Source: Escherichia coli (lineage in GTDB: Bacteria; Pseudomonadota; Gammaproteobacteria; Enterobacterales; Enterobacteriaceae). Taken from it: a DNA stretch of 64,000 nucleotides. Positions within the stretch are counted from its first letter, which is position 1; the number at the start of each line of letters is the position of its first letter. The stretch lies in NCBI RefSeq assembly GCF_003334785.1, contig NZ_QOWV01000009.1. The stretch is one strand, 5' to 3'. Below the pieces are notes generated by a model, which worked only from the letters and a program-made list of their open reading frames with translations, ran no database searches and had not been told where the DNA came from. Positions 1 to 64,000 of the stretch are shown here, piece after piece. The translations under genes and the position numbers were made by a program.

Positions 1-35
1 AGACTGTTTGCAGCCGTGCGTAAGCTGTCCATCAT
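1..35 (-). CDS. ppiD: PpiD periplasmic chaperone / peptidyl-prolyl isomerase, 5' end only (gene runs off window start)
   Basis: Reverse complement of 1-35 reads ATG ATG GAC AGC TTA CGC ACG GCT GCA AAC AGT = MMDSLRTAANS, the PpiD N-terminus as I recall it; position downstream of hupB fits. Confidence 0.6.
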   Translation of the reverse strand, partial: MMDSLRTAANS

Positions 36-160
36 GGTGTAACAACACTCCGCTGTAGATGACTGTGTACCTCACGCAACGTATCGATGCGCGCAAAGGC
101 CTATTGTGACAAGAAACGGGGGCAATTGTCAGCCCACAAGACGCAGAAAGTCACCGAATA

Positions 161-192
161 CAAATAAAAAAGGCACATCAGTAGATGCGCCC
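161..192 (-). terminator. Putative intrinsic terminator downstream of hupB
   Basis: On the minus strand GGGCGCAUC-UACU-GAUGUGCC hairpin (one G-U pair) followed by UUUUUUAUUUG, about 35 nt after the hupB stop. Confidence 0.6.
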
Positions 193-226
193 TTGAACTT
201 CGTCACATCCCCACTGGGGACAACGC

Positions 227-499
227 TTAGTTTACCGCGTCTTTCAGTGCTTTACCTGCACGGAAGCTCGGTACTTTAGCAGCAGCGATGGTGATCTCTT
301 TACCGGTCTGCGGGTTGCGGCCAGTACGGGCAGCACGCTCTTTAACGGCAAAAGTACCAAAACCTACCAGTGCTACATCATCCCCTTCTTTCAGAGATTC
401 AGTTACGGAAGCAATAATAGCATCTAACGCACGGCCAGCCGCAGCTTTAGAGATATCAGCCCCTGCAGCAATCTTGTCGATCAATTGAGATTTATTCAC
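227..499 (-). CDS. hupB: DNA-binding protein HU-beta
   Basis: ORF track 90 aa [27 protein letters not shown]...; start codon reads GTG in the sequence (revcomp of 497-499). Confidence 0.96.
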
Positions 500-638
500 T
501 CTTCTCTTCCTCTTTATAATTTATATCGCACTTGAATCCTTCAAGGTACGAACGCGCAGCAGTTATATCAGGCCAGCCATCCCCTTACAACACCCCTTAA
601 TAAGGGCAAGCCCGATCCGCCATCTAACTTAGCGAGAC

Positions 639-684
639 AAAAAAAGGCTGGCAAGCCCGAATTAGCCTGCCAGCCCTGTTTTTA
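639..684 (-). terminator. Putative lon terminator hairpin (A-run/stem/T-run, potentially bidirectional)
   Basis: AAAAAAA-GGCTGGCAAGC-CCGAATTA-GCCTGCCAGCC-CTGTTTTTATT; 11-bp stem with one mismatch, about 25 nt past the lon stop. Confidence 0.65.
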
Positions 685-707
685 TTAGTGCATTTTGCGC
701 GAGGTCA

Positions 708-3062
708 CTATTTTGCAGTCACAACCTGCATACCAGACGGTTCATTTTGCAGCGCCAGAGTCAGAACTTCCTCAATGCGCTTCACAGGATGAATGTCCAG
801 ATCGGCAATTACGTTGTCAGGAATCTCTTCCAGATCGCGTTTATTTTCGAACGGAATTAGCACTGTTTTAATCCCGCCGCGATGCGCTGCCAGGAGTTTT
901 TCTTTCAAACCACCGATCGGCAGTACCTGACCACGCAGAGTGATCTCACCGGTCATTGCCACATCGGCACGAACCGGGTTACCGGTCAGGCAAGAAACCA
1001 GCGCGGTGCACATAGCAATACCGGCACTCGGACCATCTTTCGGCGTCGCACCTTCCGGTACGTGGACGTGGATGTCACGTTTTTCGTAAAAATCAGGGTT
1101 GATCCCCAGTTTTTCCGCACGCGCACGAACCACCGTTAACGCCGCCTGAATGGACTCCTGCATCACTTCGCCGAGCGAACCGGTATAGGTCAGTTTGCCT
1201 TTACCCGGAACACATGCGGTTTCAATGGTCAGCAAGTCACCGCCCACTTCCGTCCACGCCAGACCGGTTACCTGACCGACACGGTTTTCGTTATCCGCGC
1301 GACCATAGTCGAAACGCTGAACACCGAGATAGTCATGCAGGTTATCGCCGTTAATTTCGATATGTTTTAATGACTTATCGAGCAGTAACTGCTTAACCGC
1401 TTTGCGACACAGTTTGGAGATTTCACGCTCCAGACCACGCACGCCCGCCTCACGGGTGTAGTAACGAATAATGCCGATAATGGCGCTATCGTCGACGGTC
1501 AGCTCACCTTTTTTCAGTGCATTACGTTCAATCTGCTTCGGCAGCAGGTGACGTTTGGCGATGTTCAGTTTTTCATCTTCGGTATAACCGGAGAGGCGAA
1601 TCACTTCCATACGATCCAGCAGCGGTGCCGGAATGTTCATGGAGTTCGACGTCGCGACAAACATCACGTCGCTGAGATCGTAATCCACTTCCAGGTAGTG
1701 GTCGCTGAACGCTACGTTCTGCTCTGGATCCAGCACTTCAAGCAGTGCAGAGGCCGGATCGCCACGCATGTCAGAAGACATTTTGTCGATCTCATCGAGC
1801 AGGAACAGCGGGTTTTTCACGCCCACTTTCGCCATTTTCTGGATCAGTTTACCCGGCATAGAACCGATGTAAGTACGGCGGTGACCACGGATTTCCGCTT
1901 CATCACGCACGCCGCCCAGCGCCATACGGACATATTTACGCCCGGTGGCTTTGGCAATGGACTGACCAAGAGAGGTTTTACCTACCCCCGGCGGCCCTAC
2001 CAGGCAGAGGATCGGTCCCTTGATTTTGTTGACACGGCTTTGAACCGCAAGATACTCAAGGATTCGATCTTTCACGCGCTCCAGACCATAATGGTCGGTA
2101 TCAAGGATTTCCTGCGCCTGACGCAGGTCTTTTTTGACCTTGCTACGCGCATTCCACGGCACCTGTACCATCCAGTCGATATAACCACGCACTACGGTCG
2201 CTTCTGCCGACATCGGAGACATCATTTTCAGCTTCTGCAACTCTGCTTCCGCTTTCTCTTTTGCCTCTTTCGGCATCTTCGCCGCGTCGATTTTGCGCTT
2301 CAGGGCTTCGTTTTCGTCCGGCGCGTCGTCCATTTCACCGAGTTCTTTCTGAATAGCTTTCATTTGCTCGTTCAGATAGTACTCACGCTGGGATTTCTCC
2401 ATCTGCTTTTTAACGCGGTTGCGAATGCGTTTCTCAACCTGCAGCAGATCGATTTCCGATTCCATCATTGCCATCAGATATTCCAGACGTTCGTTAACGT
2501 CGGACATCTCCAGAACAGACTGTTTGTCAGCCAGTTTCAGCGGCATATGTGCAGCAATGGTATCCGCCAGACGCGCCGGATCGTCGATGCTATTCAGCGA
2601 CGTCAGCACTTCTGGTGGGATTTTTTTGTTCAGCTTGATGTAGCCTTCGAACTGGCTGATTGCAGTACGCACCAGCACTTCCTGTTCCCGCTCATCAATG
2701 GTCGGCGACTCCAGATACTCCGCCTTCGCAGAAAAGTGTTCGCCATTGTCAGAGAGCGCAGAAATACGCGCGCGCTGTAACCCCTCGACCAGCACTTTGA
2801 CGGTGCCGTCAGGCAGTTTCAGCATCTGCAATATAGAGGCCACGGTCCCGACGGTGAAAAGATCGTTTACACCCGGCTCATCCGTTGAAGCTTCTTTCTG
2901 CGCGACCAGCATAATTTTTTTATCATGGTCCATCGCCGCTTCCAGACAACGGATAGATTTTTCCCGCCCGACAAATAAGGGGATGACCATGTGCGGATAA
3001 ACCACCACATCGCGCAGCGGCAATACGGGGATTTCAATGCGTTCAGAACGCTCAGGATTCAT
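708..3062 (-). CDS. lon: Lon ATP-dependent protease (784 aa)
   Basis: ORF track 708..3107; chosen start is the internal ATG giving [23 protein letters not shown]... (784 aa); Walker [10 protein letters not shown] and catalytic-domain motifs present; GAGAG Shine-Dalgarno upstream of 3062. Confidence 0.95.
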
Positions 3063-3144
3063 AGAGCTCTCTCTTAGTTTAATTTCCGCCAGGTAATCAG
3101 ATGACACGACTGTGCTTCACGCCATCTATTAACATGTACGTCAG

Positions 3145-3176
3145 TATATGGGGATGTTTCCCCCACATTCAACGCC
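3145..3176 (-). promoter_or_regulatory. lon sigma-32 (heat-shock) promoter
   Basis: Minus strand reads GGCGTTGAAT (-35-like, consensus CTTGAA) ... CCCCATATA (-10, consensus CCCCATNT) with ~14-bp spacing, ~85 nt upstream of the lon ATG. Confidence 0.7.
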
Positions 3177-3249
3177 GAGAATAGAGGAAAAATTAAAGGG
3201 GAGATAAAATCCCCCCTTTTTGGTTAACTAATTGTATGGGAATGGTTAA

Positions 3250-4524
3250 TTATTCACCAGATGCCTGTTGCGCTTCCGGCTTGCCATAAATCAGCAACGG
3301 TTTGCTTTGACCATCAATTACCGACTCGTCGATAACCACTTTTTCGACGTCTTCCATGGACGGCAGATCGTACATGGTATCGAGCAGTGCGGCTTCTACG
3401 ATGGAACGCAGGCCACGGGCACCGGTTTTACGCGCCATCGCTTTCTTAGCGATAGCATCCAGCGCCTCGTCACGGAATTCCAGATCCACGCCTTCCAGAT
3501 TAAACAGCGCCTGATACTGCTTGGTCAGGGCGTTTTTCGGCTCTTTGAGGATCTGAATCAGAGCTTCTTCGCTCAGTTCATTCAACGTTGCGACAACCGG
3601 CAGACGACCAATAAACTCAGGGATAAGACCAAACTTGATCAGATCTTCCGGTTCAACCTGCGCCAGCAGCTCGCCTTCGCTTGCTTTGTCGGACTTCGCT
3701 TTTACCGTCGCGCCAAAACCAATGCCGGAGCCGGTTTCTACACGGTGGGAAATCACTTTATCCAGACCGGCAAACGCACCGCCACAAATAAACAGGATCT
3801 TAGAGGTATCAACCTGCAAGAATTCCTGCTGCGGATGTTTACGCCCACCTTGCGGTGGAACAGCAGCTACCGTACCTTCGATCAGTTTCAACAGTGCCTG
3901 CTGTACGCCTTCACCGGAAACGTCTCGGGTAATGGACGGGTTGTCTGACTTACGAGAAATCTTGTCGATTTCATCGATGTAGACAATACCACGCTGTGCT
4001 TTCTGGACATCGTAGTCGCATTTCTGCAACAGCTTCTGAATGATGTTTTCAACGTCTTCACCCACATAACCGGCTTCGGTCAGTGTAGTCGCGTCGGCCA
4101 TGGTGAACGGAACATCCAGCAGGCGCGCCAGCGTTTCAGCCAGCAGCGTTTTACCGGAACCGGTCGGACCGATCAGCAGAATGTTACTTTTGCCCAACTC
4201 GACGCCATTGCTGGTATCGCCGTTGCGCAGACGTTTGTAATGGTTGTATACCGCGACCGCCAGCACTTTTTTCGCCTGTTCCTGGCCGATAACGTAATCG
4301 TCCAGGTGGTTGCGAATTTCATGCGGCGTCGGTAGCGCACTGCGTTCACGATGCGGTGCAACTTCTTTAATCTCTTCGCGAATGATGTCGTTACATAAAT
4401 CAACACATTCGTCGCAGATATACACGGATGGACCGGCAATCAGCTTGCGCACTTCATGCTGGCTTTTGCCGCAAAAAGAGCAATACAGCAATTTGCCTGA
4501 GCCATCTTTGCGTTTATCTGTCAT
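3250..4524 (-). CDS. clpX: ClpX ATP-dependent unfoldase (424 aa)
   Basis: ORF track 424 aa [44 protein letters not shown] (zinc-binding N-domain), Walker A GPTGSGKT. Confidence 0.97.
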
Positions 4525-4649
4525 GGGTCAAAACCTCTTCTTTGTTCTTTGTGCCGCACACGACGACGCAAATGCCATTCTCAGGCGCAAGCCGCTTACA
4601 GCGTTGTGCCGCCCTGGATAAGTATAGCGGCACAGTTGCGCCTCTGGCA

Positions 4650-5273
4650 TCAATTACGATGGGTCAGAATCGAATCGACCAGACCGTATTCCACCGCTTC
4701 AGGGGCGGAAAGGAAGCGATCGCGCTCGGTATCACGTTCAATCTGTTCTAATGATTGACCCGTATGAAGCGCCATAAGTTCATTCATGCGCCCTTTAACT
4801 TTCAGAATTTCACGGGCATGAATTTCGATATCGGTCGCCTGGCCCTGGTAGCCGCCCAACGGTTGGTGAATCATCACGCGCGAATTCGGCAGGCAAAAAC
4901 GTTTACCTTTTGCCCCTGCGGTCAGCAAGAAAGCGCCCATCGAGGCCGCCTGGCCCATACAGATGGTGCTGACATCAGGCTTGATAAACTGCATGGTGTC
5001 ATAGATAGACATCCCGGCAGTGATCACCCCGCCTGGGGAGTTAATGTACAGATAGATATCTTTTTCTGGGTTTTCCGCTTCCAGGAACAGCATCTGCGCC
5101 ACAATCAGGTTAGCCATGTGGTCTTCAACCTGGCCAGTCAGAAAAATGACGCGTTCCTTAAGTAGACGAGAATAGATATCAAAAGAGCGCTCACCGCGTG
5201 AGGTCTGTTCAATGACCATCGGCACCAGCGCCATATGGGGTGCAAAGTTATCTCGTTCGCCGCTGTATGACAT
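4650..5273 (-). CDS. clpP: ClpP protease proteolytic subunit (207 aa)
   Basis: ORF track 207 aa [45 protein letters not shown]... Confidence 0.97.
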
Positions 5274-5518
5274 TTCCGTCTCCTGGATAAAATTGAAAAA
5301 ACCTGCTGTACCGATTGTAACCTTATGGACGGATTATCAGCTAGTCCCTGTGTTATGGGTACGGCATCACCATATTTCAAGCATAACAATCTTTTGTTGT
5401 TACGCTAACACCGAAAGAGGCTTTTCGCACGGTTCCATGCAAAATTCATGACAAAAAAAAGCCCACCACCTGGCGGTGACGGGCCTTTGTGCGAATTTAG
5501 CGCGTTATGCTGCGTAAA

Positions 5519-6826
<1,308 letters not shown>

Positions 6827-7083
6827 TCAAAAAATCACAGTGCTCGGTCAACTCTTACCCCGCAAGCACAGGTTGTTGGCTTCGCGGAACCGGGATGTTC
6901 TTATAATCAATCACATTCCCTGTTACCAGAATCATCCCGAAAGCATTCAAATAGGACGCGGCATTATAGCGGCATCACTTTTATGAGTCGAGAACGGTTA
7001 TTGCGCGCTGTCGCGTATTTTTTCACAATTCCCGGGCAATTTTCGTCTGAATGCTGGGCAAAAAGCGCAAAATCCAGACAAAA

Positions 7084-7108
7084 CAAAACGGCCCGCAGGC
7101 CGTTTTTC
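7084..7108 (-). terminator. Putative bolA terminator hairpin
   Basis: AAAACGGCC-CGCA-GGCCGTTTTT: GC-rich stem flanked by A and T runs, ~55 nt downstream of the bolA stop. Confidence 0.5.
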
Positions 7109-7160
7109 ATAAAATCTTTAGCAACATACTGGAAAAGCGCCGACAGTTGCAAATGCGTTT

Positions 7161-7478
7161 TTACGCGATGCTTCCTGCTCCACGACAGGGAGGAGAGGCA
7201 AAGACGGTGTCCTGCAACCCTTCCCACTCCTTAATAGTGTAAGTATGCAGAGCCAGCGCATGAACGGTAGTAGAGAGTTCCTCCGCTAAAGTACTGTAAA
7301 TCATTCGATGACGATTCAGAAAACGTTCACCCGTAAAACGATCGCTGACCAGCACAACTTTAAAATGGCTTTCAGAGCCGGCTGGGACATTGTGACGATA
7401 GCTTTCATCCACTACTTCGAGGAATACGGGTTGGAACGCCGCCCTTAATTTTTCTTCTATCCGCTCACGTATCATCAT
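7161..7478 (-). CDS. bolA: BolA morphogene / transcriptional regulator (105 aa)
   Basis: ORF track 7161..7511; start placed at internal ATG giving [30 protein letters not shown]...; GGAGGAG Shine-Dalgarno immediately upstream. Confidence 0.9.
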
Positions 7479-7782
7479 GAAATATCTCCTCCGACAACGC
7501 TGAGATGTCATCCATCCCTTTAAATACTAGCCGCTTTTACCGTTTCCATTGCAGCTTAACAACAAATATTTAGGTTTCGTCCTGGTTTTTCCGTCAAGCG
7601 TATGAAGTTTACTGATTTAAAGATTGAAACACAGGCCTCGCATCAGTGTTTCTTTTACCAGGGGCGATTATTTCGTCAACATGATGAATTTACATGCCTT
7701 ACCCACTTCCCCTCGCCGTTGGCAATGTTATGATGGCGGGAATTTTTACCAAACACGCTTAAGAGTCTCTGAGAGCCCGAAC

Positions 7783-8361
7783 ATGTTCAAAAAAATCCTC
7801 TTCCCGTTAGTTGCTCTGTTTATGCTTGCAGGATGCGCAAAACCGCCAACAACTATTGAAGTTTCCCCGACGATTACACTGCCACAGCAGGATCCAAGCC
7901 TGATGGGCGTCACCGTAAGCATTAATGGTGCCGATCAGCGTACCGATCAGGCGCTGGCAAAAGTCACCCGCGATAATCAAATCGTTACCCTGACCGCCTC
8001 CCGCGATCTGCGTTTCCTGCTGCAAGAAGTGCTGGAAAAACAGATGACCGCGCGTGGTTACATGGTTGGTCCGAATGGCCCGGTTAATCTGCAAATCATC
8101 GTTAGCCAACTGTATGCTGACGTGTCCCAGGGCAACGTGCGCTACAACATCGCGACCAAAGCGGATATCGCCATCATCGCTACCGCGCAGAATGGCAACA
8201 AAATGACCAAAAACTATCGTGCCAGCTACAACGTTGAAGGTGCGTTCCAGGCCTCCAACAAAAATATCGCCGATGCGGTTAACAGTGTGCTGACCGATAC
8301 CATCGCTGATATGTCTCAGGACACCAGCATCCACGAATTCATCAAGCAGAACGCGCGTTAA
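7783..8361 (+). CDS. yajG: YajG lipoprotein of unknown function (192 aa)
   Basis: ORF track 7624..8361; start placed at ATG 7783 giving MFKKILFPLVALFMLAGC (lipoprotein signal peptide with lipobox LAGC). Confidence 0.88.
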   Translation: MFKKILFPLVALFMLAGCAKPPTTIEVSPTITLPQQDPSLMGVTVSINGADQRTDQALAKVTRDNQIVTLTASRDLRFLLQEVLEKQMTARGYMVGPNGPVNLQIIVSQLYADVSQGNVRYNIATKADIAIIATAQNGNKMTKNYRASYNVEGAFQASNKNIADAVNSVLTDTIADMSQDTSIHEFIKQNAR

Positions 8362-8404
8362 TTTCTGCCCTCTGGCCCGGTGCAAGCCGGGCCTGTAGAC
8401 GCCC

Positions 8405-9880
8405 ATGTCCAGTCAATATTTACGTATTTTTCAACAGCCGCGTTCAGCCATATTGCTGATCCTGGGTTTTGCTTCCGGGCTACCGCTCGCCCTGACATCC
8501 GGTACCTTACAGGCCTGGATGACGGTCGAGAATATTGATCTCAAAACCATTGGTTTCTTCTCTCTGGTAGGCCAGGCTTACGTTTTTAAATTCCTCTGGT
8601 CACCGCTGATGGACCGCTACACGCCTCCATTTTTTGGGCGGCGACGCGGTTGGCTGCTCGCCACGCAAATCCTGTTATTAGTCGCCATTGCGGCGATGGG
8701 TTTTCTCGAACCAGGCACCCAACTCCGCTGGATGGCGGCGCTGGCGGTGGTGATCGCTTTTTGCTCTGCCTCCCAGGATATTGTCTTCGATGCGTGGAAA
8801 ACCGATGTGCTCCCGGCAGAAGAACGTGGTGCGGGCGCGGCAATCAGCGTTCTGGGTTACCGTTTAGGGATGCTGGTTTCCGGCGGCCTAGCCCTGTGGC
8901 TGGCAGATAAATGGCTGGGCTGGCAGGGCATGTACTGGTTGATGGCGGCGCTGTTGATCCCCTGTATTATCGCGACGTTGCTTGCACCAGAACCGACCGA
9001 CACCATTCCTGTGCCAAAAACGCTGGAACAAGCGGTTGTTGCACCTCTGCGAGATTTCTTTGGTCGCAATAATGCCTGGCTTATTTTGCTTCTTATCGTG
9101 CTGTATAAGCTGGGCGACGCATTCGCCATGAGCCTGACAACCACGTTTTTGATTCGCGGCGTCGGGTTTGATGCGGGTGAAGTAGGCGTGGTTAACAAAA
9201 CGCTTGGCTTACTAGCGACCATTGTTGGCGCATTGTACGGTGGGATTTTGATGCAGCGCCTGTCACTGTTCCGGGCACTGCTGATTTTCGGCATTTTACA
9301 AGGTGCGTCTAACGCCGGTTACTGGCTGCTGTCGATTACTGATAAGCATCTCTACAGCATGGGCGCAGCCGTCTTTTTCGAAAACCTCTGTGGCGGGATG
9401 GGCACATCAGCCTTTGTCGCGCTGTTAATGACGCTATGTAATAAGTCATTTTCCGCTACTCAATTTGCCCTGCTCTCAGCGCTTTCTGCTGTAGGGCGAG
9501 TTTATGTCGGCCCCGTGGCGGGTTGGTTTGTTGAAGCACACGGCTGGTCGACATTCTATCTATTCTCCGTCGCCGCTGCCGTACCAGGGCTTATTTTGCT
9601 GCTGGTTTGCCGCCAGACGCTTGAATATACACGAGTAAATGACAACTTTATCTCCCGTACCGCATATCCGGCAGGTTATGCCTTTGCCATGTGGACACTG
9701 GCGGCGGGCGTCAGCCTGTTGGCCGTGTGGTTACTGCTATTGACGATGGACGCGCTGGATTTGACGCACTTCTCTTTCCTGCCTGCTCTGCTGGAAGTCG
9801 GGGTTTTAGTCGCCCTTTCTGGCGTCGTGCTTGGTGGTTTGCTGGATTATCTGGCGCTACGAAAAACGCATCTGACGTAA
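8405..9880 (+). CDS. ampG: AmpG muropeptide permease, MFS transporter (491 aa)
   Basis: ORF track 491 aa MSSQYLRIFQQPRSAILLILGFASGLPLALTSGTLQAWMT...; polytopic membrane protein. Confidence 0.95.
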   Translation: MSSQYLRIFQQPRSAILLILGFASGLPLALTSGTLQAWMTVENIDLKTIGFFSLVGQAYVFKFLWSPLMDRYTPPFFGRRRGWLLATQILLLVAIAAMGFLEPGTQLRWMAALAVVIAFCSASQDIVFDAWKTDVLPAEERGAGAAISVLGYRLGMLVSGGLALWLADKWLGWQGMYWLMAALLIPCIIATLLAPEPTDTIPVPKTLEQAVVAPLRDFFGRNNAWLILLLIVLYKLGDAFAMSLTTTFLIRGVGFDAGEVGVVNKTLGLLATIVGALYGGILMQRLSLFRALLIFGILQGASNAGYWLLSITDKHLYSMGAAVFFENLCGGMGTSAFVALLMTLCNKSFSATQFALLSALSAVGRVYVGPVAGWFVEAHGWSTFYLFSVAAAVPGLILLLVCRQTLEYTRVNDNFISRTAYPAGYAFAMWTLAAGVSLLAVWLLLLTMDALDLTHFSFLPALLEVGVLVALSGVVLGGLLDYLALRKTHLT

Positions 9881-10336
9881 TCTGTAAATATTATTTAGCT
9901 GTAGTAATCACTCGCCGTAATTATTACGGCTAAATAAACATCAGTATCGCTTATTAATATTTGTTCTTTTGTGCGGCTTAGCGTTTGGAAATTATTGGCG
10001 CCATTTATAAATTCTATTTTTCTTACACGATTCAGCTAATGAGTCTTTATTTTCTCATCACCCAGTTGTCACTCTAATGATAATTATTTGTTAAATAATT
10101 GTTTTATTTCACATTGGTTATACCAATTGCCCGCCCAGACTCCTTCAGCACTCCCCTTTTGTTATAACGCCCTTTTGCAACAGCTTCTTAAAATCAACCT
10201 GATATGTTTTGCAACATATGTGACCTGGCAGCCAAATCCAAGTAACAGGAATTTAATCATGTTTACAGTAATGTAACCTTCCCGTAAAATGCCCACACAC
10301 TTTAAACGCCACCAGATCCCGTGGAATTGAGGTCGT

Positions 10337-11287
<951 letters not shown>

Positions 11288-11296
11288 AGGGGTTGA

Positions 11297-14233
<2,937 letters not shown>

Positions 14234-14244
14234 GAGCGGCGGTT

Positions 14245-15135
14245 ATGATGTTTAAGCAATACCTGCAAGTAACGAAACCAGGCATCATCTTTGGCAACCT
14301 GATCTCGGTGATTGGGGGATTCCTGCTGGCCTCAAAGGGCAGCATTGATTATCCCCTGTTTATCTACACGCTGGTTGGGGTGTCACTGGTTGTGGCGTCG
14401 GGTTGTGTGTTTAACAACTACATCGACAGGGATATCGACAGAAAGATGGAAAGGACGAAGAATCGGGTGCTGGTGAAAGGCCTGATCTCTCCTGCTGTCT
14501 CGCTGGTGTACGCCACGTTGCTGGGTATTGCTGGCTTTATGCTGCTGTGGTTTGGCGCGAATCCGCTGGCCTGCTGGCTGGGGGTGATGGGCTTTGTGGT
14601 TTATGTCGGCGTTTATAGCCTGTACATGAAACGCCACTCTGTCTACGGCACGTTGATTGGTTCGCTCTCCGGCGCTGCGCCGCCGGTGATCGGCTACTGT
14701 GCGGTAACCGGTGAGTTCGATAGCGGCGCAGCGATCCTGCTGGCTATCTTCAGCCTGTGGCAGATGCCTCACTCCTATGCCATCGCCATTTTCCGCTTTA
14801 AGGATTACCAGGCGGCAAACATTCCGGTATTGCCAGTGGTAAAAGGCATTTCGGTGGCGAAGAATCACATCACGCTGTATATCATCGCCTTTGCCGTTGC
14901 CACGCTGATGCTCTCTCTTGGCGGTTACGCTGGGTATAAATATCTGGTGGTCGCCGCGGCGGTTAGCGTCTGGTGGTTAGGTATGGCTCTGCGCGGTTAT
15001 AAAGTTGCTGATGACAGAATCTGGGCGCGCAAGCTGTTCGGCTTCTCTATCATCGCCATCACTGCCCTCTCGGTGATGATGTCCGTTGATTTTATGGTAC
15101 CGGACTCGCATACGCTGCTGGCTGCTGTGTGGTAA
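14245..15135 (+). CDS. cyoE: Heme O synthase / protoheme IX farnesyltransferase (296 aa)
   Basis: ORF track 14200..15135; start placed at ATG 14245 giving [22 protein letters not shown]... Confidence 0.92.
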
Positions 15136-15283
15136 CAAAACCTCTCTATTAAAAAGGTGCTACGGCACCTTTTTTCTTAGCATTAGAAACATATCCCTCT
15201 CGAAATATTTACTAAAAAATCCGCATGTTTACCCCATTCGTTTGCCGCTTTACACTAGTCGCGAATTTAAAACAGAGGTGGTA

Positions 15284-16648
15284 ATGAACGATTATAAAAT
15301 GACGCCAGGTGAGAGGCGCGCGACCTGGGGTTTAGGGACCGTATTCTCGTTGCGCATGCTGGGCATGTTTATGGTTCTGCCGGTTCTGACCACGTACGGC
15401 ATGGCTCTGCAAGGTGCCAGCGAAGCATTAATCGGTATTGCCATTGGTATTTATGGTCTGACTCAGGCCGTTTTTCAGATTCCGTTTGGCCTGCTTTCCG
15501 ACCGCATTGGTCGCAAACCATTAATTGTCGGTGGGCTGGCGGTGTTTGCCGCCGGTAGCGTTATCGCTGCGCTTTCCGACTCCATCTGGGGAATTATTCT
15601 GGGCCGGGCGCTACAAGGCTCTGGAGCAATTGCCGCCGCCGTTATGGCGCTGCTTTCCGATCTCACGCGCGAACAAAACCGCACCAAAGCGATGGCGTTT
15701 ATCGGCGTGAGCTTTGGCATTACCTTTGCCATTGCGATGGTGCTTGGCCCGATCATCACTCACAAACTTGGGCTGCACGCGCTGTTCTGGATGATCGCTA
15801 TTCTGGCAACGACCGGCATTGCGTTGACCATTTGGGTTGTGCCCAACAGTAGCACTCACGTACTTAATCGTGAGTCCGGAATGGTGAAAGGCAGTTTCAG
15901 TAAAGTGCTGGCGGAACCGCGGCTGCTGAAACTCAACTTTGGCATTATGTGTCTGCATATTTTGCTGATGTCGACGTTTGTTGCCCTGCCCGGACAACTG
16001 GCTGATGCAGGGTTCCCGGCGGCTGAACACTGGAAGGTCTATCTGGCGACAATGCTAATCGCCTTTGGCTCGGTCGTGCCTTTCATTATCTACGCTGAAG
16101 TTAAGCGCAAAATGAAGCAAGTCTTTGTCTTCTGCGTCGGGTTGATCGTGGTTGCGGAAATTGTGTTGTGGAACGCGCAAACGCAGTTCTGGCAACTGGT
16201 GGTCGGCGTGCAGCTTTTCTTTGTGGCGTTTAATTTGATGGAAGCCCTCCTGCCCTCACTTATCAGTAAAGAGTCGCCAGCAGGTTACAAAGGTACGGCG
16301 ATGGGTGTTTACTCCACCAGCCAGTTTCTTGGCGTGGCGATTGGCGGTTCGCTGGGCGGCTGGATTAACGGCATGTTTGACGGTCAGGGGGTATTTCTCG
16401 CTGGCGCAATGCTGGCCGCAGTGTGGCTGACAGTCGCCAGTACCATGAAAGAACCGCCGTATGTCAGCAGTTTGCGCATTGAAATCCCGGCGAACATTGC
16501 CGCAAACGAGGCGTTAAAAGTGCGTTTGCTAGAAACTGAAGGCATCAAAGAAGTGTTGATTGCAGAAGAAGAACATTCAGCTTATGTGAAAATCGACAGC
16601 AAAGTGACGAATCGCTTTGAGATAGAACAGGCAATTCGTCAGGCATAA
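15284..16648 (+). CDS. yajR: YajR MFS-family transporter (454 aa)
   Basis: ORF track 15086..16648 begins at a TTG; start placed at ATG 15284 giving MNDYKMTPGERRATWGLGTVFSLRMLGMF... Confidence 0.9.
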   Translation: MNDYKMTPGERRATWGLGTVFSLRMLGMFMVLPVLTTYGMALQGASEALIGIAIGIYGLTQAVFQIPFGLLSDRIGRKPLIVGGLAVFAAGSVIAALSDSIWGIILGRALQGSGAIAAAVMALLSDLTREQNRTKAMAFIGVSFGITFAIAMVLGPIITHKLGLHALFWMIAILATTGIALTIWVVPNSSTHVLNRESGMVKGSFSKVLAEPRLLKLNFGIMCLHILLMSTFVALPGQLADAGFPAAEHWKVYLATMLIAFGSVVPFIIYAEVKRKMKQVFVFCVGLIVVAEIVLWNAQTQFWQLVVGVQLFFVAFNLMEALLPSLISKESPAGYKGTAMGVYSTSQFLGVAIGGSLGGWINGMFDGQGVFLAGAMLAAVWLTVASTMKEPPYVSSLRIEIPANIAANEALKVRLLETEGIKEVLIAEEEHSAYVKIDSKVTNRFEIEQAIRQA

Positions 16649-16662
16649 AAAACGCGGCGAAT

Positions 16663-16752
16663 TGCCTGCTGCGCTACGCTTATCAGGCCTACAAAGTTTC
16701 TGAATTACAAACCTTTGTAGGCCGAATCAGGCGTTCATGCCGCATCTGACAT
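16663..16752. repeat. REP/BIME element between convergent yajR and yajQ
   Basis: Two REP-like units (GCCTGCTGCGCTACGCTTATCAGGCCTAC and GTAGGCCGAATCAGGCGTTCATGCCGCATCTGACATG) in inverted orientation, including a perfect 11-bp palindrome GGCCTACAAAG...CTTTGTAGGCC. Confidence 0.75.
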
Positions 16753-16775
16753 GAACAAAACGCACATAGTCGCGA

Positions 16776-44118: not shown

Positions 44119-44808
44119 TTAAAAGCGGGTTGAAAAACGATATCCTGTACCGCGCACGGTCTGCACCATGCGGTCATGCCCGCCGGGCTCCAGTGCTTTA
44201 CGCAGGCGACGAATGTGGACATCGACCGTGCGGTCTTCCACATACACGTTAGTTCCCCAGACGTGGTTTAACAGCTGCTCGCGGCTGTACACGCGCTCAG
44301 GATGCGTCATAAAAAAGTGCAGCAGTTTAAATTCTGTCGGCCCCATCTCCAGCGGCTCTTCGCCCGCCATCACTCGGTGAGATGTCGGGTCGAGACTTAA
44401 TCCCTGCATCTCAATCACCTCTTCCACCGCCATTGGCGAAATACGGCGCATTACCGCTTTGATTCGCGCCACCAGCTCCTTCGGCGAAAACGGCTTGGTG
44501 ATATAGTCATCCGCGCCGGTTTCAAGGCCGCGCACGCGATCTTCTTCTTCCCCTCTGGCGGTCAACATCACCACTGGAATATCCCGGGTCATCGACTCGC
44601 GCTTGAGGTGTTTGATGAACTGGATACCGGAGCCGCCAGGTAACATCCAGTCAAGGAGAATTAAATCCGGCCAGGGTTCATTCAGTTGATTCACAGCACT
44701 GTCATAATCTTCCGCTTCGACCGGCTGAAAGCCATTTTGTTCGAGCACGAAGCAGACCATTTCGCGAATTGGAGCTTCATCTTCTACGACCAGAATACGT
44801 CTCGCCAT
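44119..44808 (-). CDS. phoB: Phosphate regulon response regulator PhoB (229 aa)
   Basis: ORF track 229 aa [42 protein letters not shown]...; OmpR-family winged-helix C-terminus. Confidence 0.97.
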
Positions 44809-44860
44809 GATTTGCCCTGTTGTAATAAATAGGTTGCGATCATTAATGCGACGTCATTAT

Positions 44861-44889
44861 GCGTCAGATTTATGACAGATTTATGAAAA
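44861..44889 (-). promoter_or_regulatory. Pho box (PhoB binding site) of the phoBR promoter
   Basis: Minus strand reads TTTTCAT-AAAT-CTGTCAT-AAAT-CTGACGC, i.e. direct 7-bp repeats with 4-bp spacers (consensus CTGTCAT), 53-81 nt upstream of the phoB ATG. Confidence 0.8.
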
Positions 44890-44997
44890 GCTCGTCGCAC
44901 ATATCTTCAGGTTATTGATTTCCGTGGCGCAGAAAAAAGCAAATGGCACATCTGTTTGGGTATAATCGCGCCCATGCTTTTTCGCCAGGGAACCGTT

Positions 44998-46200
44998 ATG
45001 CGCATCCTTCACACCTCAGACTGGCATCTCGGCCAGAACTTCTACAGTAAAAGCCGCGAAGCTGAACATCAGGCTTTTCTTGACTGGCTGCTGGAGACAG
45101 CACAAACCCATCAGGTGGATGCGATTATTGTTGCCGGTGATGTTTTCGATACCGGCTCGCCGCCCAGTTACGCCCGCACGTTATACAACCGTTTTGTTGT
45201 CAATTTACAGCAAACTGGCTGTCATCTGGTGGTACTGGCAGGAAACCATGACTCGGTCGCCACGCTGAATGAATCGCGCGATATCATGGCGTTCCTCAAT
45301 ACTACCGTGGTCGCCAGCGCCGGACATGCGCCGCAAATCTTGCCTCGTCGCGACGGGACGCCAGGCGCAGTGCTGTGCCCCATTCCGTTTTTACGTCCGC
45401 GTGACATTATTACCAGCCAGGCGGGGCTTAACGGTATTGAAAAACAGCAGCATTTACTGGCAGCGATTACCGATTATTACCAACAACACTATGCCGATGC
45501 CTGCAAACTGCGCGGCGATCAGCCTCTGCCCATCATCGCCACGGGACATTTAACGACCGTGGGGGCCAGTAAAAGTGACGCCGTGCGTGACATTTATATT
45601 GGCACGCTGGACGCGTTTCCGGCACAAAACTTTCCACCAGCCGACTACATCGCGCTCGGGCATATTCACCGCGCACAGATTATTGGCGGCATGGAACATG
45701 TTCGCTATTGCGGCTCCCCCATTCCACTGAGTTTTGATGAATGCGGTAAGAGTAAATATGTCCATCTGGTGACATTTTCAAACGGCAAATTAGAGAGCGT
45801 GGAAAACCTGAACGTACCGGTAACGCAACCCATGGCAGTGCTGAAAGGCGATCTGGCGTCGATTACCGCACAGCTGGAACAGTGGCGCGATGTATCGCAG
45901 GAGCCACCTGTCTGGCTGGATATCGAAATCACTACTGATGAGTATCTGCATGATATTCAGCGCAAAATCCAGGCATTAACCGAATCATTGCCTGTCGAAG
46001 TATTGCTGGTACGTCGGAGTCGTGAACAGCGCGAGCGTGTGTTAGCCAGCCAACAGCGTGAAACCCTCAGCGAACTCAGCGTCGAAGAGGTGTTCAATCG
46101 CCGTCTGGCACTGGAAGAACTGGATGAATCGCAGCAGCAACGTCTGCAGCATCTTTTCACCACGACGTTGCATACCCTCGCCGGAGAACACGAAGCATGA
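44998..46200 (+). CDS. sbcD: SbcD nuclease subunit of SbcCD (Mre11 homolog, 400 aa)
   Basis: ORF track 44956..46200 begins at a TTG; start placed at ATG 44998 giving [30 protein letters not shown]... (calcineurin-like phosphoesterase motifs DWHLG, GNHD). Confidence 0.93.
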
Positions 46201-49200
46201 AAATTCTCAGCCTGCGCCTGAAAAACCTGAACTCATTAAAAGGCGAATGGAAGATTGATTTCACCCGCGAGCCGTTCGCCAGCAACGGGCTGTTTGCTAT
46301 TACCGGCCCAACAGGTGCGGGGAAAACCACCCTGCTGGACGCCATTTGTCTGGCGCTGTATCACGAAACTCCGCGTCTCTCTAACGTTTCACAATCGCAA
46401 AATGATCTCATGACCCGCGATACCGCCGAATGTCTGGCGGAGGTGGAGTTTGAAGTGAAAGGTGAAGCGTACCGTGCATTCTGGAGCCAGAATCGGGCGC
46501 GTAACCAACCCGACGGTAATTTGCAGGTGCCACGCGTAGAGCTGGCGCGCTGCGCCGACGGCAAAATTCTCGCCGACAAAGTGAAAGATAAGCTGGAACT
46601 GACAGCGACGTTAACCGGGCTGGATTACGGGCGCTTCACCCGTTCGATGCTGCTTTCGCAGGGGCAATTTGCTGCCTTCCTGAATGCCAAACCCAAAGAA
46701 CGCGCGGAATTGCTCGAGGAGTTAACCGGCACTGAAATCTACGGGCAAATCTCGGCGATGGTTTTTGAGCAGCACAAATCGGCCCGCACAGAGCTGGAGA
46801 AGCTGCAAGCGCAGGCCAGCGGCGTCACGTTGCTCACGCCGGAACAAGTGCAATCGCTGACAGCGAGTTTGCAGGTACTTACTGACGAAGAAAAACAGTT
46901 AATTACCGCGCAGCAGCAAGAACAACAATCGCTAAACTGGTTAACGCGTCAGGACGAATTGCAGCAAGAAGCCAGCCGCCGTCAGCAGGCCTTGCAACAG
47001 GCGTTAGCCGAAGAAGAAAAAGCGCAACCTCAACTGGCGGCGCTTAGTCTGGCACAACCGGCACGAAATCTTCGTCCACACTGGGAACGCATCGCAGAAC
47101 ACAGCGCGGCGCTGGCGCATATTCGCCAGCAGATTGAAGAAGTAAATACTCGCTTACAGAGCACAATGGCGCTTCGCGCGAGCATTCGCCACCACGCGGC
47201 GAAGCAGTCAGCAGAATTACAGCAGCAGCAACAAAGCCTGAATACCTGGTTACAGGAACACGACCGCTTCCGTCAGTGGAACAACGAACCGGCGGGTTGG
47301 CGTGCGCAGTTCTCCCAACAAACCAGCGATCGCGAGCATCTGCGGCAATGGCAGCAACAGTTAACCCATGCTGAGCAAAAACTTAATGCGCTTGCGGCGA
47401 TCACGTTGACGTTAACCGCCGATGAAGTTGCTACCGCCCTGGCGCAACATGCTGAGCAACGCCCACTGCGTCAGCACCTGGTCGCGCTGCATGGACAGAT
47501 TGTTCCCCAACAAAAACGTCTGGCGCAGTTACAGGTCGCTATCCAGAATGTCACGCAAGAACAGACGCAACGTAACGCCGCACTTAACGAAATGCGCCAG
47601 CGTTATAAAGAAAAGACGCAGCAACTTGCCGATGTGAAAACCATTTGCGAGCAGGAAGCGCGCATCAAAACGCTGGAAGCTCAACGTGCACAGTTACAGG
47701 CGGGTCAGCCTTGCCCACTTTGTGGTTCCACCAGCCACCCGGCGGTCGAGGCGTATCAGGCGCTGGAGCCTGGCGTTAATCAGTCTCGATTACTGGCGCT
47801 GGAAAACGAAGTTAAAAAGCTCGGTGAAGAAGGTGCGACGCTACGTGGGCAACTGGACGCCATAACAAAGCAGCTTCAGCGTGATGAAAACGAAGCGCAA
47901 AGCCTCCGACAAGATGAGCAAGCACTTACTCAACAATGGCAAGCCGTCACGGCCAGCCTCAATATCACCTTGCAGCCACTGGACGATATTCAACCGTGGC
48001 TGGATGCACAAGATGAGCACGAACGCCAGCTGCGGTTACTCAGCCAACGGCATGAATTACAAGGGCAGATTGCCGCGCATAATCAGCAAATTATCCAGTA
48101 TCAACAGCAAATTGAACAACGCCAGCAACTACTTTTAACGACATTGACGGGTTATGCACTGACATTGCCACAGGAAGATGAAGAAGAGAGCTGGTTGGCG
48201 ACACGTCAGCAAGAAGCGCAGAGCTGGCAGCAACGCCAGAACGAATTAACCGCGCTGCAAAACCGTATTCAGCAGCTGACGCCGATTCTGGAAACGTTGC
48301 CGCAAAGTGATGAACTCCCGCACTGCGAAGAAACTGTGGTATTGGAAAACTGGCGGCAGGTACATGAACAATGTCTCGCATTACACAGCCAGCAGCAGAC
48401 GTTACAGCAACAGGATGTTCTGGCGGCGCAAAGTCTGCAAAAAGCCCAGGCGCAGTTTGACACCGCGCTACAGGCCAGCGTCTTTGACGATCAGCAGGCG
48501 TTCCTTGCGGCGCTAATGGATGAACAAACACTAACGCAGCTGGAACAGCTCAAGCAGAATCTGGAAAACCAGCGCCGTCAGGCGCAAACTCTGGTCACTC
48601 AGACAGCAGAAACGCTGGCACAGCATCAACAACACCGACCTGACGACGGGTTGGCTCTCACTGTGACGGTGGAGCAGATTCAGCAAGAGTTAGCGCAAAC
48701 TCACCAAAAGTTGCGTGAAAACACCACGAGTCAAGGCGAGATTCGCCAGCAGCTGAAGCAGGATGCAGATAACCGTCAGCAACAACAAACCTTAATGCAG
48801 CAAATTGCTCAAATGACGCAGCAGGTTGAGGACTGGGGATATCTGAATTCGCTAATAGGTTCCAAAGAGGGCGATAAATTCCGCAAGTTTGCCCAGGGGC
48901 TGACGCTGGATAATTTAGTCCATCTCGCTAATCAGCAACTTACCCGGCTGCACGGGCGCTATCTGTTACAGCGCAAAGCCAGCGAGGCGCTGGAAGTCGA
49001 GGTTGTTGATACCTGGCAGGCAGATGCGGTACGCGATACCCGTACCCTTTCCGGCGGCGAAAGTTTCCTCGTTAGTCTGGCGCTGGCGCTGGCGCTTTCG
49101 GATCTGGTCAGCCATAAAACACGTATTGACTCGCTGTTCCTTGATGAAGGTTTTGGCACGCTGGATAGCGAAACGCTGGATACCGCCCTTGATGCGCTGG

Positions 49201-49343
49201 ATGCCCTGAACGCCAGTGGCAAAACCATCGGTGTGATTAGCCACGTAGAAGCGATGAAAGAGCGTATTCCGGTGCAGATCAAAGTGAAAAAGATCAACGG
49301 CCTGGGCTACAGCAAACTGGAAAGTACGTTTGCAGTGAAATAA
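46197..49343 (+). CDS. sbcC: SbcC ATPase subunit of SbcCD (Rad50/SMC-like, 1048 aa)
   Basis: ORF track 1048 aa; N-terminal Walker [10 protein letters not shown], long Q/E/L-rich coiled coil, central CPLCGS zinc-hook-like motif, C-terminal signature [18 protein letters not shown] and Walker B LFLDEGFG; ATGA overlap with sbcD stop. Confidence 0.96.
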
Positions 49344-49468
49344 CTATTCAGCAGGATAATGAATACAGAGGGGCGAATTATCTCTTGGCCTTGCTGGTCG
49401 TTATCCTGCAAGCTATCACTTTATTGGCTACGGTGATTGGTAGCCGTTCTGGTGGTTGTGATGGTGGT

Positions 49469-50653
49469 ATGAAAAAAGTCATTTTATCTTTGGCTCTGGG
49501 CACGTTTGGTTTGGGGATGGCCGAATTTGGCATTATGGGCGTGCTCACGGAGCTGGCGCATAACGTAGGAATTTCGATTCCTGCCGCCGGGCATATGATC
49601 TCGTATTATGCACTGGGGGTGGTGGTCGGTGCGCCAATCATCGCACTCTTTTCCAGCCGCTACTCACTCAAACATATCTTGTTGTTTCTGGTGGCGTTGT
49701 GCGTCATTGGCAACGCCATGTTCACGCTCTCTTCGTCTTACCTGATGCTCGCCATTGGTCGGCTGGTATCCGGCTTTCCGCATGGCGCATTTTTTGGCGT
49801 CGGAGCGATCGTGTTATCAAAAATTATCAAACCCGGAAAAGTCACCGCCGCCGTGGCGGGGATGGTTTCCGGGATGACAGTCGCCAATTTGCTGGGCATT
49901 CCGCTGGGAACGTATTTAAGTCAGGAATTTAGCTGGCGTTACACCTTTTTATTGATCGCTGTTTTTAATATTGCGGTGATGGCATCGGTCTATTTTTGGG
50001 TGCCAGATATTCGCGACGAGGCGAAAGGAAATCTGCGCGAACAATTTCACTTTTTGCGCAGCCCGGCCCCGTGGTTAATTTTCGCCGCCACGATGTTTGG
50101 CAACGCAGGTGTGTTTGCCTGGTTCAGCTACGTAAAGCCATACATGATGTTTATTTCCGGTTTTTCGGAAACGGCGATGACCTTTATTATGATGTTAGTT
50201 GGGCTAGGGATGGTGCTGGGAAATATGCTAAGTGGCAGGATTTCAGGACGTTATTCACCACTGCGCATTGCAGCAGTGACTGACTTTATAATTGTACTGG
50301 CACTGCTGATGCTCTTTTTCTGCGGCGGCATGAAAACAACGTCGCTTATTTTTGCTTTTATTTGTTGCGCGGGATTATTTGCCCTTTCAGCACCGCTACA
50401 AATATTGTTACTACAAAACGCCAAAGGCGGAGAGTTATTAGGTGCCGCAGGTGGGCAAATAGCGTTTAACCTCGGTAGCGCCGTCGGCGCATATTGCGGA
50501 GGTATGATGCTGACGCTGGGACTGGCATATAATTACGTGGCGCTGCCTGCCGCCCTGCTTTCGTTTGCTGCGATGTCGTCGTTGCTGCTGTATGGTCGCT
50601 ATAAGCGCCAGCAAGCGGCGGATACTCCGGTGCTGGCGAAACCACTGGGGTAG
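49469..50653 (+). CDS. araJ: AraJ MFS-family transporter (394 aa)
   Basis: ORF track 49385..50653; start placed at ATG 49469 giving MKKVILSLALGTFGLGMAEFGIMGVL... Confidence 0.9.
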   Translation: MKKVILSLALGTFGLGMAEFGIMGVLTELAHNVGISIPAAGHMISYYALGVVVGAPIIALFSSRYSLKHILLFLVALCVIGNAMFTLSSSYLMLAIGRLVSGFPHGAFFGVGAIVLSKIIKPGKVTAAVAGMVSGMTVANLLGIPLGTYLSQEFSWRYTFLLIAVFNIAVMASVYFWVPDIRDEAKGNLREQFHFLRSPAPWLIFAATMFGNAGVFAWFSYVKPYMMFISGFSETAMTFIMMLVGLGMVLGNMLSGRISGRYSPLRIAAVTDFIIVLALLMLFFCGGMKTTSLIFAFICCAGLFALSAPLQILLLQNAKGGELLGAAGGQIAFNLGSAVGAYCGGMMLTLGLAYNYVALPAALLSFAAMSSLLLYGRYKRQQAADTPVLAKPLG

Positions 50654-50680
50654 GTTATAGTCTCGGTGCTCATTACTTAT

Positions 50681-50905
50681 TGCCGGATGCGGCGTGAACG
50701 CCTTATCCGCCCTACGCGGTTCTGGCACATTTTGCAGGCCTGATAAGACGCGGCAAGCGTCGCATCAGGCATCGGAGCACTTATTGCCGGATGCGGCGTG
50801 AACGCCTTATCCGGCCTACGGTTCTGGCACCTTTTGTAGGCCTGATAAGACGCGGCAAGCGTCGCATCAGGCCTGATAAGACGCGGCAAGCGTCGCATCA
50901 GGCAT
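50681..50905. repeat. BIME cluster (five REP units) between convergent araJ and mak
   Basis: Alternating units TGCCGGATGCGGCGTGAACGCCTTATCCG(C/G)CCTAC and AGGCCTGATAAGACGCGGCAAGCGTCGCATCAGGC; ~100-bp unit tandemly duplicated, last REP present twice in a row. Confidence 0.9.
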
Positions 50906-50928
50906 GATGCGCCAATTGCCTACGTTTT

Positions 50929-51837
50929 TTACTCTTGTGGCCATAACCACGCAGCGCCGCGTACGCCGCTGGAATCACCGTGCTTCGCCTTACGCACCGG
51001 CGTTTCACATTCGCCGCCGAAGACAAATTGTTTAATCAACTGCCCAACCGTTTGATATAAACGGTCTACATTGCTCATCCCGCCCCCCAGGACAATCACA
51101 TCCGGATCGAGAATATTCACGACATGTGCCAGCGATTTTGCCAGCCGCAGCTCGTAGCGACGCAATGCCAGTTCCGCTACCGGATCGCTTTCTTCAACCA
51201 GGCGGATAATTTCACTGCCTTTCAGCGCATGTCCGCTCAAACGACGATAATCCATCGCGAATCCCGTGCCCGAAATAAAGGTTTCAATACAACCTTGTTT
51301 ACCGCAATAACAAGGGACTTCCTCGCGATAACGCAGTTCGTCTTCGTCCATCCACGGTAGCGGATTGTGTCCCCACTCACCTGCCGTGCCATTGCCGCCG
51401 ATATGCGCCCGCCCATTGAATGCCACGCCCGCGCCGCATCCCGTGCCGATAATCACGGCAAATACCGTCTGCGCTCCCGCTGCCGCGCCATCTACTGCTT
51501 CTGAAACCGCCAGACAGTTAGCGTCATTTGCCAGCCGCACTTCCCGCTGCAACCTCGCGCTTAAGTCTTTATCGAATGGCTGACCGTTGAGCCAGGTTGA
51601 ATTGGCATTCTTCACCACACCGGTGTAAGGCGAAATTGAGCCAGGAATGCCCATACCTACCGTTCCGCGCTGCCCCGTCGCCTGCTCCGCCATATCAACC
51701 AACGTGGCGATCGTTTCAATAGTCTGCCGGTAATCATCACGCGGCGTGGGCAGACGATGGCGGTACAACTGCTCCCCTGCATCGCCCAGTGCAATCACTT
51801 CAGTTTTGGTGCCGCCTAAATCGATACCTATACGCAC
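50929..51837 (-). CDS. mak: Fructokinase / manno(fructo)kinase Mak, ROK family (302 aa)
   Basis: ORF track 50929..51975; start placed at the in-frame GTG at 51837 giving (M)[27 protein letters not shown]...; ROK zinc motif CYCGKQGC present. Confidence 0.9.
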
Positions 51838-51961
51838 GGTACTCTCCTTATTTTTTTCAATATTAATAGCGTAGAGACGGACAACCGGATTGGCAATGCA
51901 AGGCCGCCGACAATTCGTTATCATGCCCGCTAAATTTAACGACAAGGCCGTGGAAATTATC

Positions 51962-52873
51962 ATGCTGTGGTTCAAAAATTTAATGGTTTACCGTCTTAGC
52001 CGCGAGATTTCGCTGCGTGCAGAAGAGATGGAAAAACAGCTAGCCTCGATGGCATTTACCCCATGCGGCAGCCAGGACATGGCGAAGATGGGCTGGGTTC
52101 CTCCGATGGGATCGCACAGCGATGCGTTAACGCACGTTGCCAATGGTCAAATTGTTATCTGCGCGCGCAAAGAAGAAAAAATCCTCCCGTCTCCGGTGAT
52201 TAAACAGGCGCTGGAAGCGAAAATCGCCAAACTGGAAGCGGAACAGGCGCGTAAGCTGAAGAAAACCGAAAAAGATTCGCTGAAAGACGAAGTGCTGCAC
52301 TCTCTGCTGCCGCGTGCTTTCAGCCGTTTTAGCCAGACAATGATGTGGATCGACACGGTTAACGGTTTGATTATGGTGGACTGCGCCAGTGCCAAAAAAG
52401 CGGAAGATACGCTGGCATTACTGCGTAAAAGCCTGGGGTCGTTACCGGTTGTACCATTGAGCATGGAAAACCCGATTGAACTGACGCTGACCGAATGGGT
52501 TCGCTCCGGTAGTGCGGCACAGGGCTTCCAGCTGCTTGATGAAGCCGAGCTGAAATCGTTGCTGGAAGATGGCGGCGTGATCCGCGCGAAGAAACAAGAT
52601 CTGACCAGCGAAGAGATCACCAATCACATTGAAGCCGGAAAAGTGGTGACTAAACTGGCGCTCGACTGGCAGCAGCGCATTCAGTTTGTGATGTGCGACG
52701 ATGGTTCGCTCAAGCGTCTGAAGTTCTGCGACGAGCTGCGCGATCAAAACGAAGATATCGACCGTGAAGATTTCGCCCAGCGTTTTGATGCCGATTTCAT
52801 CCTGATGACTGGTGAACTGGCAGCGTTAATTCAAAACCTGATTGAAGGATTAGGTGGCGAAGCACAACGTTAA
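51962..52873 (+). CDS. rdgC: Recombination-associated nucleoid protein RdgC (303 aa)
   Basis: ORF track 51890..52873; start placed at ATG 51962 giving [45 protein letters not shown]... Confidence 0.93.
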
Positions 52874-52890
52874 TTGCTGATTTTCCTTTA

Positions 52891-52930
52891 ATGCCGGATG
52901 CGACGCCTGCCGCGTCTTATCCGGCGTACG
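52891..52930. repeat. REP element downstream of rdgC
   Basis: ATGCCGGATGCGACGCCTGCCGCGTCTTATCCGGCGTACG. Confidence 0.75.
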
Positions 52931-53030
52931 AAGCCACACCAGGCATATAATTATTCGCTACGGCGAGCAATAATTTTTAGCGCAGCAATATTATGCGTTT
53001 TACGCTGTAACTTGCTCCATGGACGTTGTG

Positions 53031-53312
53031 TCATTGTTTTTCCTCAAGCCGGTGACGCGCTTCACTGCGAATTTTCCGCGTTGCCCCGGTTTTCACTAAA
53101 TCACGTAACAGCGAAAGATCGGGTTGTTCGACAAATAAGAGTAATGATGGATCCTCTTTTAACCACGCCGTTTTCACATCGGCAGCCAGCTGTGGATTAT
53201 TAATAGCCAGCGACCGATCCTGAGGCTCAGTCAATGTCGTTAACAACAACGCCGGGGTATGTGCGTTGCGCAATGCCGTTTGGCGTAAATGATCATTGCG
53301 ACTTTGCAGCAA
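53031..53312 (-). pseudogene. Decayed ORF between rdgC and ppnP, possibly the K-12 ykiA locus (tentative)
   Basis: ORF track 93 aa begins at a TTG, not ATG; the same frame stays open upstream to a stop at 53382-53384 with no start codon in between (RSPDIVAELATIKDKSDDEWWRALLQSRNDH...); Leu/Ala-rich helical-repeat-like composition; no Shine-Dalgarno seen. Confidence 0.3.
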
Positions 53313-53519
53313 TGCACGCCACCATTCATCATCTGATTTATCTTTTATCGTAGCCAGTTCCGCAACAATATCTGGAGATCTTCACTGATATTTATATCAA
53401 CCTTGATAAATTATGAATATATCGGAAATTGAAAAAATCGCAGCAAAGGAAATATTATTATGGGCTAAAGAAAGGATATTTCAGAAAAATGCCCTCCCGT
53501 TCAAGGGGAAGGCGAGGAA

Positions 53520-53804
53520 TTACAGATAGCGGCACAGATAAGAGGTGGGTTCGGCAACTTGCAGATGAAACTCACTGTGACCGGGAACATTAAACACCGA
53601 ACCGGCTTCATACACCTGCCAGTCGGTCGCGTCAGGCAGTAACACATTCAGCGCGCCACTGATTACCGTCATCTCTTCCGGCTCAGCGGTGCTGAAGGTG
53701 TATTCGCCTTCAACCATAACACCCACGCTGGCGCGACCAGTGCTGCTGCTGGAAAAGCCGATTGATTTCACTTTGCCGGAAAAGTACTCATTACTTTGAA
53801 GCAT
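53520..53804 (-). CDS. ppnP: Pyrimidine/purine nucleoside phosphorylase PpnP (94 aa)
   Basis: ORF track 94 aa [47 protein letters not shown]... (older name yaiE). Confidence 0.94.
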
Positions 53805-53875
53805 AAACTGGCCCTGTTTGGTAGTTGAACATCTACTTCACTATAGGGGCCAGAGGCGCTGGCTGTCACGCAAAA

Positions 53876-54553
53876 TTACACCAGTAATTCCGCAGCCAGC
53901 CGTGCAATCAATACGTTAGACAGCAAGACAGGAACATCGAGCTGTTTTTGCAGTAAATCGCGATGACGTTGGTGAAATCCTAAACAATCCAGCATGATGA
54001 CATCAGCCCCTTTTGCCAGTAATTCTTTCCCGGCATCAATGATTTTTTGTTCTGAATCATGAATGGGGTTACCCAATGAAAATACCGGCGATTTCTGCAA
54101 AATTTGCCATTTTTGCGCCTGAACGGGCAGCATCTCCTCAACCGGAACGATAACCCCCACCTGATGATCTTCAACAATAGAGGAAACCAGTGGAGGCAAT
54201 ATTCGCGACGGCTCAAGAAAGATCGTATTACGCGCAGTCATACTACTAATGTTTGCTGTACTCATTAATAAAATGACGTCATAACCCTGATTATCGAGCA
54301 CTTCAACCACACCTTGCAGGTCACGCTCCACTTTGCGACGCGAAACATGGGCCAGCTGGTTGTCATTTAATAATGTGAGAATGGTGTCTTCGCCTGCTTC
54401 TGGCGCGTACTCCGCCATCACTTCTTCACGACTTAACTTCCCCAGCAGGCTATGATGGGAAATATTATCTTCGTCAATGTATTCCGTCAGGAGCGGCAAA
54501 ACTTCCTGCATAGGTACAATGCCGATGGTCAGGATCGCCAACGACGCACTCAT
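53876..54553 (-). CDS. aroM: AroM protein of unknown function (225 aa)
   Basis: ORF track 225 aa [40 protein letters not shown]...; downstream of aroL-yaiA. Confidence 0.93.
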
Positions 54554-54810
54554 TGTTCATCCACCTTACTTTTCTTTCGTCGTTAATTACCGGGCAAGTG
54601 TGAAGCACCACTGCTGACACTTACTTGTGCTACAAATGACAAAAAGCGTAGCAGCAGACGTGCACGGCATAATGTAAAGATTCCAAATGATTCCAGTAAT
54701 GGATTGTTATTGTTTAATATTCTAATTATTAGAAAAACATGAATTATGAAAAATGTGACGCAGATCCCTTGTAGTGGCACTCAGAATCCCTTCCGAGCAG
54801 TCTGATGCGG

Positions 54811-55011
<201 letters not shown>

Positions 55012-55051
55012 TTATTTCACGGGATGAACGTTAAGTATAGGCGCTCGAAAA

Positions 55052-55576
55052 TCAACAATTGATCGTCTGTGCCAGGGCGCTGCGAATTTCAGAAATCACC
55101 TGGCTGGGTTCGTTTGTTGCGTCGATGATAATATGCGCAACTTCGCGATATAGCGCATCGCGTTCTTCCAGCACTTCCTGAACTTCTTCGCTCAGCGGTT
55201 TTCCCGTTAAGGTTGGCCGTAAATCTTCTTCCGGTGCAGCTTGCAGTCGGTTAACCAGGACTGATACTGGCGCACACAAATAAAACACGATCCCGTTATT
55301 TTGCATGAAGTGACGATTAAATTCCGTCAGAATAATGCCGCCGCCTGTAGCGATAACGGTGGATGGCGCAGTTACCGCTTCCAGCGCCGCCGTTTCTCTG
55401 GCGCGAAATCCCGCCCACTCTTCCCTTTCGACGATCTCCGCGACCGTCATATTGAGCTGTGATTGCAACCACTGATCGGTATCGACAAACCGACGGTTAA
55501 GCGAATCGGCAAGGGCCATTCCGACCGTTGTTTTACCACAGCCCCGAGGCCCGATCAGAAAAAGAGGTTGTGTCAT
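55052..55576 (-). CDS. aroL: Shikimate kinase II (174 aa)
   Basis: ORF track 174 aa [38 protein letters not shown]... (P-loop GPRGCGKTT). Confidence 0.96.
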
Positions 55577-55643
55577 CGTGGGTTTTCCCCAATAGGTCGC
55601 AATGCGGCGAAAGCCGGTGTCATGAGAATAGCGATCATACCAT

Positions 55644-55660
55644 CAAACTAGTACAATTTC
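55644..55660 (-). promoter_or_regulatory. TrpR operator-like site upstream of aroL
   Basis: AAACTAGTACAATTT contains the ACTAGT core of Trp repressor operators; ~75 nt upstream of the aroL ATG. Confidence 0.4.
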
Positions 55661-55739
55661 GATTGTAAAGAAAAAATTCCACTTAAAGTGAAAATCTCAA
55701 TACACCCCTTACTATACCAATAAATATTCAAGAATGAAG

Positions 55740-64000: not shown

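Follow-up and report, generated by a model that had tools for sequence, protein, structure and literature searches.

The central CPLC motif of Escherichia coli SbcC corresponds to the already known zinc hook of the SbcCD nuclease

Zinc hooks are a central feature of the Mre11-Rad50 mechanism in all domains of life. In the solved Rad50 hooks of Pyrococcus furiosus (1L8D) and human (5GOX), zinc is bound at a position equivalent to that of the cysteine pair discussed here (PMC9569753). The human RAD50 hook carries extra dimer interfaces down the rod (PMC9569753) and has been described as a constitutive tip-to-tip dimerisation module that is interchangeable with an SMC hinge; E. coli SbcCD was found to be similar in the same high-speed AFM study (PMC6969161). 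For SbcC, a CxxC zinc hook located at the apex of the coiled coil has been reported repeatedly (PMC2610378, PMC12663957, PMC7752040) and the protein is referred to as a 'CxxC SMC' in PMC12663957. High-speed AFM of purified E. coli SbcCD further revealed dimers joined mid-way along a two-arm contour of ~90 nm, with the junction assigned to the hook (PMC6969161; bioRxiv 10.64898/2026.07.21.739852).

Related tip modules are found in other ATPases. The RloC anticodon nuclease and the long LmuB proteins of Lamassu share with SbcC a split ABC head, a coiled-coil insert and a central CxxC (PMC2610378, PMC12663957), but have other partners and outputs, namely a tRNA nuclease domain and antiphage effectors, whereas SbcC is partnered with SbcD. 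Some LmuB clades contain zero or two CxxC motifs (PMC12663957), in contrast to exactly one in SbcC. The hinge of SMC proteins (MukB, Smc, cohesin, condensin) plays an analogous role, mediating dimerisation from the tip of an antiparallel coiled-coil arm; however, it is a metal-free, folded globular domain of >100 residues, whereas the SbcC hook is a loop of ~29 residues with two cysteines.

The DNA analysed here, referred to as the window, is a stretch of 64,000 nucleotides from E. coli. Its segment 46197..49343 very probably encodes SbcC, the Rad50-type ATPase of the SbcCD (Mre11-Rad50) nuclease, carrying a two-cysteine zinc hook at the tip of its arm. The relevant features, all on the plus strand, are as follows.

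44998..46200, plus strand: sbcD, Mre11-type nuclease subunit, 400 aa (NCBIfam SbcD equivalog NF008206, 640.7 bits against a cutoff of 450)
46197..49343, plus strand: sbcC, Rad50-type ABC ATPase with coiled-coil insert, 1048 aa plus stop
46197..46736, plus strand: N-terminal half of the ATPase head (residues 1-180, Walker A region), based on AAA_23 and the beta/alpha secondary structure of the full-length model
46737..47687, plus strand: outgoing N-terminal arm of the coiled coil (residues 181-497), based on AlphaFold2 helices
47685..47756, plus strand: extended conserved hook signature (R497 to Y520), based on position counts over 149 sequences
47688..47774, plus strand: hook segment (residues 498-526), the largest central break in the helices
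47712..47723, plus strand: Cys506-Pro-Leu-Cys509 CxxC motif, putative zinc ligands, based on direct translation and conservation
47775..48857, plus strand: returning C-terminal arm of the coiled coil (residues 527-887), based on AlphaFold2 helices
48858..49340, plus strand: C-terminal half of the ATPase head (residues 888-1048, signature motif and Walker B), based on SbcC_Walker_B

The sbcC product is 100% identical over residues 1-1048 to chain C of PDB entry 6S6V (E. coli SbcC), and identical full-length chains named 'Nuclease SbcCD subunit C' are present in 6S6V, 6S85, 7YZO, 7YZP and 7Z03. Against the NCBIfam SbcC equivalog NF007600 (cutoff 750) its score is 1933.7 bits, and it also passes the curated cut-off of TIGR00618 (1456 bits versus 478.5). 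A Pfam scan identified AAA_23 at residues 5-206 (E = 3.5e-28) and SbcC_Walker_B at residues 931-1002 (E = 5.2e-13); between these two matches no family was identified, with Rad50_zn_hook absent even at E <= 10. The Rad50 head structures 3QF7 and 3THO match the C-terminal ATPase half. An Mre11/SbcD-type partner gene is present: sbcD, which truly begins at 44998, lies directly upstream; its stop and the start of sbcC share 4 nt (ATGA), and its assignment matches the RefSeq annotation of an identical locus. Of 5426 complete E. coli genomes, 5425 carry the 4.5-kb sbcDC region, with 94-100% identity. The order of the surrounding genes is malZ-proY-brnQ-phoR-phoB / sbcD-sbcC-araJ / mak / rdgC, and the phoR-phoB / sbcD-sbcC-araJ neighbourhood is the E. 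coli chromosomal arrangement.

Direct translation reads Cys506-Pro507-Leu508-Cys509 at nucleotides 47712..47723, bearing out the Cys-Pro-x-Cys motif of a preliminary description made from the window. The 22-residue peptide quoted there is an exact match to SbcC residues 499-520 (nucleotides 47691..47756). The accompanying coordinates, 47701-47740, do contain CPLC but are 2 nt out of frame (codons start from 47703) and span 12 residues, which is shorter than the quoted peptide. The coiled coil had further been called Q/E/L-rich, in line with an SbcC composition of 15.0% Q, 13.8% L, 10.7% A and 8.4% E, and the motif had been placed about halfway through it, which agrees with a position at 0.484 of the protein length and ~46% of the way through the helical arm (residues 181-887) seen in the full-length model. 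That the arrangement is established for the family also agrees with the literature (PMC2610378, PMC12663957, PMC6969161, PMC7752040).

CPLC is the sole CxxC in SbcC, a protein with 8 cysteines. When SbcC was shuffled 200,000 times, a CxxC arose somewhere in 5.2% of the shuffles, which would by itself be compatible with a functionless motif produced by chance in a long protein, but a CxxC located <=25 residues from the centre was seen in just 0.23% and a CPxC in 0.12%. Conservation bears on the same question. A HMMER scan of 1.84 billion cluster representatives returned 33,601 homologues at E <= 0.001, roughly 14,600 of them at E <= 1e-30, and the best 150 (38-75% identity) were analysed. A CxxC is located at relative position 0.45-0.505 in 148 of these 150 best homologues, at protein lengths from 1006 to 1295 aa; it is spelled CPLC in 130 of the 148, and C506 and C509 are 100% conserved wherever the central CxxC occurs.

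Across residues 187-887 of a 99-sequence full-length alignment, the only invariant columns are L500, C506, C509, G510 and H514. Mean column conservation is 0.70 at residues 501-520 versus ~0.3 in the flanking coil. Judged by these alignments, the motif is an island of invariance inside a poorly conserved coil. The full hook signature reads R497-x2-L500-x2-G-x2-C506-P-L-C509-G510-S-x-x-H514-P515-x-[IV]-x2-Y520, with P515 conserved in >90% of sequences. A distant set of eight SbcD-linked homologues was collected by tblastn on plasmid records and originates from Bacteroidota, Bacillota (two), Campylobacterota, Actinomycetota (two), Rhodothermota and Alphaproteobacteria. Exactly one CxxC is present in each of the eight, at 0.47-0.51 of the protein (both pieces counted in the case of a split gene). 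Six of them, from Bacteroidota, Bacillota, Campylobacterota, Rhodothermota and Alphaproteobacteria, contain CP[VLF]CGSxxHP; the two actinobacterial homologues read CPVCEQ and CPTCQR, without His-Pro. Retention of the cysteine pair in 148 of the best 150 and all eight distant homologues, amid coil conservation of ~0.3, refutes a chance motif, which we consider to be of negligible probability; one of the two exceptions, moreover, is located next to a broken sbcD.

This exception (P0002, 697 aa, 75% identical) is missing residues ~235-575, including the hook. Its locus has the phoB/sbcDC/araJ order seen in E. coli, and it is part of a decaying operon, because the adjacent sbcD is split into ORFs of 246 aa and 146 aa. 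The second exception (P0076, 1156 aa) is missing the whole hook signature, and an intact sbcD of 418 aa adjoins it on a 317-kb contig (GCA_964601895.1). This protein looks like an intact SbcC of a rare, hook-less kind.

The position of CPLC within the arm was analysed by structure prediction and by comparing arm lengths among homologues. An AlphaFold2 model of the fragment comprising residues 416-601 (pLDDT 93.5, pTM 0.79) consists of a helix at 417-498, a non-helical stretch containing CPLC at 499-516, a one-turn helix at 517-520 and a second long helix at 526-587. The two long helices flanking CPLC are predicted to form an antiparallel hairpin, with CPLC in the loop between them and 8 loop residues ahead of and 17 behind the CxxC. 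The full-length monomer model has low confidence at the hook (pLDDT 53-62; pTM 0.47) and was used only for helix boundaries. In this model, the outgoing arm is composed of helices 181-208, 215-275, 277-291, 293-354, 356-361, 364-398, 408-492 and 494-497, and the returning arm of helices 527-587, 599-652, 660-699, 713-759, 766-772, 776-812 and 825-887. Taking both models together, the hook segment is non-helical at 498-516 and 521-526 with the one-turn helix in between, and nowhere else in the arm region do Pro and Gly cluster as densely (G503, P505, P507, G510, P515, P525 and G526). A home-made heptad-periodicity score reached its minimum at ~495-515 but was noisy, and the secondary structure of the models was relied on instead.

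Arm lengths point to the same place. The lengths on the N- and C-terminal sides of the motif co-vary among homologues (r = 0.83), the C-side being longer by 33 +/- 15 residues. In the longer homologues, the extra ~170 residues are placed in mirror-image pairs around the motif. The inner pair comprises ~34.3 aa inserted 105 residues ahead of C506 and ~34.6 aa inserted 106 residues past C509, the outer pair ~50 aa located 175 residues ahead of the motif and ~42 aa located 190 residues past it, adding up to 85.1 aa on the N-side and 84.2 aa on the C-side. Such mirror-image insertions are what an antiparallel coiled coil with its fold at the CxxC would be expected to show, and this argument is independent of any structure predictor. 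The preliminary description had named the apex position beforehand as the point on which its reading could fail; because the structural model, the co-variation of arm lengths and the paired insertions agree, that reading stands. The location of CPLC at the arm tip, farthest from the head, is thus supported by both the observed length pattern and the predicted fold.

The same structural setting bears on a further explanation of the motif. C-P-x-C is the active-site spelling in several thiol-disulfide oxidoreductases, and since CPLC fits this spelling, the two cysteines might be a redox-active dithiol/disulfide pair of the thioredoxin, glutaredoxin or DsbA kind instead of metal ligands. However, no thioredoxin-fold family is found among the Pfam matches, and the motif is flanked by long antiparallel coiled-coil helices and not by a beta-alpha-beta unit. 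SbcC is also cytoplasmic, and the same position in Rad50 binds zinc in 1L8D and 5GOX (PMC9569753). A thioredoxin-like CPxC is excluded by the missing thioredoxin fold and the coiled-coil setting, and we give a redox function of this pair practically no credence.

For comparison with Rad50, hook peptides of that protein were placed by matching them against PDB sequences. The 24-residue P. furiosus Rad50 peptide corresponds to residues 46-69 of 1L8D_A and residues 64-87 of 6ZFF_A, and the 27-residue human RAD50 peptide to residues 679-705 of 1312, or residues 99-125 of 5GOX_A. The P. furiosus hook, available in an open form (1L8D) and a rod form (6ZFF), resembles SbcC in having C-P-[LV]-C followed by Gly midway along the protein and in the partner nuclease gene being adjacent. 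Detectable sequence likeness is confined to this five-residue core, though, and the R-x2-L ... CPLCGS-x2-HP ... Y signature of SbcC is absent. The archaeal turn is also shorter, whereas the SbcC loop is longer, asymmetric and contains the one-turn helix 517-520. Human RAD50 (5GOX) contains CPVC at residues 681-684 of 1312, i.e. at a relative position of 0.52 compared with 0.48 in SbcC, but has a longer arm and neither a Gly after the second Cys nor a His-Pro, both of which are found in SbcC.

No Rad50 hook was returned when all PDB chains were searched with SbcC residues 450-584 (phmmer) or with a 63-sequence hook profile (hmmsearch); both searches yielded only SbcC and generic coiled coils. 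Hook homology past the CxxC core is therefore not demonstrable by sequence. The alignment with Rad50 hooks proposed in the preliminary description thus holds for the common C-P-[LV]-C-G core but does not extend to any profile-level similarity beyond it. A Foldseek search with the hook model gave zero matches at E <= 0.001 and returned generic hairpins, with human 5GOX_A ranked 17th (E = 0.19, TM 0.33). The structure of the E. coli hook is reported as determined in a review (PMC7752040), and the coils are described as poorly resolved in full-length SbcC structures (bioRxiv 10.1101/2020.06.24.160820); our PDB sequence searches found full-length SbcC entries only and no chain consisting of a bacterial SbcC hook alone. 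Membership in the zinc-hook class is accordingly supported by motif, position, architecture, conservation and the SbcD partner, rather than by hook profile similarity.

The part of the signature that sets SbcC apart from the Rad50 hooks raises the question of a variant metal site. His514, possibly helped by Pro515, might join Cys506 and Cys509 in metal binding, or switch in and out, in which case the site would differ from a plain four-cysteine intermolecular one: the metal could be held within one chain, or its geometry could change between the open and rod forms. The 99-sequence alignment has H514 as an invariant column, and P515 is conserved almost as well; CP[VLF]CGSxxHP recurs across five phyla or classes of the distant set and is missing from the hooks of P. 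furiosus and human as well as from the two actinobacterial homologues, and the 17 non-helical residues after the CxxC are unlike the short archaeal turn. On the other hand, a conserved His-Pro is equally explicable as a structural cap or a loop packing residue, and the actinobacterial SbcC and Rad50 proteins that lack it keep their CxxC in place. Since the motif has not moved in these proteins, a hook needs no more than the cysteine pair. A literature search on a conserved hook histidine yielded nothing relevant, the one 'conserved histidine' match being H84 of SbcD. We regard a variant site of this kind in the present protein as very unlikely. The broader proposal is that most bacterial SbcC hooks constitute a larger module, R-x2-L-x2-G-x2-C-P-[LV]-C-G-S-x2-H-P-x-[IV]-x2-Y, in which His514-Pro515 would take part in metal binding or in switching between open and rod forms; it is derived from sequence conservation and seems to us unlikely.

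The feature is best described as the already known zinc hook of E. coli SbcC, an observation that is confirmed and an interpretation that is supported. According to the models and the length pattern, the chain exits the N-terminal ATPase half as a long helix and turns back at the Pro/Gly-rich residues 498-526. A second long helix then pairs antiparallel with the first, which brings the head halves side by side at the base of a helical arm whose two antiparallel strands each comprise roughly 300-360 residues. By analogy with the solved Rad50 hooks and in keeping with the literature, one Zn2+ would be bound tetrahedrally by the cysteine pairs of two SbcC proteins. As proposed for the family, the ion would link two arms at their tips and give rise to an SbcC2D2 complex joined at both ends. 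The arms of this complex may adopt an open ring, or zip up to form a rod as a DNA end is clamped by the head and cut by SbcD. For this particular SbcC, zinc binding and dimerisation rest on the literature and would be expected from the analogy.

By joining two SbcC arms at their tips, the hook would enable SbcCD to close around DNA ends and hairpins and to clamp them prior to cutting. For the locus described here, the result confirms how textbooks already annotate this well-studied E. coli gene, and nothing new follows from it. The wider bacterial signature, with His-Pro conserved in it, is a by-product of marginal use. If His514-Pro515 did have the role considered above, bacteria would possess a mechanistic variant of the Rad50 hook. 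Together, the His-Pro signature and the hook-less SbcC with its intact SbcD offer cheap targets for mutagenesis aimed at the differences between bacterial and Rad50 hooks.

The hook of E. coli SbcC (residues 498-526), a loop between the coiled-coil arms that carries the CxxC motif Cys506-Pro-Leu-Cys509, lies within an extended conserved signature, R-x2-L-x2-G-x2-CPLCGS-x2-HP-x-[IV]-x2-Y, encoded at window positions 47685-47756. This signature includes a His-Pro pair whose histidine, His514, does not vary across 99 aligned SbcC homologues.

47736-47741, plus strand: His514-Pro515 of the SbcC hook, inside the signature at 47685-47756

The CGSxxHP form was found again in five phyla among distant SbcD-linked homologues; it was not found in the P. 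furiosus or human Rad50 hooks among the hook sequences compared, nor in the two actinobacterial SbcC proteins compared.

With 1048 residues (window 46197-49343), E. coli SbcC is among the shortest members of its homologue group: of the 149 that carry a CxxC near the center, 104 reach at least 1200 residues. Relative to longer homologues, two mirror-image segment pairs are missing from both arms, which accounts for the shorter protein.

The start codon of sbcC and the stop codon of sbcD share four nucleotides (ATGA, window 46197-46200), an overlap suggesting that the two subunits would be translationally coupled. For sbcD itself, annotation and profile both place the start at the ATG at 44998, yielding 400 residues, while a mechanical ORF list begins at a TTG at 44956 and thereby includes an extra stretch (44956-44997). 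The sbcDC region (window 44900-49400) had no match whatever in one of 5426 complete E. coli genomes. In one E. coli isolate (NZ_OW968124.1, hit H1) it matches as two pieces separated by an IS4-family transposase, with sbcD annotated as two CDS; sbcD here looks to have been disrupted by an IS4 insertion.

Two Rfam matches to non-coding RNAs, both exceeding the gathering score, are also located in the window; the naRNA4 match lies immediately downstream of araJ.

3134-3229, plus strand: sraA sRNA (106.7 bits)
50737-50816, minus strand: naRNA4, nucleoid-associated ncRNA (79.8 bits)

Among the distant loci, Rhizobium indicum carries an sbcDC pair on plasmid pPR12A203 (L008, 5073-9486), whose neighboring genes encode two Ser/Thr protein kinases, a PP2C phosphatase and a protein with a Shedu SduA domain, a setting that resembles a defense island. 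In Aerococcus tenax (L007, 3944-7065), annotation divides the sbcC homologue into two CDS, one of 821 and one of 185 residues; the gene is probably frameshifted or a pseudogene, and its first piece still has the CxxC.

Two homologues lack the hook signature. The first, P0002, belongs to an enterobacterial sbcDC locus (Logan SRR23193148; L010, 1801-5094) where sbcD is broken into two ORFs of 246 and 146 residues and approximately residues 235-575 of SbcC are internally deleted, removing the hook. This locus is an sbcDC in decay. The second, P0076 (1156 residues; L011, 3001-6471; NCBI GCA_964601895.1), contains no CxxC and the whole hook signature is missing, the aligned region reading ...HHAQSQLTQQNRRLTEQVH... 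The gene adjoins an apparently intact sbcD encoding 418 residues, and the locus may represent a naturally hook-less SbcCD.

Follow-up and report, generated by a model that had tools for sequence, protein, structure and literature searches.

A strain-variable BIME-2 array in the araJ-mak spacer of Escherichia coli and a rare allele with a fifth REP unit

What is the repeated sequence that separates araJ from mak in Escherichia coli, by which steps did it reach its present number of units, and what might it do for the two genes that run into it? The window analysed here, a stretch of DNA of 64,000 nucleotides taken as a whole, belongs to an E. coli chromosome that is very close to K-12. Within it, araJ and mak face each other across a short spacer, as follows.

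49469-50653, + strand: araJ coding sequence, MFS transporter AraJ (NCBIfam NF007498, 765 bits), with stop codon TAG at 50651-50653
50654-50928, no strand: araJ-mak spacer between the convergent genes, 275 bp, the shared 3' region of both transcripts, containing the entire REP array
50929-51837, - strand: mak coding sequence, fructokinase/manno(fructo)kinase (NCBIfam NF007108, 609 bits), with stop codon TAA at 50931-50929

Both gene identities are also backed by the RefSeq annotation of identical or near-identical loci and by a direct check of the codons. The presence of sbcC upstream is a further support for the gene identification. Between the araJ stop codon and the first REP there are 28 nt, and 25 nt separate the last REP from the mak stop codon. 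A 73-aa open reading frame at 50677-50898 (- strand) was considered as a protein-coding sequence and rejected, as it consists wholly of REP sequence and is unannotated in RefSeq records. Taking its identity, a layered origin and a function drawn from its family together, we hold with high confidence that the array is a BIME-2 element in the shared 3' untranslated spacer of the two genes.

Classical REP consensus searches, with a Y consensus of 34 nt and a Z2 consensus of 37 nt, place five REP units between 50682 and 50903, in the order Y1 (+), Z2a (-), Y2 (+), Z2b (-) and Z2c (-). The parts of the array are these.

50675-50872, + strand: Y-linker-Z2-linker tandem repeat with a 102-nt period and a 2-nt indel between the copies; the second unit is missing in two-REP strains such as IAL7254
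50682-50715, + strand: REP Y1, y type, one mismatch to the Y consensus, CCGCCCTAC; hairpin of -14.5 kcal/mol
50716-50733, no strand: tail-to-tail linker 1, 18 nt, GCGGTTCTGGCACATTTT; too short for an IHF site and without one
50734-50770, - strand: REP Z2a, z2 type, one mismatch; GTAG mutated to GCAG on the + strand
50771-50785, no strand: head-to-head linker, 15 nt, ATCGGAGCACTTATT; in B2 strains it is 44 nt long, with the same ATCGGAGCAC start
50786-50819, + strand: REP Y2, y type, no mismatch to the Y consensus
50820-50835, no strand: tail-to-tail linker 2, 16 nt, GGTTCTGGCACCTTTT
50836-50872, - strand: REP Z2b, z2 type, no mismatch, GTAG intact; hairpin of -20.4 kcal/mol, z = -5.4
50867-50903, - strand: REP Z2c, the fifth unit, z2 type, two mismatches; head-to-tail with Z2b, with which it has 6 nt in common; TCAG in the GTAG position
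50904-50924, + strand: right flank ATGATGCGCCAATTGCCTAC, present in all alleles compared; followed by a T6 run at 50925-50930 that overlaps the mak stop codon

No match to either consensus occurred in 100 dinucleotide-preserving shuffles of the window. Together with the Rfam match given below, these searches exclude a misalignment of the y and z2 units. A reading made beforehand from the sequence alone had proposed five REPs of two types in this spacer, and the close matches (0-1 mismatches for Y, 0-2 for Z2) bear this out. The same sequence-only reading had described a two-REP unit of about 100 bp, repeated in tandem at 50678-50772 and 50782-50872 and followed by one more REP, and these coordinates are off by no more than a few bases. 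Tandem Repeats Finder detects a repeat of period 102 at 50675-50872 (1.9 copies, 94% matches) and another of period 31 at 50838-50908 (2.3 copies, 97% matches), and within the longer repeat 50675-50716 pairs with 50779-50820 (98%) and 50717-50770 with 50819-50872 (96%). The alternation of orientation that had been described holds for the first four units only, since Z2c has the same orientation as Z2b and follows it head-to-tail. The GTAG (CTAC) tetranucleotide is intact in Y1, Y2 and Z2b and altered in the other two units; Z2c has no GTAG of its own because its copy starts inside the preceding unit. The right flank beyond it is probably a decayed sixth REP.

Two classes of such composite elements are distinguished in the literature. 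BIME-1 combines y and z1 units around a long L linker that often contains an IHF site, and it is found singly, whereas BIME-2 combines y and z2 units around a short S linker and occurs in tandem copies whose number varies between loci and strains (PMC3333891). The araJ-mak array is built of y and z2 units repeated in tandem, with 16-18 nt in the tail-to-tail linkers and 15 nt in the head-to-head linker, and it is therefore a BIME-2. A check against a published BIME catalogue gave the same answer, as the K-12 allele is entered in Table DS3 of PMC6379681 as 'BIMEs2 410303-410493, 190 bp'. We matched this entry to the locus by its coordinates, using length and spacing: 190 bp is the extent from Y1 to Z2b, and the 2,216 bp that separate it from the single REP at 408277 in K-12 correspond to the spacing found in the window up to the REP downstream of rdgC (52893-52929), after subtraction of the 31 extra bases. 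The spacer query had a median of 31 matches per genome among 5,426 complete E. coli genomes, as is characteristic of a high-copy REP, and the array is extragenic. Half-site scans showed that other REPs also occur in the window.

With the known BIME-2 arrays of K-12, including REP325 (yjdM-yjdN), araD-araA, eco-mqo and sucB-sucC, the araJ-mak array shares alternating y and z2 units, short linkers, a pair in tandem, an extragenic 3' position and a strain-variable copy number. It departs from them in the allele of the window, where one more z2, directly oriented, interrupts the alternation. The element, the behaviour of its class (copy-number polymorphism, targeting by IS1397 and association with gyrase) and the locus itself are already known.

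We surveyed the locus with a 901-base query spanning the spacer against the 5,426 complete genomes and found it in essentially all of them. The span covered by the query differs among genomes: it is 901 bases in those identical to the window, 870 in K-12 MG1655, DH1 and others, about 759-769 in the majority and 894 in B2 strains (CFT073, O25b:H4). From alignment and unit annotation of representatives, these lengths resolve into distinct structural alleles. The five-REP allele of the window has a spacer of 275 bp. The K-12 four-REP allele, found also in the BL21-type strain BLR(DE3), NCTC86, ML35 and HUE1, has one of 244 bp, and the B2-type four-REP allele, with its 44-nt head-to-head linker and more diverged units, one of 268 bp. 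A two-REP allele with a 142-bp spacer, for example in IAL7254, consists of Y1, linker 1, Z2 and the right flank, and there are several further two-REP alleles of 133-138 bp with partly decayed units.

To count these forms we used junction-specific megablast queries, each of which counts one allele and needs an exact seed of 28 nt, so that diverged copies of each allele are undercounted. The K-12-type four-REP form, recognized by its second-unit marker, is present in 1,328 of 5,426 genomes (24%), and the B2-type form, recognized by its long linker, in 1,037 (19%). The K-12-type second unit was counted with the query for the reciprocal 31-nt deletion, in which the Y2 linker is fused to the right flank. 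Both four-REP markers are absent from about 56% of the genomes, a class gauged through an evenly spaced sample of 60 records; a two-REP-sized span was found in 33 of these (55%), which comprise all 33 sampled records without a marker. The head-to-tail junction of Z2b and Z2c, diagnostic of the five-REP form, occurs in 3 of the 5,426 genomes, once in each and only at the araJ-mak locus.

The spacer is thus polymorphic in length, as had been expected from the sequence: strains carry two, four or five REPs, and one form has an IS1397 insertion. REP copy number compared across strains differs, which disposes of the possibility that it is identical in all of them. The ATCGGAGCAC linker start is common to both four-REP forms, and the two-REP forms sit on different flank haplotypes; these observations suggest an old four-REP state with recurrent deletions. 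In the history that we propose, the basic unit would be the Y-Z2 pair, and the second pair, which has a period of 102 nt, is 94% identical and is found in about a quarter of genomes, would have been gained or lost as the repeated units recombined.

The fifth REP adds a second and much shorter layer to this history. On the - strand, the end of the array reads as follows.

50839-50900, - strand: two exact tandem copies of the 31-nt unit TGATGCGACGCTTGCCGCGTCTTATCAGGCC, at 50900->50870 and 50869->50839

Across the duplication the - strand has the order ...CATCATGCC|TGATGCGACGCTTGCCGCGTCTTATCAGGCC|TGATGCGACGCTTGCCGCGTCTTATCAGGCC|TACAAAAGG..., so that TGCC|TGAT delimits the 31-nt copies at their 5' side and GGCC|TAC at their 3' side, with a new junction GGCC|TGAT between them. 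Z2c is absent from K-12, from BL21-type strains and from all but 3 of the 5,426 genomes; the three carriers of the junction are FDAARGOS_1248, LR-64-2 and 200112. In a comparison of 26.4 kb with the spacer at its centre, 2 substitutions separate the window from ML35, a non-carrier, 6 from a K-12 derivative and 3-4 from the carriers. FDAARGOS_1248 and 200112 have the same sequence over this distance, and both are 7 substitutions from LR-64-2. No SNP common to all carriers was found in the 26.4-kb flanks. Over 24.9 kb, many strains with four REPs match the window at about 100% identity, the 31-nt gap excepted, and the duplication must therefore be very recent.

How was the extra copy made? The parental sequence holds the near-repeat AGGCcTGAT / AGGCaTGAT at a spacing of 31 nt. 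We propose that the fifth unit arose when 31 nt of the z2 core were duplicated exactly and in tandem, on a haplotype that otherwise hardly differs from that of four-REP strains, by replication slippage on this near-repeat, which lies at the feet of the palindrome. We infer that slippage is the most likely source of the 31-nt duplication, ahead of the REP-associated transposase RayT (TnpA_REP, also called YafM).

The idea that the duplication is an in vivo footprint of RayT is a good deal less probable and yet deserves to be set out in full. It supposes strand transfer between the type I and type II sites of the z2 iREP on the lagging-strand template: RayT, bound to the adjacent y REP, would cut the iREP at the type I site TGCC|TGAT; after resynthesis it would cut at the type II site GGCC|TAC, and the new 3'-OH would be joined to the first 5'-phosphotyrosine end. 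Such a cycle adds exactly one interval between a type I and a type II site, and the duplicated 31 nt are exactly that interval in the z2 iREP. TGCC|TGAT and GGCC|TAC are the consensus sequences for type I and type II cleavage of iREPs by TnpA_REP in vitro, and type I sites are found in z1 and z2 units and are absent from y units (PMC3333891). Moreover, the order on the - strand is a z2 iREP, a short linker and a GTAG-bearing y REP. In vitro, TnpA_REP bound a substrate of this kind, cut it at two iREP sites and recombined it, giving products with an extra REP, and amplification model B of the same authors predicts such a product (PMC3333891). Judged by the features given for RayT substrates (PMC3333891), the - strand of the array is predicted to qualify, with a GTAG REP that has a stem mismatch and with CC|T sites in the iREP.

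Like REP/RAYT systems and REPINs, the araJ-mak array has units with GTAG/CTAC and the stem mismatch by which TnpA_REP recognizes them, its duplicated segment ends at two mapped iREP cleavage sites, and rayT is present in a carrier genome. Specifically, rayT is intact in LR-64-2, the one of the three carriers that was checked, where its protein has the same accession as in K-12, and the gene is found in 3,575 of the 5,426 genomes. The array lies 160 kb away from the rayT locus (the REPtron). The fifth unit could not recruit RayT itself, because it lacks GTAG.

Several considerations nevertheless weigh against RayT. Slippage on a direct microhomology of 4 nt (8 of 9 nt) yields an identical junction, and because both cleavage sites share GCC|T, the coincidence of the junction with them is no independent evidence for the enzyme. 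The - strand is indeed the lagging-strand template (the GC skew of the + strand is -0.032, and in K-12 the locus maps to about 411 kb in the opposite orientation), but this match had a 50% prior. No gain of a REP through RayT is known from E. coli in vivo. Among the 1,328 genomes that carry the parental allele, the event turns up in just 3, a frequency in keeping with a rare spontaneous slip. In addition, the reciprocal 31-nt deletion, with the Y2 linker fused to the right flank, occurs in none of the 5,426 genomes. Slippage thus remains our preferred account of the fifth unit.

The spacer is predicted to fold strongly on both strands, with -134.5 kcal/mol (z = -7.3) on the + strand and -128 kcal/mol (z = -7.7) on the - strand, each against 200 shuffles. 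Searches of both strands of the spacer found no sigma-70-like promoter and no canonical intrinsic terminator (a GC-rich hairpin with a U-run within 0-2 nt); the T6 run at 50925-50930 is at least 4 nt from the nearest predicted stem. We also considered that the extra copy might free a terminator-like hairpin before T6 and rejected this, as the folds of the five-, four- and two-REP forms all keep the canonical Z2 hairpin. Since these comparative folds gave no allele-specific terminator, the extra Z2 copy probably adds one hairpin at the mak-proximal end and has little or no phenotypic effect. Liang, Rudd and Deutscher (2015) reportedly found that REP-dependent ribosome stalling needs a REP within about 15 nt of the stop codon; at araJ-mak, where these distances are 28 and 25 nt, it is therefore not expected.

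By analogy, both transcripts would run into the array and form stable REP hairpins. These hairpins may impede 3'-to-5' exonucleases and may partly attenuate read-through into the opposing gene, in part through Rho. Such a role at the RNA level is carried over to araJ-mak from other loci. REP325 acts as a partial terminator and mRNA stabilizer, a REP is found in about 30% of convergent gene pairs, in which the expression of both genes is higher, and the effects of REPs are strongly context-dependent (preprint, bioRxiv 10.64898/2026.03.23.713779).

One family of RNA models does recognize the array.

50737-50816, - strand: Y2-linker-Z2a unit, match to Rfam RF02564 (naRNA4), 79.8 bits against a gathering score of 59.5; the only Rfam match above threshold here

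A sub-threshold match to naRNA4 (39.2 bits) covers the right flank at 50870-50942 on the - strand. The naRNA4 model was built on REP325, and its match to the araJ-mak unit is a further likeness between the two arrays. It would be tempting to read this unit as a functional naRNA4-like gene whose RNA binds HU and condenses the nucleoid, given a score above the gathering threshold and given that PMC4550694 proposes a role in HU binding and the nucleoid for REP325 transcripts and states that about 80% of annotated REPs are transcribed. We consider this very unlikely. naRNA4 is the y-z2 unit of the BIME-2 REP325 (PMC4550694), so the match, a homology in sequence and structure at the level of the family only, indicates membership of the repeat unit and no gene; it reflects BIME-2 repeat sequence, and any y-z2 unit is expected to score. 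The spacer is also without a promoter-like site, and deletion or overexpression of REP325/naRNA4 leaves nucleoid volume unchanged, with no enrichment of REP-REP contacts (bioRxiv 10.64898/2026.03.23.713779).

Short tandem palindromes are error-prone in some assemblies, and the fifth REP might on that account be an assembly or sequencing artefact in a repetitive stretch. This is extremely unlikely, since the junction recurs unchanged in three complete genomes that are independent of one another (USA, Ecuador and Mali) in addition to the window, and it spans three flanking haplotypes that are 0-7 substitutions apart in 26 kb.

The proposal that the array is an IHF-binding element of the BIME-1, RIB or RIP type can practically be discarded: REPs in general are frequently named as IHF sites (PMC1525189), but IHF binding is a property of the L linker of BIME-1 (PMC3333891), those elements have z1 units, a long L linker with an IHF site and single copies, and the araJ-mak array has partner units that match z2 at 0-2 mismatches where BIME-1 needs z1, linkers of 16-18 nt and a tandemly repeated pair, is filed as BIME-2 and not BIME-1 in Table DS3 (PMC6379681), and has no match to the IHF core consensus WATCAANNNNTTR in the spacer (50654-50928), the nearest being inside mak at 51045-51057. 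The statement of the sequence-only reading that such arrays bind IHF does not hold here. Its companion statement on gyrase is right for the class and less so for this member. BIME-2 elements are enriched for gyrase cleavage, mostly in the y units. For the K-12 allele of araJ-mak, the published Topo-seq data (PMC6379681) give one cleavage site with Cfx (ciprofloxacin) and none in RifCfx, Micro and Oxo, against about 0.19 expected in 190 bp. This single site in one of four conditions is non-significant by itself, and the locus lies outside the strong gyrase sites. In contrast to the strongly cleaved BIME-2 arrays of sucB-sucC and eco-mqo, with 6-11 sites, the araJ-mak array is shorter (two pairs) and has one. 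As DNA, the array would act as a weak gyrase site.

By analogy with its class, the array would also be a preferred target for the REP-specific element IS1397 and for RayT. IS1397, of the IS3 family, chooses its targets specifically among REPs (PMC1525189). In strain elppa9, whose araJ-mak spacer is of the two-REP kind, the central loop of Z2 is interrupted by a truncated IS1397 flanked by GACGCG and GCAAGCG, and this fits the specificity of the element. The window differs from such targets in having no insertion.

REP/BIME arrays, their copy-number variation, their association with gyrase and their targeting by IS1397 have been known since the 1990s, and this locus matters little alone. It does provide a quantified case, a single BIME-2 locus for which 5,426 genomes yield at least five structural alleles, and it carries a correction, namely that IHF binding should not be ascribed to BIME-2 arrays. 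The araJ-mak spacer is usable as a length marker, and it may fine-tune the 3' ends of araJ and mak. Mildly new is only the rare five-REP allele, whose endpoints coincide with RayT cleavage sites, a testable curiosity. If the RayT reading were true, this allele would be a caught-in-the-act example of local REP multiplication in E. coli. The five-REP allele offers a concrete, testable case for how REPs amplify in vivo.

The right flank of the REP array, at its mak end, ATGATGCGCCAATTGCCTAC (window 50904-50930 region), is conserved and looks like a decayed sixth REP. This flank is also covered by a match to naRNA4, the Rfam family of the REP325 repeat unit, that falls below threshold (39.2 bits, 50870-50942, minus strand). 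A T6 run lies 3' of the flank, sharing bases with the stop codon of mak. Flank and run in combination appear terminator-like, and they did not pass a scan for canonical terminators. Across the whole 64-kb window, the sole Rfam match besides naRNA4 of the array is the small RNA sraA (RF02029), at gathering level (106.7 bits, 3134-3229, plus strand).

An ATG open reading frame of 73 aa, called mechanically at 50677-50898 on the minus strand, lies wholly within the array. We rejected it as a gene, since REP arrays produce spurious frames of this type and none of the RefSeq records compared carries any gene annotation in the araJ-mak spacer.

Other strains carry further alleles of this spacer. In elppa9 (NZ_CP083481.1), a truncated IS1397 of ~965 bp, with ends TGAACTG...CAGTTCA and annotated as an incomplete transposase, occupies positions 3403-4373 of that strain's locus record (L007), inserted in the central loop of a Z2 unit in a two-REP allele. 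In B2-type alleles, the head-to-head linker has 29 additional nt, CGGGGGGTTGCCGCCACTGTGCGCGTTAT, as at 727-755 of the CFT073 locus record (L003), and this segment is present in 1,037 genomes, one copy each.

Scanning the window for REP-like units identified others at these positions:
16679-16692, solitary Z-type tail
24798-24830, weak inverted pair
30885-30967, second pair, Y (plus strand) and Z2 (minus strand)
52893-52929, single REP immediately 3' of rdgC
The rdgC-downstream REP has its counterpart in the entry "BIMEs2 408277-408313" (K-12 coordinates) of a published gyrase Topo-seq table (Table DS3 of PMC6379681).

The gene for the REP-associated protein RayT (TnpA_REP), rayT (yafM), was detected by megablast in just 3,575 of 5,426 complete E. 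coli genomes, with identities forming two bands, one of at least 95% (1,967 records) and one of 90-95% (1,615 records). In about one-third of strains, rayT is absent, diverged or truncated.

Follow-up and report, generated by a model that had tools for sequence, protein, structure and literature searches.

The closest described counterpart of the locus analyzed here is that of Escherichia coli K-12 MG1655, in which rdgC (b0393, NP_414927.1; 409108-410019, minus strand) and mak (b0394, NP_414928.2; 410144-411052, plus strand) are divergent genes separated by a gap of 124 bp. We take version 2 of NP_414928.2 to mean that the Mak record of MG1655 was revised. The K-12 Mak was reported to have fructose/mannose 6-kinase activity (Sproul et al. 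2001, as cited in PMC10519446). It has the fold of the ROK-family sugar kinases (NagK, NanK, AlsK, and the Glk-type ROK glucokinases). Members of the ROK family carry an N-terminal ATP-binding motif, DxGxT, and a zinc motif, CxCGxxGC. In the solved NagK structures 7P7I, 2AP1, and 4DB3, the DxGxT strand lies 3 to 4 residues after the initiator Met.

For the control region between the two genes, the relevant systems are the divergent sigma-70 promoters of bacterial intergenic regions, which face outward and have separate -10s within a short spacer, and among which the back-to-back promoters have adjacent -35 hexamers. The symmetric bidirectional promoters of Warman et al. 2021 are said to be of another kind, with a shared, overlapping -10 region and starts approximately 18 bp apart. 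The mak/rdgC pair is unlike this symmetric type. It resembles the outward-facing divergent promoters, the rdgC half being predicted, and has the adjacent -35 hexamers of the back-to-back arrangement.

We analyzed a window of 64,000 nucleotides (the whole stretch of DNA taken from contig NZ_QOWV01000009.1 of the E. coli assembly GCF_003334785.1), in which mak runs from 50929 to 51837 on the minus strand (302 aa plus stop) and rdgC from 51962 to 52873 on the plus strand (303 aa plus stop, with its ATG at 51962 to 51964). The mak coordinates were derived from the translation and are the same in the RefSeq annotation of an identical genome, and those of rdgC are supported by a profile match, identity to a PDB chain, and conservation. 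The genes are divergent, with a spacer of 124 bp (51838 to 51961) between them, and genes, starts, and spacer length are as in K-12 MG1655, from which the window differs at one of the 201 bases compared, spacer included (51864, plus-strand T in the window versus C in MG1655). The genome of E. coli strain FORC 064 matches the window at 100% over 601 compared bases, and its RefSeq/PGAP starts of mak and rdgC correspond to window positions 51837 and 51962. When the 601-bp junction was used as a query, 5425 of the 5426 complete E. coli genomes contained a match at 95 to 100% identity, with the features annotated as mak (fructokinase) and rdgC. The initial annotation had described mak and rdgC as divergent across 124 bp, and the coordinates were verified in the sequence and agree with RefSeq for both the identical genome and MG1655. 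We are highly confident that this is an ordinary divergent control region, with mak starting from the GTG at 51837, rdgC from the ATG at 51962, and two back-to-back promoters in between, that of rdgC being predicted. The GTG start of mak and the divergent junction are already known and annotated in current databases.

The identities of both genes were examined with protein family profiles and solved structures. The 348-aa open reading frame containing Mak matched the NCBIfam fructokinase equivalog NF007108 with 609.2 bits (cut-off, 443) over residues 47 to 347; the GTG lies no more than one residue from where the profile begins, and none of the 46 residues preceding it in the long frame is matched. 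Mak fell below the cut-offs for NagK, AlsK, NanK, and glucokinase, and it passed that of the fructokinase equivalog only. Its translation carries GIDLGGTK (residues 4 to 11) and CYCGKQGC, both of which align with the same motifs in the solved NagK structures. The solved NagK homologues open with MYYGFDIGGTK, aligned to the N-terminus of the GTG-started Mak, in which the DxGxT strand has the same distance from the initiator Met as in those structures. The window is near-identical to K-12 in the relevant region, and the kinase activity of the Mak encoded here is a prediction from its sequence. RdgC matched NF001460 with 664.4 bits (cut-off, 501) over its full length, residues 1 to 303 of 303, and is identical in sequence to PDB 2OWL chain A from residue 1 (MLWFKNL).

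The start of mak is less evident from an open reading frame list, which gives a longer frame of 348 aa beginning with a TTG at 51975. As the initial annotation had pointed out, this version overlaps rdgC on the opposite strand, by 14 bp (51962 to 51975). Within it, the GTG at 51837 to 51835 (minus strand) is followed by CGT ATA GGT ATC GAT TTA GGC GGC ACC, which reads (M)RIGIDLGGT. Three in-frame candidate starts, which we regard as unused, lie upstream of this GTG in the region of 51922 to 51975 on the minus strand: TTG 51975 (348 aa), ATG 51963 (344 aa), and ATG 51924 (331 aa).

We compared the start region in 80 Enterobacterales loci from a scan of species-representative genomes, which extend from Escherichia to Serratia, Pantoea, and Erwinia and have 76 to 97% protein identity. 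The codon aligned to the mak codon 1 was a start codon in all 80 species (GTG in 73, ATG in 4, and TTG in 3), and a GAGG/AGGAG Shine-Dalgarno core is conserved across them 6 to 8 nt before the start. In the window, the Shine-Dalgarno sequence TAAGGAG, assigned by 16S pairing and conservation, is located at 51844 to 51850 on the minus strand, 6 nt before the GTG. Pairing of the 16S rRNA tail with the 20 nt before the mak GTG gave -9.7 kcal/mol, compared with a mean of -2.5 kcal/mol for 2000 random 20-mers from the window, 1.15% of which reached -9 or lower. This was the single quantitative control, gene boundaries not being a statistical feature to be set against chance. The same calculation before TTG 51975, ATG 51963, and ATG 51924 gave -3.1, +0.4, and -3.3 kcal/mol, respectively, and no Shine-Dalgarno sequence was found at any of the three.

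Published initiation profiling in K-12 points to the same codon. In Table S2 of the INRI-seq study (PMC9825163), the annotated mak start (410144) has peaks of 37 to 73 CPM in five of five in vitro replicates, and the retapamulin (Ribo-RET) results that Meydan et al. 2019 obtained in vivo, included in the same table, have a peak of 14.4 CPM at the mak GTG that is flagged TRUE. By the criteria of the INRI-seq authors, approximately 18% of genes reach the in vivo Ribo-RET threshold (PMC9825163). An initiation complex at the K-12 mak GTG was detected both in vivo and in vitro, the in vitro templates spanning 30 nt upstream of each start and the far upstream mak ATGs lying outside them (PMC9825163). 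Neither mak nor rdgC had an entry among the TRAINSPOTTER N-terminomics matches listed.

A rival possibility is that most Mak is a longer protein (348, 344, or 331 aa) initiated at one of the upstream TTG or ATG codons, in which case the two longest forms would overlap rdgC. In Escherichia, no stop interrupts the 50 codons preceding the GTG, among which are TTG 51975, ATG 51963, and ATG 51924. However, in-frame stops located 0 to 9 codons upstream of the mak start close the extension in 41 of the 80 species, and the spacers of 87 to 249 bp (rdgC being divergent from mak in 76 of the 80) vary in length by differences that are not multiples of 3, that is, out of frame. Also in favor of a longer protein, YajF was reportedly described as 344 aa in the original genome annotation and by Sproul et al. 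2001. The extension, however, matches no family profile or homologue, its candidate start codons have no Shine-Dalgarno sequence, and the in vivo initiation complexes in the data available are at the GTG, while the region upstream is conserved in the manner of a promoter. We therefore give next to no credence to a mainly longer Mak. The GTG start proposed in the initial annotation is upheld by database annotation, the 80-species comparison, the family and structure alignments, and the K-12 translation-initiation profiling.

The 348-aa version is an artefact, produced by a reading frame that stays open through promoter DNA, and not a gene product. Its extra 46 codons take in the promoter of mak, that predicted for rdgC, and the opening codons of rdgC, and it exists in Escherichia only because no stop happens to occur in this frame over the promoter DNA. 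The junction illustrates cleanly how a six-frame list of open reading frames, when a gene does not start with ATG, carries it too far upstream, through its own promoter. Comparative analysis of genomes together with public initiation and transcription start data settle the mak start, and the value of this result is mostly one of annotation hygiene.

Transcription start data placed a promoter immediately upstream of the mak GTG. The available part of the Cappable-seq list (PMC4782308) contains a K-12 plus-strand start at U00096.2 409344, with a score of 5.3, which is the only plus-strand start in the neighborhood. Kim et al. 2012 (PMC3415461) place mak at 409368-410276 in the same coordinate system as the Cappable-seq list, which puts this start 24 nt ahead of the GTG; mapped by alignment, it corresponds to an A at 51861 on the minus strand of the window. 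Accordingly, the checks named in the initial annotation, transcription start mapping and initiation data, came out in favor of the GTG, with the published Cappable-seq start at -24 and the INRI-seq/Ribo-RET peak at the GTG itself. Since the mapped start is at -24, the upstream in-frame ATG and TTG codons are not on that transcript, which also argues against the longer Mak versions.

Upstream of this start, a -10 hexamer, TACGCT, is found at 51868 to 51873 (minus strand), assigned from conservation and the position of the transcription start; it occupies -12 to -7, with the start 7 nt downstream of it, and has 3 of 6 consensus bases, including T1, A2, and T6. A -35 hexamer, TTGCCA, with 5 of 6 consensus bases and its mismatch at 51893, is found at 51891 to 51896 (minus strand), 17 bp upstream of TACGCT and within a conserved TTGCnn. 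In the direction of mak, the order is TTGCCA, 17 bp, TACGCT, 6 nt, the start A (51861), TTGAAAAAAATAAGGAGAGTACC, and GTG. These distances agree with those of sigma-70 promoters, i.e., hexamers 16 to 18 bp apart and a mapped start 6 to 8 nt past the -10. A simple promoter scan did not return TTGCCA-17-TACGCT because its -10 matches the consensus at 3 of 6 bases.

The same arrangement was found in other species. A pattern search recovered TTGCnn-17-TAnnnT in 47 of the 80 species, in each with a spacer of exactly 17 bp and with its end 30 to 34 nt ahead of the start codon. In an alignment of 23 mak/rdgC spacers of 123 to 128 bp (the window and 22 other loci), the -35 TTGCnn, the -10 TAnnnT, and the start region TTGATAwT were conserved, and the stretch between the -35 and the -10 was fixed in length and free in sequence. 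A fixed length of 17 bp combined with a variable sequence is the pattern of a promoter, not that of a coding region. Transcription of mak starts at 51861 with a 24-nt leader, in which the strong Shine-Dalgarno sequence TAAGGAG aids initiation at the GTG, and the weak -10 is consistent with a low basal expression of mak. An Rfam search of the spacer returned no family match at E values of up to 1, and a structured RNA was rejected.

The only difference from K-12 in the compared region, at 51864, falls at -3 relative to the start of mak transcription; read in the direction of mak, K-12 has TTGATAT here and the window has TTAATAT. The TAATAT created by this SNP was considered as an alternative mak -10 and rejected, as no acceptable -35 was seen by eye at 15 to 18 bp, and the mapped start fits TACGCT. 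Separately, loci with short spacers of 87 to 100 bp, from Citrobacter, Kosakonia, Kluyvera, Pluralibacter, and other genera, do not have TTGCnn-17-TAnnnT (L006-L008, L012, L013, L016, L018, L025, L026, L028, L029, L032, L033, L035-L042, and L061 in our set). The mak promoter of these genera must be arranged differently, possibly in closer overlap with the rdgC promoter.

A second transcription start has been assigned to mak. Kim et al. 2012 (PMC3415461) list it at NC_000913.2 409277, which corresponds to 51928 on the minus strand of the window and is 91 nt away from the GTG on its upstream side. The value given for it is 2, which we interpret as a read count, the mean in that paper being 107.8 reads per start. 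This very weak start, 4 nt before the in-frame ATG 51924, was the sole hint of the initiation at an upstream ATG that would have spoken for a longer Mak, and we treat it as a trace signal. Neither the data set of Kim et al. nor that of Cappable-seq, as far as each was available, reports the mak start of the other. The start at 51928 would allow for a mixed situation, in which the GTG form is the main product and a minor 331-aa proteoform arises from a rare transcript with a near-leaderless ATG 51924, which in Escherichia, Enterobacter, Lelliottia, and Leclercia is in frame and not separated from the GTG by a stop. However, the value of this transcription start is 2, where the mean is 107.8 reads, it is missing from the available Cappable-seq list, no convincing -35 for it was seen by eye, and the frame is kept in a few genera only. 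We thus consider such a proteoform very unlikely.

The ATG itself has another explanation. ATG 51924 (51924 to 51922, minus strand) is the complement of the predicted rdgC -10, TATCAT being the reverse complement of ATGATA, and this complementarity explains why several genera retain the ATG although it does not serve as a start codon. The same point weakens the case for this codon as a start of a mainly longer Mak. On a related matter of annotation, the mak orthologue KPN_00337 of Klebsiella pneumoniae MGH78578 is given as 948 bp, compared with 909 bp in E. coli (PMC3415461), probably because an older annotation over-extended its N-terminus in the same way.

On the other side of the spacer, the start of rdgC was also conserved. 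Of 76 species, 75 had ATG as codon 1 of rdgC and one had GTG, the motif MLWFKN was nearly invariant, and in-frame stops were found 3 to 9 codons upstream of the rdgC ATG in 30 of the 76 species. In the available INRI-seq data (PMC9825163), the annotated rdgC ATG has no peak in five replicates; small peaks are listed instead for a GTG at +5, out of frame, in two replicates, and for an ATT at -6, in frame, in one. These peaks of the rdgC start region fall within 51956 to 51970 of the window and carry the coordinates NC_000913.3 410013 and 410024. The Ribo-RET column is 0 for every minus-strand gene in the available part of Table S2 (PMC9825163), which looks like a processing artefact, and the 0 of rdgC is therefore uninformative. 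Because of these two circumstances, the rdgC start rests on conservation and structure.

The most conserved block of the spacer, in the direction of rdgC, is GACAATTCGTTATCATGCCCGCTG, which contains TATCAT followed by GCCCGC. We predict that TATCAT, at 51919 to 51924 on the plus strand, is the rdgC -10 and that GCCCGC, at 51925 to 51930, is its discriminator, both on the basis of conservation. A strict pattern, TATCAT or TATTAT and then GCCCGC or GCGCGC, matched in 63 of the 76 species, and the block is visible in most of the rest. A putative -35, ATGCAA, lies 17 bp upstream of TATCAT at 51896 to 51901 (plus strand) and matches 3 of 6 consensus bases; ATGCAA or ATGAAA was present at this distance in 61 of the 63 pattern-matched loci. 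The distance from the end of the -10 to the ATG was 33 to 38 nt in most genera and 51 to 55 nt in 14 further loci. From this pattern, the rdgC promoter is predicted to be ATGCAA-17-TATCAT plus GCCCGC, with a start near 51931 to 51933, and the leader would be approximately 30 nt long if counted from a start near 51931. Going by general promoter knowledge, the G+C-rich discriminator may point to control of rdgC by growth rate or by the stringent response.

An rdgC promoter located elsewhere, e.g., inside the mak coding region, would leave the spacer without both promoters. The weak -35, matching 3 of 6 consensus bases, is compatible with this, and so is the outcome of the scan, whose only plus-strand site, TTAACG-16-TATCAT at 51936 to 51963, was rejected as the rdgC promoter, for it ends inside the rdgC start codon and cannot serve the gene. 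However, TATCAT plus GCCCGC is the most conserved element of the spacer across genera and stands at a near-fixed distance from the rdgC ATG, and the substitutions of the -10 in other genera (TATTAT and TACTAT) retain T1, A2, and T6. We regard a location elsewhere as improbable. The SMRT-Cappable-seq supplements mention neither mak nor rdgC, and no start on the strand of rdgC was found in the available part of the Cappable-seq list (PMC4782308), whose displayed rows are all of the plus strand. The initial annotation had held that the short shared region must contain both promoters; this stood for mak, with its Cappable-seq start behind a conserved -35 and -10, and became plausible for rdgC, whose promoter in the spacer is deduced from the conserved TATCAT and discriminator.

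Taking the mak promoter together with the predicted rdgC promoter, two promoters of the sigma-70 type would stand back to back in the 124-bp spacer, with their starts approximately 70 bp apart. The mak -35 and the predicted rdgC -35 abut, with base 51896 being common to both. We attach very little weight to a trace of 331-aa Mak being made from 51928, or to the related idea that the promoters sharing 51896 compete for RNA polymerase, such that mak and rdgC would be inversely coupled.

In the 344-aa frame, codon 24 reads GCC (51894 to 51892, minus strand), and its middle base, 51893, is the sole mismatch of TTGCCA to the consensus -35. A change of GCC to GAC at this codon would turn TTGCCA into TTGACA. 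The activating Mak+ change of Sproul et al. 2001 was reportedly described as A24D. As the single mismatch of the -35, position 51893 is the obvious candidate site for a promoter-up Mak mutation. Promoter-up point mutations at the mak locus are reported to unlock a latent fructo/glucokinase activity (literature cited in PMC10519446). The TTGACA allele on the haplotype of the window was found in 0 of 5425 complete E. coli genomes at at least 99% identity, in a search in which combinations with a second SNP are indistinguishable.

Two features of the neighborhood were observed in addition. In E. coli E17, a clinical isolate (L002; NZ_CM143886.1, 3385-6385), the match to the window ends approximately 22 nt into rdgC, at about 51984, and an ISEcp1 transposase, blaCTX-M-14, and a partial IS5 transposase are found past the break; the rdgC of E17 is interrupted by a resistance transposition unit beside the mak promoter region, which is intact. 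In the window, the gap between araJ and mak (50675 to 50905) contains approximately five palindromic repeats of the REP type in a BIME-like array, and a single related REP, inverted relative to the upstream ones and with arms that are 82 to 91% complementary, lies just downstream of rdgC at 52884 to 52932.

Follow-up and report, generated by a model that had tools for sequence, protein, structure and literature searches.

Origin of the Escherichia coli K-12 pseudogene ykiA, very probably the 3' remnant of a 2,280-bp gene shortened by two deletions

Between ppnP and rdgC, within the 64,000-nucleotide stretch of Escherichia coli DNA analysed here (the window), lies a minus-strand reading frame that an earlier note had described as decayed and as lacking a canonical start. 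According to the open reading frame listing and the translation, the frame (ykiA', 53031..53381, minus strand) holds 116 open sense codons from 53381 to 53034 and ends with a TGA stop at 53031-53033. The listing gives it as a 93-aa product starting at a TTG (53031..53312, minus strand), and this TTG (53310..53312, minus strand) is the first canonical start in the frame. Another 23 codons stay open on its 5' side (RSPDIVAELATIKDKSDDEWWRA), up to an in-frame TGA at 53382..53384 on the same strand; they contain no ATG or GTG, and the near-cognate codons are limited to ATT, CTG, and ATA. The TTG start and the 23 additional codons were thus described correctly from the outset, although the end coordinate then given, 53384, includes the upstream stop. 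The composition of the ORF is 17% leucine and 10% alanine. Its stop overlaps the start of the 27-aa gene ykiD (b4732; 52951..53034, minus strand) in an ATGA, and between ykiD and rdgC a REP-type palindrome (52890..52935) can be read in the sequence. This palindrome, which lies outside the ORF, gave a partial, sub-threshold match to the REP-derived naRNA4 family in Rfam (27.8 bits against a gathering score of 59.5), and the Rfam scan returned nothing else. A plus-strand ORF of 101 aa with an ATG start (52898-53203) runs antisense to ykiD and ykiA' from within the REP element; it is probably spurious.

The locus is that of K-12. The reverse complement of window positions 52581-53981 is identical, as an exact string of 1,401 nt, to NC_000913.3 408000-409400, in which 408609-408950 (window 53372-53031) is annotated as ykiA (b0392) with a pseudogene flag and 408947-409030 as ykiD. 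In MG1655, sequence, position, and neighbours are the same, with ppnP upstream and ykiD and rdgC downstream. The annotated MG1655 ykiA starts at a GAT (window 53372), which is the limit of protein homology, whereas the open frame is three codons longer and extends to 53381. The equation with ykiA, which the earlier note had ventured tentatively from map position, is therefore right, and its reading of the frame as a pseudogene remnant agrees both with the RefSeq flag in K-12 and with the PGAP label used in other genomes, 'DUF2773 domain-containing protein; incomplete; missing N-terminus'. The pseudogene status of ykiA is accordingly already known; our literature search found no paper describing its origin.

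Queried with the 116-aa frame, a word-indexed protein search yielded no ancestor; its matches were confined to E. coli fragments no longer than 130 aa and a 152-aa chimera with RdgC sequence. An exhaustive HMMER search, covering 1.84 billion representatives, recovered a 342-aa protein that is 96% identical to the frame across the whole remnant and whose short contig carries SF0329, rdgC, and mak downstream, which places it at the same locus. The same search returned proteins of 746-766 aa that share about 40% identity with the remnant, at their C-termini only. The Pfam family DUF2773 (PF10971) aligns to residues 36-116 of the frame along its entire 81-position model (E = 4.9e-46). An ORF that arose by chance, without any ancestry, would fit the lack of a canonical start, and nothing else speaks for it; it is refuted by the full-length DUF2773 match, by the C-terminal similarity to the distant proteins of about 750 aa, and by a syntenic intact gene whose 3' end is 96% identical to ykiA' at the nucleotide level.

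That gene, the intact ancestor for which the earlier note had proposed a TBLASTN or HMM search, was found within E. coli itself. In O145:H28 RM9872 the order is ppnP, a gene for a 759-aa DUF2773 protein (WP_122986368.1), a gene for a 151-aa SF0329-family protein, and rdgC; the 759-aa gene is 2,280 bp long (RM9872 locus 2816-5095) and overlaps the SF0329 gene by ATGA. Strain WL297 also has both genes intact at this locus, in an allele that is 91% identical, and the 5' part of the gene is carried by O145:H28, O157:H7, and O157:H16, among others, in complete E. coli genomes. Intact genes with 72-74% identity occupy the same locus in Escherichia sp. E4930, E. whittamii, and Escherichia sp. E1V33. 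A scan of contigs with a five-sequence profile recovered only E. whittamii and Escherichia sp. E1V33, a scan that relied on two N-terminal peptide patterns and may miss distant relatives. Since the protein is full-length in at least three Escherichia lineages and has distant homologs of about 750 aa, it is very unlikely that the 759-aa form arose by secondary fusion. The closest full-length relative outside Escherichia is a 746-aa protein with 49% identity, encoded between sprT and a galP-like transporter gene (6001-8241) on an Enterobacterales-like contig; there it has no SF0329 partner, so the two genes do not always occur as a pair. With a GC content of 42.5%, against about 51% for ppnP and rdgC, the ancestral gene is relatively AT-rich. 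At the locus ancestral to K-12, the two genes would have formed an operon, the 759-aa protein being followed by the 151-aa SF0329-family protein across the ATGA overlap.

The intact protein (O145 RM9872, O157:H7, WL297, and E. whittamii) shares locus and promoter region with the K-12 remnant, and its residues 651-759 are 94-97% identical to the remnant at the protein level. In contrast to the remnant, it starts at an ATG and comprises a predicted signal peptide, a beta-helix, and about 460 more solenoid residues; K-12 is without codons 1-356 and 363-650. How these codons went can be read from the junctions. In blastn alignments, the sequence from ppnP to window position 53378 matches O145 at 98.4% identity for 427 nt and stops 1 nt short of the ATG (RM9872 locus 2388-2814), and window 53372-53003 aligns at 96.2% identity with the final 342 nt of the gene and the sequence beyond it. 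Compared with the intact allele, K-12 has lost 1,070 nt, which removed the ATG and codons 1-356, and another 864 nt (288 codons) in frame, the latter being bounded by an imperfect 12-nt repeat, GATATT(G/T)TTGCG, at codons 359-362 and 647-650. Between the two deletions an 18-nt island, TCTCCAGATATTGTTGCG (53361..53378, minus strand), remains. It corresponds to codons 357-362 (SPDIVA), matches RM9872 locus 3884-3901 exactly, and, in the exact-match mapping, is joined via the shared TTGCG to codon 651 onward. A pentamer at the junction, CTCCA, had been considered as filler and was rejected because of this 18-nt match. Owing to the island and the repeat junction, all remnants have DIV in place of the DIF that intact genes encode at residues 647-649. 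No long direct repeats were found at the flanks of the 1,070-nt deletion.

The 116-codon frame is accordingly composed of one codon derived from the 5' untranslated region (5'UTR), the six codons 357-362, and the 109 codons 651-759, and the 23 codons that precede the TTG are themselves a mosaic of one codon from the 5'UTR, six from residues 357-362, and 16 from residues 651-666. By alignment, the TTG corresponds to Leu667 of the ancestral protein and is thus an internal codon of the ancestor rather than a native start. The TGA upstream of the frame is part of the ancestral 5'UTR and occurs at this position in the intact alleles as well. Judged from these alignments, the gene was evidently lost by deletion and not by point decay. 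On the lineage that gave rise to K-12 and to about 83% of the sequenced E. coli, a stretch of 1,070 nt was lost, beginning 1 nt ahead of the ATG and reaching codon 356, and 864 nt were lost in frame, presumably through recombination between the imperfect GATATT(G/T)TTGCG repeats. The result is the native 5'UTR fused to codons 357-362 and then to codons 651-759, with no start codon and no signal peptide. The order and the mechanism of the two deletions are our inference, and one complex event is also conceivable. We hold it to be very probable that ykiA is a non-functional 3' remnant of the 2,280-bp gene, produced by two deletions, even though the K-12 frame is fully open over its 116 codons and the TTG is preceded by a weak Shine-Dalgarno-like sequence, and even though an inducible promoter drives transcription of the region, so that low-level translation of a 93-aa fragment may occur.

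A GGTGG stands 6 nt before the TTG, with an anti-Shine-Dalgarno duplex of -4.9 kcal/mol; the earlier statement that there is no Shine-Dalgarno sequence was roughly right in substance and slightly overstated in form. As about 15-23% of random window positions match this duplex strength, the GGTGG is not distinguishable from chance. It is nevertheless one of the points in favour of a functional truncated protein, either 93 aa long from the TTG or longer from a near-cognate ATT or CTG, that would be maintained by selection as a five-hairpin helical-repeat module. The frame is open in K-12, where it has no internal stop, and in most of the sampled strains, the region is transcribed, and the junction allele is very common. 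Such a product would have neither a native start nor a signal peptide and would therefore reside in the wrong compartment compared with the ancestor, and both RefSeq and PGAP call the gene a pseudogene. The variation among strains described below also counts against a functional truncated protein, which we regard as highly improbable.

In a sample of 5,426 complete E. coli genomes, the K-12-type junction was present in 4,484, the 5' part of the intact gene in 447, the interior of the SF0329 gene in 921, and the ykiD-type junction in 3,490. The commonness of the K-12-type junction can be explained by descent from one old deletion. Four states of the locus were observed: both genes intact (O145 and WL297), the remnant with an intact SF0329 gene (STEFF_1), the remnant with ykiD (K-12), and a deleted remnant with a frameshifted SF0329 gene (NIST0056). 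The NIST0056 allele still has the K-12-type junction sequence and hence derives from a K-12-type allele. The remnant of STEFF_1 contains an internal stop, that of CREC7837 has lost one codon, and the predicted-protein clusters of the remnant have shifted 3' ends. These lesions, from the internal stop to the codon deletion, the 3' frameshifts, and the loss of the whole remnant, speak against a functional truncated protein. Nei-Gojobori dN/dS over 113 shared codons was 0.17-0.30 for intact pairs and 0.39-1.0 for remnant pairs, a difference that rests on 7-25 substitutions per pair and is not statistically decisive. The higher values of the remnants are consistent with relaxed constraint, as far as so few substitutions can tell. 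Separately, an IS1-mediated truncation in XJ5.2 (locus 788-2076) and an IS1 insertion in strain 5444 represent independent inactivations; these IS1-associated disruptions indicate that inactivation of the locus has happened more than once in E. coli.

The structure of the ancestor was approached by modelling. An AlphaFold2 model of the 759-aa protein, built from a nine-sequence alignment, has a pLDDT of 88 and a pTM of 0.75 and predicts a beta-helix at about residues 65-176 followed by an unbroken, HEAT-like alpha-solenoid at residues 186-758. Of the modelled solenoid, the K-12 remnant comprises the final nine helices, which bears out the suggestion, made earlier from the Leu/Ala-rich composition, that the ORF is a fragment of a larger helical-repeat protein. 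In the model, antiparallel helix pairs repeat to form the solenoid, as in the HEAT-like and LRV class, while a Pfam scan of the 759-aa protein gave HEAT at E = 8.5 and no match to LRV, so that the protein would be solenoid-like with a place in the HEAT, HEAT_2, or LRV families not established by profile. Residues 1-21 are disordered in the model and hydrophobic (MNRINILVICMVVFFMTGNACA), which is consistent with a Sec signal peptide. The ancestor was presumably exported, and any function assigned to it is likewise presumptive. In the intact protein the DUF2773 model covers residues 679-759 only, inside the continuous solenoid, so that DUF2773 appears to owe its limits to the pseudogene ORF of K-12 and not to a structural unit. 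NCBIfam has no model for either the remnant or the 759-aa protein beyond a noise-level SpbR match. For both ancestral proteins, PADLOC gave no defence-system match and sequence searches of the PDB gave nothing significant.

What the deletions left in place upstream is the ppnP-ykiA intergenic region, comprising the promoter region and the 5'UTR (53378..53519, minus strand), which ends 1 nt before the former ATG site. A sequence scan places an intrinsic terminator-like hairpin with a T-run downstream of ppnP (53491..53513, minus strand), and directly after this terminator a consensus scan finds a sigma-70 promoter-like CTGAAA, 16-nt spacer, and CATAAT (53457..53484, minus strand). Salscheider et al. 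cloned the intergenic region and showed with lacZ fusions that BglJ activates the ykiA promoter in an RcsB-dependent manner (PMC3950696). They also mapped the transcription start by 5'-RACE, and mutation of a binding site centred 79 bp upstream of it abolished activation (PMC3950696). In the same study ykiA is entered as a 113-aa protein of unknown function, and molR (yehH), another K-12 pseudogene, is listed as having a promoter that still responds to BglJ-RcsB (PMC3950696, Table 1). The molR protein is unrelated and the gene was disrupted in another way; the likeness to ykiA lies in a regulated promoter outliving its gene. By alignment, the BglJ-RcsB-activated promoter region is the retained promoter and 5'UTR of the 759-aa gene. 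As the promoter survives, the remnant is still transcribed under BglJ-RcsB, most likely forming a leader before ykiD that is translated hardly or not at all.

YkiD has a similar history. When it is aligned with strains in which the SF0329 gene is intact, K-12 proves to be without 372 nt (124 codons) of this gene, in frame, between AGTTAC(A/G)GCG repeats, and ykiD to consist of codons 1-11 fused to codons 136-151, the last 16 codons of the 151-aa SF0329-family gene. A later in-frame deletion between these repeats cut the SF0329 gene down to ykiD. Against NF049912 (NCBIfam SF0329; cut-off 60) the intact 151-aa protein scores 93.7 bits, and it matches Pfam PF25753 at 6.9e-22, whereas the 27-aa YkiD does not match the SF0329 profile. 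By alignment, YkiD is a deletion scar of the SF0329 family. The YkiD protein has been detected in rich medium with a chromosomal SPA tag and immunoblotting (PMC6001520). Its sequence differs among strains (RKTH or HKTH, and a truncated ...ARCS), and this variation together with its origin as a deletion scar makes its function doubtful. In E. whittamii and E1V33 the SF0329 gene is cut to a 21-aa remnant, MRLRRKTHNIAALKII(A/I)RRSE (locus 6277-6342), with the ATGA overlap kept. The in-frame deletions in the E. coli and E. whittamii lineages are independent of each other, and both retain the start codon and the last 16-19 codons. Two in-frame remnants may reflect chance (about 1 in 9 for both in frame) or may hint at a retained use. 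Elsewhere, SF0329 homologs belong to integrase-linked small-gene arrays that also contain Imm10 and SUKH-3 and resemble polyimmunity islands.

These observations bear on the idea that the remnant matters as RNA. It would then form the 5' leader in a ykiA'-ykiD transcript under BglJ-RcsB control, from which the 27-aa YkiD would be the one genuine product. Promoter and 5'UTR have stayed 98.4% identical to those of O145, the K-12 promoter is active and BglJ-RcsB-dependent, and YkiD has been detected as a protein. Furthermore, the ATG of ykiD, which overlaps the ykiA' stop, has a good Shine-Dalgarno sequence of its own (GAGGA, -6.2 kcal/mol), and no other minus-strand promoter-like site was found between 53457 and ykiD. 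However, the promoter scan is a crude consensus search, the expression of ykiD from the ykiA promoter is a link that we infer, and the doubtful function of YkiD weakens the case. A role as RNA is therefore possible but not the more probable outcome; it complements the pseudogene reading and does not exclude it. Returning to ykiA' as a non-functional remnant, the most economical view is that it is presumably not translated and serves at most as the untranslated leader of the ykiA'-ykiD transcript.

The present analysis adds to the annotation of ykiA its intact ancestor, the two deletion junctions, the allele frequencies, the delimitation of DUF2773, and the recognition of YkiD as a deletion scar. 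For the biology of K-12 itself this has little consequence, as ykiA was already flagged as a pseudogene. For annotation, the boundary of Pfam DUF2773 was apparently set by a pseudogene fragment, and YkiD, a validated small protein that is at the same time a deletion scar, calls for caution with small-protein catalogues. Studies of 'ykiA', the work on the BglJ-RcsB regulon among them, in effect concern a promoter orphaned from its 759-aa gene, which enterohaemorrhagic E. coli still has intact. A more speculative thought, and one that we consider unlikely to be borne out, is that the intact operon of O157:H7, O145, and E. whittamii constitutes an undescribed, envelope-related BglJ-RcsB module in which an exported beta-helix/HEAT-like solenoid protein works with an SF0329 partner; K-12 would then be left with the regulated transcript and with a YkiD that has perhaps been co-opted.

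Follow-up and report, generated by a model that had tools for sequence, protein, structure and literature searches.

The yaiA–aroM spacer of Escherichia coli as a probable composite of a hairpin-ended yaiA 3′UTR and an aroM upstream region

Gaps between the genes of an E. coli operon are usually shorter than ~50 nt, and several described systems offer a comparison where one is longer. The REP stem-loops between malE and malF are the classical intercistronic stabilisers, which shield the upstream mRNA from 3′ exonucleases and let the genes of one operon be expressed unequally. Beside them stand intrinsic terminators, the sub-operonic promoters revealed by dRNA-seq and Cappable-seq, the small RNAs derived from mRNA 3′UTRs and the attenuators of trp and pheA. 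Here, we compare these systems with the spacer between yaiA and aroM, which lies in an operon named aroL-yaiA-aroM in the literature and in which aroM is reportedly co-transcribed with aroL. We consider it probable that this spacer combines a yaiA 3′UTR, ending at a hairpin to which transcripts are trimmed, with the upstream region and leader of aroM, and that aroM is reached in E. coli by read-through.

The window, that is, the whole stretch of 64,000 nt of E. coli DNA that was analysed, carries on its minus strand aroL (55576..55052), yaiA (55002..54811), aroM (54553..53876) and ppnP (53804..53520), as placed from the ORF list and the sequence; window positions are converted by K-12 position = 461981 − window position. 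The identities of aroL, yaiA and aroM agree with those in RefSeq E. coli genomes, including K-12 MG1655, with yaiA (63 aa, RefSeq ‘protein YaiA’) lying 5′ of the spacer and aroM (225 aa, ‘AroM family protein’) 3′ of it. Over the 2.4 kb tested, the window is 100 % identical to E. coli FORC 064. A preliminary description of this DNA had put aroL and yaiA 49 nt apart and yaiA and aroM 257 nt apart (54554..54810), both of which are exact by the ORF coordinates, and had rightly called the longer gap AT-rich (GC 0.40 vs 0.516 for the whole window); the GC minimum within it, 0.30–0.34, lies at 54650–54799. At its aroM end, the spacer carries a Shine–Dalgarno sequence (AAGGTGGA, 54560..54567, minus strand) 6 nt 5′ of the ATG at 54553, and a purine-rich AAGG(T/C)G element in this region is maintained across genera in the alignment.

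The spacer was found in 5,426 of 5,426 complete E. coli genomes at an identity of at least 95 %, and annotation of K-12 MG1655 and of these 5,426 genomes places no feature in it. In the RefSeq record of FORC 064, where locus tags step by 5, RS19335 is missing between yaiA (RS19340) and aroM (RS19330), suggesting that a feature in the spacer was formerly called and then withdrawn. For comparison, we assembled 74 loci with AroM relatives from ~20 genera of Enterobacteriaceae. The order aroL-yaiA-aroM-ppnP is conserved among the Enterobacteriaceae loci fetched, and every one of the 68 loci in which both flanking genes are intact has a yaiA–aroM gap of 186–297 nt, with a median of 237; the persistence of this gap is more than chance. 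Averaged over its length, the spacer changes at the neutral rate, as its mean top-base frequency of 0.55 equals that of the fourfold-degenerate sites of aroM, a conservation baseline of merely 22 sites.

The first 36 nt of the spacer would be the yaiA 3′UTR, ending at a GGA-loop hairpin where RNA 3′ ends accumulate. The hairpin (GCUCGGAA-GGGA-UUCUGAGU, 54798..54779, minus strand) spans 20 nt, with 8 pairs and a GGGA loop (ΔG −8.9 kcal/mol, z −3.64; 1/200 shuffles equally stable). Term-seq placed the ‘primary’ yaiA 3′ end at K-12 407206 (54775, minus strand), 36 nt beyond the yaiA stop (Adams et al. 2021, supplementary file 1), and at least two of the three yaiA entries in the three condition sheets are 407206, with scores of 1001 and 9592. 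This end falls 5 nt beyond the hairpin stem, as the end of an intrinsic terminator does, and the distance from stem to 3′ end is the same as at the canonical terminator after ppnP.

The site resembles an intrinsic terminator in having a hairpin, a 3′ end ~5 nt downstream and the label given to it by authors working on Salmonella Typhi, but differs in its modest stem and lack of a U-tract; the stem is followed by GCCACUACAAGG, with one U in the first 8 nt and no U-run. A canonical intrinsic terminator at 54798..54779 was rejected on this ground. The preliminary description had seen no clear hairpin plus U-run in the spacer, and a consensus scan likewise finds no hairpin followed by a T-run there; the same scan did not call the hairpin at 54798..54779, the stem of which is weaker than those of typical terminators. 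An internal terminator, which that description had also suggested, thus gains a mapped 3′ end at 54775 and loses its canonical form.

Intercistronic stabilisers are a closer likeness. As in those systems, a stem-loop without a U-tract follows the upstream cistron, 3′ ends lie a few nucleotides past the stem, and expression of the upstream gene, here yaiA, is separate from that of aroM. Unlike REP elements, the yaiA hairpin is a single, non-REP structure of 20 nt, confined to the Escherichia, Salmonella and Citrobacter clade and with an invariant GGA loop, and its protective role is putative. A direct orthologue is known in Salmonella Typhi, where StyR-169, a 32-nt stable sense RNA, was cloned from ‘the terminator of yaiA’, confirmed by Northern blot and found to be processed out of longer transcripts. 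In this respect, the site is akin to the small RNAs derived from mRNA 3′UTRs, being the source of a short stable sense RNA, the hairpin of which E. coli shares in conserved sequence; it differs from them in that StyR-169 is just 32 nt long, and its E. coli counterpart is putative, marked by the Term-seq 3′ end.

Nineteen loci from Escherichia, Salmonella, Citrobacter and Intestinirhabdus share the hairpin consensus CTCRGAA-NGGA-NTCTGAG, the sole change in the stem being G·U to A–U and the loop GGA being invariant. In the Enterobacter group, the hairpin is missing and no stable hairpin takes its position, which argues that it is not essential to the design of the locus. Several other genera carry unrelated GC-rich hairpins 3′ of yaiA, and two (L067 and L070) have a hairpin with a T-run. 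Across lineages, a 3′-end hairpin after the upstream gene is therefore recurrent, though neither universal nor homologous. The hairpin of E. coli also has the sequence make-up of a CsrA-type site, its short stem closing a loop that contains GGA and a second GGA lying nearby, a likeness of sequence only; AAGGGAU recurs at 54771..54765, and a further GGA lies within the aroM ribosome-binding site.

The 3′ ends at 54775 would mostly be left by 3′ exonucleases that degrade the RNA as far as the hairpin, once transcripts have been cleaved or terminated somewhere in the AU-rich untranslated stretch downstream. We infer such trimming rather than classical intrinsic termination because the U-tract is missing, and favour it as the source of the 54775 end. 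A live rival is that the hairpin acts as a partial, factor-assisted terminator, either non-canonical intrinsic or dependent on Rho/NusG, which would attenuate aroM relative to yaiA. It would account for a 3′ end 5 nt beyond the stem, in the geometry of the ppnP terminator, for the choice of the word terminator by the S. Typhi authors and for the GC-rich hairpin plus T-run at this place in L067 and L070, and the downstream RNA is untranslated, with a C/G ratio of up to 2.0. Set against this are the missing U-tract and a stem of only −8.9 kcal/mol. The candidate Rho-loading stretch (54782..54645) has a C/G ratio of 1.3–2.0 with C at only 15–17 %, so that it is G-poor rather than C-rich. Among the Rho regions that Adams et al. 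(2021) defined with bicyclomycin, yaiA and aroM have no entry and the site is missing, although low expression could mask an effect. We therefore hold partial termination to be possible but unlikely.

A yaiA transcript is also initiated on its own. The 49-nt aroL–yaiA gap (55003..55051), which the preliminary description contrasted with the 257-nt spacer, contains a textbook σS-type −10 element (CTATACTTAA, 55040..55031, minus strand). Mapped 5′ ends in E. coli lie 25 and 58 nt 5′ of yaiA (55027 and 55060; Kim et al. 2012), dRNA-seq of S. Typhimurium gives a σ38-type yaiA start site with the motif TCTATACTTAA, a σS ChIP-seq peak spans 55006–55105 and YaiA is under σS control in Salmonella. We conclude that yaiA has its own σS-type promoter within the 49-nt gap. 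With yaiA separately initiated, the hairpin would bound a population of yaiA (and aroL-yaiA) transcripts within the longer aroL-to-aroM unit. A further 5′ end, at 54879 (minus strand, 34 reads), was assigned to aroM and lies inside the yaiA coding sequence, and a Klebsiella 5′ end occupies the homologous position (Kim et al. 2012); no −10-like hexamer precedes 54879, suggesting that this end may mark a site of conserved processing rather than a promoter.

The remaining ~220 nt of the spacer would be the upstream region and leader of aroM, made up of an AT-rich core, weak σ70-type promoters, conserved blocks and a strong ribosome-binding site. Here, the comparison is with sub-operonic promoters. 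The locus is like them in that yaiA and ppnP have start sites of their own and in that dRNA-seq of S. Typhimurium maps two primary σ70-type aroM start sites within the spacer: P181, 168 nt 5′ of aroM, with a TATACT −10 (5 and 4 reads), and P182, 131 nt 5′ of aroM, with a TACAAT −10 (9 and 8 reads). Few reads support either start, although the known aroL promoter itself drew no more than 8 and 18 in this dataset. E. coli is unlike the catalogued sub-operonic promoters in that key bases are gone from the equivalent −10 elements and Kim et al. (2012) mapped no start there. By alignment, the P181 element becomes CATGTT (54735..54741, minus strand; start at ~54728) and the P182 element, which adjoins block 2 (ACAATAACAAT), becomes TCCATT (together 54698..54713, minus strand; start at ~54691). 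The score at the P181 position is 1.8 bits in Escherichia vs 7.0 in Salmonella, and TCCATT has lost the −11 A and scores 0.3 bits, the Salmonella −10 elements scoring 7.0–7.2; neither E. coli sequence passes as a σ70 −10 hexamer at the position used in Salmonella. Good hexamers at the P182 position are found in Salmonella, Citrobacter koseri, C. sedlakii and the C. gillenii group, and the position is degenerate in all Escherichia, each without the −11 A. The survey of Kim et al. (2012), which was of limited depth and conditions, has zero 5′ ends in the spacer of E. coli or Klebsiella, its sole ‘aroM’ 5′ ends falling within yaiA. The proposal of a separate aroM promoter in the preliminary description is thus supported in part by the two Salmonella starts, but in E. 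coli it meets degenerate −10 elements and a survey with no start.

We suggest that the aroM promoters of the spacer are active in Salmonella and have decayed by mutation in Escherichia, and that in E. coli most aroM expression probably stems from transcription that starts at the aroL and yaiA promoters and reads through the spacer. If aroM depends on read-through, the spacer would set the ratio of yaiA to aroM expression.

Within this otherwise neutrally changing region, three short blocks stand out. Block 1 (GTCACATTTTT, 54749..54759, minus strand) has the consensus ATCACAyTTTT and a top-base frequency of 0.91, and lies at about −32..−27 relative to the P181 start of Salmonella. Block 3 (GGAATCTTTACA) ends a direct repeat in which TGGAATC occurs twice with a 10-nt period (54673..54695, minus strand); ATCTTTACA, within 54684..54673, has a top-base frequency of 0.89, and block 3 has no other match in the window. 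Block 4 (GCTGCTACGCTT, 54644..54655, minus strand), which includes CTGCTACGCTT, begins exactly 17 nt past block 3 and has a top-base frequency of 0.76 over 68 taxa. Runs like blocks 1, 3 and 4 appeared in 0 of 20,000 neutral simulations run on the 22-site baseline. The exact string ATCTTTACA-N17-GCTGCTACGCTT occurs in 20/76 loci from at least six genera, always in the same place; wherever both blocks are present in exact form, they are 17 nt apart, and blocks 1 and 3 are separated by 81–82 bp in distant genera. Blocks 1, 3 and 4 and their spacing are kept where yaiA is absent, so that the conserved part of the spacer goes with aroM rather than yaiA. Both mapped aroM starts of Salmonella lie upstream of blocks 3 and 4, which are therefore transcribed in that organism.

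The blocks are conserved as sequence and not as structure. RNAalifold on 26 aroM leaders predicted 0 pairs, which rules against the blocks as RNA helix arms, block 4 included; no reading frame across them is open in all taxa, and they match no Rfam family. The boxA (Nus-factor) consensus is GCUCUUUAACAA, and block 3 (AAUCUUUACAUU) does not come within 3 mismatches of it in an ungapped comparison; matches to boxA at 3 mismatches number 62 in the window vs 53 expected, the chance level. The blocks recur nowhere else in the window beyond chance. By inspection, the consensus sites for CRP, TyrR, σ54, σ32, σE, MarA/SoxS, CpxR and DnaA fit them unconvincingly. Block 1 does fit the right half-site of CRP, and the full 22-mer of E. 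coli agrees at 16/22 positions by inspection, but in the Enterobacter group the left half is 1 bp out of register and the CRP site was rejected; a TyrR box in the blocks would violate the G-N14-C rule (by inspection). Any role for the conserved blocks is one that we infer. We tentatively suggest, as a possibility rather than an expectation, that blocks 1, 3 and 4 form a DNA operator or an RNA-level site for a candidate regulator dedicated to aroM.

Some loci depart from the common layout. In a Pluralibacter metagenome-assembled genome (L039, 1–701) and in ‘Enterobacteriaceae bacterium 89’ (L048, 2189–3001), yaiA is wholly absent; aroL and aroM are 257–289 nt apart, blocks 1, 3 and 4 are present and a GC-rich hairpin lies immediately 5′ of block 1. 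In Escherichia albertii (L071, 2132–3001), yaiA is apparently truncated, with only residues 23–55 matching, and the aroL reading frame extends to 257 nt before aroM, its end overlapping this match; the overlap suggests a deletion that joined aroL to the 3′ part of yaiA. In the Enterobacter group (e.g. L033, ~2815–2850), Escherichia block 2 is replaced by three GTTAA/GTTAT direct repeats with 11-bp phasing (aTGTTAAgtagcaGTTAATatttaGTTATT), a pattern that we take to resemble ArcA direct-repeat sites.

It is possible but unlikely that the E. coli spacer also holds an aroM promoter that works under particular conditions and is silent in standard cultures. Its −10 might, for example, be the extended −10-like TGcTACGCT in block 4 or TACATT at 54676, with block 3, which includes the −35-like TTTACA, as an activator site. 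For E. coli, promoter or polymerase-binding evidence consists of one weak SELEX peak for the RpoH holoenzyme, obtained in vitro (Shimada et al. 2017, Table 3; 406536 in an older numbering, +776 giving K-12 407312), with an approximate footprint of 54620..54720, unassigned to strand, and a centre at ~54669, between blocks 3 and 4. RNA polymerase may, on this evidence, be able to bind the spacer of E. coli, but the peak has an intensity of 3.6, barely over the cut-off of 3.0, its resolution is ~100 bp from fragments of 200–300 bp, and the σ32 consensus is poorly matched by inspection; the spacer is absent from the RpoD-holoenzyme list, in which only the yaiI/aroL spacer is present. The 17-nt spacing of blocks 3 and 4, fixed in six or more genera, would suit a promoter, and TTTACA matches 5/6 of the −35 consensus, but it stands 22 nt from TACGCT, and the hexamer 17 nt away, GCTGCT, is not a −10. 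A σ70 weight-matrix scan of 68 taxa gave 23 with at least 5 bits and a −10 at the column of 54676; its hits are all weak (5–8 bits), and none coincides convincingly with the conserved blocks. The zero start sites in the E. coli and Klebsiella survey (Kim et al. 2012) and the upstream position of the Salmonella starts, which puts blocks 3 and 4 inside the transcript, also speak against it.

It is very improbable that the spacer is an RNA leader, attenuator or riboswitch-like, through which a metabolite or tRNA would regulate aroM. The spacer is like the trp and pheA attenuators in its aromatic-pathway operon and its long untranslated stretch before a gene, to which one might add the conserved blocks and the very short ORF ATG-TTT-TTC-TAA (Met-Phe-Phe) at 54740..54729, but it lies between genes rather than before the first gene and lacks a leader peptide with regulatory codons, alternative hairpins and a terminator hairpin with a U-run. 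No ribosome-binding site precedes the Met-Phe-Phe ORF, which falls in a non-conserved segment, and no leader-peptide frame is open across the relatives. Folding of the whole spacer, the scan that the preliminary description had asked for, gave z −0.47, no better than shuffles; Rfam at E≤5 returned one spurious lncRNA match (E=4.6), and the absence of pairs from the RNAalifold prediction meant that no covariance model was built. The attenuator of that description is therefore not sustained, and an RNA-leader reading is effectively already refuted by the lack of conserved structure. It is just as hard to credit that the spacer encodes a small protein, since the 27-aa ATG ORF (54670..54587) and the 65-aa GTG ORF (54780..54583), though both are open in E. 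coli K-12 and a handful of Escherichia and Citrobacter share the 27-aa frame, are missing from Salmonella, Enterobacter and some Escherichia (L005, L006), the alignment indels are not multiples of three and the spacer is unannotated in K-12 and the 5,426 genomes.

Downstream, the aroM–ppnP gap contains a promoter-like GTGACA-18-TATAGT (53869..53840, minus strand; 10/12 matches), and Salmonella dRNA-seq maps a start site with the same elements 27 nt 5′ of yaiE/ppnP, from which it follows that ppnP has its own promoter. The only canonical terminator nearby by consensus scan is that after ppnP (53513..53481, minus strand), an 8-pair GC-rich stem with a T-run, inside which a Term-seq 3′ end is mapped (K-12 408495, window 53486; Adams et al. 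2021). The Rho table of the same study lists antisense Rho-dependent regions on the plus strand opposite aroL and ppnP/yaiE (K-12 406662 and 408419; window ~55319 and ~53562). Elsewhere in the window, GATGCGACGCTT occurs in three copies within 150 nt (50755..50899, minus strand). These copies are presumably a cluster of REP elements.

Apart from its unexplained blocks, the spacer is ordinary sub-operon architecture, most components of which are already in public genome-wide tables. The textbook aroL-yaiA-aroM operon emerges as a set of nested units, comprising a TyrR-controlled aroL promoter, a σS-type yaiA promoter, a hairpin-defined yaiA 3′ end, aroM promoters that vary between lineages and a separate promoter and terminator for ppnP. 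This nesting affects how expression data are read and how metabolic-engineering edits at aroL are judged, and its practical value is modest. The aroM gene is conserved and has been of unknown function since the 1980s; a factor that binds the blocks could give a first handle on when AroM is needed.
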